From assembly GCA_965203555.1 (NCBI GenBank), contig CBDBCY010000004.1:2912001-2976000 (forward strand): a stretch of 64,000 nt of DNA, given 5' to 3'. A program made the position numbers and the translations under genes. The notes under the pieces were generated by a model, which ran no database searches, had not been told where the DNA came from, and worked only from the letters and a program-made list of their open reading frames with translations. This document shows positions 1 to 64,000 of the stretch, one piece after another; position 1 is the first letter of the stretch; the number at the start of each line of letters is the position of its first letter. Origin of the DNA: Acidimicrobiia bacterium (GTDB taxonomy: Bacteria > Actinomycetota > Acidimicrobiia > Spongiisociales > ZC4RG35).

Positions 1-606
1 TTCGGCACCTCTGGTTCGTTCTCGCTGGGGATCTCCTCGGGTACCGGGCCATGGGCCTTCGGTTACCTGACCGTAGGTGATTCGGTGGACGAGGCAAATG
101 GCTCGGTCAACATGACCTTGAGGTCGGGAACCCGGTACTCGGTGGGTTCACCCTGGTCGGCGAGAGTGGTCATATACGACGACGATTCGGCCGCGACCGG
201 TGACGACGATGACGACGATGACGACGGTAACGATGAGGACGACGGTGGTAGTCGCTCCGGTGGCGGTAATGATGACGACGATGACGAGGATGCTGCCGAC
301 CTCCTGCCTAGCGCCAGGGCCGGCAACCGGAATAGCGGCAGTATCACCGCAGGGTCGCAGTTGTCCTTCTGGGTCGGCTTCTACAAGTGGGAGAACCCTC
401 CGACCAGCATCAGGGTCAAGGTAGAGCGCCCAGGCTATACCACCAAGTACAGGTGGATCTCCCTGAACAGGACCTCGGGGCACTGGAGGTACGGCAACTT
501 CACGGAGAACACCCTTTCATCGAGGACGGGGACGGCTCGCATCACTGTTGTATCAACCAGTAGCTATCACGGCGGGGCCACCAGTACCGTCCGCATAACC
601 AACTAA
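1..606 (+). CDS. 3' end of a surface/secreted protein with a Calx-beta-like segment and Asp/Gly-rich linker (5'-truncated by window)
   Basis: Frame +1 is open from base 1 to TAA at 604-606. DEANGSVNMTL...YSVGSPWSARVVIYDDD resembles the Calx-beta 'DE.dg.v...l......Y.vg....a.v.i.DdD' pattern; a poly-Asp tract follows. Confidence 0.6.
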   Translation, partial: FGTSGSFSLGISSGTGPWAFGYLTVGDSVDEANGSVNMTLRSGTRYSVGSPWSARVVIYDDDSAATGDDDDDDDDGNDEDDGGSRSGGGNDDDDDEDAADLLPSARAGNRNSGSITAGSQLSFWVGFYKWENPPTSIRVKVERPGYTTKYRWISLNRTSGHWRYGNFTENTLSSRTGTARITVVSTSSYHGGATSTVRITN

Positions 607-620
607 GTCTGTGAAACCCT

Positions 621-655
621 GACTCCCCTGCAGTCCTCTTTCTTGCGGGGGAGTC
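621..655 (+). terminator. GC-rich hairpin just after the stop codon, possible terminator
   Basis: GACTCCCC-TGCAG...TTGC-GGGGGAGTC inverted repeat 15 nt after the stop; no strong U-tract. Confidence 0.35.
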
Positions 656-808
656 CCCTTCCCTCCCAAAAGTCCGAAGAAAAACCTGGGAAATCCGCCC
701 TTCGCTGGGCTGACCCTGGGCATATTTGATGACGACCATCGAAATTCCACTCAATACGGCCCTGCGCGTTTTTTTGGGATTGGTGGTCTGGCTGGTGGGT
801 GGTGGGGT

Positions 809-881
809 TCATGTTAGGAGGAGTGCTCGGGCGGCGTAGTTGTGGGGGTTGGTGAAGCCGTGGGCGGTGCGTCGGAGGGTT
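809..881 (-). pseudogene. Detached C-terminal tail of the ISL3 transposase
   Basis: Reads TLRRTAHGFTNPHNYAARALLLT*, which completes the ISL3 motif 'EGxNNxIKxxxRxAxGFxN' begun at ~4660-4636. Confidence 0.85.
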
Positions 882-988
882 TGATGCTCCTATGTTTGTC
901 AAATTGGGGTTTGGGGGGTGGTGTGATGACGATCATCGAAAGTCCCCAGAGTCGATCATCGAAATTCCCCACCCTGGGTTGGGTGGTT

Positions 989-1771
989 TTAGGCTAGCAG
1001 GTCTCCTTTCGGTCGGTGTTTTCGGGCTTGGGCTTGGTAGCTTCTGAGGCGGTAGCTGTCGCCGGTGATGGTGAACACCACGCTTTTGTGGAGCAGTCGG
1101 TCGAGCATGGCGGCGGCGATGGTGTGGTCGGAGAAGATCTCTCCCCACGAGGCGACACCGAGGTTGGTGGTGAGAATGATCGACCCTTTTCCGTACCGTC
1201 TGGAGATGACCTGGAACAGGGTGGCGGCGTCTTCTGCCGGCATGGGCAGATAGCCCAGTTCGTCGATGATCAACACTTTGGGGGTGTTGAAGAACCGCAA
1301 CGTTTGGGCCCATCTTCCTTGTAGGGCGGCTTTGCGGCACCGCGCCGCCAGGTCGGCTGCGGTGGTGTAGTACACCTTGTGTCCGGTGTCTACCGCGGCG
1401 CGGCCCAGGATGACCGCCAGCATGGTTTTGCCCACGCCGGGTGGTCCGATGAACAAAACGTTGGTGGCGTCGGTCAGGTAGGCGCCGGTGGCGAGTTCTC
1501 GTACCATTTTCTCGTCGATGCTGGGTTGGGCGGTGAAGTCGAAGTCTTCCAGTTTCCAGCGGGTGGGGAAGTTGGCCAGTTTGAGACGGGTTTCCCATCG
1601 CCGCTGTTCGGTGGTCTCTACTTCTACTCGAAGTAGACCTTCAAGGAACTCGGTGTGGCTTTCACGGTTGGTTCGTGCCTGTTCGAGGTGGGTGGGGAGC
1701 GCCTCGGCCGCGGCGGGTAGGTTGAGGTAGGCCAGATGGCCTCGTAGTTGTTGGTACACCGATTGGTTCAT
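989..1771 (-). CDS. istB: IS21 helper ATPase IstB
   Basis: LEDFDFTAQPS, Walker A GPPGVGKT, Walker B LIIDELGYLP, AMLDRLLH, GDSYRLR. The start MNQSVY overlaps the istA stop. Confidence 0.95.
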   Translation of the reverse strand: MNQSVYQQLRGHLAYLNLPAAAEALPTHLEQARTNRESHTEFLEGLLRVEVETTEQRRWETRLKLANFPTRWKLEDFDFTAQPSIDEKMVRELATGAYLTDATNVLFIGPPGVGKTMLAVILGRAAVDTGHKVYYTTAADLAARCRKAALQGRWAQTLRFFNTPKVLIIDELGYLPMPAEDAATLFQVISRRYGKGSIILTTNLGVASWGEIFSDHTIAAAMLDRLLHKSVVFTITGDSYRLRSYQAQARKHRPKGDLLA

Positions 1772-3069
1772 CACAGACCCGCTTTTCGGTTTTGTTGGTC
1801 GATGTGCCGCTGGTACACCTCCAGATCGATCACCGTTTCTGTGTACAGGTCTCCGATACCGGCGGCGATAGCCAAAGCCGCGTCCGATGGCGGACGGTTG
1901 GGTTTGGGTTTGCACGGTGGTTTGGTGGTGAACTCGGCCAGGACCACGTTCTCCAAAGCAGCGGTGTGCTCGGGTAGCCGAACCACCCGTCCCATACCGC
2001 GGGGTGCCTGCTGGTGGGTAGCGACCAGCCGGCCACTGGCCGAGAACATGCTGATGGTGGGGTCACCGAGCCTCCAACGGACGGTGACCTGGGTTCCTAT
2101 CACCCCTGGTGGCACCGAGTATCGGTTACCGCGTACCGATACCAGCCCGTTGGATGTCACCCTGCGCTCCAGGATCCCTTCTGCCGGGTAAGGCACCGCA
2201 GGAAGCTCGAGGAGAGGCTCGTTATCGGCCAGCTCGCCCACCGTGCTCTCCCGCCGTGGGCGAAGATCGCCCACGGTCTGGCAGAAGCTGTCCAGGCTGT
2301 GCTGTGCTTCGGCGATGCTGGTCACCGCTGCGGTGCGCCACCACCGCTGAGAGACATAGTGGATGGCCTTTTCCACCACGCCTTTCCGTTGGGGACGGCG
2401 CGGTGGGCACGGATCGACAGCCACCCCGTAGTGTTTGGCTACCCCAACGAACGACGGCTGGATACGACCACTGGCCGCCACCACGGTAGCCATCCGATCC
2501 ACCCTCCACCGCCGCGGGGTACCCTCCAGTCGTCTCAACACCTGGTCGAGACCCTCCACCAAATGGGGTTGGTCCTGGCGGGACGTGATCCACGCCCGAA
2601 ACCGGCCCGAGTGCGACAGCACTCCCACCAGCACATGAGCGGTGGCTCCCCACGGGGCGTCACGTAGTTCCACCCAGTCCCACTGGCACTCCTCACCCGG
2701 TGGATGATCAATAATCGCCGTGGCCCGGCCCCTGGTACCCGCACAGGCGCCACACAACGGCCGCAGGCCCCGAAGACGGACCTTCCGCACAAACGTCACA
2801 TAGCTCTGCTCATAGCCCAAAGCCACCACCTCGTCGAACAGCGCCGACCCCCACACATGCGGATCATCAGACAACCGCTGCCGCACATACGCCTCGAACT
2901 CATCAAACAGATCCGTCTCTGCCCGGGCACGCTCGCCCGGGGCTCGCCCGTCCGACAGATACGCCCGTATCGTTTTCCGGTCTCTTCCCAAATGACGAGC
3001 AATAGCCGAGATCGACCACCCCCGCCTCCTCAAAGCATGAACTTCCACGCACTCCTCCAGTACCAACAT
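1771..3069 (-). CDS. istA: IS21 transposase IstA
   Basis: N-terminal HTH (GWSISAIARHLGRDRKTIRAYL), PGEECQWDW, DRM, PQRKGVVEK DDE core, GNRYSVP C-terminal domain. GGAGAGGAG RBS upstream of ATG 3069. Confidence 0.95.
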   Translation of the reverse strand: MLVLEECVEVHALRRRGWSISAIARHLGRDRKTIRAYLSDGRAPGERARAETDLFDEFEAYVRQRLSDDPHVWGSALFDEVVALGYEQSYVTFVRKVRLRGLRPLCGACAGTRGRATAIIDHPPGEECQWDWVELRDAPWGATAHVLVGVLSHSGRFRAWITSRQDQPHLVEGLDQVLRRLEGTPRRWRVDRMATVVAASGRIQPSFVGVAKHYGVAVDPCPPRRPQRKGVVEKAIHYVSQRWWRTAAVTSIAEAQHSLDSFCQTVGDLRPRRESTVGELADNEPLLELPAVPYPAEGILERRVTSNGLVSVRGNRYSVPPGVIGTQVTVRWRLGDPTISMFSASGRLVATHQQAPRGMGRVVRLPEHTAALENVVLAEFTTKPPCKPKPNRPPSDAALAIAAGIGDLYTETVIDLEVYQRHIDQQNRKAGL

Positions 3070-3171
3070 AAGGGGATAGGGCTCCTCTCCACAGCTAGTG
3101 ACATGACAATCGCCTAGCTTGGAGAGAGCCCTACCCAACAACGGGTATTTGCTCCCAGAGGGTGGGGAATT

Positions 3172-4404
3172 TCAGTGATCGAGACTGGGGAATTTCAGTG
3201 ATCGCCAACAGGTGAGCCAGTGTTGGTATTGGGTGGCGAGTTGGTGGTTGTGGTAGAGGCCTCGTTCGAGTTGTGAGAGGCGGTTTGGGTGGGTTTGGAG
3301 GGCTATGGCGGCGCGAGCCAGAGTTGTTTGGGTTTTTTGGCGTAGGCAGCGTAGATCGCTGCCGTTGGGTGTTTGGTTCGGGTTGGTCAGCAGTCGGTAG
3401 ACCTGGCGGGCGATGTAGCGTTTCAGGCAGCGGATGATCTCTTTGCGGGTTTTGCCTTCGGCTTGTCGCCGTTGGGCGTATTCGATGGTGCGGGGGTCGG
3501 TGCGTAGCCGTACTGTGGCTATACGCCAGAGGGCGTTGTTGGCTTGGCGGTCGCCGCCGCGGTTGAGTCGGTGACGCACTATGCGTCCCGACGACGCTTG
3601 GACGGGGCTTGCGCCGCAGAGAGCGGCGAAAGACGCTTCTGTGCGCATGCGGTGGGGGTTGTCCCCGGCGGTGACCAGCAGCGCGGCGGCGGTTTCGGGG
3701 CCGATCCCACCGGCAGCCAGCAGCGCCGGGTTGGCCCGGGCGCAGAGCTGTTTGATTTCGGTGTCGAGTTGTTGGATCTCCCAGGTAAGTGCTTGGTATC
3801 GGCGGGCCAACAGACGCAACGCTTTCTTGGCATAGGCGATATTGGTCCGGTTCGCGCCGGGACGATAGGCGGCGCAGACCTTCACCCGGGCTTTCGGGGA
3901 AAGGCTCCCGAGTTGGTGTTTGACCTGGTCGGGAGCGGTGACCACCAGAGCGTGCAGCTGGTTGATGGTCTGGGTGCGGGCCTTGGCGGCCGAACGGCGG
4001 ACCACCCGAAGCATCCTGATCGCTTCGACTGGTCCGTCGCCGCTTTTGGGTGTCCCGGTGGCCTGTCCGCTCAAAACAGCCCGGGCCGCGGCCTGAGCGT
4101 CGGTGGCGTCGGTCTTGCCGAACCGGCGGCGCAGTTGACGGTTGGGACGGTTCACTTCCACTACCTCGACACCGATTCTCACCAGGTAGCGGGTCAGGCC
4201 GGCGCCGTAGCTGCCGGTGCCCTCTATTCCGACCTGGGCAACGTTGCCGTGTGACCCCAGCCAGTTGCCCAGTTGTTCATAACCGGCTGTGTCGGTTCCG
4301 AACGATGCCGTGCCCAACACCCGACCGGTGGTATCCACCACCGCCGCCACATGAACATCGCGGTGGGTGTCCACCCCACCGAACACATCAACCCGATCTG
4401 ACAT
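3172..4404 (-). CDS. IS110-family DEDD recombinase with C-terminal HTH extension (last residues replaced by IS21 end sequence)
   Basis: GVDTH, GIEGTGSYG, GKTDATDA (D-E-D-D) and Tnp-domain serine motif ASSGRIVRHRLNRGGDRQAN. The native end ...HWLTTPQTPI* is recoverable at 919-899. GAGGAG RBS before ATG 4404. Confidence 0.93.
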   Translation of the reverse strand: MSDRVDVFGGVDTHRDVHVAAVVDTTGRVLGTASFGTDTAGYEQLGNWLGSHGNVAQVGIEGTGSYGAGLTRYLVRIGVEVVEVNRPNRQLRRRFGKTDATDAQAAARAVLSGQATGTPKSGDGPVEAIRMLRVVRRSAAKARTQTINQLHALVVTAPDQVKHQLGSLSPKARVKVCAAYRPGANRTNIAYAKKALRLLARRYQALTWEIQQLDTEIKQLCARANPALLAAGGIGPETAAALLVTAGDNPHRMRTEASFAALCGASPVQASSGRIVRHRLNRGGDRQANNALWRIATVRLRTDPRTIEYAQRRQAEGKTRKEIIRCLKRYIARQVYRLLTNPNQTPNGSDLRCLRQKTQTTLARAAIALQTHPNRLSQLERGLYHNHQLATQYQHWLTCWRSLKFPSLDH

Positions 4405-4409
4405 TCGTC

Positions 4410-4625
4410 TCTTCTCCTCATTTAGAATCGGTTCTGTTCTCCCTGACCCGAAAAGGCGGTGGACGGACCACTCAAGTGGCAAGAGCAAGGCTCCTATCAG
4501 GTCACAGCCGCCCTGTCGGGAGAGCGCCGCCCCCAGGCCGGAAGCAGGCCGACAAATCAAACCAAAGGCACAAACAGGCCAGGTTAGGTTGGAGTCAGAC
4601 CCGCCCCGGCCCAGGGGCACCTATA
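4410..4625 (-). ncRNA. Putative IS110 bridge RNA in the left non-coding end (boundaries approximate)
   Basis: In 5'-3' order on the minus strand: CAACCTAA (4591-4584), GGTTTG (4563-4558), ATAGGAGC (4497-4490), TGAGTG (4474-4469). These match left target, right target, left donor and right donor respectively. Confidence 0.75.
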
Positions 4626-4635
4626 AGTATGAGTG

Positions 4636-5755
4636 GATGAGGTTGTTGATGCCTTCCAGGGATCCGTTCGAACGGCGGGCGTGGTGCCAGTTGAGGATTT
4701 CTTTTGACCAGTTGAGGACGGTGGTGACGGTGTGGTAGTACTCGGGTATGTGTCCGGTTTCGTACAGGGTGACGAACCGTTCGAGGGCATCGAGCGCGGT
4801 GGGGAGGTCTTTGGCCTCATAGAGGCCGTAGAGTTGTTGGAGAGCGCACCGAGGCGACCCGCAGACGCGGGTACGCCTCGAATAGGTGTCGGAGACGTTT
4901 TTTCTCTTCGGGGGTGATATTGGCCTTTCTTTTGAGGAGCAGGTACCGGGCGCGGAACAGATCCGGATGCCAGGCGGGTTTGACGCCGGGCGACTGGCGG
5001 CGTTGCAGATCCCGGCGTACCAGGGTCAGTCCTTCGGTGAACCAGCGGGCGGCGTGGAACCGGTCCAGGACATGACAGGCCGAAGGAAGGTAGCGGACGA
5101 TGGCCGCCTGGTAGGAACGGGAACCGTCGGAGACCACGACCTGTACGTTCTGGCGCCAGCGGGGTCCCTGCTCGATGAAGAACCTGCTCAACGCCTGTTT
5201 GGACCGCCCAGGGAACATGGACAGGATCTCGCCGGTGTCGCCGTTGACAACAACGGTTACATAGCGGTGGCGTTTTCGGATCGATGTTTCGTCGATCAGC
5301 AGCACCCGGCACCTTTGGCGACGGCGCCGGGTTCGGATCAAATGGGACCAGTCGGTGACCAGACCCATGATCAGATGCCAACTGATCTGGTGGCGGCGGG
5401 CCACTGCCCGGATGGGCATGGCCTGGGCGTCCTGGACCAGCCGGCGGGCCAGCCGGCGCGTTATACCACCCACAAACTGGGGATGGGTTTCCATGTGCCG
5501 CCTCTCGCACCGGTCGCACACGTACCGTCGCTGCGTCCACAACAACACCGTCAAACGTCCGCTCACTTCCAGGTCGCGGATTCGCCGCTGGCGGCGGTCG
5601 TGCACCCGCCGGCACGACCGGCCACAATGCGGACACTCCGACAGCTTCTTCACCGAGACCACCTCCACCACCAGCTCCCCGACGGTGTCAACCACCACCT
5701 TCGTCACCCGCACACCACGCAGGTGCAACCGGACCGGCATAACATCAGCATTCAT
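4636..5755 (-). pseudogene. ISL3-family transposase, frameshifted (~4850) and interrupted by IS110
   Basis: Zinc finger CPHCG...CDRC, LLIDETS, VVSDGS, LDRFH. After ...AYPRLRVA a different frame continues LQQLYGLYE...WSKEILNWH...SNGSLEGINNLI. Confidence 0.9.
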
Positions 5756-5940
5756 TGAGGCCTCCTGGATAGGCGATTCGCTTACACCACCTATTCCAGC
5801 GAGGCCTCAACCCCTAACCAAGGACCCCCTCCCTAACCCTGCTCCCCACAAATACGCGCAGCCTCCTCAATACTGAAGGGTGCGCGGGTAGGGAGATCGT
5901 GATTGTCGCCCTCCAGCATCTTTACCCAGGCAGGAGAAGA

Positions 5941-7053
5941 TCAGAAACGAGCCGGTTCGGGGCCTGTGTAGCGGGCGCTGGGGCGCAGGAGTTTGCCCTT
6001 CTGGGCTTGTTCGAGCACATGAGCGGACCAGCCGATTGAGCGGCTTACCGCGAAGGTGGGGGTGAACATCTCTCGGGGGAGTCCGGCCATTTCCAGCACC
6101 ACTGAGGCCCAGTATTCGACATTGGTGAGAATCCGCTGGTTGGGTTTCCACTCGGCCAGCACTCCGAGGATCGCTTCCTCTATACCCGCCGCTCGTTCCA
6201 CCAGGTCTCCTCCCAGGCTTTCGGCCGCCGATCGCAACACCACGCCCCGGGGATCTGAGACCCGGTAGACCGCGTGACCAAACCCCATGATCTTTTGCTT
6301 TTCGGCCAAGCGCGCCCGTACCCACTCTGCGGCGCGGTCCGGCGTGCCTATCACATCGATCATGTCCATCACCCGGCTGGGTGCGCCGCCGTGAAGGGGT
6401 CCGCTCAGGGCGCCCAGACCGGCCACCAAGGCGCCGGCCATGTCCGCTCCGGTGCTGGCCACCACCCGGCTGGCAAAGGTGGAGACATTGAACCCGTGGT
6501 CCAAAGTGGTGATCAGGTACTGCTCCACAGCCCGCGCCGATTTATGGCTTGGCGGTCTGCCTGTGTTCATCCTCAGGTAGTCGGCGGCGTGGGACAGGTT
6601 CGGGTCGGGGTCCAATGGCTTCAGACCCGCTCTGCGCCGCTGGTGGCGGGCCAGGATGGTGGGAACCGCGGCCGCCAGTCGGATCGCGTCGTCACGGCGT
6701 TGCTCCGCTGAGCGGTCGAGCAGCGGACCCCGACCCTCCACCGCCGCCACCGCCAGCAGTCCCACCCGAAGAACCGCCATCGAGTCGTTCATGCGGGCGC
6801 TGGCCGAGTCCACCACCCGGGCCGCCTCCTCGGGAATGGCCCGCACCGGTCCCGGATCGATGGCGGGCGCCTCGGGCGGCAGGGCGCCGTTGATCTGAAG
6901 CGCCCACACGTCCTCCAGCGTCCGCGTGCGAGCCAGGTCCACCGCGCTGTACTGGCGGTAGTGAAAGAACCCCTCCTCACCCCGGACTGCTCCCAGTTCG
7001 GTGTCGGACACCACAAGTCCCTTCAAACCCGGGGGCGCGATTTCCATGTTCAT
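5941..7053 (-). CDS. Citrate synthase / 2-methylcitrate synthase family protein
   Basis: PGLKGL, DHGFNVSTF, SGPLHGGA, KIMGFGHAVYRVSDPR, TNVEYW, SRSIGWSAH, LRPSARY. Confidence 0.93.
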   Translation of the reverse strand: MNMEIAPPGLKGLVVSDTELGAVRGEEGFFHYRQYSAVDLARTRTLEDVWALQINGALPPEAPAIDPGPVRAIPEEAARVVDSASARMNDSMAVLRVGLLAVAAVEGRGPLLDRSAEQRRDDAIRLAAAVPTILARHQRRRAGLKPLDPDPNLSHAADYLRMNTGRPPSHKSARAVEQYLITTLDHGFNVSTFASRVVASTGADMAGALVAGLGALSGPLHGGAPSRVMDMIDVIGTPDRAAEWVRARLAEKQKIMGFGHAVYRVSDPRGVVLRSAAESLGGDLVERAAGIEEAILGVLAEWKPNQRILTNVEYWASVVLEMAGLPREMFTPTFAVSRSIGWSAHVLEQAQKGKLLRPSARYTGPEPARF

Positions 7054-7162
7054 CTCCTAATCGAACGGTACGCCGGCCACGTCTCCGGGCATTGCGACGG
7101 AGAGAACCCGGTTGCTCATCGGGCGGTCAACATCACCCTGGGAGCCCCCTTTCAAATGACAG

Positions 7163-7663
7163 GTGTTCATTGTAATCCCTGCGGCACCCGGCAGACTCGC
7201 CGTCTTCAAGTCACGGTGCCCGGGCTATGATCCCCCACTACGCAATCTGCGGAGGTCGATCATCACCGGCACTTCACCGCCACCCGATCCCGGTTCCGAC
7301 TGGACCTCGGCACCGCCTTCAGATGGCTCCTATAGCTTCGAACCGGACATTTCGGTCGCAGCCACCCGGATAGCCCTCACCGGCTTCGGGTCATCGGTAG
7401 GCTTCCTGGCGCTGCTGGCCTTGATTGTGATGCTGGAGGCGGGAGGCCCGGGGGCACCCGGAGTCCTGTACGCGATCTCCCTGGTCGCCCTTCTCCTGGG
7501 ACTGGTCTTGTCCATCGTCGGATTGAGCAAGCGCCACCGGATCAGCAGGGAGCATCACAAGCTGGCCATCGCCGGGCTGGTGATCTCCATGGTGTCGATC
7601 GTGGCTGTGCCCTTTCTCCTGATCGTGGCCTTCGCCATGTTTATGGGAGATTTCTTCACCTGA
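7163..7663 (+). CDS. Hypothetical membrane protein (DUF4190-like, ~3 TM); start uncertain
   Basis: Pro/Ser-rich N-terminus, hydrophobic helices, GLVLSIVGL...KLAIAGLVISMV. Confidence 0.55.
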   Translation: MFIVIPAAPGRLAVFKSRCPGYDPPLRNLRRSIITGTSPPPDPGSDWTSAPPSDGSYSFEPDISVAATRIALTGFGSSVGFLALLALIVMLEAGGPGAPGVLYAISLVALLLGLVLSIVGLSKRHRISREHHKLAIAGLVISMVSIVAVPFLLIVAFAMFMGDFFT

Positions 7664-7838
7664 GGGTGCGGTCCGAATCCGGTCGGCGCTGCCGGCATCG
7701 CTCCAAGCCACCCTGCACATGTTTTTTGTTCCCTTTTCACCGTGCCGTCCCAAGATGGGAACTGACGCACCGCCCTCTTTCATCTACCGGCAAGTCGGGC
7801 GCGGGAACCGCAGTCCCCTGATCCGGCGGTAGTTCGCT

Positions 7839-8888
7839 CTACCAGCCGCCCAACCGGTCTACTTCGGCCCATACCGCCGCCTCCGGTTCCTCGACCGGGG
7901 GGAACTCGACAAGTCCCGACACTGACTTCGGGGAGATTGCCAATACTCGGGCGGCCTGGGTTTGGGTGAGGACTCCTTTGGTCAGAGCGGCGCATACCAA
8001 CTGCAACATGGGGCGGGGAGCGGTGGCCAGTGGCGGAGGGTTGGCGCCACGGCCTCGGTCCATCGGATTCGGAGAGTAACCCAATCCCGGCGCCAGTCCG
8101 GTGGGGGAGACCTGTCCCATCCGATGGTATTGCTCCCCCGAGATCAAGCCCGACTGGCGAAGCCGCGTCGCGATCAGCGCATAGCTCACTCCGAACATAC
8201 GTTGCAGGTGTAAAGCCGCCACGGGATGGGAAGGTTCCACGCCTCCCCCCAGGGCGGCCACCGCCCTGATCAAGGCGCTATCGGGTACCAGCAGTTGGGC
8301 GGCGAAGCCGTCGGCAAGGCGCTGATGGGGTCCCTCGGGTTGCGAGAACCAGGCATCTCGCAGGTGGGAATGGCAGAAGGCGTGGCCCAGTTGAGCAGCC
8401 AGTGCGAATAGGTGGCGCCCCAGGTCCAGTCGGGAGTTCACCACTGCGCAGAACCCGATGGACGGGTGGTTGAAGAAGAATCCGGAGTGCGGTTCTCCCA
8501 GAGGAAGACGAAAGACCATGGCGTGGGGAGCGGCCAGCGCCAGCAGGTGATCGAAGATCGGCCCCTCGCCCCAGCCGAGAGCCACTCTCGCCGCCTGGGC
8601 AAGCCGGGACGCGTCGCCGAGATCGGCCCGGTGGGGAAGGGAAGAAGGAGGCAGAGGGCTGATTCCGCGACCGGGCAGTTCCCCGCCCATGAGGGTCACC
8701 AATTCGAGGTAGGACTGTGCCAGTTCGGCGAAGCGGTTTACGGAGATCCGGAAGTCGTTGTCCGGTGCGAAATCGGCCCAACCGAGGACCTCGGCAGCCA
8801 GGACAGGCGCCGCTGCTCGGTCCGCCGGCCACCGGTTCATCGAGTCGGTCTGCTCCGAGGGAGATTCCCGATCGACCCTGTCACCCAT
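7839..8888 (-). CDS. ImmA/IrrE (peptidase M78) family homologue with degenerate zinc motif
   Basis: SGFFF...VVNS...GRHLFALAAQLGH, QRLADGFAAQLLVP and FGVSYALIATRLRQSGLI follow the IrrE pattern, but HExxH reads AQLGH. Confidence 0.8.
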   Translation of the reverse strand: MGDRVDRESPSEQTDSMNRWPADRAAAPVLAAEVLGWADFAPDNDFRISVNRFAELAQSYLELVTLMGGELPGRGISPLPPSSLPHRADLGDASRLAQAARVALGWGEGPIFDHLLALAAPHAMVFRLPLGEPHSGFFFNHPSIGFCAVVNSRLDLGRHLFALAAQLGHAFCHSHLRDAWFSQPEGPHQRLADGFAAQLLVPDSALIRAVAALGGGVEPSHPVAALHLQRMFGVSYALIATRLRQSGLISGEQYHRMGQVSPTGLAPGLGYSPNPMDRGRGANPPPLATAPRPMLQLVCAALTKGVLTQTQAARVLAISPKSVSGLVEFPPVEEPEAAVWAEVDRLGGW

Positions 8889-9136
8889 GGCAGCGGCATC
8901 TGCCCAAGCCTATCTTGAGGATTGCCTCCTTCGGGGCGCAAGGCTCCATCGCAATGACGAAGAGCGGCAAGAAATGTCGGGATCCGGATTGACGTTGTCT
9001 CACCCTTGTCCTCATACTGTGGGGACTGACACAAATACCTCCGGCCGGGGACCGGGCTCACCCAGGCCGCACTATCCAGAGGTCATAGAAGCTAAATGAA
9101 CTCAGTCGTGAACTTTCGCGACCTTGAAGACGGCTC

Positions 9137-9188
9137 GGTGGCGGTGGGGGTGGGCCCGGCAAGGGGGGAGGCCGAGAATTCGCGAAAT
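9137..9188 (-). repeat. Dispersed ~50-bp intergenic repeat, copy 1
   Basis: Reverse complement ATTTCGCGAATTCTCGGCCTCCCCCCTTGCCGGGCCCACCCCCACCGCCACC resembles 54390-54438. Confidence 0.6.
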
Positions 9189-9319
9189 AGTGATGATGTT
9201 CACAACTTAGTGCAGGCTTTAACCTGATTGTTGGGATCCTTACAAGAAGGACTCGGTACAGAATTGTGCGGAACCGCTCTTTGGAGGAAACCCCAGTCTT
9301 CGAACGGGGTAGCGGCTCG

Positions 9320-9799
9320 TCAAGCTTCGGAGGGTTCTTCTTCGCTGTCAGTGGCGGCACGAAACCGGGGGCGCTCGACCAGGCGTTTGAGGACTCCCAG
9401 ACCCTTGTCGGCCATCTTCCGGTAGCCTGCGATCAGTTCTCCCAGTTTCTGGCGGTCCTCGCGGGCGCTTTTGAGCATTTCCATCAGTTCTGACATCTTT
9501 GCCGTATGAATCTCCAGTCTTGGCGTCAGCCGTCGGCTGGCGTGTTCCAATTGACGACGAACCTTCTCTAAATCCTGGCGCGCCTTGTCTCGCTCGCTAC
9601 GAGCCTCCTCCAACTCCCGGTTTGCTTTTTCCAGTTCGGCGCGGGTTGCCTGAAGTTCACTCCGCACCAGGTCTCGCTGTTGTTTCATTCTCTTGTAGGC
9701 CACTGATGCCACGACCCCCCAGATCAAGAAGAGGAGGGCGAGGGAAAAGCCGATGCCGGCGATCCACCATTCGGTGTCGAAGTCCCAGTTGACTGTCAT
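9320..9799 (-). CDS. Hypothetical protein, N-terminal TM helix plus coiled coil
   Basis: WWIAGIGFSLALLFLIWGVV followed by heptad-rich ELQATRAELEKANRELEEARSE; GAGAGGAGG RBS. Confidence 0.7.
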   Translation of the reverse strand: MTVNWDFDTEWWIAGIGFSLALLFLIWGVVASVAYKRMKQQRDLVRSELQATRAELEKANRELEEARSERDKARQDLEKVRRQLEHASRRLTPRLEIHTAKMSELMEMLKSAREDRQKLGELIAGYRKMADKGLGVLKRLVERPRFRAATDSEEEPSEA

Positions 9800-9996
9800 C
9801 AGGGGTTACCTCCTCTCTCCGCCGGTGTGAGCGGGCAATCCCCTGCACTCAAAGTGTATGCCCTCCGCTCCAACCCTCCTGCTTCCTTTCGGTCACTGGA
9901 AAGCCGGTTCGACCGGATGCTGGCAGTGCCTATCCAGGCTGGTCGGCTGCCTCTTCCTCCGACTGGGGCACCCCCTGGTCCGCCCTGGCGCGAACG

Positions 9997-10782
9997 TTAC
10001 TCACCGACCTCCGCTCCCAGGGCTGCAACCAGGGCGGGCACTGCCTGTCCAGCCGGCAGCGAGACCTTGGTTGCCGCGAGATGATCGAAGGCGGTAGGGC
10101 CCAGGTTGACGATCACCATCGGGATTCCATTCCGGGCCGCTGCTACGGGGATATCTGCTGCGGGGTACACCGACAGCGTCGAACCTATCACCAGCACGCC
10201 GTCGGACAGGGCTGAGAAGAACCGAGCCTTTTGTATTTCTCGTTCCGGAAGCATCTGCCCGAACGAGACGGTGGCGGTCTTCACTATGCCGCCGCATTGG
10301 GGACAACGGGGCTCCTCCTGTCCGGCGTCCACCCAGCCAATCACCTCGGCAGTGGGCCAATGGGCCGGACAACTCATGCATCGGGTTTTGCGGACGTTGC
10401 CGTGCAGCTCAGAGACCAAGTCGTCGGGGAGGCCGGCTTCCTGATGAAGCCCGTCGATGTTCTGGGTTACGCACCCCGTAAGCCGCCCCGCCTTCCACAA
10501 GTCCACAATGGCCAGATGGGCAGCGTTGGGCTTCACCTGCGAGCCGGCGCCCAACAACTCGCCCTGCTGGTGCAGCCGCCAGCGCATAACCCGCACCCGG
10601 CGGCTCGACATGTAACGATCGATGTGGAAGTCATCGGGATCGAGCTTGGTCCACAACCCGTCGGGACCTCGAAAGTCGGGAATGCCCGACTCGGTGGACA
10701 CCCCCGCGCCGGTGAATACCATGATCTGATCGCAGCCGCTCAGCGCCCTGGCCGCCCGGTCGATCGGAGAGGTGTCGCTCAC
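9997..10782 (-). CDS. cobB: Sir2-family NAD-dependent protein deacylase
   Basis: GAGVSTESGIPDFRG, TQNIDGLHQEAG, ELHGN, CxxC...CxxC, IGSTLSVYPAA. The GTG start overlaps the xdhC stop (GTGA). Confidence 0.9.
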   Translation of the reverse strand: MSDTSPIDRAARALSGCDQIMVFTGAGVSTESGIPDFRGPDGLWTKLDPDDFHIDRYMSSRRVRVMRWRLHQQGELLGAGSQVKPNAAHLAIVDLWKAGRLTGCVTQNIDGLHQEAGLPDDLVSELHGNVRKTRCMSCPAHWPTAEVIGWVDAGQEEPRCPQCGGIVKTATVSFGQMLPEREIQKARFFSALSDGVLVIGSTLSVYPAADIPVAAARNGIPMVIVNLGPTAFDHLAATKVSLPAGQAVPALVAALGAEVGE

Positions 10783-11825
10783 CCTCTCGCGCCCAGGTAA
10801 CGGTCGGGATCGCGACGGAAGGCGGTTTCGCAACCCGCCGCGCAGAACCAGTAGCCCTGCCCGTCATGATCGGCGGAAAAACGGGCCCGGGAGGGGATCA
10901 CCATCATCCCGCACACCGGGTCGGTCGTTTCCTCGTTGGCAGCCGCCTCCCTGCGGTCCTCGCCCGAACCTGTGGACACCGCGCCGGCCTCCGCCAAGGC
11001 AGATCGGCCGCCCCTCGCCGAGGGGGCTGCTTCCGAGACGTGGGACGCCGAGCCTCGCAAAGCCACCAGTTCGGCCAGGATGCTCACCGCCATCTCCCGG
11101 TGCCCCACCCGTCCCAGGTCGAGTCCGGCCGGTGCTCGTACCCGGGCCAGGTCGGCCTCGCCCACCCCCCGTTCGCGCAGGTACGAGACCACCGCCGCGG
11201 AGCGTTTCCGGGAAGCCACCAGACCCACGTGCCGGGCCCCGGTGGCCAAAGCGGCCGCCAGCGCCTCCTCGTCGTAGTGACCCTGCGTGGCCACCACCAC
11301 CATGGTCTGGCGGTCCACCCCCACCTTCTCCAGATCCAAGGTCAGGAACACCCGGTCGGACGGATCGTGATCATCGGCCCGGCCGCCGTCGTCCACCACC
11401 GAGGTGCGCCAGCCCAAAGCCCGGGCCATGGCGGTCAGAGTCCCGACGGCGGGAGACTTGCCCACCACGACCAGGTGGGGCGGGGGGAATACCGGCTCCA
11501 GGTACACCTCCATGGTGCCTTCGGAGTCACACGCCATGGGCACCGTCTCCACTCCCTGGCGGTCGCCGCCGGCCAAACCGTGATCGGGTCCGAGCACCAC
11601 CAGCCGGGCACGACCCTCGTGCAGCACCTCCCGGGCCACCCGGGTGATGGTGGGCGCCGCGCAGGCGCCACCCAACCAACCGTGCATTCGATCGTCGGGG
11701 AAGATGATCGCCCGGTATCCCTGCTTGCCCGACGACAATCCCGAACTCCACACCACCGTGGCCAGCACGAACGGCTCGCCGCGGGCGCGAAGCGCCACGG
11801 CTTGGTCCAGCAGCTCGTCCATCAC
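10779..11825 (-). CDS. XdhC/CoxF-family molybdo-enzyme maturation protein with C-terminal YHS domain
   Basis: FVLATVV, GWLGGAC, MACDSEGTMEVYLEP, VATQGHYDE, VGLVASRKR, RAPAGLDLG, EMAVSILAE. C-terminal DPVCGM...YWFCAAGCETAFRRDPDRY. Confidence 0.9.
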   Translation of the reverse strand: MMDELLDQAVALRARGEPFVLATVVWSSGLSSGKQGYRAIIFPDDRMHGWLGGACAAPTITRVAREVLHEGRARLVVLGPDHGLAGGDRQGVETVPMACDSEGTMEVYLEPVFPPPHLVVVGKSPAVGTLTAMARALGWRTSVVDDGGRADDHDPSDRVFLTLDLEKVGVDRQTMVVVATQGHYDEEALAAALATGARHVGLVASRKRSAAVVSYLRERGVGEADLARVRAPAGLDLGRVGHREMAVSILAELVALRGSASHVSEAAPSARGGRSALAEAGAVSTGSGEDRREAAANEETTDPVCGMMVIPSRARFSADHDGQGYWFCAAGCETAFRRDPDRYLGARG

Positions 11826-11858
11826 AACCTTGGACAGACGAGCTGCTCACCAGTGTTC

Positions 11859-14222
<2,364 letters not shown>

Positions 14223-14224
14223 GG

Positions 14225-14698
14225 TCAGCCTTCCTCCCCGCCGTTTTGGGCCGCCGCCCACTGAACGGCTTTGACGATGTTCACGTATCCGGTGCAGCGG
14301 CAGATGTTGCCCGAGATCGCCCAGCGGATGTCATCTTCGCTGGGGTCGGGGTTCTCCTCCAGCAGGGCGGTGGAGACCAGCATCATGCCGGGAGTGCAGA
14401 AGCCGCACTGCAGGCCGTGCTCCTGAGCGAAGCCCTTCTGGACCGCACTCAGTTCGCCGCCCTGCTTGAGCCCTTCCACGGTGGTGACCGAAGCGCCGTC
14501 GGCCTGCACCGAGAACATGGTGCATGACTTCATGGGTACCCCGTCGACCAGCACCGTGCAGGCGCCGCAACTGGTGGTGTCACACCCGATGTGGGTTCCC
14601 CGAAGGCCGAAGTCCGAGCGGATGGTGTCGACCAGCAGGCGCCGAGGCTCCACATCGGCAGTGTGATCGGTTCCGTTGACGTTGATGGTGATTTGCAT
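14225..14698 (-). CDS. coxS: CO dehydrogenase small (2Fe-2S) subunit
   Basis: [12 protein letters not shown]...[20 protein letters not shown]. Confidence 0.95.
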
Positions 14699-14709
14699 AG
14701 TCGTCTCTC

Positions 14710-15576
14710 CTAGCTTGCGGCCGAAGCAAGGGCCTGGGCCAGTCCCCGGCGCGTGTAGACGGCAACCACGTTGCGCTTCCAGTCGGCGCTGCCCCGCACG
14801 TCGGACTCTGGATCCGACGCAGCAGCGGCGGCCGATCCGGCCTCGGCGAACAACTCGTCCGACGGCATTTCGCCTTGCAACAAGTCTTCGGCGGCCGACG
14901 CCCGGGTGTTCTGGTAGTTGACGGCGGTGAGACCGATCCCGGCCTGGGCGATGCTCCCGTCGTCGGCCAGTTCCAACTGGGTGGCGACCCCCACGGTGGC
15001 GTAGTCGCCGATCTTGCGCTCCAGCTTCATGTAGGCGCCGCCCGTGGCGCCCGACGGTAACGGAATGCAGACCCCGGTGACCATCTCTCCCGGTTCCAGG
15101 GAATTGGTGAAGAAGCTCACGATGAAGTCGTCGATGCCGATTCGCCGGCTTCCCGAGGAGCTTTGCACCATTACGTCGGCGCGGGCGGCCAGCATCACCG
15201 AGTTCCAGTCGCCCTCCGGATCACAGTGGGCCACCGATCCACACACCGTGCCGCGGTTGCGGACCAGCGGGTCGGAGATCCAGGGAGCGGCGGAAGAGAC
15301 CACCTCCGAGGCTTTGGCGTCGTCAGACCGGACGACATCGTTGTGCCGGGCCAGGGCGCCGATGCACAGCGACCCGTTCTCCCTCCTTATATAGGAGAGT
15401 TCCGAAATCCGGTTGATGTCGACCAGGTGGGCGGGAGCGGCCAGATGAAACTTCATCATGGGGATGAGACTCTGGCCTCCCGCCAAGACTCGTCCCTCGT
15501 CTCCTAATTCCGCCAAGGCGGCCAGAGCACCTTCCAGGGTGTCCGGCGCCTGGTATTCAAATGCAGGTGGGTACAT
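14710..15576 (-). CDS. coxM: CO dehydrogenase medium (FAD) subunit
   Basis: LAGGQSLIP, VRNRGTVCGS, YMKLERKIGDYA, DVRGSADWK. Confidence 0.95.
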   Translation of the reverse strand: MYPPAFEYQAPDTLEGALAALAELGDEGRVLAGGQSLIPMMKFHLAAPAHLVDINRISELSYIRRENGSLCIGALARHNDVVRSDDAKASEVVSSAAPWISDPLVRNRGTVCGSVAHCDPEGDWNSVMLAARADVMVQSSSGSRRIGIDDFIVSFFTNSLEPGEMVTGVCIPLPSGATGGAYMKLERKIGDYATVGVATQLELADDGSIAQAGIGLTAVNYQNTRASAAEDLLQGEMPSDELFAEAGSAAAAASDPESDVRGSADWKRNVVAVYTRRGLAQALASAAS

Positions 15577-16035
15577 ACCTCGCTCGACCTCCTCATTACG
15601 GTTTCTTGACGGATGTTTTCTTGCTCTCTAGTTACCCTAGCCGACGGACCGGCCGTTTACGGGTTAACCGGCACATCTTTGTTCTGACCTGGAATTTTAT
15701 GAAATGCCGGTTGTGTTAATAGGGGTGTTTGGTTGGTGAACAGCCTCTGTTCCACCAGCGGTTATCCGGTGCGTCGTGGCGAAGGCGCCCCGGCACTTGA
15801 TTGATGCCGCCACCGACGAATCAACATCCGCGAAACGGGATACGAAAACAACAGGCAGGATGGCGAGCCCGTCAAGGATCCGCTCCGGCCACACCGCTCT
15901 CTCCCGCCATGCAGCCCTTTGCCTTCCGCCCTTAGGCCGTCCGCCTCAGGTTTCCCATTAGCCCATCCGGCACATGTGTCAACCTTGACGGCGGCAGTTG
16001 TCAATAGCGACACCTGCATTCAGGCGCCAGGGAAA

Positions 16036-16848
16036 TCAGGCTGGGGGAGAATGAATGTCAGCTGCGTTGAAGGTGTAGTTGAAGCGCCGGCACCAGATGG
16101 CTACCGTCAGGTAATCGTCCAGGTTGACATCGGCAGGCACTTCGTAGTTCTGGTTTCCCTTGTTGCCCTTCAGGTCCCCCAGCGATAAGTACTCCGTCGC
16201 TGAGTAAGCGCCCCGATCGTCGACCAGTGGCGAAGCGGAGAGGATCACCAGCAGGTCGGGTCCGTTTGACACTGCCAGGTCTTCGAAGCGGACCACGTGG
16301 GAACCGTCGGGTTGCCGGTAGACCAGCACGGTTCCCGTTCCGGGATGCCCCAGGCTGATCCACTCCGAGCGCGAGAGCAGCACCGGCCCCTCGGGGACTG
16401 CTTCGGTCGTGGTTGTGGTGGGAGGCAGGGTAGTTGTGGTGGTGGCCTCGGTGGTTGTCTGCGGTTCCTGCGGAGTCGGAACAGTGGTGGCAGGTGGACT
16501 TTCCTGCTCCTCTTCGGTGGCCGGAGAGGAACCCCGCTCCCGGTCTTCGATGGTTGGTGAAGTGGCGTCCAGGGTGGTGGTGGTCATTGCCGAATCGTCA
16601 GGCGCAGTGGTTGCCGGAGCAGCGGTAGTGGCGGGCGCCTCGGCCGCGAGCGCGGCGCCGGTAGTTGGGGTTGTGGCAATGGCCACGGGCGTCGGGAAGT
16701 CCTCGTTCACCTCTTCGTCGATGAACAACTTGTGGGGCTCGAAGTAGGCAATAACGAAGATTCCCAACCCCACGGCGACCACGGCGATGATGATCTTGGT
16801 CCGGATGCTCAATCCCAAAAGAAAACGGAGAAATCGTTTCACTATCAA
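16036..16848 (-). CDS. DM13 domain-containing membrane-anchored protein
   Basis: N-terminal TM with PHKLFIDEEVNE, Thr-rich linker, NGPDLLVIL, LGDLKGNKGNQNYEVP, VAIWCRRF. Confidence 0.85.
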   Translation of the reverse strand: MIVKRFLRFLLGLSIRTKIIIAVVAVGLGIFVIAYFEPHKLFIDEEVNEDFPTPVAIATTPTTGAALAAEAPATTAAPATTAPDDSAMTTTTLDATSPTIEDRERGSSPATEEEQESPPATTVPTPQEPQTTTEATTTTTLPPTTTTTEAVPEGPVLLSRSEWISLGHPGTGTVLVYRQPDGSHVVRFEDLAVSNGPDLLVILSASPLVDDRGAYSATEYLSLGDLKGNKGNQNYEVPADVNLDDYLTVAIWCRRFNYTFNAADIHSPPA

Positions 16849-16872
16849 CCTCCAGGATCAAAACTAGGCGGC

Positions 16873-18372
16873 TCAGCGGGATATGTCGGGGTCGTTTTGG
16901 ATCACCCGGGTTCGGATGGTAAAAACCGAGTCTCCGGACAAGACTCCTCCCCTACCGAACAGGCGGCCGCCCTCCCAGTTGGAGAGCCCCAACTCCGGGC
17001 GATTCAAGGCGAACTGCCCGTCCACCCAGCGGGTGAACCCGTTACCTACGAAAGGAGAATCGACCGTCTCGTAGAAGCGTTCCTGGGCGACAGGATCCTC
17101 GTCTATCAGGCTGGCCACCAGCTTGGGGCTCTGGGTGTTGAACAACTCGACCGCCTCCTCCACGCTGTCCACCACGGTCAAGGTCACTTCAGGGCTCTCC
17201 TCCCACTCCCACTCGGCGCCCAGGCCGTCATCGGCGATAATCTCGGTGATCATCTCGGTCACCTCACCCTCGGCTCTGGTGACGGTGTCGGCGCGGAACC
17301 ACTCGTCCGGAACCAAGTCCCTGTCTCTCTCGGTGACCCACAGTTTGGGATTGACCCCGCGCGCCGACGCCGCTCTGTTGAGAGAATCGAGGAACACCGG
17401 CGCCAACTCTTCCGAGCGGGAACGGACGATGGCGCAGACGTTGAGCGTGTTGCAAACCTTGCGATCGAGCGAGTTCCGCACCGCCTTGGCAAAGCGCGAC
17501 GTGTCTGCGTTGGGACCGGCCACCATCCACCCGCCGCCCGTGCCGTGCAGGCTCACCGAGATGCCGCTCTGACGGGCGACGGCGCCCAATTGGCCGACTG
17601 CGAAGCCTGAGCCCCGGGCCACCGCCAAAGACAATTCGGGCTGGGAGAACAGCGCCCAGCCCACCGCGTGGGTGGGACTGTCCACGAGGCCGACTGACCC
17701 TTCTGGAAGTCCGGTCTCGGCCAGCGCCGGATCCAGGGCGTGCTTCACGATGGCCCGGGCCGTTCCGAGAGCTGCAGACCCGATCCGAAACACCACCGTG
17801 TTGCCCGATCGCAGCACCCCGGTGGCGTCGGCGAAGACGTTGGGACGTCCTTCGAACACGAACCCGACCACTCCCAGACCCGACCGCACCAATTGTGCTT
17901 CCCATCCGGAGTGGGGCACCTTTTCGACGATCTCCCCCCGACCCGACCGGGCATCCCGCCAGGTACGCAAACCTTCCACCATGTTGGCGCGCATCTTGTC
18001 GGACAGCACCAACCGGGTGGTGGTGCGCCCCCGTGCCTGGGCCGCCTCCACATCGGCCCGGTTGGCTTCGGCGATGGGAGCGAAAGCTTCGTCGTCGGCC
18101 AGTAGCCTGGCCAACGCATCGTAGAAGTCGGTGATCTGTTGATCGGTGACCGCTCCCAGCCTGTCGAACGCCCGGTGAGCCCGGGCCACGGCCTTCTCGG
18201 CTATCTCCCAGTCGGCCGCGGGAATGCGCAGCAGATCACCGGTGGACTGAACCACCACCAACCGGTCACCCGGCCCGAAAATGGAGGCCAATTCCTCGCT
18301 CACCACCGTGACCCGATCTCCCCCGTAGGGAATCGCCATTCCCGGCGTCAAGTGGGTCAACTGTTCATTCAT
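16873..18372 (-). CDS. proA: Glutamate-5-semialdehyde dehydrogenase (gamma-glutamyl phosphate reductase), divergent long form
   Basis: LGVVGFVFEGRPNV, LRSGN, ARGS, catalytic CN (RKVCNTLN), TRWVDG, ELGLSN. Confidence 0.75.
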   Translation of the reverse strand: MNEQLTHLTPGMAIPYGGDRVTVVSEELASIFGPGDRLVVVQSTGDLLRIPAADWEIAEKAVARAHRAFDRLGAVTDQQITDFYDALARLLADDEAFAPIAEANRADVEAAQARGRTTTRLVLSDKMRANMVEGLRTWRDARSGRGEIVEKVPHSGWEAQLVRSGLGVVGFVFEGRPNVFADATGVLRSGNTVVFRIGSAALGTARAIVKHALDPALAETGLPEGSVGLVDSPTHAVGWALFSQPELSLAVARGSGFAVGQLGAVARQSGISVSLHGTGGGWMVAGPNADTSRFAKAVRNSLDRKVCNTLNVCAIVRSRSEELAPVFLDSLNRAASARGVNPKLWVTERDRDLVPDEWFRADTVTRAEGEVTEMITEIIADDGLGAEWEWEESPEVTLTVVDSVEEAVELFNTQSPKLVASLIDEDPVAQERFYETVDSPFVGNGFTRWVDGQFALNRPELGLSNWEGGRLFGRGGVLSGDSVFTIRTRVIQNDPDISR

Positions 18373-18437
18373 CAGGTTCAGAAGGATACCGGAGCGAAAG
18401 GAATGCCCGACCCCGCCTCTGGTGGCACCTCGTGGGT

Positions 18438-18668
18438 CTATGTTCGTTCTAGGAGATAATGGAGGACTTGTGAAACTCCCAAAGCACCATAAGCCATCCA
18501 GATCTGCCGCTTCATGCGGGTTTCGAATCTGTCGAGCACTCCGCCCAGGTTGGCAAACATCTGATCGAGCGCCTCCACCGGGTCGCGTTTCGGCAACTCC
18601 AACTCCGCTCCGGTGGTGGGCACTGGAATGTCATTGGCGTGGGTCCCCCACGCCTGAAGGCATCGCAT
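18438..18668 (-). CDS. Small hypothetical protein (helix plus hydrophobic C-terminus)
   Basis: Fills the intergenic gap; LDRFETRMKRQIWMAYGALGVSQVLHYLL. Confidence 0.35.
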   Translation of the reverse strand: MRCLQAWGTHANDIPVPTTGAELELPKRDPVEALDQMFANLGGVLDRFETRMKRQIWMAYGALGVSQVLHYLLERT

Positions 18669-18788
18669 TTCGCCTATTAAGACTCGTTATATCCCTTCGA
18701 CCCTCCATTTCCATCAGCCTACTCCGGGCCCATCCTGTGGCGCCATAAGAAATCCGGACCTTTTGAACAGGTATACTTTCGGGCGGGT

Positions 18789-19190
18789 ATGGAACTGGTC
18801 GACTATTTGCCGGTGGCGGTGATGCTGGTGCTGGCCACCGGCTTTGTGGCTGTGTCGCTGGTGGTTTCCCGTCTGATGTCTCCTCACCGCCCCACTCCCG
18901 AAAAGCTCGCTCCCTACGAGTGCGGGATCATCGCTGAGGGGGAACCCAGCACCCGCTTTCCCATCAAGTTCTACATGGTGGCGATGCTGTTCGTGGTATT
19001 CGACGTTGAGATCATCTTCCTTTTCGCCTGGGCCTCCCGTTTCAACGGTCTGGGGTGGTTCGGTATCGGCGCGATGGCCATCTTCACCTTCTTCGTGATC
19101 GAGACGCTGATCTATGTTTGGAAGCGGGGCGCCCTGGACTGGAACGTCCCCGGCCGCCGGCGTTACCTGCCCACCACAGAGACAAGCTGA
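18789..19190 (+). CDS. nuoA: NADH-quinone oxidoreductase subunit A
   Basis: [30 protein letters not shown]. Confidence 0.95.
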
Positions 19191-19192
19191 CC

Positions 19193-19665
<473 letters not shown>

Positions 19666-19666
<1 letters not shown>

Positions 19667-20145
19667 TGTCGGACAACGAGGTTCTCGACCCGCTTATGGC
19701 GAAGTTCCCCAATGCCCGCTGGGAGATTTCAGAGCACCAGTGGCTGGTGGATGTGGACCGCTCCCAACTGGCCGAACTGGCGGCGGCCTGCAAAGACGCC
19801 GGCTTCGAGATGTGTGTCGACATCACCGCGGTTGACTGGTACCGCAAGCGACGTACCCGGTTCCAGGTGGTGGTGAACCTCCTGTCCCACCAGCACGGTC
19901 GGCGGCTTCGGATCACCACCGGCGTTCCCGCCGATGACCCGGTGGCGCCCTCGTTGTGCCCGGTTTATCCCGGAGCGGGCTTTCCAGAGCGAGAGGTCTA
20001 CGATCTGTACGGTATCACCTTTGACGGCCATCCCGACCTGACACGGATTCTGATGCCGGACGAATGGGAGGGGCATCCCCTTCGGAAGGACTATTCGGTG
20101 GGTTCGGTCCCGGTTCGTTTCAAAGCCTCCCCCCAGGTGATCTGA
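19666..20145 (+). CDS. nuoC: NADH-quinone oxidoreductase subunit C
   Basis: DITAVD, EREVYDLYGITFDGHPDLTRILMPDEWEGHPLRKDY; TGATG overlap with nuoB. Confidence 0.95.
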
Positions 20146-20146
20146 G

Positions 20147-21484
20147 ATGGCCGACAGGACGTTGTTGGAGACTTGGGTTTCGGGCACCGAAGAGCCCGAC
20201 GCCATGCACACCGGCGAGGGCGCCCAGGAGATGGCCGCCCAAGAGAGCGGCTACCGGTTCCGCGAGCAACTGGGAGCGGTGGTGACCGACGATTACCTGT
20301 ACGAGGAGGAGGTCTCCGAAGATGAGCGGATGATCGTCAACATGGGACCCCAGCACCCATCTACCCACGGAGTGCTGCGCCTGCAACTGGAGTTGGAGGG
20401 GGAGATGATCCGCCGGTGCCGGCCGGTGATCGGGTATCTGCACACCGGGATGGAGAAGACTGCCGAGACCCTCACCTTCATGCAGGGCCCGACCAACGTC
20501 ACCCGCATGGACTACTTGGCGCCACTACACAATGAACTTGCCTACTCACTGGCCACCGAGCAACTGCTGGAAGTGGAGGTCCCGCCTCGGGCGGCCGCCA
20601 TCCGGGTGCTGATGACCGAACTGAACCGGGTGTCCTCGCACCTGGTGGCGCTGGCTACCAACGGGATGGACATCGGTGCGATCTCGATGATGATGTACGG
20701 GTTCCGGGAGCGGGAGTTGATCCTCGCGTTCTTCGAGAAGACCACCGGGCTTCGCATGAACCACAACTACATCCGTCCCGGAGGGGTGGCCGCCGACCTG
20801 CCGCCCGGTTGGCGCAAGGATGTAAAACAGATACTGAAGACCATCCCCAGGAGGCTGGGGGAGTACGACGATCTCTTGCGTGACAACCCCATCTGGCTGG
20901 CCCGCACCCAGGGAGTGGGGGTGATCAGCCCCGAAGAATGCCGGGCCTACAGCATCACCGGACCCATCCTGCGAGCGACCGGCGTGAACTGGGATCTACG
21001 AAAGGTCTTCCCCTATTCGGGCATCGAACAATACGAGTTCGACGTGCCGGTGGGAACCCACGGTGACGTTTACGACCGCTACCGGGTGCGCGTGAATGAG
21101 ATCGTCCAGTCGCTTCGCATCGTCGAGCAGGCGGCGGAGATGATGCCGTTCGGGGACTTCCGGGTGGACGATCGCAAGGTGACGCCTCCGCCACGGGCGC
21201 GCATCGACGAGTCGATGGAAGCCCTGATCCATCACTTCAAGATTTTTACCGAGGGCTTTCGGGCACCTCCGGGAGAAACTTATGCGGCCATCGAGTCGCC
21301 CCGGGGAGAGCTTGGCTGTTACCTCGTGTCCGACGGGGGCGGAAAGCCTTGGCGCTGTCACATTCGGGCGCCGTCCTTCTATAACCTTCAGGCTCTGCCG
21401 GTGATGCTGGCCGACTCGATGGTGGCCGACACCATCGCGACCATCGCCTCACTCGATCCCGTGATGGGAGACGTGGACCGCTAA
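20147..21484 (+). CDS. nuoD: NADH-quinone oxidoreductase subunit D
   Basis: NMGPQHPSTHGVLR, IGYLHTGMEK, RMDYL, ESPRGE, DPVMGDVDR; no Ni-binding CxxC. Confidence 0.96.
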   Translation: MADRTLLETWVSGTEEPDAMHTGEGAQEMAAQESGYRFREQLGAVVTDDYLYEEEVSEDERMIVNMGPQHPSTHGVLRLQLELEGEMIRRCRPVIGYLHTGMEKTAETLTFMQGPTNVTRMDYLAPLHNELAYSLATEQLLEVEVPPRAAAIRVLMTELNRVSSHLVALATNGMDIGAISMMMYGFRERELILAFFEKTTGLRMNHNYIRPGGVAADLPPGWRKDVKQILKTIPRRLGEYDDLLRDNPIWLARTQGVGVISPEECRAYSITGPILRATGVNWDLRKVFPYSGIEQYEFDVPVGTHGDVYDRYRVRVNEIVQSLRIVEQAAEMMPFGDFRVDDRKVTPPPRARIDESMEALIHHFKIFTEGFRAPPGETYAAIESPRGELGCYLVSDGGGKPWRCHIRAPSFYNLQALPVMLADSMVADTIATIASLDPVMGDVDR

Positions 21485-21487
21485 CCC

Positions 21488-22336
21488 ATGGAACGGCGAC
21501 GAATCCGGCTGGAGGGATCGGCCGTTTCCGTCAACGTGGATGGTCAACAGTTGGTAGCCGACGACGGGCGGCGTGTGGCCGAGTCGGAAGCTGTCTACCT
21601 TCCGCCGGTCATCCCGCAGAAGATCATCTGCATCCATCTCAACTACCTGAGCCGGGTGGCGGAATATCAGATCAGGATGCCTTCAACACCCACCTACTTC
21701 CACAAACCGGTGAGTTCGCTCAACGTCCACCGCGGAGAGGTAATCCGTCCGAAGGGTTGCCGGTTTCTCAACTACGAGGGAGAGGTCGCCATCGTGATCG
21801 GACGCAAATGCAGAAACGTCACCCGTGAGGAGGCGGCCGAATACATCGGCGGGTACGCGATAGCCAACGACTTCGGCATCCACGACTTTCGTGACACGGA
21901 CGCCGGTTCCATGCTGAGGGTGAAAGGATCCGACAGCCTCTGCCCCGTCGGGCCGGGGGTGGTCTCCGACTGGGATCCGGTCGGCAGGTCCATTCGTACC
22001 TACGTGAACGGCGAACTGCGCCAGGAGGGAAATACCGGCGAGATGATCTGGGACTTCTCCTACCTCGTTGCCGACCTGGCTCGCACCATCACGCTCCTCC
22101 CCGGCGACCTTATCCTCAGCGGCACGCCGGCCAACTCTCGTCCGGTGCAACCCGGCGATGTGGTGACCGTGGAAGTTGATGGTCTGGGAGCACTGATCAA
22201 CACCGTAGCCGAAAGTGGCGCGGTCGACCCCACTGTAGGAGCGCAACCCACCCGTTCGGAGGAAGTAGTGTCCACCGCGCTGGGAGGGGATTGGGAGCTT
22301 CGAGGCATCCGACCACCTGCCCGAAGGGGTTCATAA
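21488..22336 (+). CDS. Fumarylacetoacetate hydrolase family protein (HpaG-like)
   Basis: KIICIHLNY, FHKP, NYEGEVA, AND, KGSD, PGDLILSGTP. Confidence 0.9.
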   Translation: MERRRIRLEGSAVSVNVDGQQLVADDGRRVAESEAVYLPPVIPQKIICIHLNYLSRVAEYQIRMPSTPTYFHKPVSSLNVHRGEVIRPKGCRFLNYEGEVAIVIGRKCRNVTREEAAEYIGGYAIANDFGIHDFRDTDAGSMLRVKGSDSLCPVGPGVVSDWDPVGRSIRTYVNGELRQEGNTGEMIWDFSYLVADLARTITLLPGDLILSGTPANSRPVQPGDVVTVEVDGLGALINTVAESGAVDPTVGAQPTRSEEVVSTALGGDWELRGIRPPARRGS

Positions 22337-22377
22337 CCACCGTCCAGTCGGATTTGTGTCAGGCGGCGCCGTGCGTT

Positions 22378-23145
22378 TCATCCCTGGACAGAGAAACCCC
22401 CGTCGATGCGGATCTCGGCGCCGGTGGTGAAAGAGGATGCGTCGGAGGCGAGATAGGCGGCGATGCCTTCAAACTCCTCGATGGTTCCCCATCTGGCCAT
22501 GGGGACCCGGTGTCTTATGTACTGGGTGAAGTCGTCGCGTTGCTGTTCGGGTCCGGTCATCTCGGTGGCGATCCATCCCGGGCTGACCGCGTTGACCCGT
22601 ATGCGGTGGGGCGCCAGGGCAACTGCCAGGGTCTTCACCAATCCCAGTTGGGCGGCTTTGCTGGCGGCGTAGTGGGGGAGGCGTGGGACCCCGAAGCTGG
22701 CGGCGACCGACGAGGTAACCACGATGGACCCTCCGTCACCCTGTTCGATCATAACCTCAGTGGCGGAGCGGACCGGCAGCATGGTACCGGCCGCGTTGAC
22801 CTTCATCGTTATGTTCCATTCTCGCAGCGACAGGTCGGGAAAGAGGGCGCCCCGTCCGATGCCGGCGTTGGCGAAAATCGAGTCGATCCGTCCGAACCGA
22901 TGCAGGGTCGCTTGCGTGGCCGCCTCGACCCGTTCCTCGGAGGTGACGTCGCAGTCCACCCCGAGAGCCTGGGCGCCCAGGCCCTGTAACTCCTCGACGG
23001 CTGCGAGGTTGTATTCGGTGCTTCGTCCCCACACGGCAACCGCCGCTCCCGCCTTGGCCACCCCCCGGGCCATGCCCAGCCCTATGCCCCGGTTGCCCCC
23101 GGTGACCACCGCCACCCGTCCGGTCAGGTCGAACAATTCCACCAC
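22378..23145 (-). CDS. Short-chain dehydrogenase/reductase
   Basis: TGGNRGIG, ANAG, YAASK, IRVNAVSPG, DGG. Start trimmed to the GTG before LFDLTGR. Confidence 0.92.
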   Translation of the reverse strand: MVELFDLTGRVAVVTGGNRGIGLGMARGVAKAGAAVAVWGRSTEYNLAAVEELQGLGAQALGVDCDVTSEERVEAATQATLHRFGRIDSIFANAGIGRGALFPDLSLREWNITMKVNAAGTMLPVRSATEVMIEQGDGGSIVVTSSVAASFGVPRLPHYAASKAAQLGLVKTLAVALAPHRIRVNAVSPGWIATEMTGPEQQRDDFTQYIRHRVPMARWGTIEEFEGIAAYLASDASSFTTGAEIRIDGGFSVQG

Positions 23146-23186
23146 AAAGAGGCTACCAGGAGCTTTGATTGCATCAGGGAGGCGCC

Positions 23187-23507
23187 ATGAGTGAACAGAC
23201 GGAAGTGTTGGTGATAGACGCCGGGAGAGAACAGTGGGAATAACACGGGAGACGGGCGTGGCGGCAATCGAGTTGCAGGAACCCGGCCACGAGGCCCCGG
23301 GCGACCCCAGGAACCAGTTTCCACGGCGTGCGCCTGGAGATTGAGAAGGTGTGCACCGAGATGGCCGAGTTGGAGACCGGGCCGGGTGACGAGATGCGGG
23401 AGTTGAGAGGAGGCTGTCTGATCGGATCGCAGGAGTCAAACGGACCCTACGGCGTCGCGCTGGTGATCAGGATGTCCGTCATGGGGGCGATGATTGCCTG
23501 GATATGA
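23187..23507 (+). pseudogene. Degraded coiled-coil protein with C-terminal hydrophobic helix
   Basis: GGGAGG RBS plus ATG, early stop, then fragments in shifting frames: VRLEIEKVCTEMAELET, ERRLSDRIAGV, GVALVIRMSVMGAMIAWI*. Confidence 0.3.
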
Positions 23508-23640
23508 GGGGTCGGAAAAAATGCCCACTTTCCAGGGCCGGGAAGGCTGGTTGCTAGTAGCGTGAAGGGGGCAAAGGCGGCTTGCGACCCGCCTATTCGG
23601 TTTGTGAGTTGCGTCTTTGGTTTTTCTAGATGAGGAGCAG

Positions 23641-24651
23641 ATGAAAATGATGGGTAAGAAGCGTTCTGTAGTAAAGGCGACGGTCTTTCTAGCCGCCCTG
23701 GCGTTGGTGGCGGCTGCTTGTGGCTCTGATGATCCGGAGTCCACCTCTCTCAAGGTAGGTTTTTCCGGTCAGCCTGACTTCACGCAGATCATGAACTTCA
23801 CGTGGATCGATGATCTGAACGACGAGCATGGCATTGCCGCCGAGGCGGTGATCTTCGAAGGGACCTCACCGCCTTTCCGCGCGCTGGTTTCCGGTGATGT
23901 GGACATGGTTGTCGGGCAGGTCCCGCCGGGCATCAAGCTCCGGGCGGAGACCGGCGCCGACGTGGTGATGATCGCCGGTGACGTCCGCCAGTCGGACTAC
24001 ATCCTGGTGTCCTCACCGGATGTGACCACACTTGAGCAGCTGTACGGTCGCCAGATCGGCACCGCCGGTCCGGGGGCGGTGAGCACGTCACTGTCGGTGG
24101 CCGCTCTCACCCGAGAAGGCATCAACATCGACGACCTGGAATTCGTCGAGGTGGGAGGCACTTCCGCTCGGATGGCCGCGCTGGTGTCGGGGCAGACCGC
24201 AGCCGGCGCTGCGCACTTCGCCGAAGGCTTCAACGCGGTGGAGGAGGGCTTGCATCCTCTGTATGTGATCGCCGACGCGGTGGGTCCCTATCTCTTCCAC
24301 GGGGTGTGGGTCGACCGGGCGTGGCTGGACGAGAATCCCAATCTTGCGCAGCTGGCGATGGACGAGTTCATCGACTCGGTGCGCTGGGCCGCCAACAACA
24401 AGGCGGAATACATTGCGGCGGCCGCCGATGTCACCGAAGGACTGTCGGAGGCGGCCAAGGACCGGGCCTATGACGAGTTCATCCGCATCGGTCTGTTCGC
24501 CGTGAACGGCGGGCTGCAGCCCGAGTTGCTGCAGGCCACCATCGCTATCGAGCAGGAAGTCGACAACCTTCCCGCCCAGGTCGAAGATCCGGCCAACTGG
24601 GTGGTCACCGACTTGGTGGACGACTACCTGGAGCGCAACGGCACGCAATAA
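23641..24651 (+). CDS. ABC transporter substrate-binding lipoprotein (NitT/TauT/SsuA family)
   Basis: Lipobox LVAAAC, ALVSGDVD, LYGRQIG, RMAALVSG. Confidence 0.88.
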   Translation: MKMMGKKRSVVKATVFLAALALVAAACGSDDPESTSLKVGFSGQPDFTQIMNFTWIDDLNDEHGIAAEAVIFEGTSPPFRALVSGDVDMVVGQVPPGIKLRAETGADVVMIAGDVRQSDYILVSSPDVTTLEQLYGRQIGTAGPGAVSTSLSVAALTREGINIDDLEFVEVGGTSARMAALVSGQTAAGAAHFAEGFNAVEEGLHPLYVIADAVGPYLFHGVWVDRAWLDENPNLAQLAMDEFIDSVRWAANNKAEYIAAAADVTEGLSEAAKDRAYDEFIRIGLFAVNGGLQPELLQATIAIEQEVDNLPAQVEDPANWVVTDLVDDYLERNGTQ

Positions 24652-24717
24652 ACCACAAGCGGGAACTTTCCTCCCGGTTCGGCATCCCCGCCGGGAGGAG
24701 GGGCCTGCCCTGATGTG

Positions 24718-24770
24718 CGGGGAGGTGTCCCCGTCGCAAGTGGGCGGCGGTGGCGGAGGACACCTCCCCG
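24718..24770 (+). promoter_or_regulatory. Perfect 13-bp inverted repeat between SBP and ferredoxin genes
   Basis: CGGGGAGGTGTCC (24718-24730) and GGACACCTCCCCG (24758-24770). Confidence 0.55.
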
Positions 24771-24796
24771 GGTGGGGAACCTAGAAAGGAACTTGC

Positions 24797-25012
24797 ATGG
24801 CTGAGGGTGACCGGATTGAACTCGACTACGACTTTTGCTATCAGAGTGGCGAATGCGTGCTGTTCGCGCCTGACGTGTACCGGTTTGGCGACGACGGGTT
24901 TCCTGAGTTGGTGGAGGGGGGAGTGGCCAAGACGCCCACGTCCGTTCTCGCCGGGACAGTAGAGAACTGCCCCTCCGGGGCGATAACTTTGCTTTCGAAG
25001 GATGGTGTCTGA
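24797..25012 (+). CDS. Ferredoxin (P450 partner type, likely 3Fe-4S)
   Basis: CYQSGECVLFAPDVY...CPSGAI; TGATG-coupled to the P450. Confidence 0.9.
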   Translation: MAEGDRIELDYDFCYQSGECVLFAPDVYRFGDDGFPELVEGGVAKTPTSVLAGTVENCPSGAITLLSKDGV

Positions 25013-26244
25013 TGGAAGGACCTCCAGGTTTTGACAGCATCACTTTGAGGGGCTACGCCGCCGTTCGGGGGGCGCTCACCAACAACGACCTGTCGCGAAG
25101 TCTCGACCGCGAGCGCTTCGAGAAGGGAAACCTCAAGGAGGGCACACTGTCGGTACTGCACGGCGCCGAGCATCGGGAACGGCGGCGCATGGAAAACAGG
25201 CTTTTCCGCCGGGACATGTTCGAGTTGTACGAAAACGAACTGTTTCCCGACATCGTGGCTCACACGCTGGACAGTTATGTCGACCCGGTCGAGTCCGACC
25301 TGATGGAGATCGGGGGACTGGTCTCGGTGGTGCTGGCCTGCCGCACCGCCGGGATCGACTTCGACTGGAATTCCCTGCCGGACCGCCAGCGTCTCCGGTA
25401 CTTCCTGCACGAGTTCGCCCTGGGGGGCGCTATCGACTCGGCCAAGGGGGATCCGGAGGTGATCAAGGCCCGGATGCGAGAGGTGTTCGGGGAATTCCGC
25501 TCGGAGTTCCTCACCGATTCCAGGGAGAGTCGCTCCTTCACGGTGAAGCGGCGCACGGCCGGGGAACGGGTGGAACTTCTGTACGACATTCTGACCACCC
25601 TGCTGGTCAACCAGCCCACCTCGGGGATGAGCACCGACCTGATCGAGCGGGAGTCCACCCTGTTCTTCTCGGCCGGCGCCCACACCAGCACCCAGACCCT
25701 GACCAACACCGCCCACCATCTCTTCGAATGGTGCCGGGAGAACCCCGAGGACCGGGAGCGGGTGGTGAGTGACCCGGCCTTTGCCCAGCGAAGCGTCCAC
25801 GAGGCGCTGCGGGTGCGTCCCACCAACCCGGGCATCCTGCGCCGGGCGCTGGTCGACACCGAAGTGGCGGGACGGACGGTTGGCAAGGGAGTGGTGTGCG
25901 TGTTGGACACCATTTCGGCCAACACCGACCCGGAGGTCTATGGTCACGACGCCCATCTCTTCAATCCCAACCGGGAGGTTCCCGACGGCATCCCGCCGTA
26001 CGGGATGAGCTTCGGGGCGGGGATGCACTTTTGCATCGGGCGCACCCTGGCGGTGGGACTGCCCCAGCGCCGTGGAGTGGCCCCTCCGGCCAACCATCTC
26101 TACGGGATGGTTCCCATCGCCTTGCAGGCCGTGTTCAGGCGGGGAGTGGGACCGCATCCGCAAAAGCCCGGTGTGCCCGACACGAAGACCCGCCGCTGGA
26201 CGCGGTGGCTCAGCTATCCGGTGGTGTTCGACGGCGCCGCGTGA
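25012..26244 (+). CDS. Cytochrome P450
   Basis: Heme motif FGAGMHFCIG, K-helix EALR, I-helix AGAHTS, FNPNR meander. Confidence 0.93.
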   Translation: MEGPPGFDSITLRGYAAVRGALTNNDLSRSLDRERFEKGNLKEGTLSVLHGAEHRERRRMENRLFRRDMFELYENELFPDIVAHTLDSYVDPVESDLMEIGGLVSVVLACRTAGIDFDWNSLPDRQRLRYFLHEFALGGAIDSAKGDPEVIKARMREVFGEFRSEFLTDSRESRSFTVKRRTAGERVELLYDILTTLLVNQPTSGMSTDLIERESTLFFSAGAHTSTQTLTNTAHHLFEWCRENPEDRERVVSDPAFAQRSVHEALRVRPTNPGILRRALVDTEVAGRTVGKGVVCVLDTISANTDPEVYGHDAHLFNPNREVPDGIPPYGMSFGAGMHFCIGRTLAVGLPQRRGVAPPANHLYGMVPIALQAVFRRGVGPHPQKPGVPDTKTRRWTRWLSYPVVFDGAA

Positions 26245-26307
26245 GGTGGCCGAAGGGTTCCGCCTAAGTAGAGTTCCGGTTGGTCCTTACCCCGAATTGA
26301 GGTTGCA

Positions 26308-27066
26308 GTGTTAAGAGTTGATTCGGTTTTCAAGCGTTTCTCGCCCGAAGGCCCACTGGTGTTGGACGATCTCAATCTCAATGTGGGCCAGGGTGAGTTC
26401 GTGTCGCTGCTGGGACCCAGCGGTTGCGGGAAGACCACCCTGCTCAAGATCGTTGCCGGTCTGCTGCCGCCCACCGCCGGGAAGGTATTTCTGGAGGGGA
26501 AGGAAAGCTCCGAACCCTCCCGTGAAAAAGCCATGGTGTTCCAACACTTCAATCTGCTTCCCTGGCGCACGTCAATTAACAACGTGGCCTACGGCCTGGA
26601 GGTGCAGGGGGTACCCAAGGCCGAGCGGTTGGAGAAGGCGGCCCGCTTTCTGAAATTGTTGGACCTGGAGGGGTACGAGAACCACTATCCCTCGCAGATC
26701 TCGGGGGGGATGAAACAGCGGGTGGGACTGGCCCGGGCGCTGGCCACCGAGCCGCGGCTGATGCTGATGGACGAGCCGTTCGGCGCCCTGGACGCCCTGA
26801 CCCGCGAATACCTGCAGGACGAGTTGGCCCGGATCGCCGCCTCCCAGAACCTGACCGTGCTGTTCGTAACCCACTCCATCGACGAGGCGATCTACCTGTC
26901 CGATCGGATCGTGGTGATGGGTAACAACCCGGGACGGATCCTGGTGGAGTACCCGGTGCCGTTCGAGCGTCCCCGGACCACCACCGTGGTGAGGGCCGAC
27001 GCCCGGTTCGCCGAACTCCGTAACAAGGTGTGGGTGCTGCTGGAAGAGGAGAAGAGCAGGCGATGA
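26308..27066 (+). CDS. ABC transporter ATP-binding protein (NitT/TauT family)
   Basis: GPSGCGKT, ISGGMKQR, LMDEPFGALD, FVTHSIDEA. Confidence 0.95.
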   Translation: MLRVDSVFKRFSPEGPLVLDDLNLNVGQGEFVSLLGPSGCGKTTLLKIVAGLLPPTAGKVFLEGKESSEPSREKAMVFQHFNLLPWRTSINNVAYGLEVQGVPKAERLEKAARFLKLLDLEGYENHYPSQISGGMKQRVGLARALATEPRLMLMDEPFGALDALTREYLQDELARIAASQNLTVLFVTHSIDEAIYLSDRIVVMGNNPGRILVEYPVPFERPRTTTVVRADARFAELRNKVWVLLEEEKSRR

Positions 27067-27830
27067 CCACCCTTGGGGCCGGAAGCGGATTACTCGCCCG
27101 GGTTCCCCCCCGGCTGGTGAGAGTCGCCTCGGTGGTGGTGGTCATTCTTTCCTGGGAGATCGCCGGGAGGGCGGCCCCCCGGTGGGCGTCCTATCCGACC
27201 GAAGTCGGCGCCGCGTTCCTGGACAACCTCGACCGGATAATCGACGCCTTCGTAGAGACGTTCAAGGCAGTGGGAGTGGGCTATGCCATTTCGGTGGCGG
27301 GGGGCGTTCTCATCGGGTTCGGGATGGCCCGCATACGGGTGGTGAAGGTCGCCCTGGATCCCTATGTGGCGGTCCTCTACTCCACGCCCCGCATCACCCT
27401 CATCCCCCTGGCGATCCTCCTGATCGGGATCGGGTTCAATCTGCGGGTGCTGATGAGCGTCTTGGCTTCGATCTTTCCGATGATCATCAACACCTACGCG
27501 GCGGTCGACTCGGTCTCCAGTGAACTGGAGGAGACGGCCCGCTCGTTCACCGCCGGGAGGTGGGACATCACCCGCACCGTGTTGATCCCCGGCGCCATCC
27601 CCGGCATTTTCGTGGGGATGAGAGTGGGCATCATCCGGGCGTTGGTGGGCGTGATAGTGGCCGAGATGACCGCTGGTGCGGCGGGAGTGGGGGCGTTGCT
27701 GCTGGTGTTCGGCCGGTTCTTCCAATCCGAGAAACTGTTCGGCCCGGTGTTGCTGCTGGGCTTGATGAGCATCCTGATGACCCGGGGCCTGTCTCTATTG
27801 GAGAGGAAGTTGGCGCCATGGCAAGACTGA
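27063..27830 (+). CDS. ABC transporter permease (NitT/TauT family)
   Basis: TPRITLIPL, EAA-like ETARSFTA, GVIVAEM. Confidence 0.92.
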   Translation: MTTLGAGSGLLARVPPRLVRVASVVVVILSWEIAGRAAPRWASYPTEVGAAFLDNLDRIIDAFVETFKAVGVGYAISVAGGVLIGFGMARIRVVKVALDPYVAVLYSTPRITLIPLAILLIGIGFNLRVLMSVLASIFPMIINTYAAVDSVSSELEETARSFTAGRWDITRTVLIPGAIPGIFVGMRVGIIRALVGVIVAEMTAGAAGVGALLLVFGRFFQSEKLFGPVLLLGLMSILMTRGLSLLERKLAPWQD

Positions 27831-28600
27831 AACCCGAGAGCCGACGGTCGATCTTCGACTGGACGGTGCGAATCGGTTTCGCCGTCCTGTTGCTCGTGGC
27901 ATGGGAACTCTCCACCCGGGCGCAAAGCCGTGCCCTGGCCGCCCCTCCCTCGGAGATTCTCATCGCCTTCTGGAACCTGACCTTCAATGAGGGGGTGATT
28001 TTTTCGGAGACCCTGGTGACCGCCCGGGCCTTCTTCATGGGGTACGGGGCGGCGATCGCCATCGGTCTGCTGGTGGGGATGCTGATGGGACGCTCGCGGC
28101 TGGCCGAGTACGTGCTGGAACCTTACGTCACCCTGATGTACGCGCTCCCCTCGATCGCCCTGATACCGGTGCTGGTGATCTGGTTCGGGATCAACGACCG
28201 GATCAGGGTGGTGCTGGTAATCCTGGCGTCGGTGTTCCCGATCATCTACAACACCGCCACCGGCGTGAAAAACGTCGACGAGGAGTTGGTGGAGGTAGGA
28301 AAGTCCTTCTGCGCCACCCGGCGCAAGATCGCCACCTCCATCGTGCTTCCCGCCGCCCTGCCGCTGATCTTCGCCGGGCTTCGCATCGGGCTGTCGCATG
28401 CCCTGGTGGGAGTGATCGGCGCCGAGATCATCGTGGTAATCACCGGCCTGGGGGGCCTGGTGATCCGGTACGCCGACAACTTCCAGATGGCCAACATGTT
28501 CGTCCCGATCATCTTCATCGCCGTTCTGGCGGTATTGATCACGGCGGGAATGAACCGCTTCCAGACCGTGTTCCGGCGTTGGGAAGTCCAGGACGAGTGA
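27818..28600 (+). CDS. ABC transporter permease (NitT/TauT family), second
   Basis: LPSIALIPVLVIWFG, EVGKSFCA, GVIGAEI. Confidence 0.92.
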   Translation: MARLKPESRRSIFDWTVRIGFAVLLLVAWELSTRAQSRALAAPPSEILIAFWNLTFNEGVIFSETLVTARAFFMGYGAAIAIGLLVGMLMGRSRLAEYVLEPYVTLMYALPSIALIPVLVIWFGINDRIRVVLVILASVFPIIYNTATGVKNVDEELVEVGKSFCATRRKIATSIVLPAALPLIFAGLRIGLSHALVGVIGAEIIVVITGLGGLVIRYADNFQMANMFVPIIFIAVLAVLITAGMNRFQTVFRRWEVQDE

Positions 28601-29607
28601 AGCGTTACGACGCGCTGCGCCGGACCGAGAGGGGAATGACATTCGGGGTGATGCTTCCCCATTTCGGGAGGGAGGCGTCGCGTGATCGCCTGCTTTCCGG
28701 GGCGGAGTTGGCCGAGCGGTTGGGCTACGACGCGCTGTGGGTCAGGGATCATCTGATCTGGACGCCCCATAGCCACGAAGGCGCCGACCTGACCTTCCTG
28801 GACGCGACTTTGACCCTGGCGGCGATGGCGGGGGTGACCGAAGAGATCAAGCTGGGGACGGCGGTACTGATCCCCGTGCGCTGGCCGCTCAAGAGCGCCA
28901 AAGAGTTGATGTCGCTTGACTTCCTGGCCGGGCGGGGGCGGGTGGTGGCCGGGATCGGCGCCGGCCACTTCGGAGCGGAGATCCGGGCGGTGGGGCTCGA
29001 TCCCGATCGCAAGAAGGAAATAGTGGAGGAAACCATACGCATCTGGCGGCGGGCCTTCACCGAGGAGCAGGTGGATTTCTCAGGCGAGATGTTTGAAGTG
29101 GAAGGGGCGGTGATGCGTCCTCGACCCGCCGGTGGGCTGCCCATCTGGTATGGGGGCACCACCCGCGCCGCGGTGCGGAGGGCGGCGCGGTGGTGCGACG
29201 GGTGGCTGCCGGGGGGAACGCCGTTCCCCACCTTCGACAACCGGGTGGAGTTTCTGCGGTCGCTGGAGGCGGAAGCGGGACGTCCGCCCACCGTGGTGGG
29301 TGTCATACCCCGGTTGCGGATCGCCCGCACCAAGGCCGAGGCGTACGCCGGATTGGATATCTCGGCGCTCACCACCTCGTCGGAGGGGAGCAGGTACTGG
29401 ATCCACCCGCCCGGCGGCTACCGGGACTTCGACGACCTGCGGGGCATCCTGGTGGCCGGCGACGTCCCGGAGATAGTGGAGCGGGTGGGGGACTTCGACC
29501 AACGGGGGGTGGATCACTTCCTGGTGGACCTGCGCTCGGACTTCCATCGCTTCGAGGAACTGCTGGAATTGTTCGCCGCCGAGGTGATTCCCCAGTTCCG
29601 CTGCTGA
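28597..29607 (+). CDS. LLM-class flavin/F420-dependent oxidoreductase
   Basis: FGVMLPHF, AERLGYDALWVRDH, IKLGTAVL, PIWYGG, CDGWLP. Confidence 0.9.
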   Translation: MKRYDALRRTERGMTFGVMLPHFGREASRDRLLSGAELAERLGYDALWVRDHLIWTPHSHEGADLTFLDATLTLAAMAGVTEEIKLGTAVLIPVRWPLKSAKELMSLDFLAGRGRVVAGIGAGHFGAEIRAVGLDPDRKKEIVEETIRIWRRAFTEEQVDFSGEMFEVEGAVMRPRPAGGLPIWYGGTTRAAVRRAARWCDGWLPGGTPFPTFDNRVEFLRSLEAEAGRPPTVVGVIPRLRIARTKAEAYAGLDISALTTSSEGSRYWIHPPGGYRDFDDLRGILVAGDVPEIVERVGDFDQRGVDHFLVDLRSDFHRFEELLELFAAEVIPQFRC

Positions 29608-29655
29608 GCGAGGTCCCGCCTCTGCAGACGATGCTTTCCCGGGCTCGGGCCGGGT

Positions 29656-30039
29656 TATGAAAGCTCGACGGCGGAACCCGGGAAGGGCGGCGAATCCGCT
29701 TCGCTCATGGAACCTCTCGGCCAGGGCGACTATTGCCTCGACTTCTCCCCTACATGTGCCAAGCGATAGCCATTGTTGAACAAGAACTCCACGGGACGAG
29801 GAATCCGGTGCGTTTGTTGCCGTCCACGAAGGGATGGTTTCTCGCGATGCCTGTCGTGTATGAGGCGGCCAGTTCCACAATGTTCGGGCGGTCGCCACAA
29901 GCGAATAGCTGGCGAGGTCTAGCCAGGGCGGATTCCAACAGGCGGTGATCCCTGGTTCCTGCTGGACCTCCATGTTCCTCGATCGCGCGTCATGTAAGGC
30001 AAGCACCGCTGAATGCGGCACCCAGATTGGCTCTCTCAC
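29656..30039 (-). pseudogene. Doc (Fic-fold) toxin, multiply frameshifted
   Basis: Fragments in different frames: REPIWVPHSAVLALHD, EEHGGPAGTRDHRLLESALARP...HPFVDGNKRTG, EFLFNNGYRL. Confidence 0.85.
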
Positions 30040-30215
30040 GAGTCCGCTAGTTCACTCAGGACTTCGTGGAACCGTTCGAATGTCTCGCCGCGGGAGGCCT
30101 CGGTTTGTTCCGGTGAAGGGGCCTCGGCGGTCAAAGGCGAAAAGTCCCTCCTCTGCTGGTCTTGGCCGTCACTGCGGCCTTGAGCATCCTCCCCGGTTTG
30201 CCTTTTGACCTGCAT
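30036..30215 (-). CDS. 59-aa putative antitoxin-like peptide upstream of doc (not in ORF track)
   Basis: AAGGGGG RBS; ORF MQVKRQ...GETFERFHEVLSELADS*. Its stop overlaps the doc GTG start (GTGA). Confidence 0.55.
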   Translation of the reverse strand: MQVKRQTGEDAQGRSDGQDQQRRDFSPLTAEAPSPEQTEASRGETFERFHEVLSELADS

Positions 30216-30348
30216 CGTGCTGTCCCCCTTCTGCCTGATCCCAGATTCCCCCGGCCCGACCGGGGGAGAGTTTGAGTGGGTGGGCGGTGGGAGTAGATGG
30301 TGAATCTGCCAAAATGGGGCCTAGAAACGATCGAGGAGCGAACACGAC

Positions 30349-31134
30349 ATGGAACTGGCTGATCGGGTGGTGGTGGTGACCGGCGGGGGAAACGGGATCG
30401 GAGAGGGGATGTGCCGCCGTTTTGCCTCCGAAGGCGCCCGGGTGGCGGTAGTGGACATCGACGCTGCGGCGGCGCGGCGGGTGGGCGAGGACGTCGGCGG
30501 GCTGTGGTTCGGGGCCGATGTGGCGAAGGAGTCGGACACCCGGGACGTGGTGACCGGGGTCGAGGACCGCCTGGGGCCCATCGACCTGTACTGCGCCAAC
30601 GCCGGAATCGGGATGGAGGGGGGCGTGGAGACCACCGACGAGGACTGGCAGCGCATCTGGGAGATCAACTTCATGTCGCACGTGTACGTGGCGCGGGCCG
30701 TCCTTCCCGGGATGCTGGCCCGCGGTGAGGGGTACCTGCTGCACACCGCCTCGGCGGCGGGGCTTTTGACCAACTTCGGAGCGGCGGCCTATTCGGTGAC
30801 CAAGCACGCGGTGGTGGCCCTGGCCGAGTGGATGCAGATCACCTACGCCGACCAGGGGTTGAAGGTCTCGGTGCTGTGTCCCCAGTTCGTGTTCACCGGG
30901 TTGCTGGACGATTTGCTGCCGTCGGGGATGATGACCATGGCCAACCAGGTGGGATTGTCGCCCGATGAAGTGGCGGAGGTGGTGGTGGAGGGGCTGCGGG
31001 AAGAAAACTTCCTAATCCTGCCTCATCCGGAGGTGAGTGGCTATTTCGAATACAAGGCCACCGACTACGACCGTTGGCTTGCAGGAATGACCAGACTGCA
31101 GACCCGGCTGGGAATCGAGGTGCCGTCGCTTTGA
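30349..31134 (+). CDS. Short-chain dehydrogenase/reductase
   Basis: TGGGNGIG, ANAGI, TASAAG, YSVTKHA. Confidence 0.92.
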   Translation: MELADRVVVVTGGGNGIGEGMCRRFASEGARVAVVDIDAAAARRVGEDVGGLWFGADVAKESDTRDVVTGVEDRLGPIDLYCANAGIGMEGGVETTDEDWQRIWEINFMSHVYVARAVLPGMLARGEGYLLHTASAAGLLTNFGAAAYSVTKHAVVALAEWMQITYADQGLKVSVLCPQFVFTGLLDDLLPSGMMTMANQVGLSPDEVAEVVVEGLREENFLILPHPEVSGYFEYKATDYDRWLAGMTRLQTRLGIEVPSL

Positions 31135-33086
31135 AACTGCTGGTCGCCAACCGGGGCGAGATAGCCCGGCGGATCTTCCGCACCTGTCGCCAGATGGGTA
31201 TCGGGACGGTGGCGGTCTATTCGGATCCTGATCGCATGGCGCCCTTTGTGGCCGAGGCCGACGTGGCGGTGCGCTTGGGAGGGATGACCCCGGCCGAGTC
31301 CTACCTGCGGGGCGACGCGATCGTGGAGGCGGCACTGCGGGTTGGCGCCGATCTCGTCCATCCCGGTTACGGCTTCCTGGCTGAGGATGCCGACTTCGCG
31401 GCGGCGGTGGTGAAGGCTGGTTTGGTGTGGGTGGGTCCCCCGCCCCGGGCCATCGCGTTGATGGGCGACAAACTGGCCGCCAAGCAGATCATGACCGAAG
31501 CGGGAGTGCCGGTGCTCTCCTCGGTACGGGTGGGAGACGACGATTGGCTGGAAACCGCCCGGCAGATCGGGTTTCCGCTGATGGTCAAGGCGGCGGCAGG
31601 AGGCGGTGGTCGGGGGATGCGGACAGTGCGGTCTGTGGACGAGTTGGCTTCGGAAGTGGCCGGCGCCCGGCGCGAGGCGGAGTCGGCGTTCGGTGATGGC
31701 AGGGTGTTCGTGGAGAGCCTGGTCGAAGAGCCTCGCCACATCGAGGTACAGATCATGGCCGATCAACACGGGAACGTCCAAGCCCTGTTCGAGCGGGAGT
31801 GTTCCATTCAGCGCCGTCACCAAAAGATCGTGGAGGAGGCGCCGTCTCCTTTTGTGGATTCAGAGCTACGCCACCGGCTTTCCGAAGCGGCGGAGTCGGC
31901 GGCGCGGGCGGTGGATTACGTGGGTGCCGGCACGGTGGAGTTCATAGCGGCGGCCGACCGCAGCTTCTGGTTTCTGGAGATGAACACCCGCCTACAGGTG
32001 GAGCATCCGGTGACCGAGGAGATCACCGGGCTCGACCTGGTGCGGTTGCAAATCGAGGCGGCCTGCGGCGCCGATCTCTCCGGGGCGCTGGAAAGTGTCA
32101 CAATGCGGGGCCACGCTATCGAAGTGCGTATCTATGCCGAGGATCCGGTGGCCGGGTTTCTCCCCACCGCCGGCAGGATGGACCGTTTCGAGCTGCAGGC
32201 TTCGGGCATTCGGGTGGAGAGCGGCGTGGAATCGGGTGATGAGATCAGCGTCCACTACGACCCGATGCTGGCCAAGGTGATCGCCTGGGCGCCGGGTCGG
32301 GAGGAGGCTGCTCGTCGTCTTTCGCGGGAGCTTCGCCGGGCTCGCATCCACGGTCCGGTTACCAACCGTGATCTGCTGGTGCGGATTCTCGAGCATCCCG
32401 ACTTCGCCGAGGCGCGCACCGACACGAGCTTTTTGGTGCGTAACCGGCCCGAGGAGCTGGGGAAGCCGCTTCCCGGCGAGGCGGAGGAGCGGATGGCGGC
32501 GCTGGCGGCGGCACTGGCATCGCAGGCCGACCGGCGCGCTTCGGCCCGGGTGCAGTCCACCATTCCCAGCGGATGGCGAAACAGTCCCTCGCAATTGCAA
32601 GTCATGGAATTCATCGGTGCACAGGGGGATATCGAAGTCGGATACCGGTTGGACGCAAATCTGTGCCGGGTAAACGGCGAACAGGTGGTGGTCACCGGCC
32701 TGCCGGTGTGCCGGCCCGACCGGGTGGGTCTGGAAGTGGACGGGGTGCTGGGCTGGTACCGGGTGGCCCGGGTGAGCAACACCCACTTTGTGGATGGGCC
32801 GTCGGGGCTTAGCCGCCTGATGGAAAAGGAGCGCTATCCGGCGCCCGCCTTGGCGGAGCAGTCGGGATCGTTGCAGGCGCCCATGCCCGGGAGGGTGATC
32901 GAGGTGGCCCCTGCGGTGGGAGCGCGGGTCGAGAAAGGAGAGGTTCTGGTGGTGATGGAGGCTATGAAGATGGAGCACGGGTTGCGCGCTCCCCACTCGG
33001 GCACAGTGGTGTCGGTACTGTCGACGCCTGGGGAGCAGGTGGAGGGCGGACAGGTTCTGGTGGTGATGGAAGAGAAAGGAGATTGA
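31131..33086 (+). CDS. Acyl-CoA carboxylase alpha subunit (biotin carboxylase plus BCCP)
   Basis: LVANRGEIA, HPGYGFLAE, KAAAGGGGRGM, ERECSIQRRHQK, EMNTRLQVEH, biotinylation site EAMKME. Confidence 0.95.
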   Translation: MKLLVANRGEIARRIFRTCRQMGIGTVAVYSDPDRMAPFVAEADVAVRLGGMTPAESYLRGDAIVEAALRVGADLVHPGYGFLAEDADFAAAVVKAGLVWVGPPPRAIALMGDKLAAKQIMTEAGVPVLSSVRVGDDDWLETARQIGFPLMVKAAAGGGGRGMRTVRSVDELASEVAGARREAESAFGDGRVFVESLVEEPRHIEVQIMADQHGNVQALFERECSIQRRHQKIVEEAPSPFVDSELRHRLSEAAESAARAVDYVGAGTVEFIAAADRSFWFLEMNTRLQVEHPVTEEITGLDLVRLQIEAACGADLSGALESVTMRGHAIEVRIYAEDPVAGFLPTAGRMDRFELQASGIRVESGVESGDEISVHYDPMLAKVIAWAPGREEAARRLSRELRRARIHGPVTNRDLLVRILEHPDFAEARTDTSFLVRNRPEELGKPLPGEAEERMAALAAALASQADRRASARVQSTIPSGWRNSPSQLQVMEFIGAQGDIEVGYRLDANLCRVNGEQVVVTGLPVCRPDRVGLEVDGVLGWYRVARVSNTHFVDGPSGLSRLMEKERYPAPALAEQSGSLQAPMPGRVIEVAPAVGARVEKGEVLVVMEAMKMEHGLRAPHSGTVVSVLSTPGEQVEGGQVLVVMEEKGD

Positions 33087-33088
33087 CG

Positions 33089-33988
33089 ATGAGTGAGAAG
33101 CTGGGATTCATCGGGCTGGGGATCATGGGAGGGGGAATGGCCGCCAACCTGGTGCGCGCCGGCTATGAGGTGACGGTATGGAACCGTACCGCCTCGCGGA
33201 TGGCGCCGGTAACCGACCTGGGCGCACAGGCGGCGGGATCGCCCCGGGAGGTGGCGGAACGGTCGACGGTGGTGATGATCTGTGTCTCCGACACGCCCGA
33301 TGTGGTTGCGGTGACCGAAGGCGCCGACGGCGTGCTGGCCGGGTTGGCGCCGGGTTCGGTGGTGGTGGATCACTCTACGATCAGCCCGTCCGAGACCCGG
33401 CGGTTGGCGGCCCTGGCCGAGGAGGCGGGAGGTTCGTGGCTGGACGGCCCGGTCAGCGGAGGAAGCGAAGGGGCGGCGCTGGGAACATTGTCGATCATGG
33501 TGGGCGGCGGAGCCTCGGACCTGGAGCGGGTGCGTCCGTACCTGGAGGCCATGGGAAAGAGCATCACCCACACCGGTCCGGTTGGGTCGGGACAGATGGT
33601 GAAGCTGGTCAACCAGGTGCTGGTGGTGGTGAACCAACTGGCGGTGTCGGAGGCTTTGCTGTTCGCCGAGGTCGGGGGGCTTGACCTGGACGCCACGCTG
33701 TCGGCGGTGACCGGGGGAGCGGCGGGTTCGTGGATGCTGGCCAACCGGGGTCCACAGATGATCGTGCGGGACTGGCGTCCGGGATTTACCATCGACCTTC
33801 AGCAAAAGGACTTGCGGTTGGTCCTGGAAGCGGCTGACGAGTTGGGTGTCCCCCTGCCGGGAACCGCAGTGGTGTTCCAGCTCTACCGGGCTCTACAGCA
33901 CCGGGGCCTGGGATCGGAGGGCAACCACGCACTGGTTAAGGCCTTGGAACACATCGTGGGCGCGCAGGTGGGAGAATCCCCGCATTAA
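33089..33988 (+). CDS. Beta-hydroxyacid dehydrogenase family (3-hydroxyisobutyrate dehydrogenase / tartronate semialdehyde reductase-like), copy 1
   Basis: GFIGLGIMG, DGPVSGG, GSGQMVKLVNQ, FTIDLQQKDL. Confidence 0.92.
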   Translation: MSEKLGFIGLGIMGGGMAANLVRAGYEVTVWNRTASRMAPVTDLGAQAAGSPREVAERSTVVMICVSDTPDVVAVTEGADGVLAGLAPGSVVVDHSTISPSETRRLAALAEEAGGSWLDGPVSGGSEGAALGTLSIMVGGGASDLERVRPYLEAMGKSITHTGPVGSGQMVKLVNQVLVVVNQLAVSEALLFAEVGGLDLDATLSAVTGGAAGSWMLANRGPQMIVRDWRPGFTIDLQQKDLRLVLEAADELGVPLPGTAVVFQLYRALQHRGLGSEGNHALVKALEHIVGAQVGESPH

Positions 33989-34080
33989 TTGGGTCCGGTA
34001 TGCAAGTGTTGGCGGGATCTCGGTGGTGAGCAGGTGGAGACCGGTTAGGTTCTGGTGGTGATGGAAGAGAAAGGAGATTG

Positions 34081-34983
34081 ATGGTGAGTGAGAAGCTTGG
34101 GTTTATCGGGTTGGGGATCATGGGTGGGGGAATGGCCGCCAACCTGGTGCGCGCCGGGTTCGAGGTGACGGTGTGGAATCGGACTGCTTCGCGGATGGCG
34201 CCGGTAACCGACCTGGGCGCACAGGCGGCGGGATCGCCCCGGGAGGTGGCGGAACGGTCTTCGGTTGTGTTGATCTGTGTCTCCGACACGCCCGATGTGG
34301 TGGCGGTGACCGAGGGCGCCGACGGGGTGCTGGCCGGGTTGTCGGCGGGTTCGGTGGTGGTGGATCATTCCACGATCAGCCCGTCCGAGACCCGGCGGCT
34401 GGCGGCCCTGGCCGTGGAGGCGGGGGGTTCGTGGCTGGACGGCCCGGTGAGCGGGGGCAGCGAGGGCGCGGCTTTGGGGACTCTGTCGATCATGGTGGGC
34501 GGCGAGGCTTCGGATCTGGATCGGGTCCGCCCGTACCTGGAGGCGATGGGAAAGACGATCACCCATACGGGTCCGGTTGGGTCGGGACAGATGGTGAAGC
34601 TGGTCAACCAAGTGCTGGTGGTGGTGAACATGCTGGCGGCGTCGGAGGCCTTGTTGCTCGCGGATGCCGGCGGGTTGGATCTGGATGCCACGCTGTCGGC
34701 GGTGACCGGGGGAGCGGCGGGGTCGTGGATGCTGGCCAACCGGGGCCCGCAGATCGTTGTGCGGGACTGGCGTCCCGGTTTCACCGTCGATCTGCAGCAA
34801 AAGGACCTCCGGCTGGTGCTGGAGGCGGCTGACGAGTTGGGTGTTCCCCTGCCGGGGACCGCGCTGGTCTTCCAACTCTACCGGGCTGTGCAGCGCCGGG
34901 GCCTGGGCGCCGAGGGTCAACATGCTTTGGTGAAAGCCCTGGAGCACATGGCCGGCGTAAAGGTGGGGGAGGCTCCTCAGTAG
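34081..34983 (+). CDS. Beta-hydroxyacid dehydrogenase family, copy 2
   Basis: Same motifs as copy 1; about 28 substitutions in ~299 aa by manual comparison. Confidence 0.92.
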   Translation: MVSEKLGFIGLGIMGGGMAANLVRAGFEVTVWNRTASRMAPVTDLGAQAAGSPREVAERSSVVLICVSDTPDVVAVTEGADGVLAGLSAGSVVVDHSTISPSETRRLAALAVEAGGSWLDGPVSGGSEGAALGTLSIMVGGEASDLDRVRPYLEAMGKTITHTGPVGSGQMVKLVNQVLVVVNMLAASEALLLADAGGLDLDATLSAVTGGAAGSWMLANRGPQIVVRDWRPGFTVDLQQKDLRLVLEAADELGVPLPGTALVFQLYRAVQRRGLGAEGQHALVKALEHMAGVKVGEAPQ

Positions 34984-35777
34984 TGGCGGGCATGCAGTCG
35001 GTGCTGGCCGACCTGGCCGGTGAGCAGGCGGCGCTCGACAGCCTGGTGGCGGAACTGGACCAGTCCGGGTGGGCCACCGCTACCCCCTCGGAAGGGTGGA
35101 ACGTCTCCGATCAGATCAGCCACCTGGCCTACTTCGACGAGAAGGCCGCCCAGACGGTGACCGATCCGGAGGACTTCGTGGCGATGGTGGCCGAACTGAT
35201 GGCATCGGAGGACCCGTGGGGCTTGGAGGATCAAATCATGGCCCGGGGTCGGGCGATGAGCGGGTCCGAGTTGCTGGCCTGGTGGCGAGAGTCCCGGGCG
35301 CGGTTGCACGCCGCCATGGGAGGCGTCGACCCGGATCGGAGGCTTCCCTGGTACGGGCCGCCGATGAAGGCCTATTCCTCGGCGCAGGCCCGGCTGATGG
35401 AGAACTGGGCTCACGGGCAGGATGTGGCCGAGGCGCTGGGTGTGCATTATCCGGTTTCGGACCGGATCTATCACGTGGCTGAGTTGGGGATCAAGACCTT
35501 CTCGTGGAGTTTCCGCAACCGGGGCCTCGGGGTGCCTGAGCAGAGGGTGCGGGTAGCCCTGCGGGGATCGTCAGGCCGGACCTGGGTATGGAACGACGGG
35601 GGTGCGTCATGCGTGACCGGTCCGTTGCAGGACTTCTGCCTGGTGGTTACCCAGCGCCGGCACGTGGACGACACCCGGCTGGTGATCGAGGGCGACTTGG
35701 CGGCTCAGTGGATGAGAATCGCTCAGGCCTACGCAGGCCCTCCCGGTCCGGGGCGTCCTCCTTCGGAGAGGAACTGA
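34983..35777 (+). CDS. TIGR03084-family (MDMPI/DinB-like) metal-binding protein
   Basis: WATATPSEGWNVSDQISHLAYFD, LPWYGPPM, ARLMENWAHGQD, DFCLVVTQRRH, IAQAYAGPPG. Confidence 0.88.
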   Translation: MAGMQSVLADLAGEQAALDSLVAELDQSGWATATPSEGWNVSDQISHLAYFDEKAAQTVTDPEDFVAMVAELMASEDPWGLEDQIMARGRAMSGSELLAWWRESRARLHAAMGGVDPDRRLPWYGPPMKAYSSAQARLMENWAHGQDVAEALGVHYPVSDRIYHVAELGIKTFSWSFRNRGLGVPEQRVRVALRGSSGRTWVWNDGGASCVTGPLQDFCLVVTQRRHVDDTRLVIEGDLAAQWMRIAQAYAGPPGPGRPPSERN

Positions 35778-36245
35778 TCGTTGCACTCTTGCTGTTCGAC
35801 GTCAAGCTCCGATAGGTGCGTTCAAAAGGTGACGGACCCCGGCTGGTGGATACATACCGCGGGCAAGGGACACACGTCCGGGAGAGGCCTGTTATCGGGG
35901 CCGGGGAGTCGGGGATCGGCGGGATTGAATCGGCTTCTTCCCTGAAGGGTTGTTCCCGGAGAGATTGAAGTACACGAACAACTTCCGCGTATCGACCGGC
36001 GACCGCGTAAGGGAGGCGCTCCGGTACGTGCGGGTGGGAGTCTTGGGAAGCAGGTTGACAGTTGGATTCTTTCAGCGCCAGACGGGGAATTGAGGGAGGC
36101 GTCTACAATGATCGGTCGGCGCCCTCTTGCGTGTTGAAACCACGCCGCCGCCCACAGAGGACGACGCTCACAATCTTCGCCTGAGCCTCGGATCGCAGGA
36201 CACCGGTATGTTCGGGATCGCTGCGGGTTCGGATCGGGGTTGCGA

Positions 36246-37667
36246 TCAACAGGCAGGACGGATGGTCATCCCGTGATCGATCTTGCGAGGCAGGAGCTTG
36301 CCGGTCGGGGCGGCGGTGAAGTCGCCGTTTGAAACCGCCACCTTTCCGCGCAGGATGGTGGTCACCGGCCACCCCTCGATCTCGTATCCCTCCCAGATGC
36401 TGTAGTCGGAGATGTGAAAGTCGTCCGCGGTCAGCTGGCGCTTGATAGTCGGGTCAATCAGGCAGATGTCGGCGTCGCTGCCCGGCGCCAGCACACCCTT
36501 GCGTGGGTAAAGGCCCATGATCTTGGCTGCGTTGGTCGACGTGACGTCCACGAACCGCTGCAGTTCCATTCCCTGTCGGACCACGCCCTCGCTGAAGGTG
36601 ACGCCCATCCGGGTCTCGACGCCGTTGTGGCCGCCGGTGACGTCCAAGATGGTCCTCCCCACTGTTTTGGTCTCCCACGACGTGCAGTACTCATCGGTGG
36701 CCATCGTCTGCAGATCGCCCCCGATGATGGCCTTCCACAGGGCCGCCCGGTCGTCCTCGGACTTCAGGGAGGGGTAGGTGTGGTACTTCATCCCGAACTC
36801 CTCCCGGTAGTTCGCCTCGCTGAAGCAGCAGTAGTTATGGAGTGTCTCGCCGTAGACCGGGCGGCCGTTGGCGCGGGCCTCGGCGATGGCCTTCACTCCC
36901 GATTGGGCGCTGACGTGGACGAAGTAGACCGGTGCGCCGGTCCACTCGGCCTGCCGCAGCACCCGTCGGAACGACATGTCTTCTGATTCGACGCTGTGGA
37001 CCAGCGGCATGTTGGGCCACTCGGTGCGTCCCTCCCGGACCAGTTTCTGATGCATGTGCTGCACCATGTCGTCCTCTTCGGCATGAACCAACAACATGGC
37101 ATCCAGTTCCCTGATTCGGGTCATGAGATCGTGGAGGTGCCCGCTGCGGACCATGCGGGGAACATCGCCTGCCGAGGGCGGACGGACCTCGGTCGTGAAG
37201 ATCTTGAAGGTGGGGAAGCCATCCTCCACCGCCTCGTGAATCGAACCGATGATCTCAGGCGGAATGTCTCCCAGGAGCATCACATGATGGGAGTAGTCGG
37301 CATAGGAATTGCCCTGCCAGACACCGGTCCGCTCTTCCATGGCTTGGGGGATGTCGAAACCGGGATACAGGACCGCGAAGTCCAGCAAAGTGGTGGTGCC
37401 GCCGAACAGCGCGGCGCGGCTGACCTGCTCGGGAGGAGCCGTCAGGAGATCGCCGCGACCGACGATGGGAGCGGCGATGTGAGCGTGTGGTTCGATACCG
37501 CCGGGGACCACGACCATCCCGGAGGCGTCGATGACCCGGCCCACTTCGGCAGTCAGAACACCTGGCGCGGTCACCGCCACGATCTTTTCCCCCCTGACCG
37601 CCACGTCCCACACGCCAACACCCGTGGGGGTAACCACTTTCCCGCCCCGAATGACCAGGTCCAACAT
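36246..37667 (-). CDS. Dihydropyrimidinase/hydantoinase-family amidohydrolase
   Basis: PGGIEPHAH, AALFGGTTT, TFKIF, VHAE, FVHVS, YGETLH, GSDAD, GWPVTTILRG. Start trimmed to MLDLVIRGG. Confidence 0.88.
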   Translation of the reverse strand: MLDLVIRGGKVVTPTGVGVWDVAVRGEKIVAVTAPGVLTAEVGRVIDASGMVVVPGGIEPHAHIAAPIVGRGDLLTAPPEQVSRAALFGGTTTLLDFAVLYPGFDIPQAMEERTGVWQGNSYADYSHHVMLLGDIPPEIIGSIHEAVEDGFPTFKIFTTEVRPPSAGDVPRMVRSGHLHDLMTRIRELDAMLLVHAEEDDMVQHMHQKLVREGRTEWPNMPLVHSVESEDMSFRRVLRQAEWTGAPVYFVHVSAQSGVKAIAEARANGRPVYGETLHNYCCFSEANYREEFGMKYHTYPSLKSEDDRAALWKAIIGGDLQTMATDEYCTSWETKTVGRTILDVTGGHNGVETRMGVTFSEGVVRQGMELQRFVDVTSTNAAKIMGLYPRKGVLAPGSDADICLIDPTIKRQLTADDFHISDYSIWEGYEIEGWPVTTILRGKVAVSNGDFTAAPTGKLLPRKIDHGMTIRPAC

Positions 37668-37997
37668 TTCCGGGCCGGACCGCTTAGAAAGTGGTGAGGA
37701 CCGAGGCGGCCGGGGATGTCGCCGATGTGGCGGGGCCGGCCGGGTCGTCGTATGGCATCGAGCGCCAAGCCTAATCCCCGAGAGGAAAACAAGGCGCCCC
37801 GGCAAACAAGATCAAGCATCACCGACCAGGGCTTGGGGTGGGTCTCTGCCGGTGAACTCCACCTACGCAAGGACTCTGACGAACAACTTCTCGGAAAGTG
37901 AAGCGACCAACCGGCCCGCATTGGAGCGTCTCCGACTGGGGAGAGTCTCCTGCACATCAGGGGGCGCCGACCAGGTGGTCTCTAACCTTCCGGTGAT

Positions 37998-39029
37998 ATG
38001 AGAATCAAGTCCCGGGCGGTGACCGAACGAAGCGCCAAAGACCCATGGCGACGGTTCCGAGCCGGGTTGGGAGTACTGGGCATGGTGCTCTTTGGGGGTA
38101 CCGCCGGTTACACGGCGCTGGGCCTGAATCCGCTCGACGCCTTCTACCAGACTGTGATCACCATCTCGACGGTCGGGTATCGGGAAGTGGGAGACGTCAG
38201 CGGCCGCTATCAAGTATTCACCGTCCTTCTGATCCTGTTCGGTACCGGCACTGCGCTTTATACGCTTAGTGTGTTGATTGAGACCATGTTCGAAGGTCGG
38301 CTCGACGGCCAGTTCAGGAGACGACGCATGCGGCGGAGAATCAACCGGCTTAGCAACCACATTGTTCTATGTGGATACGGGCAGATGGGCCGAGCCATCG
38401 AGGAAGAGCTTCTAAGAGCCGGAGAAGCAGTGGTGGTAGTTGATCAACAAGAACCGGATCGCCCCCCTACTTCCGACCGACACCTGATGTTGATCGGGGA
38501 CGCTACCGACGACCATGCCATCCTCGAGGCGGGTCTGGACCGGGCCAAGACCCTGATCATCGCCCTCGACTCTGACATCGACAACCTGTACATAGCGTTG
38601 ACCGCCCGTTCTATCAATCCAGACCTGTTTATAGTGGCCAGAGCCAACCAGTCGGCCGCCATCCCAAAACTTCAACAGGTCGGCGCCGACCGGGTGGTCA
38701 ACCCTCACCAAATCGGCGGGGCCCGCATGGCCGCACTCGTATCACACCCTGAAGTAGCCGAGTTTCTCGACGTCGTCATGCGGCACGGCGAATTCGAAGT
38801 CCGGCTGGCCCAGATCCGCATCAGCGACCGTTCGGTGTTCGCCCACCTCTCCCTTCAGGACTGCGCTATCCGCACCATCACCGGCGCCAATGTACTCGCT
38901 GTTCTCCGCCAAGGGTCTTTCATAACCAACCCCTCCCGGCATTTTGTCCTGCTACCCGACGACATACTCATCTCCCTGGGCACCGCAGAACAACTCGAAG
39001 CACTGGCAGCACAAGCGCTAAAACGCTGA
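37998..39029 (+). CDS. Potassium channel family protein (2TM-P plus RCK N/C)
   Basis: DAFYQTVITISTVGY, HIVLCGYGQMG, GDATDD, C-terminal TrkA-C-like domain. Confidence 0.9.
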   Translation: MRIKSRAVTERSAKDPWRRFRAGLGVLGMVLFGGTAGYTALGLNPLDAFYQTVITISTVGYREVGDVSGRYQVFTVLLILFGTGTALYTLSVLIETMFEGRLDGQFRRRRMRRRINRLSNHIVLCGYGQMGRAIEEELLRAGEAVVVVDQQEPDRPPTSDRHLMLIGDATDDHAILEAGLDRAKTLIIALDSDIDNLYIALTARSINPDLFIVARANQSAAIPKLQQVGADRVVNPHQIGGARMAALVSHPEVAEFLDVVMRHGEFEVRLAQIRISDRSVFAHLSLQDCAIRTITGANVLAVLRQGSFITNPSRHFVLLPDDILISLGTAEQLEALAAQALKR

Positions 39030-39040
39030 ACTCGACCTAC

Positions 39041-39256
39041 TCAGAAGCCGATCGGGAATCCGCTGAAGGCGAAGGTCAGAAAGCCCACCACCATGGCGAT
39101 CGCCGATCGCGCTCGCTTGGTGTTCTGGCGAATGCCGAACGACCCGAAGATGGCGGCCAGGCCTCCCGCGACGGTGGGGAGGATCTGGTTGATCGGAAAC
39201 ACCGCCACCGACACGAGAGCGAGTATCAGACTGGGCGTGGCCCACTTGTTCTCCAT
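39041..39256 (-). CDS. Small hypothetical membrane protein
   Basis: MENKWATPSLILALVSV..., three short hydrophobic segments; fills the gap between genes. Confidence 0.5.
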   Translation of the reverse strand: MENKWATPSLILALVSVAVFPINQILPTVAGGLAAIFGSFGIRQNTKRARSAIAMVVGFLTFAFSGFPIGF

Positions 39257-39290
39257 GACGGTTACGAGCATAGGGTATGATGACAGATGG

Positions 39291-40181
39291 ATGACCCGGA
39301 CCCCTCAAATCGACTGTGTGGTGGCCGCCGACGCCCAACTGGGAGAGAGCCCTGTCTGGGACGTGGAAAGGCAGGTGCTGTGGTGGGTGGACATCAACGG
39401 TCGGGTCATCCATCATTACGATCCGGTGGCGGACGAGGACCGTTCCACCGCTGTTCCCCGCAAACCGGCTGCGCTGGCGGTCCGTCGAAGCGGCGGTCTG
39501 GTGGTCGCCACCGACCAGGGCTTTCATGCATTCTCTCCCGACACCGGTGGCTTAACCGTCCTGGCGCCCGATCCGGAGCCTGACCTGCCCGCCAACCGGC
39601 TCAACGACTCCCGCTGCGACCGGCAGGGGCGGTTTTGGGCCGGCAGTATGCACGACCCCACTTCCGCCAAGGTGGCCGAGGGAAGGCTTCACCGGCTTGA
39701 TCCGGACCTTTCGGTGACGACGTTCGCAAAGGGACTGGGGGTCTCCAACGGGCTGGCGTTCTCTCCCGACGGTCGCACCATGTACCACGCCGACACTTGG
39801 GCGGAGACGGTGTGGGCCTATGACTATGACCCGGACGAGGGGGTTCCCAGCAACAAGCGGGTGTTCGCCGAATTTTTCGATGTGGCGGGACGTCCCGACG
39901 GAGCGACGGTGGACGAGTCGGGGTGCTATTGGGTGGCGCTGGTGCGGGGAGGCCAGTTGGCCCGGCTCACTCCCCGGGGAGAGCTGGACCGGTTGATTCC
40001 CTTCCCGGTCACTGTTCCCACCATGCCGGCTTTCGGGGGTGCGGGCCTGGACACCATGTTCGTCACCTGCCTGGGCGCTGGAGCGGTGTCGGGCGCCGAT
40101 GCCCGGCCGGGTCTCGACGGAGGCCTGTTCGCTTTCGATCCGGGCTGCCGTGGTCTGCCCGAGCCGAGTTTCGCAGGGTGA
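39291..40181 (+). CDS. SMP-30/gluconolactonase/LRE family protein
   Basis: LGESPVWD, NRLND, SNGLAFSPDG, RPDGATVD, PAFGG. Confidence 0.92.
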   Translation: MTRTPQIDCVVAADAQLGESPVWDVERQVLWWVDINGRVIHHYDPVADEDRSTAVPRKPAALAVRRSGGLVVATDQGFHAFSPDTGGLTVLAPDPEPDLPANRLNDSRCDRQGRFWAGSMHDPTSAKVAEGRLHRLDPDLSVTTFAKGLGVSNGLAFSPDGRTMYHADTWAETVWAYDYDPDEGVPSNKRVFAEFFDVAGRPDGATVDESGCYWVALVRGGQLARLTPRGELDRLIPFPVTVPTMPAFGGAGLDTMFVTCLGAGAVSGADARPGLDGGLFAFDPGCRGLPEPSFAG

Positions 40182-40942
40182 TCCACAACCTGACCAAGGC
40201 CAAGTTGGCGGCCGGTGAGGTGGCGGTGGGGTGTTTTTATCGCCATGGCCATGCCGACCTTGCCGAGTATCTGGCGCTGCTGGGCTGGGACTTTCTGGTC
40301 TTCGACGGAGAGCACGGTTCGGTGACTTCGAGGGAAATCTCCAATCTCTCCCGCGCCGTGGAGCTTCACGGGGTCACTCCAATCGCTCGGGTTCCCACCA
40401 ATCTTGCCCATCACATCCTCCGTTTCCTGGACGCCGGTGCGCACGGAGTGCATGTGCCGTGGGTGAACACCGCCGAGGGCGCCGAGCAGGCAGTGCAGTC
40501 GGTTAAGTACCACCCCCGGGGGGTGCGCGGTCTGGCCGGCAACCGGAGCGGCGAGTTTGCGCTCAGCGTTCCCATGGACGAGGTGGTGGCTCGAACCAAC
40601 CGGGAGACCCTGACGGTGATCCACATCGAGACCATCGCGGCGGTGGAGGCGATCGAGGATTATGTGAAGATCGACGGCCTGGATGTGTTGTTCCTGGGGC
40701 CGACCGACCTCTCGCAGTCCATGGGGCTGGTGGGACGGAAGGACCATCCCCGGTTGCTCTGCGCAATGGACCGGGTGGCGGAGGTGGTGTCCGGGTCCGA
40801 CAAGACTCTGGGGATCTTTGTGTCGTCACTGGATGACGTCGAGGAGTGGATCGGTAAGGGAGCTCGCTATTTCTGCGCCGGCATGGAGGGGTTCATGAAG
40901 GCGGGCATGGACGAGTTTCTGTCAGGCGTACGCCGGATGTGA
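40178..40942 (+). CDS. HpcH/HpaI aldolase family protein
   Basis: FDGEHG, ARVP, LDAGAHG, KYHPRGVRG, IET, FLGPTDLS; GTGA overlap with the lactonase. Confidence 0.92.
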   Translation: MIHNLTKAKLAAGEVAVGCFYRHGHADLAEYLALLGWDFLVFDGEHGSVTSREISNLSRAVELHGVTPIARVPTNLAHHILRFLDAGAHGVHVPWVNTAEGAEQAVQSVKYHPRGVRGLAGNRSGEFALSVPMDEVVARTNRETLTVIHIETIAAVEAIEDYVKIDGLDVLFLGPTDLSQSMGLVGRKDHPRLLCAMDRVAEVVSGSDKTLGIFVSSLDDVEEWIGKGARYFCAGMEGFMKAGMDEFLSGVRRM

Positions 40943-41776
40943 TCAGGTAACCAGGGTCATCAGCTTCTGTGCCCGCGGGTCGAGGGCCGCGTCCTTTCTC
41001 CAAGCTCCTTCAATCCTTCGCAGCGCCACCAGCGGCCCTTCGGACAAGGTTCCGTCTCCCGAAGCCGCCACCTGCTGGGGCAGGACCGTTCGGGCATAAC
41101 CCAACACCGCCATCTGCCTCAGCACGGTGGGGTTGGTGGACTCGAGGGCCACCTGGGGCTGGATGTCCAGTTGCGCCAGACCCTGGTCGACGAGGAGTCG
41201 GGTGCGGGAGCCGGAGGGATACAGGGCCCAACCGGGGGGCGTCTGCGGGGCGAGGGGAGAGTAGACGTGCATGCGCTCGGTGGTGATCGGGGTGGAGTTG
41301 TAGCGGTTGCCGGCCGGTCCCACCACAAACGCCAGGTCGATCAGGTAGCTGTCGAGCATGGACAGAAGCTCTCCCGAATCGGCCACCATCAGTTGCAGGT
41401 CTATCGAGGCGTGCTCTTCCCTTAGGCGGGACAGACCGGCGGGCAGTGTGTACAGGCCGGCGGTGTCGATCATCCCCACTCGAAGCGTCCCGACTTCTCC
41501 CTTCTCCCAGCTTTCCAGCCATCGGAGCAGGTCGTTGGTCTGCCCCAGCACCTGGGCGGCGTAGCGGGCGGTTCTCTGTCCCGCTTCGGTGAGCACCCGC
41601 TGCCGCCCTGCCTTACGGAATAGGGGTGCTCCCAGGCGCCTGGAGAGTTCCGCCAAAGAGTGAGAGAGAGCGGGCTGGCTGATGCCCATCTCCCATGCGG
41701 CTTCGGTGAATGAGCCTCGCTGTTCCACTTCCAGCAGGCACCGGAGACTGGTGAAGTTGAGCGATGGAGTATCCAT
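40943..41776 (-). CDS. LysR-family transcriptional regulator
   Basis: GSFTEAAWEMGISQPALSHSL, LTEAG, GTLRVG. Confidence 0.92.
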   Translation of the reverse strand: MDTPSLNFTSLRCLLEVEQRGSFTEAAWEMGISQPALSHSLAELSRRLGAPLFRKAGRQRVLTEAGQRTARYAAQVLGQTNDLLRWLESWEKGEVGTLRVGMIDTAGLYTLPAGLSRLREEHASIDLQLMVADSGELLSMLDSYLIDLAFVVGPAGNRYNSTPITTERMHVYSPLAPQTPPGWALYPSGSRTRLLVDQGLAQLDIQPQVALESTNPTVLRQMAVLGYARTVLPQQVAASGDGTLSEGPLVALRRIEGAWRKDAALDPRAQKLMTLVT

Positions 41777-41789
41777 AACAAATATCTAT
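41775..41789. promoter_or_regulatory. Putative LysR box (T-N11-A with ATA...TAT dyad)
   Basis: ATAACAAATATCTAT overlapping the LysR start in an AT-rich divergent spacer. Confidence 0.45.
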
Positions 41790-41873
41790 GAATCAATATA
41801 GAACCATTTATTTGCATAATCAAAATGGATGCGGCAGACTGTGGAGGGAAGCCATTACCCAGGGGAAGTCACA

Positions 41874-42953
41874 GTGAACGAAATAAGGGTTGCGATCGTC
41901 GGCGTCGGCAACTGCGCCTCCTCCCTGGTGCAGGGAGTGGATTTCTACCGGGACGCCCCCGCCGATCAGACGATTCCGGGTCTCATGCATCCCACGCTCG
42001 GCGGTTATCACGTACGCGACATCCGGTTCGTGGCCGCGTTCGATGTGGACGCCGCCAAGGTGGGGCAGGATCTGTCGAAGGCGATCGCGTCGGGGCAGAA
42101 CAACACCATCGCCTTCTCCGATGTGTCGCACCTGGATGTAACCGTGCAGCGAGGGCCCACCCTGGACGGGATCGGTTCCTATCTGGCCGGATTGGTGGAG
42201 GAGTCGGCGGTCCCCGAAGTGGACGTGGCCGAGGAATTGCGCCGGGCCCGGGTGGATGTGTTGGTCTCCTATCTGCCGGTGGGATCGCAGAAGGCCACCG
42301 AATTCTATGCCGAGCAGGCGCTGGCGGCGGGATGCGCCTTCGTCAACTGCATTCCGGTGTTCATCGCCCGGACGCCCGAGTGGGCCGAGCGTTTCCGGGA
42401 AGCGGGAGTTCCGATCGTGGGTGACGACATCAAATCGCAGGTGGGCGCCACCATCCTGCACCGCGCTCTGGTGAACCTTTTCCAGGACCGGGGCGTGAAG
42501 GTGGACCGCACCTATCAACTCAACTTCGGAGGCAACACCGACTTTCTCAACATGCTGGAGAGAAGCCGGCTGGTGTCGAAGAAGGAATCCAAGACCAAGG
42601 CGGTCACCAGCCAGTTGGAGACCAGGACTCCGGTGGAAGACGTACACATCGGCCCCTCGGACCATGTTCCGTGGTTGACCGACCGCAAGTGGGCGCACAT
42701 TCGCCTGGAGGGCACGGCCTTCGGCGATACTCCCCTAAACGCCGAGGTGAAACTGGAAGTGTGGGACAGCCCCAACTCGGCAGGAGTGGTAATCGACGCG
42801 GTGCGTTGCGCCAAATTGGGCCTCGACCGGGGCATTTGCGGGCCGCTCTATGAGGCGAGCGCCTATTTCATGAAGTCGCCACCCCAGCAGATGCGGGACG
42901 AAGTGGCGCGGGAAGCGGTGGAAGCCTTCATTGCAGGAGGTGCAACAGGTTAG
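41874..42953 (+). CDS. ino1: myo-Inositol-1-phosphate synthase
   Basis: [54 protein letters not shown]. Confidence 0.95.
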
Positions 42954-43096
42954 AGATCTCTTTTCACAGACCGGCGGAGGGCGGGCTTCGAACCAGGGAT
43001 AACCCACCTCTCGCGAACCCCTCGTCTCCATTCGCGATAGTCACCCTTGATTCAGCCCGCCTAGCCGCCAATACAACGGTCGGTGAGAGAGGCCTC
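42953..43096. other. ~145-nt rod-like imperfect hairpin (structured RNA or miniature element)
   Basis: Nested stems TCACAGACC/GGTCGGTGA, GGCGG/CCGCC, GCGGGCT/AGCCCGC, GAACCAGGG/CCTTGATTC, TCGCGAA/TTCGCGA. Confidence 0.55.
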
Positions 43097-43146
43097 TTCT
43101 ACGCCGGTGTGCGGCCGGGGACCGATTGCCGCGGGTCGCCGATGGT

Positions 43147-43674
43147 TTATTCCCGGAGGTTCTCGATGTCCCTCCAGCCGTAGGAGACCTCGGTCAGATC
43201 CCTTCCGCCGATGGTGATCGTCTTTCTACCCAGCACCTCGCCGCCCAGGGACTCATAGAACGAACGGGCGGCGGGATTGTCTTCGAGGACCCACAGGAGC
43301 ATGGAGGAGAACCCTTGTGCCGAGAGCGCCTCGGCCAGGGCGGAGACCAGGCGCCGTCCCACTCCCCGGCGCTGGTAGTCCCGGTAGAGGTAGATGGCGT
43401 ACAGTTCGGCTCCGAAGGCGGGGTTGGCCTCCTGCTCGGGACCCCCTCCGACAAAGCCCACCACCTCGCCTGCTGGGGCTTCGGCGACGAAAGTCGAAAT
43501 GGCGGGCGGGTCTGTTCCAAGGATCTCTTCCCACCACGATGCCCGGTCGGAATACGAGAGGCCCAGAAGGAACTCGGCCGGCATCACTCCCGCGTACGTG
43601 GCTCGCCAGGAATCGATGTGCACCTTGGCGATGGAGGAAGCGTCGGAGAGACGCGCCGCCCTGATGCGGATCAT
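43147..43674 (-). CDS. GNAT-family N-acetyltransferase
   Basis: VHIDSWRATY, ELYAIYL, QRRGVGRRL, LWVLEDN, ARSFYESLGG. Confidence 0.92.
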   Translation of the reverse strand: MIRIRAARLSDASSIAKVHIDSWRATYAGVMPAEFLLGLSYSDRASWWEEILGTDPPAISTFVAEAPAGEVVGFVGGGPEQEANPAFGAELYAIYLYRDYQRRGVGRRLVSALAEALSAQGFSSMLLWVLEDNPAARSFYESLGGEVLGRKTITIGGRDLTEVSYGWRDIENLRE

Positions 43675-43679
43675 CTCCG

Positions 43680-45938
43680 CTACCGGGAGGCTTGCCTGAT
43701 GGCCTGCCAGACGCGGACCGGGGTGAGGGGCATGTCGAGGTGGGTGACTCCCAGCGGCCGCAGCGCGTCAAGCACCGCGTTCTGGATGGCGGCGGTGGCC
43801 CCGATGGTTCCTGCCTCGCCGATTCCCTTCACTCCCAGCGGGTTTTGGGTGGTGGGGGTGACGGTGTGGTCGATCTCGATGGATGGCAGGTTGGCAGCGG
43901 TGGGAACCAGGTAGGTGGTGAGGTTGGTGGTAAGGGGATTGGCGTCCTCGTCGTAGAGAACCTGCTCTAACAGCGCTTGTCCGGCGGCTTGGGCGACGCC
44001 GCCCTGCACCTGCCCGTCCACCATCCGGCGGTTGAGGATCTTCCCGCAGTCGTCCACGGCGATGTGACGAAGGTAGCGAACGTCGCCGGTCTCGGTGTCC
44101 ACCTCCACCACCGCGATGTGGGTTCCGAACGGGAAGGTGGCCTCCGGCTGGTCGAAGGAAAGCTGCGAAGCCAGACCTTCGCCGCTCACCCGAGCCAACT
44201 CTCCCCAGGTCATGGTGATGTCGGGAGAACCGGCCACCGAAACGCGGCCTCCGTCGGTGACCACTACGTCCTCGGGCGCGGCCTCGTGGAGGGTGGCGAA
44301 CAGCGCTTTACCCTTTTCCACCACGTCTTCGCCCGCATGCAGGACCGCGGTTCCCCCCAACTGCAGCGACCTGGATCCCATGGTGCCGCCTCCGCTGGCC
44401 ACCCGGCCGGTGTCGCCTTGGATGTAGATGATCCGATCCATGGGGACCTGCAGTACGTCGGCGGCGATCTGGGTGAGAGAAGTTTCGTGCCCCTGCCCGT
44501 GAGAGGAAAGACCGGTGGCAACCTCGATCATCTCGTCCTCGCGGACCGTAACCGATCCCCACTCGGTCCTCCCCTGGGGAGCGGTTATCTCCACATAGGT
44601 GCTGATGCCCACTCCGAGCCGCCACCGGTCGCTACGCTGGATCCGTTCGGATTGCTGCCGGCGCAGCATGGGATAGTCCGCCATCTCCAAAGCTCGGTCC
44701 AGCGCATGGTCGTAGTCGCCGGAGTCGTAGAGTTGATTGGTGGGAGTACGGTAGGGAAACTGATGAGGACCGATGAAGTTGCGACGCCGGACCTCCACGG
44801 GATCCATGTCCAGTTCCTCGGCCAACAGATCCATGCACCTTTCCAGGTAAGCGGTGGCCTCCGGTCGTCCGGCGCCCCGGTAGGCGTTGATGGGGCAGGT
44901 GTTGGAAACCACCGACTGGTAGGTGAACTGCACCTTGGGGATGTGATAGGCGCCGTTTGCAACCATGATGGTGAATTCGGGCAGATAGGCGCCGAAGTAC
45001 ACGTAGCCGCCCGATTCGGCCACCGTGTGGACCCGAATACCCGTCAGGGTCCCATCCCGGAGGGCGCCCAACTCGACGAATTGGTAGACGCCGCGCCCGT
45101 GAGGAAGAGTGAGCAGGTTCTCTTCGCGGGTCTCCTGCCAGCGGACCGGACGCCCCAGACGGTGAGCCGAAGCGGCGCACAACACCTGTTCGGGCATGGG
45201 GGCGATCTTCACCCCGAAGCCCCCGCCCATGTCGGGAACTCTCACTCGCACCAGTTCCCGGTCGATCCCCAGGCAGCGAGAGATGACGTTGCGGTGCACG
45301 AAGGCGTTTTGGGAACCCGTCCAGACATCCAACCGATCACCGTCCGGAACCGCCAGGCAATTGCTGTTCTCCAGGGGAACCCCGGCCACCCTCTGGTTGT
45401 AGAACTCGGAGCGGATCACCACCTGTGCGTCTGCCAGGGGATCCTCGGTGACCTGGTCGGTGGTGTCCAAGGCGATGTTGGTTCCGATTTCAGGAAAGAG
45501 CAGGGGGGCATCTGCAGCCATGGCGTCGATGGGACTGGTGACGGTGGGTAGCGGATCGATGTCGACCCAGATCTGGCGGGCTGCGTCGGCGGCCTGCCGA
45601 TCGGTCTCGGCGATGACCACGGCCACTGCCTCTCCCACGAATCGCACCCGGTCGGAGGCGGGAACCGACTGGGTGAAACGCGGATCGGCGCCCGGCGACC
45701 CCACCGACAGGGGCCGCAGGTTCAGATCGGAAGCCGTGAACACGGCCACCACTCCCGGCGAGTCGACCGCGTCTTCGGTGTCTATGTCAGTGATTATCCC
45801 GTGGGGCACGTCGGAGCGAACCACCTTCATCCACAGGGCATCCGGTCGGGTTATGTTGCCGACGTACCGGCCGCGTCCCCTGATGAGGCGGGGGTCCTCG
45901 ACCCGCTTGACGGCCGCGCCGATGATAGAACTCTGCAT
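43680..45938 (-). CDS. Xanthine dehydrogenase-family Mo-binding subunit (form II CoxL-like)
   Basis: RVEDPRLIRG, MGGGFGVK, AYRGAGRPEA, HGQGHET, GVKGIGEAG. Start trimmed to MQSSIIG. Confidence 0.92.
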   Translation of the reverse strand: MQSSIIGAAVKRVEDPRLIRGRGRYVGNITRPDALWMKVVRSDVPHGIITDIDTEDAVDSPGVVAVFTASDLNLRPLSVGSPGADPRFTQSVPASDRVRFVGEAVAVVIAETDRQAADAARQIWVDIDPLPTVTSPIDAMAADAPLLFPEIGTNIALDTTDQVTEDPLADAQVVIRSEFYNQRVAGVPLENSNCLAVPDGDRLDVWTGSQNAFVHRNVISRCLGIDRELVRVRVPDMGGGFGVKIAPMPEQVLCAASAHRLGRPVRWQETREENLLTLPHGRGVYQFVELGALRDGTLTGIRVHTVAESGGYVYFGAYLPEFTIMVANGAYHIPKVQFTYQSVVSNTCPINAYRGAGRPEATAYLERCMDLLAEELDMDPVEVRRRNFIGPHQFPYRTPTNQLYDSGDYDHALDRALEMADYPMLRRQQSERIQRSDRWRLGVGISTYVEITAPQGRTEWGSVTVREDEMIEVATGLSSHGQGHETSLTQIAADVLQVPMDRIIYIQGDTGRVASGGGTMGSRSLQLGGTAVLHAGEDVVEKGKALFATLHEAAPEDVVVTDGGRVSVAGSPDITMTWGELARVSGEGLASQLSFDQPEATFPFGTHIAVVEVDTETGDVRYLRHIAVDDCGKILNRRMVDGQVQGGVAQAAGQALLEQVLYDEDANPLTTNLTTYLVPTAANLPSIEIDHTVTPTTQNPLGVKGIGEAGTIGATAAIQNAVLDALRPLGVTHLDMPLTPVRVWQAIRQASR

Positions 45939-46214
45939 GCCGGAAATAGTAGGTCTGCCAAAAAGCTCCTCGGTCGCGGACGCCCGGCGGACCGGGACGG
46001 TCCTGCAATCCCGCAAGAAGATCGGGCTGAAAGAGACGTTCGGGCGGGCTGGTCTTGTATCTTGGGTTGTTGTGTACTTGTATACGAGGATGAGTATCTC
46101 ACGATTCGAGCGGCCGGCGGAGCCTGTCGGTTCCAAGGTGCGAGAAGAAGGGGATCAGATGGAAAGGGTATGTTGCCAATGAGACCAAATCACAAGTTAC
46201 CGATGCCCATGATC

Positions 46215-47636
46215 ATGAGCCGGAGAAGATTCCTGCAGTTGATGGGGATGAGCGGTGCGGCAGTAGTCCTCGGCGCATGCGGCGCCGATGAAGTAGCCGA
46301 GACCACCGCGGCGCCGGCCACCACCGCCGGCACGGCTGCGCCCACCACTACAGCGGCGCCCGCACCCGTTTCGATCGACTTCTGGCTGCCCGGCGGTTCC
46401 GACCCGTTCTGCCAGGGCTTCGAGTTGGTCGCCGACAGCTTTGCTGGTTCCGGATCCGGTATCACGGTGGAGGAAGTCCTGTGCGGAGTGGCGGACGACG
46501 AGGACTTCAACGAGCGCCTGTTGGCCAACCTGGCCGCCGGTACGCCGCCCGACGCGGTCATCATCTGGGATCCTCCGGTGATCATGGCGTCCCTGGGGGC
46601 TTTGGAACCGCTGGACGGGCTGATGGCCGCCTCCCAGAACTCGAAGGTGGAGAACTGGCCGGAGGGAACCCTTGCCTCCTGCCGCTGGGACGGTCAGATC
46701 TTCGGGCTGCCCGCCACTGCCAGTTCCTACGCCATCTTCTACAACGAGGAATTGCTGGAGAGCAAGGGCATCCCCAGCGGCCGCGACGACTTCCCCAAGA
46801 CCTGGGACGACCTCAAGGCCCTGTCGGCCGAGTTCGTCCAGTGGGACGGCGACACACTGGTCTCGGCCGGGTTCATCCCGCCCTACGACGCCATCGAGAG
46901 CGCCATCTGGTCGGCCACCAACGGCGGAGTCCTGTACGACGCCGACGCTCAGCAGGTAAGACTCAACTCCGATGAGAACATCGAGATGCTCGACTACGCG
47001 GTGCAGTGGTTGAACGAGCAGTACAAGGGGGATTGGGTGGCGATGGACGCCTCGGGCAACTACCTGGGCGGCGGATACGTCGACGAACTGGGACGCCCCC
47101 CTGCCTTCCAGAGTGGTCACCACATGGCCCTGGTGGGCGGTTTCTGGGTTGCCGCCGACATGTACAGCAGTGAGTTGGTCGGATGGGAGCGCTGGAATGT
47201 AGCCGAATTCCCGGTGGGTCCGAGCGGAACATCGACCGCTTCCGGCTTTTGGCCCAACTGGTGCGCCATCCCCAAGGGTTCCGCCAATCCCGAGGCTGCC
47301 TTCGCATGGCTCGACTACCTGGTGGTCGAAGGGATGCGAACTTGGTTCGCCCAGGTCCCCGACATCCCCACCAACCGTTTGGCGCCGACCGACTTGTTCC
47401 CCCAGTCGGTAGCCGATGTCCGCGGCGATGAGTTCGCCACCGACATAACGCAGTTCTTCAAGGCACAGTTGGACGTGGCCGCACCCATGTGGACCTGCCC
47501 GGTCCAGAACTTCCTGCACGACCAGGTCTCCACGGCGATCAGCTCGGCGATGCTCAAGCAGTCGACTCCGAAGGAAGCCCTGACCGTGGCCCAGGAGGCC
47601 ACCCAGGCCGAACTGGACTCACTCTTGGCGGGCTGA
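46215..47636 (+). CDS. Carbohydrate ABC transporter substrate-binding protein (Tat lipoprotein); start may be slightly upstream
   Basis: SRRRFL Tat motif, LGAC lipobox, Thr/Ala linker, IFYNEELL, PKTWDDL. Confidence 0.9.
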   Translation: MSRRRFLQLMGMSGAAVVLGACGADEVAETTAAPATTAGTAAPTTTAAPAPVSIDFWLPGGSDPFCQGFELVADSFAGSGSGITVEEVLCGVADDEDFNERLLANLAAGTPPDAVIIWDPPVIMASLGALEPLDGLMAASQNSKVENWPEGTLASCRWDGQIFGLPATASSYAIFYNEELLESKGIPSGRDDFPKTWDDLKALSAEFVQWDGDTLVSAGFIPPYDAIESAIWSATNGGVLYDADAQQVRLNSDENIEMLDYAVQWLNEQYKGDWVAMDASGNYLGGGYVDELGRPPAFQSGHHMALVGGFWVAADMYSSELVGWERWNVAEFPVGPSGTSTASGFWPNWCAIPKGSANPEAAFAWLDYLVVEGMRTWFAQVPDIPTNRLAPTDLFPQSVADVRGDEFATDITQFFKAQLDVAAPMWTCPVQNFLHDQVSTAISSAMLKQSTPKEALTVAQEATQAELDSLLAG

Positions 47637-47654
47637 TCGGCTCGGTCCCCTCTG

Positions 47655-48563
47655 ATGGGTAGGTTGCGGCGGCTTCAACCCAGACCGCTGGGCCGGCGAG
47701 AAGCGCTGGCAGGGTTTCTGTTCGTGTCTCCCTGGCTGTTTGCTCTCGTGGTGTTCCACGTCTATCCGATAGTCGCCGCCACCTACCTGTCGTTCTCCGA
47801 CTACAGCGTGTTCACGCCCCCCGAGTTCGTCGGGGGGGACAACTACGTGAAGCTGTTGGACGATCCCACGGTTTGGAGGGCGGCCGGCAACAGCCTCTTC
47901 TACGCCCTGCTGTCGGTCCCGATCGGCTTGGCGGCGTCGCTGGTGCTGGCGCTCCTCCTCAACCGCCCGGTCCGGGGAATCGGCATCCACCGGACCTTCT
48001 TCTACATGCCGGCGGTGGTCCCGCCCGTGGCGGGAACCATCGTGTTCCTCCTGCTCTTGGAGCCCCGTGCGGGGCCTCTCAACACCGCCATAGAGACGGT
48101 CGGCCTGGACGGACCGGCCTGGTTCCAGGATCCCGCCTTCGCCAAGTGGGGGCTGATCATCCTGAGCCTGTGGGGGGTGGGCGCCGGGACCCTGATCTTC
48201 CTGGCCGGCCTCCAGGAGATACCCGAATCTCTGCTGGAGGCGGCTTCGATCGACGGAGCGGGCGCCTGGCGGAGGTTCCGTCACGTCACGTTTCCCCTGC
48301 TGACCCCCGTGATCCTCTTCAACCTGGTGATCGGGGTGATCTACTCCTTTCAGGTCTTCGATGCGGCCATGATCGTGGGAGGCACCTCGGGGGTGCCCGC
48401 CGGATCGACGCTCATGTACATGGTCCACATCTACCGGACGGCCTTCGGATATTTCGACATGGGCTACGCCTCGGCCCAGGCCATGGTGCTGTTCCTGGTG
48501 ATCGTGGCTGTGACCGGTGCTATCTTCGGGACCACCAGGCGCTGGGTCTACGAGGGGGTGTAG
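47655..48563 (+). CDS. Carbohydrate ABC transporter permease
   Basis: FVGGDNY, LLEAASIDGAG, FRHVTFPLL, MGYASA. Confidence 0.93.
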   Translation: MGRLRRLQPRPLGRREALAGFLFVSPWLFALVVFHVYPIVAATYLSFSDYSVFTPPEFVGGDNYVKLLDDPTVWRAAGNSLFYALLSVPIGLAASLVLALLLNRPVRGIGIHRTFFYMPAVVPPVAGTIVFLLLLEPRAGPLNTAIETVGLDGPAWFQDPAFAKWGLIILSLWGVGAGTLIFLAGLQEIPESLLEAASIDGAGAWRRFRHVTFPLLTPVILFNLVIGVIYSFQVFDAAMIVGGTSGVPAGSTLMYMVHIYRTAFGYFDMGYASAQAMVLFLVIVAVTGAIFGTTRRWVYEGV

Positions 48564-48586
48564 ATGAGGGGAAGTAGAGAGAACCG

Positions 48587-49498
48587 ATGAGACTCCTTCG
48601 TCCAGGCGCTTTCACAGAGACCGGGCCCGGCGTAGCCGATGAGCCGCGGCAGGGCTTTTACGCCGGTCGCATGGGGTGGTTCCGTCAGTCGGCATGGCAC
48701 ATGGTGCTGGGCGCCATGTCGGTGTGCTTCGCCCTTCCCCTGGTGTGGATGCTCAGTTCGGCTTTGAAGAGGAACGAAGAGATATTCACCATCCCCGTCA
48801 AGTGGTTTCCGGAGACGTTCAGGTGGGGCAACTTCGCGGAGGTACTCGAGTATCCGGGATTCCCCTTCTTCAAGTTCTTCGGAAACAGCCTCTTCTACGC
48901 GGGAAGCGTGACGGTGGGAACGGTGCTCTCCTGCGCGGTGGTCGGATACGGATTTGCCCGACTGCGCTTTCCCGGGCGGGGAATCCTCTTCAGTCTCACC
49001 CTGGCCACCATGATGGTCCCCGCCATAGTGACCTTCATCCCCACCTTCCTCCTGTTCAGGTATCTGGGTGTGCTGGGGACCTACATACCACTGATCGCCC
49101 CGGCTTTCTTCGCCCAGGCCTTTTTCATCTTCATGATGCGCCAGTTCTTCCGGGGCCTGCCCCGGGAACTGGATGACGCCGCCCGGGTCGACGGCGCCGG
49201 CGAGTTCCGCATCTTCTGGCAGATCATGCTGCCTCTGGTCAAGCCGGCGCTGGTGGTGATGGCGGTGTTCACCTTCGTGTGGACCTGGCACGACTTCTTC
49301 GGACCGCTGATCTACCTCAACGATCCCGACCAGTACCCCCTGTCGCTGGGCCTGTACTCCTTCCGCGGTCGGAGGCTGACCGAATGGCACCTGATGATGG
49401 CCGCGGCTACCCTGATGACCGCGCCGCTGGTGATCCTGTTCGCGGTGGCCCAGAAGTATTTCGTGAGTGGTATGAGGATGTTCGGGATCAAGGGATGA
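48587..49498 (+). CDS. Carbohydrate ABC transporter permease
   Basis: GYGFARLRFPG, ELDDAARVDGAG, WTWHDF, AQKYF. Confidence 0.93.
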   Translation: MRLLRPGAFTETGPGVADEPRQGFYAGRMGWFRQSAWHMVLGAMSVCFALPLVWMLSSALKRNEEIFTIPVKWFPETFRWGNFAEVLEYPGFPFFKFFGNSLFYAGSVTVGTVLSCAVVGYGFARLRFPGRGILFSLTLATMMVPAIVTFIPTFLLFRYLGVLGTYIPLIAPAFFAQAFFIFMMRQFFRGLPRELDDAARVDGAGEFRIFWQIMLPLVKPALVVMAVFTFVWTWHDFFGPLIYLNDPDQYPLSLGLYSFRGRRLTEWHLMMAAATLMTAPLVILFAVAQKYFVSGMRMFGIKG

Positions 49499-49541
49499 CA
49501 AACCGGTCCCGCATGGAACACGACCCTGTAGAGGAGAGTTG

Positions 49542-50684
49542 ATGACTGAAGAACTTGGAGTGGGAGTGGTGGGTCTGGGGAGCGTGTTCGAGCCCTACGC
49601 GGAGTTGATGTGCCGGCTGCGAGCAGAGGGACGGATCCGGGTGGTCGCCACCTGTGACATCAACCCCGACCGCTCCGATGCGGGAGAGCGCCTTCTCTCC
49701 GAACCCGTGCGGTTCACCACCGACTACTCCGAGGTGATCTCCGACCCCCGGGTGGACGCGGTGGTGATCCTCACCTCCATGCCGGCCCACGGCCCCATCG
49801 CCCTGGAGGCCCTCCGGGCCGGAAAGCACGTCCTGGTCGAAAAGCCCATGTCGGTGACACTGGCCGGCGCCGAGGCCATCCTGGAGGAGGCCGAGCGCTC
49901 CGACTCGGTGCTGATCTGCGCGCCGGCGGTGGTGCTGAGCCCGACGTTCCAGGCGATCTGGAAGCGGGTGGTCCACCACCGCGAGATCGGTCCGGTGCAC
50001 CTGGCCAGGGGGAGGTACGGCTGGTCGGGACCCGAATGGGGACAGTGGTTCTACCGCCCCGGGGGAGGGCCGGTGTTCGACCTGGCGGTGTACAACATCA
50101 CCGCTCTCACCGCCTGGCTGGGACCGGTCCGCCGGGTGACGGCCCTGGCTGGAACCGCCTACCCCCGACGGGTGGTGGACGGCGAGGAGATCGAGGTGGA
50201 GGTGTACGACAACTACCAGATACTCATGGACTTCGGCGATGCCACCTTCGGGGTGGTCACCACCGGCTTCACCATGGAGCGATACCGGTCGCCGTGCCTG
50301 GAGTTGTACGGCGGCGGGGGGACCATCCAGATGAGGGGAGACGACTGGGCGCCGGAGGGGTACGAGATGTGGACCAACGACTTGGGTGCCTGGGCGATCC
50401 ACGACGAGATCGACCCCCGATGGGACTGGACCGTAGGACTCGAGCACTTGGTGGACGTGGTGGACGGCGCCACCCAACTGATCCAACCCCGCCACGCTTT
50501 CCATGTCCTGGAGATCATGCTGGCCGCCGACCGGGCGGCCGCAACCGGCGTCGCGCAGGACCTCGACAGCACCTTCGATCCGCTTGCATTCGATCCCGAC
50601 TCGATCTACCTCTCCGGTACCGCTCCGGTCCATGACCGCCGGATCATCCGCACCGAGGAACACCTCCGGGAGGCCGACGAATGA
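49542..50684 (+). CDS. Gfo/Idh/MocA family oxidoreductase
   Basis: GVVGLG, AGKHVLVEKP, GGGPVFDLAVY. Confidence 0.92.
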   Translation: MTEELGVGVVGLGSVFEPYAELMCRLRAEGRIRVVATCDINPDRSDAGERLLSEPVRFTTDYSEVISDPRVDAVVILTSMPAHGPIALEALRAGKHVLVEKPMSVTLAGAEAILEEAERSDSVLICAPAVVLSPTFQAIWKRVVHHREIGPVHLARGRYGWSGPEWGQWFYRPGGGPVFDLAVYNITALTAWLGPVRRVTALAGTAYPRRVVDGEEIEVEVYDNYQILMDFGDATFGVVTTGFTMERYRSPCLELYGGGGTIQMRGDDWAPEGYEMWTNDLGAWAIHDEIDPRWDWTVGLEHLVDVVDGATQLIQPRHAFHVLEIMLAADRAAATGVAQDLDSTFDPLAFDPDSIYLSGTAPVHDRRIIRTEEHLREADE

Positions 50685-51550
50685 GTCGCCGACCTTCCCC
50701 GCGGCCCGAGTACGACCGGGCAACCGCCATCCGGTATGACCAGGCCGTCCTGCATCTTTGGGGAGACGAAGATTCCGGATACGTGGGCGACCGGATCTAT
50801 GCGTCGTCGGGGCTCATCCACCTGATCGAGTTCTCCCTCCGGCCCAGGGCGCGTTTCACCCACTCGGAAGGAAACCGCACCATCTTCGCGGCCGACGAGG
50901 TGCTTTATGTAGCCGAAGGCGAGATGCTCCTTGTCAACCCCGAGACGGGCGAGGCGGTGGTAGCCCGGGAGGGCGAATCGGTGTTCTTCCGCCGCGACAC
51001 ATGGCACCATGCCGTCAACCGGAGCAACGACGGGCCGCTGCGGGTGATGGAGCTGTTCGCCCCGCCCCCCTCCACCGGTGCGTCCTCCACCTACGCCCGC
51101 ACTCAGGCCTACCTGTCCGAGTCCGAGTGGACCTACGGCGACGACCGCTGGCTGGGGCGCTGGCCGATGAGCAGGGCAGAGCGCGAGGAGAACCGCTCCT
51201 TCCACATGGTCGCCGAGCGGGACCTGCTGTGGAGAGCCGACCATCCCACAGACGATCTGTTGGTGGGACTGATCTGCAGCACCGAACATCTCACCGCCGG
51301 ACGGGCCCGGTTGCTCCCAGGACAGGAGAGCCTGGTCCGCCGGCACGGAGGGGACCTGGCCATGGTGGTGCTATCCGGGGAGGTCGCGGTATTCCTGCCC
51401 GAGGTCCCTGAGCCTCCCGGTTGGTTCGAACTGGGCGTCGGTGACGGCTTCTACGTTCCCCACGGCACCCGCTATCAACTCTTCGGGCACCGGGGCGGGG
51501 GCGAGGTCCTGTTCGGGGTGGCGCCCGCCTACCTTCCAGGGGACGGCTGA
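50681..51550 (+). CDS. Bicupin domain protein
   Basis: Two cupin-like halves (FTHS...DEVLYVAEG...TWHH; RRHGGD...GDGFYVPHG); ATGA overlap. Confidence 0.75.
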   Translation: MSRRPSPRPEYDRATAIRYDQAVLHLWGDEDSGYVGDRIYASSGLIHLIEFSLRPRARFTHSEGNRTIFAADEVLYVAEGEMLLVNPETGEAVVAREGESVFFRRDTWHHAVNRSNDGPLRVMELFAPPPSTGASSTYARTQAYLSESEWTYGDDRWLGRWPMSRAEREENRSFHMVAERDLLWRADHPTDDLLVGLICSTEHLTAGRARLLPGQESLVRRHGGDLAMVVLSGEVAVFLPEVPEPPGWFELGVGDGFYVPHGTRYQLFGHRGGGEVLFGVAPAYLPGDG

Positions 51551-51568
51551 GTCATCGCAACCCGAGAG

Positions 51569-52456
51569 GTGGCGCTGGCCGTTGACGTGGGGGGGACGAA
51601 GATAGCGGCGGCGTTGGTCGACCGGGAAGGCGGCGTGCATTCGCTCCGCACCGTTCCCACCGGAGCGGCGGGTGCGGAGTCCCTGCACAGGGCTTCGGAG
51701 GTCGCAGCCGCGGTCGCCGCCGAGGCACAGCCCCGGGGATTCGGGGTGGTGGGGACCGGGATCGGGATACCCGAGTTGGTGGAGGATGGGCGCATCACCT
51801 CCCATGCGGTGGTCGCCTGGACCGACGCCGACGTGGAGGAGGCCTTTTCGGCCCACCGGCCGATCCGGGTGGACGCCGACATCTTCGCCGCGGCTCTGGC
51901 CGAGGCGCGAATGGGAGGCGGCGCCCATCAGCCGGTCTCGGTGTACGTCAACCTCGGCACGGGGATCAGCCACTGCCTTCTGATCGAAGGCCGTCCCTTC
52001 GCGGGCCAGCACGGAAGGGCCCTCATGTCCGGCTCGACCACACTGGCGGTCCTCGAGGCCGAAGGGAACCGAGTGGTGGAGGGTTGTGTGGAGGACGTGG
52101 CGTCCGGTCGGGGGATCTCCGAGCGCTACCAGAGCCTCAGGGGAGAGAGCATCCCGGGATCGGAGGTGTTCGAGCGTGCCTCGGCGGGAGACCCCGACGC
52201 TCGCGTGGTGGTGGACCAGAGCATCCAGTTGCTGGGACACATGGTGGCCAACCTGGTGGACATCCTCGATCCGGGGCTGGTGATCGTGGGAGGGGGTTTC
52301 GTCAACGTCCCGGGTCTGGTGGGCAGAGTGGGAGACATCGCCCGCCGGTCGGTCTGGTCCGACCGGGCGCGGGAAACCCCGATCCGGGCAGGTGTCTGCG
52401 GTCCGCTGGCTGGAGTAATCGGAGCGGGCTTCACGCTGCTTGATCGCATACCTTGA
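51569..52456 (+). CDS. ROK family sugar kinase
   Basis: AVDVGGTKI, ALAEA, NLGTGIS, LDPGLVIVGGG, AGVIGAG. Confidence 0.88.
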   Translation: MALAVDVGGTKIAAALVDREGGVHSLRTVPTGAAGAESLHRASEVAAAVAAEAQPRGFGVVGTGIGIPELVEDGRITSHAVVAWTDADVEEAFSAHRPIRVDADIFAAALAEARMGGGAHQPVSVYVNLGTGISHCLLIEGRPFAGQHGRALMSGSTTLAVLEAEGNRVVEGCVEDVASGRGISERYQSLRGESIPGSEVFERASAGDPDARVVVDQSIQLLGHMVANLVDILDPGLVIVGGGFVNVPGLVGRVGDIARRSVWSDRARETPIRAGVCGPLAGVIGAGFTLLDRIP

Positions 52457-52524
52457 GCGACCCTGTCTTTCATCCGGGAAAGGGCCTGTGAACGGGTAAA
52501 ATAAGCAGGTGGGGGTATTGGAAT

Positions 52525-52767
52525 ATGACAGGAGTTCCTGAGAGATTCTGGAAGTCGTTCTGGAATCATCCCGATCCGGCTTCGCTTCGCCTGCCCGAAG
52601 ACGCCGAGTACGTGGCGGGACGGATGTTCAACGGCCCTTGGCCGGATGCTGCTATCTGGGCATCGGTGCATCTCCCCGAAAGCGCGCTGGAGTACTGCCT
52701 TACCCTGCGTTCCACCAACCCCCGGACCAGGGACCTGATCGTCAACGCTCTGAATGCCCGCCCCTGA
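52525..52767 (+). CDS. Small protein upstream of AbiEii-type nucleotidyltransferase (putative antitoxin/partner)
   Basis: 80 aa, FWKSFWN...YVAGRMF; overlaps the downstream start by 14 nt. Confidence 0.6.
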   Translation: MTGVPERFWKSFWNHPDPASLRLPEDAEYVAGRMFNGPWPDAAIWASVHLPESALEYCLTLRSTNPRTRDLIVNALNARP

Positions 52768-53404
52768 TCGCGCTCTCACTCCTGAAGTACAGAGAGTCTG
52801 GGATAGGGTGGGGTCAGTGGCGCCACCTTCCGCTCAACTCCTGGGCGGGACCGCTCTGGCGATCTATCTGGAGCATCGTAAATCCGAAGATCTGGACCTG
52901 TTCGTCCACCGCCCCTTCGACTCCCAGGGACTGATCCGCAGTCTCCGGCGGTTGGGCAAGGTCGAAGCTCCATTCATGGCAGAGGGCACACTCAACTGTG
53001 TGTTTGACAACGTCAGACTCCAGTTTTTGAGAGCGACCGGACAGCGCCGGATAGCTTCGGGCCGAAAGGTAGGGGAGATGCCCGTGGGTTCGTTTCCCGA
53101 TGTCGCGGCCACCAAACTGAAAGTGATAGGAGACCGGGGGGAACTGAGGGACTATTACGACCTCATGTGCATCGAGGAGCAGGGTGCGGCGGATATCCCG
53201 CAGATGCTGGAGTGGTACTGCCGACGGTATCTGCTCGAAAGAACCGATCAGACCGTTTATCACATCGTCCGGGCCCTGGGGTCTTTGCACGACGTCGCGG
53301 ATGACCGCTGGCTCTCCGGTAGCCTCGGCGATCCGGGCTTGTTCGGGAGGGTGACGGAGTACTGGCGCCGTCGCCAACCGGAGATCGCCCGCCGGTTTTT
53401 CTGA
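52754..53404 (+). CDS. AbiEii/AbiGii-family nucleotidyltransferase
   Basis: LLGGTALAIYLEHRKSEDLDLF (GG...DxD), KLKVIGDR, RDYYDL. Confidence 0.88.
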   Translation: MPAPDRALTPEVQRVWDRVGSVAPPSAQLLGGTALAIYLEHRKSEDLDLFVHRPFDSQGLIRSLRRLGKVEAPFMAEGTLNCVFDNVRLQFLRATGQRRIASGRKVGEMPVGSFPDVAATKLKVIGDRGELRDYYDLMCIEEQGAADIPQMLEWYCRRYLLERTDQTVYHIVRALGSLHDVADDRWLSGSLGDPGLFGRVTEYWRRRQPEIARRFF

Positions 53405-53452
53405 TATGGGACCAGTATTGATTTCGAAGCTCTGTAAAGGTAAAGCAGGAAG

Positions 53453-54388
53453 ATGATTCAGCGGCAGGGGCCTTCTCCCCTCTATTACGAGACCAGCCCC
53501 CGTAACCGACCGACTCTCCGGGTGGAGCCGGGCGAGGTGTTCGAGGTGGTCACTCATATGAGTCGGGGTCCCGATCTCTCGGTGGTGCCTCCCGACCTAC
53601 GGGAGGAGTGGTTGAGCCATGAGCCCTATGAGGTCGAGCGAGGGAACCCGTCCTCGGGCGCCACATGGGTGCGGGGTGCGGAGCCGGGGATGGCGGTGGA
53701 GGTCACCATCGAGGCCATGGAACTCGCTCCGGTCGGGTACACGATTTTCGCGGGAGGCAACCTGCTCTTTCCGAGGACGCCGGTCACCACCTCGGACCTG
53801 GCGGCTGCGCGGGTGGTCCGGATCCGGGACGGCCATGTGATCTGGGACGAGAGGCTGGCGCTTCCGGTCCGGCCCATGGTGGGAATGGTGGGCGTGGCTC
53901 CCGCCCATGAGGCCCAGTCGAACCTGCGGGTGGGGGAGTGGGGCGGGAACATGGACGTGCAGGAGGTCGGCCCGGGCGCCAGAGTGCGCCTCAGGGTTAA
54001 TGTCCCCGGCGCCCTGCTGCACATCGGTGACGTCCACGCTCTCCAGGGAGACGGCGAGATAGGAGGGTCCGCCATCGAGACGGCGGGGATCCTGCGTCTC
54101 CGCACAGAACTCTTCGAACTCCCCGAAGAGATGACCTGGCCGCGGATCATCACACCCGAGCGAATAATGACGGTGGCCTCCGGTCGCCCCGCGGAAAGGG
54201 CTCTCCGGATCGCGGCCAGCGAGTTGATCCGGTGGCTCCAGGCCGACTTCGGGCTCCAGCCCCAAGAGGCCCTCCTGCTGCTCAGCCAGGTCCTGGAAGC
54301 ACGCGCCACGCAGGTTGTAAACCCGACGATCACCTATGTGGCCGGGATCAAGCGAGACATTCTGAGGAGCTTGCGCGGAATTCGATAG
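53453..54388 (+). CDS. Acetamidase/formamidase family protein
   Basis: GNPSSG, GAEPG, PMVGMVGVAP, GGNMD, GDVHALQGDGE. Confidence 0.9.
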   Translation: MIQRQGPSPLYYETSPRNRPTLRVEPGEVFEVVTHMSRGPDLSVVPPDLREEWLSHEPYEVERGNPSSGATWVRGAEPGMAVEVTIEAMELAPVGYTIFAGGNLLFPRTPVTTSDLAAARVVRIRDGHVIWDERLALPVRPMVGMVGVAPAHEAQSNLRVGEWGGNMDVQEVGPGARVRLRVNVPGALLHIGDVHALQGDGEIGGSAIETAGILRLRTELFELPEEMTWPRIITPERIMTVASGRPAERALRIAASELIRWLQADFGLQPQEALLLLSQVLEARATQVVNPTITYVAGIKRDILRSLRGIR

Positions 54389-54389
54389 A

Positions 54390-54438
54390 ATTTTCGCGAG
54401 GAATTCTTACCCCTGCCGGGCCCACCCCCGCCTCCACC
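54390..54438 (+). repeat. Dispersed ~50-bp intergenic repeat, copy 2
   Basis: ATTTTCGCGAGGAATTCTTACCCCTGCCGGGCCCACCCCCGCCTCCACC shares TTTCGCGA and TGCCGGGCCCACCCCC with 9137-9188 (inverted). Confidence 0.6.
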
Positions 54439-54653
54439 TGTCCCTTGGTCCGGCAATGTCCGTCCAGCCTGCGGTGGCGTTCTGACGAACCGCAACGGTG
54501 TCGTTGCCCCCGACCGTATGATCCCTCGACGCGGCCCGAACGACGTCGGAACGGACCTTTTTAGGTGCTCGGCTCACATCAATGTGGCCTATTGCAGTGA
54601 CAGATTCAATGCAACTGGCCGGGGTTTCTTCACACCCTCGGTCGAAGCCGGTG

Positions 54654-55631
54654 CTAGTAGGCCACCAATTTCTGTGCAGCGGCAACTATCTTTGCCGCGT
54701 CGGGCCGGTATGCGTCCTCGAGCGGCGGGCTGAAGGGGATGGGCGTGTCAAGGCCTCCCAGCCGGGTTACGGGAGCGTCCAGCCAGTCGAAGCACTCCTC
54801 GGCGACCCGAGCGGCCACTTCGGCGCCCACGCCCACCATGCGATTGGCGGAGTGCACCACCAGGACGCGGGAGGTACGGGTCACGCTGTCGGCCACCGTG
54901 TCGAAGTCGAGCGGCTTCAGGGTGCGCAGATCCACCACTTCCACTTCTATGGATCCGGCGCTGAGCGTCTCCGCAGCGGATAACGCCTGGGTTACCTGCG
55001 CGCCATAGGCCACGATGGTCGCGTCGCGTCCTTCTCTTACCACCTTGGCCTCTCCGATCGGAACCAGGTGCTCTCCCTCCGGCACCGGTCCCCGAAGAGA
55101 CCGGTACAGCGGCTTGGCCTCGAAGTAGATAACCGGGTTGGGATCGCGCACCGCCGAGCACAGCAGTCCCTTTGCGTCGGCCGGGTTGGAGGGCGCCACC
55201 ACTTTCAGGCCGGGGGTGTGGACGAACCAGGCCTCGGGATTCTGGCTGTGGAACGGCCCCGAGCGGATCCCGCCGTCCGACGGCGCCCGGATCACCCACG
55301 GAACCGCTCCTCCGAAGCGATAGTGGATAGTGGCGGCGGATTGGACGATGGAGTCGAATCCGGTGGAGATGAAATCGGCGAACTGCACCTCGATTATGGG
55401 TCGCAGGCCCATCAGCGCCATCCCGTTGGCCATGCCGATGAAAGACTGCTCGGCGAGGGGAGTGTTGAGCACCCGCCGGTCTCCGAAGCGCTCCGCCAGT
55501 CCCTTGGTCACTTTGAAAGCGCCTCCGAATTCGCCTCCCACATCCTCTCCCAGCACCAGGACATTGGGGTCCCTCTGCATCTCGTGCGCGATGCCGTCGG
55601 AGATGGCCTGCAGGTAGGTGAGTTGTTTCAC
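54654..55631 (-). CDS. 2-oxoacid dehydrogenase E1 beta subunit
   Basis: LGEDVG, RVLNTPLAE, EVQFADF, GPFHSQ, VVDLRTLKPLD. Confidence 0.93.
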   Translation of the reverse strand: MKQLTYLQAISDGIAHEMQRDPNVLVLGEDVGGEFGGAFKVTKGLAERFGDRRVLNTPLAEQSFIGMANGMALMGLRPIIEVQFADFISTGFDSIVQSAATIHYRFGGAVPWVIRAPSDGGIRSGPFHSQNPEAWFVHTPGLKVVAPSNPADAKGLLCSAVRDPNPVIYFEAKPLYRSLRGPVPEGEHLVPIGEAKVVREGRDATIVAYGAQVTQALSAAETLSAGSIEVEVVDLRTLKPLDFDTVADSVTRTSRVLVVHSANRMVGVGAEVAARVAEECFDWLDAPVTRLGGLDTPIPFSPPLEDAYRPDAAKIVAAAQKLVAY

Positions 55632-56662
55632 GCGTACACCCGGTCGGTGACGGTGGCGGGATCGGGGAAGGGCGCCGCTTCGGCTTCGGCCACCGCCTGT
55701 GCGATCTCGGCAGCTGCCCAAGCCTCTATCTCCTCCAGTTCGGAGACCCTGGCTCGGCCTTCCTGGAGCAACCGCCGACGGTAGAGGAGCAGGGGATCCC
55801 GGGCCTCCCATTCTTCCAAGAGTTCTCGGGGAACGTATTCGGCGCCGTCGTGAATGGCGTGGCCCAGCATGCGCATGGTCCGGGCTTCGATCACGGTCGG
55901 CCCTCCGCCCTCGCGGGCCTGCTCTACCGCCGCTTTGATGGACAGATACATGGCCTCCACGTCGTTTCCGTCCTCGCTGCGGGCCGAAAGCCCGTAGCCC
56001 GATGCCCGCTCGGCGATGGCGAAAGTGGCCATCTGCTGGTGGAGGGGAGTGGAGTAGGCATATTTGTTGTTCTCCACGATCAATACCAGGGGCGCCTGAT
56101 ATAAAGCGGCCATGTTCAGCGATTCGTGATAGGGGCCGGTGGTGGTCCCGCCGTCGCCGCACACGGTCAGCGCCACCCGGGGTTCGCCGCGGTATTTGAA
56201 GGACATGGCCACCCCCAGGCTGAGCGGGAGTTGCTGGGGAATATGAGAGACATACCCGAGGATCCCCAGGCTCAGGTCGCCCATTCCGTGAAGGTTGGCG
56301 TCGCGTCCCCGGCTGGGACCGGTCTCCCGGCCCAGGAGGTTGCCGAACACCCGGGCGGGGGTCATTCCTCTCACCAGGTAGGCTCCCACATCCCGGTGCA
56401 TCGGGGCGATCACATCTTCGGGACCCAGCGCCATCCCCATCGAAACGCTGATCGCCTCATGGCCCCGTCCGCTGAACGTCCCGCCCAGTCCCCTTCCCTG
56501 CTTCCACATGGTCACCATCGTGTCGTCCAGGGTGCGGGTGAGGCACATCCACCGGTAGAGGTCGAGGCGCAGTCGATTGGTAAGAGCCGGTCCCCCAGCT
56601 TCGGGTTTGGAGAAGAGCGCCTTGTGGAGTTCGGTTCCCAGGGGGTTTTGAGGAGTTGTCAT
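55628..56662 (-). CDS. 2-oxoacid dehydrogenase E1 alpha subunit (TPP-dependent)
   Basis: GHEA, GDG...ENNKYA TPP motif, DGNDV, RMLGHAIHD. Confidence 0.93.
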   Translation of the reverse strand: MTTPQNPLGTELHKALFSKPEAGGPALTNRLRLDLYRWMCLTRTLDDTMVTMWKQGRGLGGTFSGRGHEAISVSMGMALGPEDVIAPMHRDVGAYLVRGMTPARVFGNLLGRETGPSRGRDANLHGMGDLSLGILGYVSHIPQQLPLSLGVAMSFKYRGEPRVALTVCGDGGTTTGPYHESLNMAALYQAPLVLIVENNKYAYSTPLHQQMATFAIAERASGYGLSARSEDGNDVEAMYLSIKAAVEQAREGGGPTVIEARTMRMLGHAIHDGAEYVPRELLEEWEARDPLLLYRRRLLQEGRARVSELEEIEAWAAAEIAQAVAEAEAAPFPDPATVTDRVYA

Positions 56663-57465
56663 TGCAGCAGGGTTCTTCCGATCCGGCGGGCCGTGATGTA
56701 GAAAGCCGCCAATCCCACCACCACCAGCACGCCGGCGTGGCCCACCAGCGTCCAGTCGAAACGCCCCAGAGTGAAGGCCCGAAGCAGTTCCGTTCCGTGA
56801 TAGAGGGGTGAGATTTGCATTATGGGTTGGAGGAAGGAGGGGTACACGCTGAGAGGATAGAAAGTACCCGAGAAAAGGAAAAGCGGCAGGATGACCAATT
56901 GGATCATGTCGAAGTCGTGCCAGCTGCGCATGTAGGTGACGGCGGCGAATCCGGCGGCAGAGAAGGTGAATCCCACCAGCAAAGCGCCCGGAACGGCCAA
57001 CAGGGCCCAGGGCGAGGAAGTGAACCCGGCGAGGAACATCAGTACCAGGAAACCGCTGGCATACACGCCCGCTCTCACCTGGGACCACAGCGTTTCGCCC
57101 AGGACGATGTCCGCTACCCGCATGGGAGTGGCCAGCATGGCGTTGTAGGTGTAGTTGTAACGCAGTTTGAAGAAGACCGAGAAGGTGGATTCGATGACGG
57201 CGCCGTTCATGGCCGACGCAGCCAGCAGCCCCGGCGCTACGAAGGTGGCGTAACTTATGGCAAGTCCGCCCTCGATGGTGACCTGTCCCACGAATGATCC
57301 CAGACCCACTCCCACGGCCAGCAGAAAGAAGACGGGTTCGCAGAAGCCGGCTATTACCACCAGCCAGATGTGCTTGTAGACCAGCAGATTCCGTTGCAGG
57401 AGGCGGGTGGTCCCGCGGGTGGGACGGGACTGTGGTGGGAACAGTCTGGCAAGCAGCAGGCTCAC
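56659..57465 (-). CDS. ABC-2 type exporter permease (NodJ-like)
   Basis: EPVFFLLAVGVGLG, FVAPGLLAASAM, LFLFSGTFYP. Confidence 0.9.
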   Translation of the reverse strand: MSLLLARLFPPQSRPTRGTTRLLQRNLLVYKHIWLVVIAGFCEPVFFLLAVGVGLGSFVGQVTIEGGLAISYATFVAPGLLAASAMNGAVIESTFSVFFKLRYNYTYNAMLATPMRVADIVLGETLWSQVRAGVYASGFLVLMFLAGFTSSPWALLAVPGALLVGFTFSAAGFAAVTYMRSWHDFDMIQLVILPLFLFSGTFYPLSVYPSFLQPIMQISPLYHGTELLRAFTLGRFDWTLVGHAGVLVVVGLAAFYITARRIGRTLLQ

Positions 57466-58238
57466 AGGTTGAGCCTCCTCTTCAACTGCCGGGCGGCCGC
57501 CCACCATCCGACCGCCGTCCATGCCGCCAGGTACCCCACCTCCAGCCAGGGGGAGATAGCGGTGGGTGTACCCACGGCAATCCACCTGCACAACTCCACA
57601 CCGTGCCAGGCGGGGCTCAACACCGCCACAGCCGAGAAGTACTCGGGCATCTGGTCGATGGGAAAGAAGGCGCCCGAGAACAGGAACAACGGGATGATGG
57701 TGAACCGGAACATGGCGATCATGGGCGCGTCTTCCTTGAACCAGGCGGCCAGAGCGGCCATCGGTGAAGCAAAAGCCGTCCCGGTCAACACCGCAGGCGG
57801 CACCGCCGCCATGCCGTTGCCCAGGGAGGCGGCGCCGAACAACCACATGATCACCGCGAACGCCATCGAGACGAAGATCAGGCGAATCACTATCCAGATC
57901 ATCAACCCGGCCAGCAGATCGTTGGTGGTGATGGGAGTGGAGATCTGCGCCCAGTAATTCTTTCGCCATTTGATCCCTACTCTCACCGGCCAGGCCGACT
58001 CGGCGATGGCGGTCTGCATGGCGGAGGCGGCCATCAGCCCCGGCGCCAGGAAGGCGAGATATCCGGCGCCTCCCAGCGCCTGATCGACATCCTGGTCGAT
58101 CAGAGTCCCCAGGCCCACTCCCATGGCCAGCAGGAACAGGATGGGACGCAGCCAGGTGGTAAGCACCGTCCCTCGCCAGTTGCGCCGGTAGAAGCGGAAC
58201 TCGGCTTCCACCACCAGCAGAGCCCTGGGGGTGGTCAT
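57462..58238 (-). CDS. ABC-2 type exporter permease (NodJ-like)
   Basis: FLAPGLMAASAMQ, LFLFSGAFFP, SPAWHGVEL. Confidence 0.9.
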   Translation of the reverse strand: MTTPRALLVVEAEFRFYRRNWRGTVLTTWLRPILFLLAMGVGLGTLIDQDVDQALGGAGYLAFLAPGLMAASAMQTAIAESAWPVRVGIKWRKNYWAQISTPITTNDLLAGLMIWIVIRLIFVSMAFAVIMWLFGAASLGNGMAAVPPAVLTGTAFASPMAALAAWFKEDAPMIAMFRFTIIPLFLFSGAFFPIDQMPEYFSAVAVLSPAWHGVELCRWIAVGTPTAISPWLEVGYLAAWTAVGWWAAARQLKRRLNL

Positions 58239-59161
58239 TCGATCAGTTGGCGGCCGGTGAGCCGCAAAAAGACATCCTCCAGGGTGGAGCGACGGATGAG
58301 GGTGGAGATGGACCGGACGCCCCGCCGACCGAGCTCGGCCACGGTTTCGTCGGCGTCCTGGGTGTAGATCATCACCTTGTCGGGCAGGTTCTCGATTCGT
58401 TCGGAGACTTCTTCGACGATGGGCATGGCGAGACGGAGGCTCCCAGGGTCAAATCGCATCTCCAGCACGTCCTTGGTGGAGTAGCGGGCGATCAACTCCC
58501 GGGGTGACCCTTCCGCCACGATCCGTCCCTTGTCCATCACCACCAACCGGTCGCAGAGTTGCTCGGCCTCATCCATGTAGTGAGTGGTGATGATCAGGGT
58601 GACGCCCTCCCGTTTGAGCTGGTAGAGGCGATCCCAGACCACGTGGCGGGCTTGTGGGTCGAGGCCGGTGGTGGGCTCGTCCAGGATCACCATTTCGGGC
58701 TGGTTGATCAAACCCCGGGCGATGATCAAACGCCGCTTCATTCCTCCGGACAGGGGCTCCACCTGGTCGTTGCGCCGCTCGGTGAGTTGGACGAAATCCA
58801 GGAGTTCGGCGGCGCGGACATCTATTTCCGCCCTGCTCATGTTGAAGTAGCGGCCGTAGGTGAGCAGGTTCTCGTACACGGAGAGTTCCCGGTCGAGGTT
58901 GTCCTCCTGGGGCACCACCCCCAAACGTCCCCGGATCTTGATCCCGTCGACCATCGGGTCCATCCCCAGCACCCGCAGATACCCCGAGGAGGGGGGCGAA
59001 ACGGCCCCGATCATCCTCATGGTGGAACTCTTGCCTGCGCCGTTTGGTCCGAGAAAACCGAAGGCTTCACCTCCCTCAATCTGGAAGTCGATGTTGTCAA
59101 CTGCTGTGAAGTCACCGAATTTCTTGCTCAGACCCCTCCCTATCACCAGTGATTCGACCAT
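58235..59161 (-). CDS. ABC exporter ATP-binding protein (NodI-like)
   Basis: GPNGAGKS, LSGGMKRR, ILDEPTTGLDPQARH, TTHYMDEAE, LEDVFLRLTG. Confidence 0.93.
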   Translation of the reverse strand: MVESLVIGRGLSKKFGDFTAVDNIDFQIEGGEAFGFLGPNGAGKSSTMRMIGAVSPPSSGYLRVLGMDPMVDGIKIRGRLGVVPQEDNLDRELSVYENLLTYGRYFNMSRAEIDVRAAELLDFVQLTERRNDQVEPLSGGMKRRLIIARGLINQPEMVILDEPTTGLDPQARHVVWDRLYQLKREGVTLIITTHYMDEAEQLCDRLVVMDKGRIVAEGSPRELIARYSTKDVLEMRFDPGSLRLAMPIVEEVSERIENLPDKVMIYTQDADETVAELGRRGVRSISTLIRRSTLEDVFLRLTGRQLIE

Positions 59162-59232
59162 TGGAAATAGGTTACCCCTGCCATGACAGGCGGGTGAGGT
59201 GGCCCTGGAAGGATGCTCAGGGCATCGGAGGT

Positions 59233-60408
59233 TTACGTGAAGTGAAATCGTATTCTGACATATTTCCCAGAGTGACTCTGCATGATTTCGGGGCTGGTGT
59301 CGTTGAAATCGCGCATCGCATTGCACATCACGGGCCACCCCCTGCCTCGTTGTTCCATGAACCCCAGGTTGACCATGTAGTTAGCCATTAGTTCGTTCCG
59401 CGACCGGGGATGTCCGCCGGCCCGTACACTCTGGGTGCTCATGTGGTTGGGCAGCGTGCCTGGACTGGTGATGTCGACGTGCCGGGCGAAAACCTCAAGA
59501 AGCGTCTTTGATCCGGTGATGGCGTAGTCTCTGTGCACCACGGCGTTGACCAGCGACTCCCGAAGCGCCGCCCGCGGCAGCAGATGACGGTCTTCCCGGA
59601 GCAGTCCGCGATAAGACTCGTGCCGTCCCAGGCCGGCAAACCAGCCTATCGCCCGTTCCACTTGTTCGTCCAGGCGTCCTATGGCGTCTGACACCTGTAA
59701 AACATCCGAAGCCCGGTCACTGCCCTGGTAAGCGACGCATTCCACCCGAAAGTTGCATGTCTGCGGGTAGCTTTGTGGTTTCTTGCTGAAAGCCAGCAGT
59801 CCGTAAAGGGTCGGATGGAACACCCCTCCCAACTCCGCCACCACTCCGCGATTGCGGAGATCATCTTCCTCGTGGGGCTGAGGACGGGTTTCCACGTCGA
59901 GTCCGAGCCTCCGCAGATAGGAGCGGAAGACCTGGACATCAATATCGGTGGTGGTTGCCGCCTGTATGGTGCGTTCCTCGGTAAGGATGTATCCAAATAC
60001 GTTGTATAGCTCCTGGAGTTCGGTCGCCGATGGCGCAACGCTGCTTCGTCCCCGGCGTATCCATACGCGTTCACCGTATCGGAGCGGCTCGAATCCCCGC
60101 TGGCGAGGTATTTCGACCCAGTGCACCCAGCCCTTGGGGTCCTTATACCTACCGACGCGAGCCGAAACCGGTGAACTGCAACCGGTTTGGAGGAAACTCG
60201 TCAACCTCTCCTGGACTTTCTCCGCATCCTCCTTGACGCCGACGATCTGTCGGGCATCGGTCACTCCCAGGATGACCACGCCTCCCTCGGTGTTCGCGAA
60301 GGCGCATGTCGCTTTACCGATCGCGGACAGGTCTCCAAGTCCACGTTTGAATTCCGTTTGCTCATTCTCTCCGGCACTGATGCGATTGAGAACATCCAGC
60401 CATTCCAT
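59233..60408 (-). CDS. Schlafen/AlbA_2 domain plus HATPase_c_4 (RecG-C-like) protein
   Basis: GENEQTEFKR, CAFANTEGGVVILGV, RRGRSS; ALRESLVNAVVHRDY, ITSPG, SRNELMA, MEQRGRG. Confidence 0.88.
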   Translation of the reverse strand: MEWLDVLNRISAGENEQTEFKRGLGDLSAIGKATCAFANTEGGVVILGVTDARQIVGVKEDAEKVQERLTSFLQTGCSSPVSARVGRYKDPKGWVHWVEIPRQRGFEPLRYGERVWIRRGRSSVAPSATELQELYNVFGYILTEERTIQAATTTDIDVQVFRSYLRRLGLDVETRPQPHEEDDLRNRGVVAELGGVFHPTLYGLLAFSKKPQSYPQTCNFRVECVAYQGSDRASDVLQVSDAIGRLDEQVERAIGWFAGLGRHESYRGLLREDRHLLPRAALRESLVNAVVHRDYAITGSKTLLEVFARHVDITSPGTLPNHMSTQSVRAGGHPRSRNELMANYMVNLGFMEQRGRGWPVMCNAMRDFNDTSPEIMQSHSGKYVRIRFHFT

Positions 60409-60416
60409 GTCGGCGC

Positions 60417-63176
60417 CTAGAAACCGTACTTCAGTCGGCGCAGACGAAACGCTTCGTCGCCGCCGTCGACGGTCTGGACGATGGCGTCCCGCACCGCGGG
60501 ATCTTCAATGGCCCCTGAACGGGCGATCTCGCCCCGGTGTGCCGTAGCCTCCAACTGAATCACCTGGTCGGCGTCACCATTGACGACGATGTTGGCGTTG
60601 TGTGTGGCTACGATGATCTGCCTGCGTCCCTTCAGCCGCTTCAACGCAGGAAGCAGTGTCTCGAACAGGAACCGATTGTCCAATTCGTCCTCGGGTTGAT
60701 CTATCACGAGCGGACGTTCGTCATGGGTTTCCAGGAGCAAGGCGAGCAGCAGGCTCACCCGTTGTCCGCCGGAGAGTTCTTGCATCGGACGATGGATGTC
60801 GTCGTCCAACTTGAATTCCAGCAGGTACTGATCGGGGCAGCGAAGGGCCGCCAACTCGCGCCGTCTCGACGGGTTGATCTGCAATTGGAACGTCTCCTGT
60901 ACTTTGTCACTCATGCCGGTCTCCTCTAAGTGACCGGTGCGTAGCTTCTTAAGCAGACTGGTGGAACCGGGACGGGCGTCCGTCGGCAACTCGTTCCACC
61001 ATCGTGTGATCCCTCTTTGGCTCAAGGCCCTGACAAAACGATCCAGTGGTTCTTTTCGGCCTTCATCGATCCGGCGTGCGGCTATTCGTCCATCGAACTG
61101 TGAGTGGATCCTTTCGATTACGCGATCGAATGCCTGTCTTTGTTCGGTGATGAGGTGCTGTCGTTCATCGAGCAACCCGGCGAACAAATGTCCGGATTTG
61201 TCCGAGGTTTCGCGGGTCTGGTCAAGATTGGCCTGGTAGCTCCCCAGAAGTGACGCCTGGACGTTCAACTCTTGGAGTTGATTGATTCTCGCCCCGTCGA
61301 GGCCCTTTTCTGCGAGGTTCCGGTTTACCTGCACGCGAACGCCGCGCTGGTGGTCTTCCAAGGTTTGAGCTACCAACCGGATGGCGGTGTTCGTCGCGAT
61401 CAGACCGTTCTTTGCGGATCTCAGCGAGACGCCGACCTCGTTGAATCGGCGGCGAAAGTTCGTCTCGTCCTGGTTTTCTCCCGAGGTGGCCAGCGTGTCG
61501 GCAAGGTAATCGTCGATCTCCGGCAGTTCTGTGATAGCGGTGGATTTCAGAAGCCTGTCCACATCCTTCACCAACCTGGTCACTGCTTTTTCTGAATCCC
61601 GCCAGCGGCGCAGATCGCTGGATACACGGTTCAGGTTCTCCACGCCGGCCTCCGAGAATTCGGCGAGTTCCCTGGCCGCTGTTTGGCTACGCTGAAAAGC
61701 CTGCTCGGCATCTGCGAGATCATCGTCGAGCTTGGCAAGATGGCGGACGATTCGGTTCAACTCCTCGTCAAGTTCGTTCAAACGTTTTCGACGGGCCTCG
61801 ATTTCCTGTGTCTCAGATGCCACCAGCCGGGCAAGAATTCCTTCCACGGCCTCGGGATTTTGAGCCAGCTGCTGAAGTTCGGTTTGTGTGTGGAACACCG
61901 CAGGCCATTGCTCATACGGCGCTGCTGTTGGATCCCTGCCGGGGCACTCGAGAACGACCTTTGCAGAGCCGCCGAGAAAACGGTCCCTGCCGCGCGCTTC
62001 GACCTGCTTCTTCAAGTCGGCTTTTTGCGGCAGAGGCGCCCCGACACGTACCCTCAAACCATCGAGGAAAGTGCTCTTGCCGGTCATACTGCCGCCTATA
62101 ACGCAGGTCAGATCGGGGCTGAGATCGAAACGGGTATCGGGGTCGCCAAAGAAGGATGCTTTGCCGGAGACTGTTGCGGACTTCAGCCACGGGCGCCGGT
62201 GCATCGTCACATCGGGAGGATTAGAGATTTCGGTGAGGTTTCCGTTAGCGCAACGTTCGTGCCCGATGCGGGTCCGCGAGTCGCTGGCGATGAACGCTTG
62301 TCGCAGTGCCTCTATTCTCGGGCTGGCCAGCTTGAGCCATGTATGGCGTTTCCCGATCTCATCCACCGTGTAGGCGTCGCTGGCATGAAAAAACGCCTGA
62401 CGGTGTTCGGACATCTTTTCATCCAGCGCCGCCCGGTTCCGCAGTGCCTCTTTGGGTAGCTTGTCGTCGCCAAGTTCGAGACCCGCCACCTGATCATGTG
62501 GGAACTTAGCCAGTACTTGGGCTTTCAGAGTTCTCAGCAGACCCTTATCCGTGTCTATGTGGGGCGCAAGGGCGATGTAGCTCCATTGAGATTCGCCATC
62601 TGCGGTCCTGGGAGACTCGCTTCTATGGAAATCCTGAAGAGCGCCAAACGCTTCATCGGCGCTCCTGTTGGACATCGCAAGCTGGTTGGTAGGCCACGGC
62701 GACACACCGCCCATGACGAGATCGAAGGCCTTCAGATAGCGGAGGCGGCCGATCTCCGGGTCGAACAGGAAGAGCATATGCAGCCCTTTCCTGCCTTCCT
62801 TGAGCGACGACTCAAAGCCAGGAAAAACCGCGTAGATCTGTTCCCGAAAAGGTGTGCCGTCTTCATCGACGCCATTGTTCCACTCCTCCACGATTCCCCA
62901 CACCGCACTGGTTTCTGCTGCGGCGCCTATACGAGGTGAGTGCGGAGTGAGGCCAAGCACCCGGACGCCGCGATCTATGGCGCTTTGCAGAAAGCACCGG
63001 GCATAGGCGGAAATCGTTTTCTCTGACTCTTTGGGGCCGGTAACCCCAGGTGGCATCTTCGCCTTACCGCCCGGCAGGTCGTCCACAGTATGAACGTGCA
63101 GGTCGGCTTTGAACCACCGTGTGCCTGGAACATCCCGTTTCCAGCTATCCGCTTGTTGTCGTGTAAACGGCATCAT
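60417..63176 (-). CDS. PHP-like domain fused to coiled-coil ABC/SMC-type ATPase (TrlF/Ppl-like)
   Basis: WFKADLHVHT, HMLFLFDP, LAPHID, SDAY, EALRQAF; Walker A IGGSMTGKST, coiled coil, LSGGQR, PLVIDQPEDELD, ATHNANIVVNGDAD, VDGGDEAF..R..KY. Confidence 0.88.
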   Translation of the reverse strand: MMPFTRQQADSWKRDVPGTRWFKADLHVHTVDDLPGGKAKMPPGVTGPKESEKTISAYARCFLQSAIDRGVRVLGLTPHSPRIGAAAETSAVWGIVEEWNNGVDEDGTPFREQIYAVFPGFESSLKEGRKGLHMLFLFDPEIGRLRYLKAFDLVMGGVSPWPTNQLAMSNRSADEAFGALQDFHRSESPRTADGESQWSYIALAPHIDTDKGLLRTLKAQVLAKFPHDQVAGLELGDDKLPKEALRNRAALDEKMSEHRQAFFHASDAYTVDEIGKRHTWLKLASPRIEALRQAFIASDSRTRIGHERCANGNLTEISNPPDVTMHRRPWLKSATVSGKASFFGDPDTRFDLSPDLTCVIGGSMTGKSTFLDGLRVRVGAPLPQKADLKKQVEARGRDRFLGGSAKVVLECPGRDPTAAPYEQWPAVFHTQTELQQLAQNPEAVEGILARLVASETQEIEARRKRLNELDEELNRIVRHLAKLDDDLADAEQAFQRSQTAARELAEFSEAGVENLNRVSSDLRRWRDSEKAVTRLVKDVDRLLKSTAITELPEIDDYLADTLATSGENQDETNFRRRFNEVGVSLRSAKNGLIATNTAIRLVAQTLEDHQRGVRVQVNRNLAEKGLDGARINQLQELNVQASLLGSYQANLDQTRETSDKSGHLFAGLLDERQHLITEQRQAFDRVIERIHSQFDGRIAARRIDEGRKEPLDRFVRALSQRGITRWWNELPTDARPGSTSLLKKLRTGHLEETGMSDKVQETFQLQINPSRRRELAALRCPDQYLLEFKLDDDIHRPMQELSGGQRVSLLLALLLETHDERPLVIDQPEDELDNRFLFETLLPALKRLKGRRQIIVATHNANIVVNGDADQVIQLEATAHRGEIARSGAIEDPAVRDAIVQTVDGGDEAFRLRRLKYGF

Positions 63177-63264
63177 TCAGTTTCCGAGCAGATGATTCCC
63201 CTCATGAATGGTAGATAACGCTATGGTCGCTGCCAGGTGGATAGATCCAGAGACCCTTCCGGCG

Positions 63265-63699
63265 TTAGTGCGTATCGACGTGTACCGGGTCGCCGACTCG
63301 GATCATCCCTCCTTTGACTACCAGGGCAGCGATTCCCGACCTTCCGGCGAGAGCCTCTCTGGCCTGAGGTCCGACTGTCTCGTGCATCCGCCCGCACGGG
63401 GGGCAGTCCCGCCATACCGACAGGGTCGCATCGCCGATCCGGATCAGCGTTCCGGTGGTGCGTGGCAGGCGATCGGCGTCCACCGTGATGTTGCGGCGGG
63501 TGGCGCCGGGTCTGATCGAGTATCCCAATTGCTCGGCGGCCGCGGCCAACTCACCCTCGGCCACCAATGTCACGTTGCGGGTGGTTCCCAGGTAGCGGTC
63601 GCCTTCCAAGCCCTGTCCCTCCACCGCCAGCACCTCGGAGACCTCGGTCACCTCGCCGCGGTGGGCGGAGGCCAGGTGGAGGTGGGTTACCGAAGGCAT
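63265..63699 (-). CDS. MOSC domain-containing protein
   Basis: GLEGDRY, RNVTL, TRRNI, CPPCGRM, GGMIRVGD. Confidence 0.88.
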   Translation of the reverse strand: MPSVTHLHLASAHRGEVTEVSEVLAVEGQGLEGDRYLGTTRNVTLVAEGELAAAAEQLGYSIRPGATRRNITVDADRLPRTTGTLIRIGDATLSVWRDCPPCGRMHETVGPQAREALAGRSGIAALVVKGGMIRVGDPVHVDTH

Positions 63700-63703
63700 C
63701 GTC

Positions 63704-64000
63704 CTAGCTGCAACCGAGAGAGGCGCCGCAGTTGAGGCAGCGGTAGCAACTCCCGTTGCGGACGGTGATGTGCCCGCACTCGTCGCACATGGGGGCGTCG
63801 CCCATCATCTGGCTGAGAGCGACCTGGGATGGGGAAGTTGACACCGCCGCGCCCTGGGCGAGAATCTCGCCTAGCGGATCACCGGGTGAGGTGAACTGGA
63901 GGTGGGGAGACTCCACGAAGGCGGCGGCCCCTTGGACCGCCTCCACGTTGCTCTCCTCTCGAGCGGCATCGAGAGTGGGCTGCGTTCCCCGATCGCTCAC
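63704..64000 (-). CDS. nrdJ: C-terminus of class II (B12-dependent) ribonucleotide reductase (5'-truncated by window)
   Basis: GDAPMCDECGHITVRNGSCYRCLNCGASLGCS* is a typical NrdJ C-terminal zinc ribbon. Confidence 0.8.
   Translation of the reverse strand: MSDRGTQPTLDAAREESNVEAVQGAAAFVESPHLQFTSPGDPLGEILAQGAAVSTSPSQVALSQMMGDAPMCDECGHITVRNGSCYRCLNCGASLGCS

Follow-up and report, generated by a model that had tools for sequence, protein, structure and literature searches.

The non-coding left end of an insertion sequence at positions 4405 to 4634 (minus strand) is very probably the bridge RNA gene of an IS110-family element that has a single C as its crossover base, handshake bases and the usual IS621-like layout of guides. 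The window, i.e., the whole stretch of 64,000 nucleotides that was analysed, comes from an Acidimicrobiia bacterium. Bridge RNAs are a recently discovered means to program DNA insertion, inversion, and excision. The earlier note on this DNA had described a natural programmable recombinase that has CA as its core and another register (8 nt + 2-nt gap + 6 nt). The analysis below favors its assignment to an IS110-family bridge RNA, but neither the core nor the register is retained.

In the window, an ISL3-family transposase gene (minus strand, from 5755 to about 800) is interrupted by the IS110-family element at 4635/883. A 397-amino acid ISL3 paralogue (L186) is intact and has an empty site, and the ISL3 reading frame runs on across the empty site. 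The features of the locus are listed from the 5′ side of the minus strand.

4636 to 5755, minus strand: ISL3-family transposase gene, 5′ part, the insertion target (Pfam DDE_Tnp_ISL3, Zn_ribbon_ISL3, and HTH_Tnp_ISL3).
4645 to 4636, minus strand: left target CAACCTCATC, the last 10 nt of the ISL3 5′ part, from the junction sequence.
4635, minus strand: crossover C, left copy, common to target and element (junctions of copies A, B, and C and of the elements D87 and E72; empty sites).
4405 to 4634, minus strand: non-coding left end of the IS110 element, predicted bridge RNA gene of 230 nt, with a −10-like CATACT at 4631 to 4626 (fold z-score, nhmmer profile, and consensus structure).
3211 to 4404, minus strand: IS110-family recombinase gene, codons 1 to 398 (Pfam, NCBIfam, and alignment to IS621).
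924 to 3210, minus strand: IS21-family element (istA, 3141 to 1771; istB, 1915 to 989), inserted in the 3′ end of the recombinase gene with the target duplication CACC at 3214 to 3211 and 923 to 920.
883 to 919, minus strand: IS110 right end with the last six codons and the stop, a −35-like TTGACA (902 to 897), the left donor arm, and the crossover C at 883 (sequence and copy comparison).
893 to 884, minus strand: left donor arm, the right end ATAGGAGCAT, followed by C 883, A 882, and AACC (to 878).
800 to 882, minus strand: ISL3 transposase gene, 3′ part, whose first 5 nt AAACC (882 to 878) are the right target.

The recombinase has its start codon at 4404, and the left end lies upstream of the gene. 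The right donor arm starts with A 4634, directly after the crossover C 4635, and the element continues with CTCATAC. The right end is short (16 nt from the stop at 901 to 899 to the crossover C 883), and a 12-mer of it has a single exact match in the window. The intact element is 1462 bp long and is present in three identical copies in the genome; copies B and C are intact. The window copy is split near its 3′ end by the 2287-bp IS21, and the last six of the 404 codons of the intact recombinase gene are swapped for 12 foreign codons reading into the IS21. Because these codons are lost and a 2.3-kb IS21 is carried, the window copy may be inactive. Contigs of the sequencing runs X1, X2, and X3, which may represent the source sample, join 919 to 3211 with four shared letters, the IS21-free form. 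The same genome contains two full-length sister elements, D87 (87% identity) and E72 (72% identity).

The recombinase matched DEDD_Tnp_IS110 (PF01548, 9.7e-26) and Transposase_20 (PF02371, 1.5e-18) in Pfam, and its score against the NCBIfam model NF033542 was 202.6 bits at a cut-off of 140. The name of this model, "IS110 family RNA-guided transposase," already says that the family is RNA guided. The closest solved relative is IS621 (Protein Data Bank ID: 8wt6; E = 3.3e-11, in two local stretches), followed by ISCro4/IS622 (Protein Data Bank ID: 9t56; E = 6e-10). In the alignment with 8wt6, the DEDD residues and the SG serine are in register, with GvDt, iEgTG, ktDatDa, and sSG at the D/E/D/D/S positions, whose roles are taken from the IS621 structural work (Hiraizumi 2024, PMC11208158). 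The protein is predicted to combine a RuvC-like DEDD domain with a Tnp domain carrying the catalytic serine, as is characteristic of the IS110 family. Likewise, the long non-coding left end and the short right end appear to be those of the IS110 group. The IS1111 group, in which the seekRNA lies in a long right end and the element has sub-terminal inverted repeats of 7 to 17 bp (Durrant 2024, PMC11208160), was considered and rejected, because the right end measures 16 nt after the stop and the profile of the RNA maps to the left end.

Homologues were collected from genome contigs (80 loci of 184 relatives found) and metagenome contigs (80 of 278). An nhmmer profile of the left end gave 164 matches in the related loci, and the 144 matches with all four anchor positions were aligned. 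In the RNAalifold consensus of 40 diverse sequences, two long stems each close an internal loop with a short inner hairpin, and all four guide blocks are located on the unpaired loop strands, so that the four segments of the earlier note do sit in two internal loops, with the covariation controls given below. The target-binding loop has the following helices.

4594 to 4607, minus strand: outer stem, 5′ arm (helix 1; 13 pairs, nine of them changed on both sides, 95% of cells paired).
4541 to 4553, minus strand: outer stem, 3′ arm, pairing with 4594 to 4607 (helix 1).
4567 to 4581, minus strand: short inner hairpin, GGC...GCC (helix 2; 97.5% paired).

The sequence frames of this loop are GUCUGACYC, about 10 variable nt, YGGC hairpin GCCUU, five variable nt, and GAUCUGUCGGC; those of the second loop are GUGACCUG, AUAGGAGCNU, a hairpin, 6 nt, and GUCC. 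In the consensus structure, 94.5% of the cells are paired, compared with 85.3 ± 0.6% in shuffles (none of 500 reached the observed value), and the paired fraction falls to 35 to 47% when the partners are slid by one to three columns. Compensatory changes on both sides were found in 18 of the 28 consensus pairs. The single-sequence MFE fold of the left end has a z-score of −3.1 and partly pairs the guides with their neighbors; the loop assignment is therefore based on the alignment. Searches of Rfam 15 with E up to 10 gave no match within 4404 to 4640, and over 3000 to 5200 just three weak microRNA/HIV matches outside the left end.

The guides and handshake bases assigned in the window copy are given below.

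4582 to 4591, minus strand: left target guide (LTG) CAACCUAACC, DNA CAACCTAA(CC), then UG; it matches the left target at 8 of 10 positions, with mismatches at positions 7 and 9.
4563 to 4558, minus strand: right target guide (RTG) GGUUUG, DNA GGTTTG; it pairs with C+AAACC of the top strand.
4557 to 4556, minus strand: handshake dinucleotide AU, 3′ of RTG; it is complementary to the donor AT.
4488 to 4497, minus strand: left donor guide (LDG) AUAGGAGCCU, DNA ATAGGAGC(CT); it matches the right end ATAGGAGCAT at 9 of 10 positions, and the mismatch at position 9 is family wide.
4474 to 4469, minus strand: right donor guide (RDG) UGAGUG, DNA TGAGTG; it pairs with C+ACTCA of the left end.
4468 to 4467, minus strand: handshake bases GU, 3′ of RDG; the G is complementary to the target base C 4636.

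LTG corresponds to a hypervariable block between conserved frames among 39 distinct left ends. All four minus-strand segments reported previously are present at their places. When the 230-nt left end was shuffled 20,000 times with its dinucleotides preserved, the segments taken one by one occurred 797 (left target, at least 7 of 8), 2618 (right target), 24 (left donor), and 1549 (right donor) times, and the four together in the right order did not occur once. The order LTG-RTG-LDG-RDG that had been read from the sequence is further supported by the location of the guides in the two internal loops and by their covariation with the targets and the element ends.

The reconstituted target proposed earlier is real, as two unoccupied ISL3 copies in the same genome carry it. 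The 18-mer of the left flank (at most one mismatch) was found in five ISL3 copies, three occupied and two empty, and the empty sites at C4:2168647 (+) and C4:2645614 (−) read ...CAACAACCTCATC|CAAACCCTCC. The three IS110 copies are 100% identical (over 1426 nt) and occupy the same site in three slightly different ISL3 genes. The combination of differing ISL3 flanks with identical IS110 copies suggests that site-specific insertion into ISL3 took place repeatedly. Contigs of X1 and X3, runs that may stem from the source sample, join 881 to 4634 with two shared letters, which is the empty-site joint. The joint of the right end to the left end expected for a circle was absent from the X1 to X3 contigs over 800 to 4800, and contigs drop rare forms. 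A second verified target is that of E72. Its host gene encodes a DUF222-HNH endonuclease with 17 paralogues in the genome, all empty, which read ...GTCCA|CTGG...; the crossover base is C in 16 and T in one, and 12 of them have CTGGCA. The occupied junctions of E72 are ...GTCCA|C|ACTCA on the left and ...GCAT|C|TGGCA on the right. For D87, no match to the 301-nt left flank was found in 40 relatives, and its own genome has only three partial paralogues; the exact target is therefore ambiguous (CC or CCC).

The 103 elements with both flanks gave 77 non-redundant guide/flank combinations and 46 independent sites, each differing from the others at more than four of 16 flank positions. At the 46 sites, LTG matched the left flank at a mean of 7.43 of 9 positions, compared with 3.70 ± 0.21 for shuffled partners (maximum 4.48 in 2000), and the variable bases of RTG matched at 3.87 of 5 positions, compared with 1.36 ± 0.17 (maximum 1.96). 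Covariation of the loop segments with the insertion sites of homologues, by which the earlier note had suggested judging its proposal, is thus present, and the predicted target-loop guides appear to follow the DNA flanking the element, as those of a bridge RNA do. Six of the 46 sites fit their own guides in neither of the two registers described below; L037, which matches nothing, is counted among them. L016, which is in the 77 combinations and outside the 46 sites, sits in the target of another guide type.

On the donor side, the ends of the wider set of elements were located with their own RDG and LDG words, so the following counts are partly circular, although the chance expectation for an exact 6-mer or 8-mer is small (estimated, not simulated): the reverse complement of RDG lies exactly at the element's own left end in 123 of the 137 elements with enough upstream sequence, and the LDG 8-mer is present at the own right end in 99 of 116. 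Of 129 left ends found, 108 lie in a cluster 40 to 50 nt upstream of LTG, and RDG takes 17 different states (left ends CACTCA, CACACA, CACTAA, CATCGA, and others). Within the limits of this partly circular test, the donor-loop guides appear to match and covary with the joined ends.

These results bear on an explanation at another level, in which the four segments are sub-terminal DNA repeats bound by the transposase, or the left end is a 5′ UTR structure that regulates only transposase translation. LDG and RDG are indeed direct and inverted copies of the element's own ends, and such repeats serve many insertion sequences at the DNA level. However, LTG and RTG are copies of the flanking target rather than of the element, and among close relatives they differ from one insertion site to the next. 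The stems stay paired thanks to compensatory changes, which speaks for RNA, and the recombinase belongs to a family shown to be RNA guided. We regard this explanation as extremely improbable, and the segments are treated below as guides of a bridge RNA.

The register of these guides is the point at which the present analysis departs from the earlier reading, according to which the bridge RNA has a CA core, 8-nt left guides ending 2 nt short of it and leaving an unread gap, and only right guides that read the core. In the window copy, the left matches run uninterrupted for 6 nt (7 of 8) and 8 nt and do end 2 nt before the CA, but in each loop the base adjoining the crossover C is again a match (RNA C and target C; RNA U and donor T). 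The apparent gap is one mismatch per loop, plus a further mismatch at target position 7. Among the relatives, LTG runs gapless through the crossover C in 32 of the 46 independent sites (the common register, R0). In these 32 sites, positions 4 to 10 match in 29 to 32, positions 2 and 3 in 21 to 22, and position 1 in six, a pattern that goes against an unread gap. The sister D87 has an LTG that differs from that of the window copy by one base, and its flank matches at 9 of 10 positions right up to the C. The usual target of the family seems to be eight left bases, C, and five right bases, the 14-nt layout of IS621/IS622. The window's element is among eight of the 46 sites in which the match is displaced by one nucleotide, and this one-base shift together with the two mismatches at positions 7 and 9 gives the window copy its look of 8 nt followed by a 2-nt gap.

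The CA core fares no better. The dinucleotide is common to both junctions of copies A, B, and C, but its A lies in the element, where RDG pairs with C+ACTCA, and the target base at this position varies (G 12, A 12, T 4, and C 4 in the R0 sites) and follows RTG in 27 of 32. The donor of E72 reads ...AT-C-AC... and its empty target ...CA-C-TG...; from the comparison of the E72 junctions with the empty sites, donor and target have only one base, the C, in common. Just before the crossover C, the donor carries T, as do only 4 of the 46 targets. A core dinucleotide identical in donor and target, the rule for IS621-type cores, was not found in E72 or the 46 sites, where only the C is common; this rule concerns such cores and not membership of the family, which is set by the protein and the RNA. 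When CA, TC, and CC were tried in turn as the core, none agreed with the junctions of all three of A, D87, and E72, and only C did so. The idea that the UG following each left guide forms wobble pairs with a CA core was also rejected, since the donor-loop bases vary (TG 15, CG 6, GG 5, and others, of 31). The right matches do include the core, as had been observed, but this is no difference from IS621, in which all four guides include the core (Durrant 2024, PMC11208160).

The two bases of the apparent gap are accounted for by the other loop. LDG position 9 equals donor position 9 (LD9) in just three of 31 distinct donor combinations, so that this position is a constant mismatch, unpaired in 28 of 31, as an unread gap would also have it. 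In IS621, once the top strands have been exchanged, handshake guides, i.e., the bases 3′ of RTG and RDG, pair with the other DNA immediately upstream of the core, and pairing with the cognate DNA blocks the exchange (Hiraizumi 2024, PMC11208158). In the present family, the two bases 3′ of RTG match the last two bases of the donor in 101 of the 103 elements, across the donor states AT (78), GT (20), and TT (3). The base 3′ of RDG equals the target base at −1 in 38 of the 46 sites, compared with 18.8 ± 2.8 for shuffled partners (maximum 29 in 5000). Handshake guides that match the non-cognate DNA thus appear to be present 3′ of both right guides, and the AT in the donor's "gap" is probably read by the handshake guide adjoining RTG. 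A target T before the C would pair with the handshake base of its own loop. Together with the assignment of the gap bases to the other loop's handshake guides, the results above make the gapped register with a CA core very unlikely.

The eight displaced sites raise a further question of geometry. The same bridge RNA may use two true geometries of the left guide, with the duplex ending at the crossover C itself or stopping one base short of it, and the window's site would then be a regular case of the second. The shifted sites include the window's element with its three occupied ISL3 copies and the L026/L033 group, a family of more than 10 insertions into a repeated motif with a perfect 9-nt match; the handshake base after RDG fits all eight. 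The shifted register has the same layout as the donor loop, which always ends one base before C and in which the donor T at position 10 (LD10) faces the U at LDG position 10 in 28 of 31 combinations. In addition, LTG is followed in every case by U or C, and this base could pair with the G that lies opposite the crossover C. Against regular use of a second geometry, only the window's site in this class has a verified empty site, and the boundary may be off by one base in the other seven. Moreover, mismatches in the shifted class cluster near the core (positions 7, 9, and 10 match in five, six, and five of the eight), which is also consistent with bulged or slipped pairing on sub-optimal sites. 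We consider two regular geometries a serious candidate, with a chance a little short of even. The existence of two left-guide registers (32 and 8 sites) is probably not simply noise, with the window's case as the one backed by an empty site, and the use of both would not be predicted by a simple rigid model. In the small, distant subgroup of L134 and L136, the left guide seems to read two bases beyond the C.

Here, we propose a mechanism for the bridge RNA with a single-C crossover, in which the assignments of the two loops are based on complementarity and covariation and the other steps on analogy with IS621. On excision, the right and left ends would join in a circle. This would place TTGACA (902 to 897) 17 bp from CATACT (4631 to 4626) and complete a split promoter; as motifs, TTGACA stands at the fixed distance in 23 of 66 distinct right ends, and a −10-like hexamer with four or five of six matches to TATAAT in 41 of 72 distinct left ends. 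Transcription of the left end would then give an RNA of about 190 nt, in which stems close two internal loops. The first loop would hold the target: LTG (4591 to 4582) has the sequence of the left target and would pair with the bottom strand, and RTG (4563 to 4558) would pair with the top strand from the crossover C rightwards. The second loop would hold the joined element ends through LDG (4497 to 4488) and RDG (4474 to 4469) in like manner. At the window's site, one extra base would lie between the left-guide duplex and the C, in addition to the two mismatches. The top strands would be exchanged at the invariant C, after which the handshake bases would pair with the incoming strands, AU with the donor AT and G with the target C 4636. 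At the junctions, the base preceding the C is always the top-strand one: on the left that of the target, on the right the T of the donor. This pattern fits a stagger confined to the C or an insertion mainly of the top strand, two possibilities that look alike in the sequence.

From these observations, we put forward tentatively, with a confidence somewhat below even, that elements of this clade (Acidimicrobiia and relatives) recombine at a single common nucleotide, have a differing base before the C that is read by handshake guides, and use the left-guide duplex in two registers. If this is a true mechanistic property, rather than mismatch tolerance combined with top-strand-only insertion, it relaxes the rule of a matching core in the choice of sites for bridge recombinases. 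The locus also offers clean data from nature: one genome with three related elements that differ in their guides, two targets with verified empty sites, and about 140 homologous RNAs. It indicates which guide reads which bases, suggests that donor and target need only one base in common in this clade, corrects the idea of a new gapped register, and may interest designers of bridge recombinase targets. The combination of a single common base, abutting handshake bases, and two registers was not found stated in the accounts of IS110 elements compared here, whose supplementary orthologue tables may list the clade together with the layout of its guides.

The closest known system is IS621, whose RNA has two internal loops with guides on both strands (Durrant 2024, PMC11208160; Hiraizumi 2024, PMC11208158). 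The present system resembles it in the recombinase with a DEDD RuvC-like domain, a Tnp domain, and the SG serine; in the RNA encoded in the left end, upstream of the gene; and in the two pseudo-symmetric internal loops with the order LTG-RTG-LDG-RDG. In both, the left guides have top-strand sense and the right guides are complementary to that strand; the left guide of the common register is 9 nt and the target about 14 nt long. Each right guide is followed on its 3′ side by a handshake guide, the crossover itself carries an invariant base, the promoter, seen here as motifs, would be split between both ends, and the natural targets have zero to two mismatches and lie in repeated sequences. In contrast, the protein is only distantly related, as seen from the two local stretches of alignment (E = 3.3e-11), a single common C takes the place of the CT dinucleotide, and RTG is 6 nt instead of 4. 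The handshake guide reads the base that precedes the C, so that the handshake bases sit directly against the crossover base, one position closer than those of IS621 at positions 6 and 7. The constant LDG mismatch at donor position 9 and the left guide in two registers are further differences, and no Rfam model finds the RNA here.

IS622/ISCro4 (Perry et al. 2025 preprint, 10.1101/2025.05.14.653916) shares the same architecture and the 14-nt recognition, and its handshake bases must also differ between donor and target. It has matched CT/GT cores at positions 8 and 9 and handshake bases at 6 and 7, and it is an enterobacterial element, whereas the present one is from Acidimicrobiia. In the seekRNA systems of the IS1111 and IS110 types (Siddiquee et al. 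2024, PMC11187229), an RNA from a long non-coding region likewise selects the target, and the IS110 type is also similar in its non-coding region upstream of tnp and in having no true target duplication. IS1111 elements differ by an RNA in the right end and long sub-terminal inverted repeats, compared with a left end of 230 nt and a right end of about 16 nt after the stop here. CazIS110-1 was reported to integrate mainly by top-strand insertion (Sun et al. 2025 preprint, 10.1101/2025.10.25.684509), and the junctions described here, judged by their sequences, agree with this in keeping the top-strand base before the C. Since bridge RNAs with pairing patterns of 8 to 14 nt were predicted in 85.7% of the catalogued IS110 elements (Durrant 2024, PMC11208160), a further natural bridge RNA is unsurprising, and the locus is best regarded as a predicted further example of the already known IS110 bridge RNA system.

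Both IS110 lineages considered here sit in genes of a repetitive kind. The element in the window lies within an ISL3-family transposase gene, and its sister in the same genome is located as follows.

G000:C4:2306190-2307990 (L005/L173): E72, an IS110 element 72% identical to that of the window, inserted in a DUF222-HNH endonuclease gene

The host gene of E72 encodes 412 aa in its intact form and has 17 paralogues in the same genome (for example, locus L185), at least 18 copies of the gene, with 79-93% identity, being present in these 3.4 Mb. The gene is also frequent within the genus (15 of the 16 genomes searched). Therefore, the targets of both IS110 lineages are multi-copy selfish genes.

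A single guide type occurs in more than 10 copies in one MAG (L026-L036, L043, L059, L061, and L072), with many insertions into the short repeated motif ...CCACTGAAATC-C-GATGAGCC. The wider flanks of these insertions are unlike one another, and the register is shifted by one base in every case. The target of this guide type, represented by L026 and L033, is REP-like. In two relatives, L016 and L037, the guides of the element do not match its own flanks. The site of L016 is exactly this repeated target, and the flanks of L037 match nothing. The mismatch may have arisen because IS copies recombined with one another, because the guides turned over once the element was in place, or because the element was carried within a larger segment.

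The IS110 recombinase gene in the window is itself interrupted in its last codons, with a 4-bp duplication (CACC).

924-3210, minus strand: IS21-family element, istA (456 aa) and istB (308 aa)

Thus, the window holds a three-level nest, IS21 inside IS110 inside ISL3. This IS21 element differs at many positions from the other IS21 copies on the contigs compared with the window. The genome carries five full-length copies of the IS110 element, and a further 12 matches cover only part of it (29-345 nt, at 72-97% identity); these are decayed fragments. Immediately 3' of some elements, extra bridge-RNA-like matches or repeated right-end motifs were observed, suggesting tandem or nested IS110 copies.

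L030, 2891-3110
L019, about 2727-2749
L040
L049

A distant subgroup has the left end CACTGCG.

L134, L136, L131, L172, L137: distant subgroup

Its left target guide seems to extend two bases beyond the crossover C (N7-C-A-C), which, if true, would represent a third register in the wider family.

Follow-up and report, generated by a model that had tools for sequence, protein, structure and literature searches.

In the window (the whole 64,000-nucleotide stretch of DNA analysed), two genes encoding proteins P0001 and P0002 follow one another on the reverse strand, and the ORF list places them and their short spacer at the same coordinates as an earlier sequence-only reading (Table 1). That reading had also judged the pair, by eye, to be more A/T-rich in codon use and set between housekeeping genes, and both points held: GC content is 0.574–0.600 over 59000–62999 (1-kb windows) compared with 0.637–0.640 just outside and 0.66–0.70 at 50–52.5 kb, and the pair stands alone between an upstream ORF annotated with a MOSC domain and a downstream ABC transporter ATPase, two ABC-2 permeases and E1 dehydrogenase subunits. 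The ORF beyond the MOSC ORF gave no match in a Pfam search; we tentatively take it to be the C-terminal end of a ribonucleotide reductase. We saw no Shine–Dalgarno-like GGAGG in the spacer, no trlR-like regulator gene in the region directly upstream and no sigma-70-like site within 58800–63500, and no small ORF upstream of the pair was conserved across related loci.

Table 1. Features of the trlF–trlG-like locus (window coordinates)
Feature	Coordinates	Strand	Basis
Intergenic region 5' of trlF-like gene, 88 nt	63177..63264	-	ORF layout
trlF-like gene (P0001), 919 aa, ATG	60417..63176	-	ORF list and translation
PHP-like phosphoesterase domain, N-terminal, aa 1-330 (predicted)	62187..63176	-	Ligand conservation and model
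ABC head N-lobe, aa 333-450	61827..62180	-	Limits from model
Antiparallel coiled coil, aa 453-693, apex about 549-570	61098..61820	-	Model and SMC-type matches
ABC head C-lobe, aa 698-919	60420..61085	-	Motifs, AAA_21, PADLOC Ppl
Spacer, trlF stop to trlG start, 8 nt	60409..60416	-	ORF coordinates
trlG-like gene (P0002), 391 aa, ATG	59233..60408	-	ORF list and translation
Schlafen AlbA_2 nuclease domain, aa 14-124	60037..60369	-	Pfam
GHKL-type ATPase domain (HATPase_c_4), aa 299-379	59272..59514	-	Pfam

P0001 passes the NCBIfam model NF045780 TrlF_fam_ATP ('TrlF family AAA-like ATPase') at 351.8 bits (cut-off 350, residues 18–918), with the NCBIfam Ppl and Spaf_1101 models as weaker sister matches. 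It is a homologue of Ppl, a single-gene defence protein, whose PADLOC model it matches at 1e-30 over residues 750–913; for 59 other ORFs of the window (85–54685, E ≤ 1e-6) the PADLOC search, a check proposed in the sequence-only reading, returned generic matches only. In Foldseek searches, the AF2 model of P0001 (pLDDT 88.7, pTM 0.74) matched the heads of SMC, JetC, MukB, Rad50, RecN and LmuB (E 5e-11 to 1e-5), including an entry titled 'Lamassu LmuACB in nuclease sequestration state', in agreement with the earlier suggestion that the nearest analogies are defence systems joining an ABC/SMC ATPase to a nuclease. Coiled-coil helices in the model span residues 453–510, 512–548, 571–623 and 644–693. 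The N-lobe holds the Walker A motif (G366-K367-S368) and Q431, while the C-lobe, matched by Pfam AAA_21 (residues 766–864, 39 bits, cut-off 27), holds the LSGGQ signature (801–805), the Walker B/D-loop (D826..E829) and the H-loop (H859). K367, Q431, G803, D826, E829 and H859 are kept in all 34 TrlF copies, and alignment A1 (29 rows) shows no variation at G366, S368, L801, S802 or G804; the C-terminal KYGF also ends Vibrio TrlF.

The coiled coil and ABC motifs of the previously proposed PHP–coiled-coil–ABC architecture were readily recovered, but the predicted PHP domain was reached by other routes than Pfam, whose PHP model matched neither the full protein at E ≤ 0.1 nor residues 1–330 at E ≤ 1. 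The assignment draws on the NCBIfam families and on conserved ligand positions (D25, H27, H29, D33, H79, E122, H133, H206, H264 and D267), each kept in 31–34 of 34 copies and lying, in the confident model, at or just past the strands of a beta-alpha pattern. Weak PHP and PHP_C matches in 3 and 4 of 22 relatives, respectively, point the same way, as do the nearest ESM Atlas clusters, labelled PHP (score 0.94, 189/256 features in common; a lead only). A few TrlF copies lack some of these ligands yet keep every ATPase motif. Ppl is described, in the accessible part of a review, as an autonomous single-stranded DNA 3'–5' exonuclease controlled by NTPs and 3'-OH ends; by analogy with this sister family, TrlF may itself act as an effector and be more than a sensor.

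By its domain content, P0002 is a Schlafen nuclease joined to a GHKL ATPase (a minimal 'Schlatpase' architecture) without an HTH. Pfam SLFN_AlbA_2 (E 5.6e-20, 72.5 bits, cut-off 25.3) and HATPase_c_4 (E 3.1e-16, 59.6 bits, cut-off 26) both matched, and the protein ends at residue 391, leaving no room for a C-terminal wHTH; translation and Pfam here agree with what had been read from the sequence, including the nuclease motifs E14-x4-E19-F-K21 and AFANTEGG (36–43). All 34 TrlG copies have E14 and E19, whereas K21 is present in 29 and replaced by G in five Chromatiaceae loci (L045–L049). Just upstream of HATPase_c_4 lies an N-box, E284-x3-N288, with both residues kept in 34/34; in the RzAgo Schlatpase, ATP-Mg is coordinated by the equivalent E314 and N318, and hydrolysis is lost with E314A (preprint, available portion). 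Conservation of the ABC ATPase, Schlafen nuclease and GHKL ATPase motifs predicts that all three are catalytically competent. In Foldseek searches, the P0002 model (pLDDT 75.2) matched 3lmm (E 2e-16) and the nuclease domains of SLFN13, SLFN5, SLFN11 and SLFN14 (E 1.5e-4 to 2e-3), with histidine-kinase ATP-binding domains further down. Pfam finds no sensor domain beyond the GHKL module.

Among prokaryotic Schlafen proteins, the Schlafen–histidine-kinase-like architecture is the most frequent, and 69.6% of pSlfn genes have a defence gene no more than 10 kb away. According to the available preprint text, the RzAgo Schlatpase requires ATP-driven tetramerisation, cuts tRNA and protects against phage.

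The sequence-only reading had not recognised the pairing as a named system. On homology, it is trlF–trlG of the TRL operon (temperature restriction locus) of Photorhabdus (Hapeshi et al. 2020): P0001 passes the TrlF model, and Photorhabdus TrlG carries the same two Pfam domains as P0002 at similar positions (14–128 and 298–365). As reported in the available text of that paper, trlG mutations relieve growth arrest at 36 °C: of 29 heat-tolerant clones sequenced, 20 had a lesion in trlG, as did two isolated separately, and none had one in trlF, although trlF is larger; the operon was deleted and complemented, and its promoter is induced by temperature up-shift and in late growth. The lack of trlF suppressors indicates that TrlF is unneeded for TrlG toxicity at 36 °C, which argues against TrlF as an obligate activator of that toxicity. 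The sequence-only reading had suggested that the ATPase may gate the RNase. The literature searched did not name the trlF–trlG pair as a defence system.

Scanning genome contigs with a 29-sequence TrlF alignment gave 54 related loci, all from MAGs and so liable to frameshifts and binning errors. The linkage expected of a two-gene system was found in 43 of them, where a P0002-like match on the same strand starts no more than 80 nt past the end of the TrlF match; both genes are full-length and uninterrupted in 33. This TrlF-then-TrlG linkage spans many phyla, and the order is kept in a Bacillota locus with 29% TrlG identity, on a Vibrio parahaemolyticus plasmid whose proteins are 22% and 26% identical to those of the window, and on a Pseudomonas plasmid where the genes overlap by 19 nt. 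TrlF and TrlG co-vary in pairwise identity (34 pairs, r = 0.88; 0/2000 Mantel permutations as high), TrlG being the more conserved (mean identity 0.59 versus 0.50). TrlF is 60–69% identical in Dehalococcoidia, Latescibacterota, Acidobacteriota, Spirochaetia and Gemmatimonadota, and 53% identical in an archaeal MAG. The GC dip, these cross-phylum identities, plasmid carriage of TrlF family members and of the pair, and decayed copies among the related loci point to horizontal mobility of the pair.

The partners also occur apart. Intact TrlG ORFs beside truncated TrlF (L036, L037 and L040) are awkward for TrlF as an essential restraint, and the converse, TrlF kept with TrlG decayed, was also seen. 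Intact TrlF without TrlG was found in four loci (L012, L035, L041 and L043), and a TrlF-family gene without TrlG lies on the Escherichia coli plasmid pMAR2; together with Ppl acting alone, these cases suggest that TrlF may be autonomous. In L041, the gene that begins 3 nt after TrlF encodes a 545-aa protein, and the Atlas clusters closest to this protein are labelled 'putative HEPN domain-containing protein' (0.97, 217/256; a lead only), a possible effector swap. We found no fused TrlF–TrlG protein, a blank that is weak evidence: none of five matches among longer proteins had ABC or PHP domains.

Elsewhere, the pair was found in or beside defence loci, as anticipated. BREX genes flank it in L013, L029 and plasmid pLH80-1, with pglX on one side and pglZ/brxL on the other; in L032 it lies downstream of pglX, and in L033 brxL immediately precedes it (PADLOC PglX scores at BREX-embedded pairs, 841–1458 bits). 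A Type III Mod methylase (1341–1393 bits) directly precedes it in L002, L003 and L019, and it adjoins a type IIG RM enzyme (L010), an MjaI endonuclease (L007), CBASS (L027), DRT UG5-nitrilase (L019) and, in some loci, toxin–antitoxin genes. Within three ORFs per side, 16 of the 52 loci whose neighbours were scanned have a recognised RM, BREX, CBASS or toxin–antitoxin gene, a raw count uncorrected for the rate at random genes of these MAGs; three further loci have recombinase, integrase-core or transposase genes only.

Co-folding, which the sequence-only reading had also proposed, was carried out on TrlF 333–919 (the PHP domain was left out) with TrlG, and scored 0.32 against 0.00 for the best of three controls, one of the three runs also giving 0.00 (0.00, 0.34 and 0.32); the verdict was 'weak support'. 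Of 80 solved complexes, 58 reached the mark, as did 2 of 110 mismatched pairs; only 7 of those 80, and both passing mismatches, scored ≤0.60. These counts hold only roughly for a job run on custom alignments. Runs agreed on at least 0% of contacts, and partner pLDDT was at least 73.

Building on the observed gene pair, domains, motif conservation, linkage, co-variation and defence-locus embedding, we infer a two-gene abortive-infection module with TrlF as sensor and TrlG as effector. TrlF, a putative PHP phosphoesterase/exonuclease head on a Rad50/SMC-like ABC ATPase with a long coiled coil, would monitor phage-made DNA ends and/or the nucleotide pool, and would bind TrlG monomers and keep them inactive. 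Trigger engagement and the ATPase cycle would then free these monomers to assemble, the GHKL domain driving ATP-dependent oligomerisation into an active tRNA or rRNA nuclease (a tRNA-cutting effector modelled on the related RzAgo Schlatpase); translation would stop and the infected cell be arrested or killed. High TrlG dosage or heat would bypass TrlF. Sequester-and-release schemes are known for Lamassu and PARIS. We give the reading as a whole an even chance. A defence role of some kind is probable on the strength of context, and the literature searched holds no phage experiment on any TrlFG pair; sequester-and-release coupling is more tentative, and we lean somewhat against it.

Rather unlikely, in our judgement, is that two autonomous defence proteins travel together as a layered or back-up pair without direct mutual regulation, TrlF being a Ppl-like exonuclease on phage DNA and TrlG a Schlafen–GHKL tRNase with its own sensing. 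Ppl defends as a single gene and is an exonuclease itself, solitary TrlF-family genes occur on pMAR2 and in L012, L035 and L043, each gene persists beside remnants of the other, Photorhabdus suppressors arose only in trlG, and the PHP ligands are conserved as an active enzyme's would be. Most Schlatpase-containing proteins, moreover, are smaller, with no other domain or a short HTH only (SLFN-pAgo preprint, available portion). However, independence sits poorly with a gene order that stays fixed, the genes overlapping or only a few nucleotides apart, at identities as low as 22–26%, with strong co-variation (though co-transfer alone could produce it), with the weak co-fold support for contact, and with TrlF copies that lose PHP ligands and keep all ATPase motifs; characterised Schlafen defence proteins are also described as fused to sensors, and TrlG has its GHKL module only.

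It is less probable still that the pair serves growth control under stress or temperature, with TrlG halting growth in the heat or in stationary phase, as originally reported for Photorhabdus, or a toxin–antitoxin-like addiction that stabilises mobile DNA. Temperature-restricted growth, with the matching promoter induction, is the only published phenotype, the word phage has 0 occurrences in Hapeshi et al. 2020, and plasmid copies adjoin partition and toxin–antitoxin genes. Yet BREX and Type III RM embedding and CBASS or DRT neighbours in unrelated phyla are typical of immune genes, both domain families have proven defence members, intact TrlG beside TrlF remnants misfits classic toxin–antitoxin dependence, and the distribution is scattered (Photorhabdus, 21 of 46 genomes; V. 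cholerae, 12 of 1218; available text of Hapeshi et al. 2020). Housekeeping DNA repair by an SbcCD/Mre11–Rad50-like nuclease, PHP replacing Mre11, with a 'RecG-like' accessory, the function that automatic annotation points to, is very improbable: matches to Rad50, RecN and SMC heads, the RefSeq assignment of TrlF to the GO term 'double-strand break repair' and the naming of RecG in the Pfam description of HATPase_c_4 are set against the lowered GC, 60–69% identity across phyla, frequent decay, plasmid carriage and defence-locus embedding, and TrlG has no helicase domain by Pfam, the bona fide recG of Photorhabdus lying elsewhere in the genome (same text).

If heat does bypass TrlF as proposed, the 'temperature restriction' of Photorhabdus would be autoimmune firing of the effector TrlG.

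Translation of the window recovered both proteins of an earlier sequence-only reading, with their lengths and the 8-nt gap between them reproduced: P0001, a TrlF-like protein with a PHP-like domain and a Rad50/SMC-like ABC ATPase, and P0002, a TrlG-like protein combining a Schlafen AlbA_2 domain with a GHKL ATPase (a 'Schlatpase'). The motifs named in that reading were present in the translations, namely Walker A GKS (residues 366–368) and LSGGQ (801–805) in TrlF, and E14-x4-E19-F-K21 and AFANTEGG (36–43) in TrlG. Its view that the pairing had no name was mistaken: the genes correspond to trlF and trlG of the published trlR-trlF-trlG operon, the 'temperature restriction locus' (TRL) of Photorhabdus laumondii (Hapeshi et al. 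2020, Front Microbiol 11:548800; 10.1101/2020.06.02.129163, PMC7554251), and P0001 passed the NCBIfam 'TrlF family' model.

Coordinates of the two genes in the window and of the TrlF domains in the structural model
Feature	Position	Strand	Source
trlF-like ORF, 919 aa	60417..63176	minus	ORF listing and translation
trlG-like ORF, 391 aa	59233..60408	minus	ORF listing and translation
TrlF beta-alpha domain	aa 1-330	minus	AlphaFold model
TrlF ABC head N-lobe	aa 333-450	minus	AlphaFold model
TrlF antiparallel coiled coil	aa 453-693	minus	AlphaFold model
TrlF ABC head C-lobe	aa 698-919	minus	AlphaFold model

Residues 18–918 of P0001 aligned with positions 2–944 of the 944-position TrlF model NF045780 (351.8 bits, cut-off 350, E 1.3e-104); as the margin over the cut-off is thin, we regard the protein as a remote family member. 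It fell far under the cut-offs of the NCBIfam Spaf_1101 and Ppl families. Pfam matched AAA_21 at residues 766–864. The PHP domain of the sequence-only reading was kept on other grounds than a direct match: the Pfam PHP model found none in P0001, and we assign the domain provisionally from TrlF-family membership, conserved ligands, the structural model, weak matches in relatives and PHP-labelled ESM Atlas clusters. Ten PHP-ligand-like positions (His, Asp, Glu) were retained in 31–34 of 34 copies and sit at or just past the strands of a beta-alpha pattern in the AlphaFold model (pLDDT 88.7); among 22 relatives, Pfam matched PHP weakly in three and PHP_C in four; and the nearest Atlas clusters carry the PHP label (0.94, a lead only). 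A profile of the 22 N-terminal domains retrieved nothing relevant from PDB sequences (a chance RuvA match, E 0.52).

All ATPase residues checked, the Walker A lysine, Q-loop, signature glycine, Walker B, E829 and H-loop, were kept in 34 of 34 copies. Foldseek placed the TrlF model with SMC, JetC, MukB, Rad50, RecN and Lamassu LmuB heads in the PDB (E 5e-11 to 1e-5), one matched entry bearing the title 'Lamassu LmuACB in nuclease sequestration state', and phmmer against PDB sequences found ABC-F proteins alone, at 1e-5. TrlF ends in KYGF (window 60420-60431), of which K916 and Y917 were invariant and the rest nearly so in the 29-sequence alignment A1; the motif recurs at the C-terminus of a 22%-identical Vibrio TrlF.

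Both domains claimed for P0002 were recovered by Pfam, in N-to-C order: SLFN_AlbA_2 at residues 14–124 (E 5.6e-20; 72.5 bits, gathering 25.3) and HATPase_c_4 at 299–379 (E 3.1e-16; 59.6 bits, gathering 26). The protein stops at residue 391, just past the latter domain, and so has no C-terminal winged helix–turn–helix (wHTH), as had been noted. We found conservation of the E-x4-(E/D)-x-K nuclease motif, of the Schlafen 'AFAN' box and of the N-box E-x3-N in the GHKL domain (E14, E19, E284 and N288 in all 34 copies, K21 in 29). With a moderately confident model (pLDDT 75.2), the best Foldseek match was the uncharacterised 3lmm protein (E 2e-16), also the only phmmer match among PDB sequences (2.7e-4), followed by the nuclease domains of SLFN13, SLFN5, SLFN11 and SLFN14 (E 1.5e-4 to 2e-3, probability 0.94–1.00) and lastly by histidine-kinase ATP-binding domains. 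The PADLOC SLFN-pAgo model matched residues 30–298.

The A/T-richness of the pair, previously judged by eye, was borne out, with GC at 0.574–0.600 across the pair against about 0.64 on either side, and 0.66–0.70 farther upstream (window 50–52.5 kb). Its flanks are indeed housekeeping genes, all on the strand of the pair, with a MOSC protein on one side and an ABC-2 transporter and E1 dehydrogenase subunits on the other; beyond the MOSC gene lies one ORF without a Pfam match, presumably the C-terminal tail of a ribonucleotide reductase. We found no direct repeats or att-like sites bracketing the pair, the repeat search around it yielding two-copy families of 14–24 nt (75–88% identity) and weak inverted repeats. 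Scanning 58800–63500 gave 0 promoter-like sites where 1.5 were expected, and 5 terminator-like sites where 3.8 were expected. The window pair is a lone insertion.

A defence island in the window was rejected, as PADLOC at 1e-6 gave generic matches (ABC-ATPase, peptidase, oxidoreductase) for the 59 other ORFs of 85-54685. The nearest other defence candidate, an AbiEii-like ORF, lies about 6 kb from TrlG: an 80-aa ORF at 52525..52767(+) overlaps a 216-aa ORF at 52754..53404(+), the latter matching Pfam AbiEii (E 3.3e-13). Both lie in a second low-GC patch (0.594) and had no PADLOC match at 1e-6; together (52525..53404) they are possibly an AbiE-type toxin–antitoxin (TA) pair.

Protein searches returned 853 TrlF relatives at E<=1e-3 (61–72% identical for the best 120 of 853) and 2518 TrlG relatives (71–87% for the best 120 of 2518). 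By hand count, 26 of the 120 top TrlG clusters matched a top-120 TrlF cluster exactly in longest-contig size, an indirect sign that trlF and trlG share contigs. Among 1.84 billion cluster representatives, 6600 proteins matched at E<=1e-3, with 313 reaching E<=1e-30. Scanning genome contigs with alignment A1 gave 606 stretches (581 confirmed), the best 80 of which were kept and yielded 54 loci, all in MAGs. Their record titles point to Dehalococcoidia and other Chloroflexota, Latescibacterota, Acidobacteriota, Gemmatimonadota, Spirochaetia, Alpha- and Gammaproteobacteria, Acidimicrobiia-type 'Candidatus Poriferisocius/Poriferisodalis', Rhodothermales, Myxococcota, Verrucomicrobiae, Bacillota, Bacteroidota and one Nitrosopumilaceae archaeon. 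The archaeal pair (L024; TrlF 53% and TrlG 67% identical to the window's) reflects either cross-domain transfer or a binning error.

The two genes proved to be linked in other genomes: in 43 of the 54 loci a TrlG-like match (tblastn with P0002) started on the strand of TrlF and at most 80 nt 3' of it, and both genes were uninterrupted and full-length in 33. The order was kept in a Bacillota locus with a 29%-identical TrlG and on the Vibrio parahaemolyticus plasmid pLH80-1, and trlF and trlG overlap by 19 nt on a Pseudomonas avellanae plasmid. No fused TrlF–TrlG protein was seen among five longer matches, nor any protein above 948 aa among the best 120 TrlF relatives. The pair was not seen in the 30 phage records found on the Schlatpase side, which held distant Schlatpase relatives only (25.7–29.7% identity in the 10 records listed of 30).

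Eleven loci lacked the TrlG match. Two contigs ended too early to judge (L020, L044), one locus held only a TrlF remnant beside a transposase (L042), TrlF was frameshifted in another (L014), and three carried remote PHP-ATPases with similarity confined to the last ~170–220 residues (L050, L051, L054); in the other four TrlF was intact without TrlG (L012, L035, L041, L043). Among the 43, TrlG was partly deleted in L030, retained only residues 2–58 in L038 and was truncated where the contig stops in L053, and TrlF remnants lay beside an intact TrlG ORF in L036, L037 and L040. Decay was thus seen either way, in these three loci and, with TrlF intact, in L030 and L038. Frameshifts or stops in TrlF (L005, L010, L014, L024) may also be assembly errors.

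Several loci carried other arrangements. In L041 a 545-aa protein (2400-4037, +) stands in place of TrlG, 3 nt after an intact TrlF; it had no Pfam or PADLOC match, and its nearest ESM Atlas clusters give leads to a 'putative HEPN domain-containing protein' (0.97, 217/256 features) and to ApeA-type HEPN proteins (0.86–0.88), making an exchange of TrlG for a HEPN effector possible. A second, divergent PHP-ATPase and Schlafen-GHKL pair follows the first in tandem in L031 (10223-14171) and L032 (~10200-14030), its TrlG 25–27% identical to the window's, so that these two loci carry two clades side by side. L025 has a 415-aa Schlafen-GHKL paralogue (9987-11234, +; 27% identical to the window TrlG) directly after TrlG, then a 1105-aa protein without a family match. 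A GT4 glycosyltransferase follows the remote PHP-ATPase in L050 (8918-9994) and L051 (8808-9941; Pfam 'GT4-conflict', 43.6 bits against 26), among other glycosyltransferase and methyltransferase genes. Beside the TrlG-less TrlF of L035 lies a divergently oriented gene (4650-5897, -) for RtcB, an RNA ligase that repairs cleaved tRNA; the adjacency may be chance. On plasmids, 1136 records matched P0001 (356 Escherichia, 338 Klebsiella), most of them partially, with at least 80% of the protein covered in 13; pMAR2 of E. coli E2348/69 (L056) carries a lone RefSeq 'TrlF family' gene (92913-95534), flanked by ccdAB and vapB and lacking a Schlafen partner.

In 52 loci we compared neighbouring ORFs of 90 aa or more, at most three per side, with Pfam, and selected ones with PADLOC; L026 and L044 offered no such ORFs. 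BREX genes enclose the pair, with pglX on one side and pglZ/brxL on the other, in L013, L029 and the Vibrio plasmid pLH80-1; in L032 it is downstream of pglX, and in L033 it comes immediately after brxL. PADLOC PglX scores were 841–1458 bits. A Type III Mod methylase (1341–1393 bits) directly precedes it in L002, L003 and L019, and CBASS (Cap2, cyclase, SAVED) adjoins it in L027; other neighbours were a type IIG restriction–modification (RM) enzyme (L010), an MjaI endonuclease (L007), a DRT UG5-nitrilase (L019) and TA-type genes (HEPN/MNT, PIN, MazF, Panacea, ParE, Phd, M78+DUF4411) across L002, L003, L006, L014, L015, L018, L042 and L046. In L007 (10237-12659, +) the MjaI-type endonuclease downstream of the pair is followed by a 318-aa ORF with an AAA_21 ATPase match and a partial Schlafen AlbA_2 match. 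At least one recognised RM, BREX, CBASS or TA neighbour was present at 16 of 52 loci, a raw, uncontrolled count; three more (L004, L016, L031) had recombinase, integrase-core or transposase genes alone, and the remainder housekeeping or unknown neighbours. Defence neighbours, looked for at the suggestion of the sequence-only reading, were seen in these relatives; the window copy stands alone, with nothing specific from PADLOC in 59 other ORFs.

The accessible text of the TRL paper (PMC7554251) describes trlF as annotated histidinol phosphatase, trlR as encoding 79 aa, and TrlG as having AlbA_2 at 14–128 and HATPase_c_4 at 298–365, within a few residues of the positions in P0002. The window pair shares with TRL a putatively PHP-type 'histidinol phosphatase'/ATPase followed, in the same order, by an AlbA_2 and HATPase_c_4 protein, with trlG directly 3' of trlF, and a patchy distribution that includes plasmid copies. 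It differs in forming a divergent clade: against the window proteins, the RefSeq 'TrlF family' protein of pLH80-1 shows 22% identity and the protein next to it 26%, both colinear end to end. We let this Vibrio pair represent the Photorhabdus type, since the closest TrlG homologue outside Photorhabdus is, according to Hapeshi et al., a V. parahaemolyticus protein. No trlR-like small regulator was found upstream of the window's trlF, where only 88 nt separate it from the MOSC-domain gene, and no conserved small TrlR-like upstream ORF across the 54 related loci. The window host is high-GC and not an enterobacterium, and the published phenotype concerns temperature with no link to phage.

That phenotype, described for P. 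laumondii only, centres on TrlG-dependent growth arrest at elevated temperature. As far as the accessible text reports, 19 of 29 sequenced clones growing at 36 °C had a trlG SNP and one an IS insertion, two further, separately isolated clones were also trlG-lesioned, and none had a trlF mutation; operon deletion gave heat tolerance, complementation brought restriction back, and the TRL promoter was switched on by a temperature up-shift (PMC7554251). The words phage, antitoxin, Schlafen and tRNA do not occur in the paper.

Schlatpases, defined as Schlafen plus PF13749, make up 60,692 of 103,533 prokaryotic Schlafen proteins in the accessible part of a preprint on RzAgo, a SLFN-pAgo fusion whose ATP-driven oligomerisation into tetramers restores the mammalian-type Schlafen nuclease; it cuts tRNA, and nuclease-dead and ATPase-dead mutants lose phage protection (10.64898/2026.05.29.728809). 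These activities are documented for RzAgo only. Taboada et al. 2025 (10.1101/2025.07.24.666596), where accessible, give Schlafen-histidine-kinase as the commonest architecture (34.0% of 5,930), a defence gene no more than 10 kb away for 69.6% of pSlfn genes, and protection by two of seven single pSlfn genes. Neither source mentions a PHP-ATPase partner in these parts; nor does the accessible text of a BREX survey, which links Schlafen-minimal-kinase-wHTH proteins to BREX in at least 1017 taxa, ever mention PHP (PMC12839542), and an 'embedded defences' preprint lists Ppl without mention of PHP, Schlafen or AlbA. Our search of preprints and open-access main texts found no PHP-ATPase and Schlafen pair treated as a defence system and no paper with both 'TrlF' and 'phage'. 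TrlG shares with RzAgo and pSlfn-HisKinase the two Pfam domains, their order, the motifs and matches to the Schlafen nuclease fold. It differs in having no fused Argonaute, NACHT, Ig-like or HTH sensor, its candidate sensor being a separate upstream SMC-like ATPase.

Three other kinds of system resemble the pair in part. Ppl was first reported by Gao et al. 2020. With it P0001 shares a putative PHP-type N-terminal domain, an ABC ATPase interrupted by a coiled coil (PMC12904381, PMC11482910) and detectable similarity (PADLOC Ppl 1e-30, NCBIfam Ppl 8.5e-43); the score is 146.4 bits against a cut-off of 1000 for NF042955, and the best match is limited to the C-terminal ATPase lobe (PADLOC PDLC02208, residues 750–913). 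Ppl is also a single-gene system, whereas a Schlafen gene nearly always comes after the window's type of TrlF. Lamassu consists of the SMC-like ATPase LmuB, LmuC and an effector nuclease, LmuA, whose action needs oligomerisation. The likeness there is an SMC/Rad50-type coiled-coil ABC ATPase paired with a separately encoded nuclease, and at fold level only the TrlF model matches LmuB chains (Foldseek, E 3e-6 to 2e-5). The window has two genes only, with no LmuC-like kleisin or LmuA-type effector, the PADLOC LmuB match is weak and partial (8.1e-8), TrlF has a putative PHP domain of its own, and the effector belongs to an RNase family rather than being a Cap4- or Sir2-type module. PARIS (the ABC ATPase AriA with AriB, a TOPRIM tRNase) and PrrC/RloC likewise couple an ABC ATPase to a tRNA-directed nuclease in abortive infection, and PADLOC matched AriA weakly to the TrlF C-terminal lobe (751–877, 5.7e-10); in the window a Schlafen partner takes the place of TOPRIM/DUF4435 AriB, AriA has no PHP domain, and PrrC and RloC are single polypeptides. 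The pair lacks the membership features tested for Ppl, PARIS and Lamassu and shows those of the TrlF family, its PHP domain being putative, and of the Schlatpase class; it is therefore a divergent member, without trlR, of a kind already named. On our reading it would nevertheless work like Ppl, PARIS and Lamassu.

The pair would act as an abortive-infection module. In Ppl, according to the accessible text, phage-driven nucleotide depletion lifts inhibition by NTPs, and 3'-OH ends activate the enzyme (PMC12904381). DNA ends, the nucleotide pool or both may similarly be sensed by TrlF at its PHP and ATPase sites, with TrlG as the effector that would block translation and the GHKL domain of TrlG driving the oligomerisation its nuclease would require. 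For the coupling, TrlF would sequester TrlG and then release it, a scheme we favour because TrlG lacks a built-in sensor, because Lamassu uses an ATPase of the same fold class as TrlF in this way, and because co-folding gave weak support. The co-folding, as proposed in the sequence-only reading, covered TrlF 333–919 with TrlG, scoring 0.32 (runs 0.00, 0.34 and 0.32; best of three controls 0.00), with runs agreeing in at least 0% of contacts and a partner pLDDT of at least 73. Of 80 solved complexes, 58 reached the mark, as did 2 of 110 mismatched pairs; scores of 0.60 or less occurred in only 7 of the 80 and in both passing mismatches. These counts are only rough, because our own alignments were used.

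The evidence fits no simple coupling scheme cleanly. The lack of trlF suppressors in Photorhabdus argues against TrlF as an obligate activator, and three loci where an intact TrlG adjoins TrlF remnants argue against an indispensable restraining role of TrlF; TrlF alone in several places shows that it can be kept without TrlG. Two autonomous layers merely travelling together would be the main rival, and we consider it unlikely. Pairwise identities of TrlF and TrlG correlated across 34 pairs (r=0.88; 0 of 2000 Mantel permutations as high), with TrlG the more conserved (mean identity 0.59 against 0.50 for TrlF); this speaks for shared history rather than binding, because co-transfer alone can give such a correlation. 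One reading would reconcile the missing trlF suppressors, TrlG beside TrlF remnants and solitary TrlF: TrlF would supply an infection-specific input, and TrlG could also activate itself when over-produced or heated, the TRL promoter being heat-induced.

We put forward tentatively, as somewhat short of probable, that TrlFG is a widespread cross-phylum anti-phage system, in which a Ppl-like PHP/SMC-type ATPase would sense DNA ends or nucleotide depletion and sequester and release a minimal Schlafen-GHKL tRNase, the effector slot perhaps being exchangeable for HEPN (the lead in L041) and temperature restriction in Photorhabdus being autoimmune firing. An ATPase sensor with a nuclease effector is a familiar design, both genes carry names and annotations already, and the defence role is predicted; as far as our searches reach, what is new is the defence reading of TRL and its distribution across phyla and within BREX and RM loci. 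If the pair does act in defence, its recurrent placement inside BREX and Type III RM loci would suggest a back-up role. If the proposal is true, a Schlafen RNase would join the effectors driven by SMC/ABC-type ATPases (so far TOPRIM, HNH, Cap4/Sir2-type and similar), and the commonest and least understood prokaryotic Schlafen architecture, with no obvious sensor of its own, would gain a partner as candidate sensor. It would also reveal how one scaffold gave rise to both a single-gene system (Ppl) and a two-gene one. The candidate system links neatly to the published phenotype of temperature restriction, and the upper growth temperature of the insect pathogen P. laumondii would then be a side effect of an immune module.
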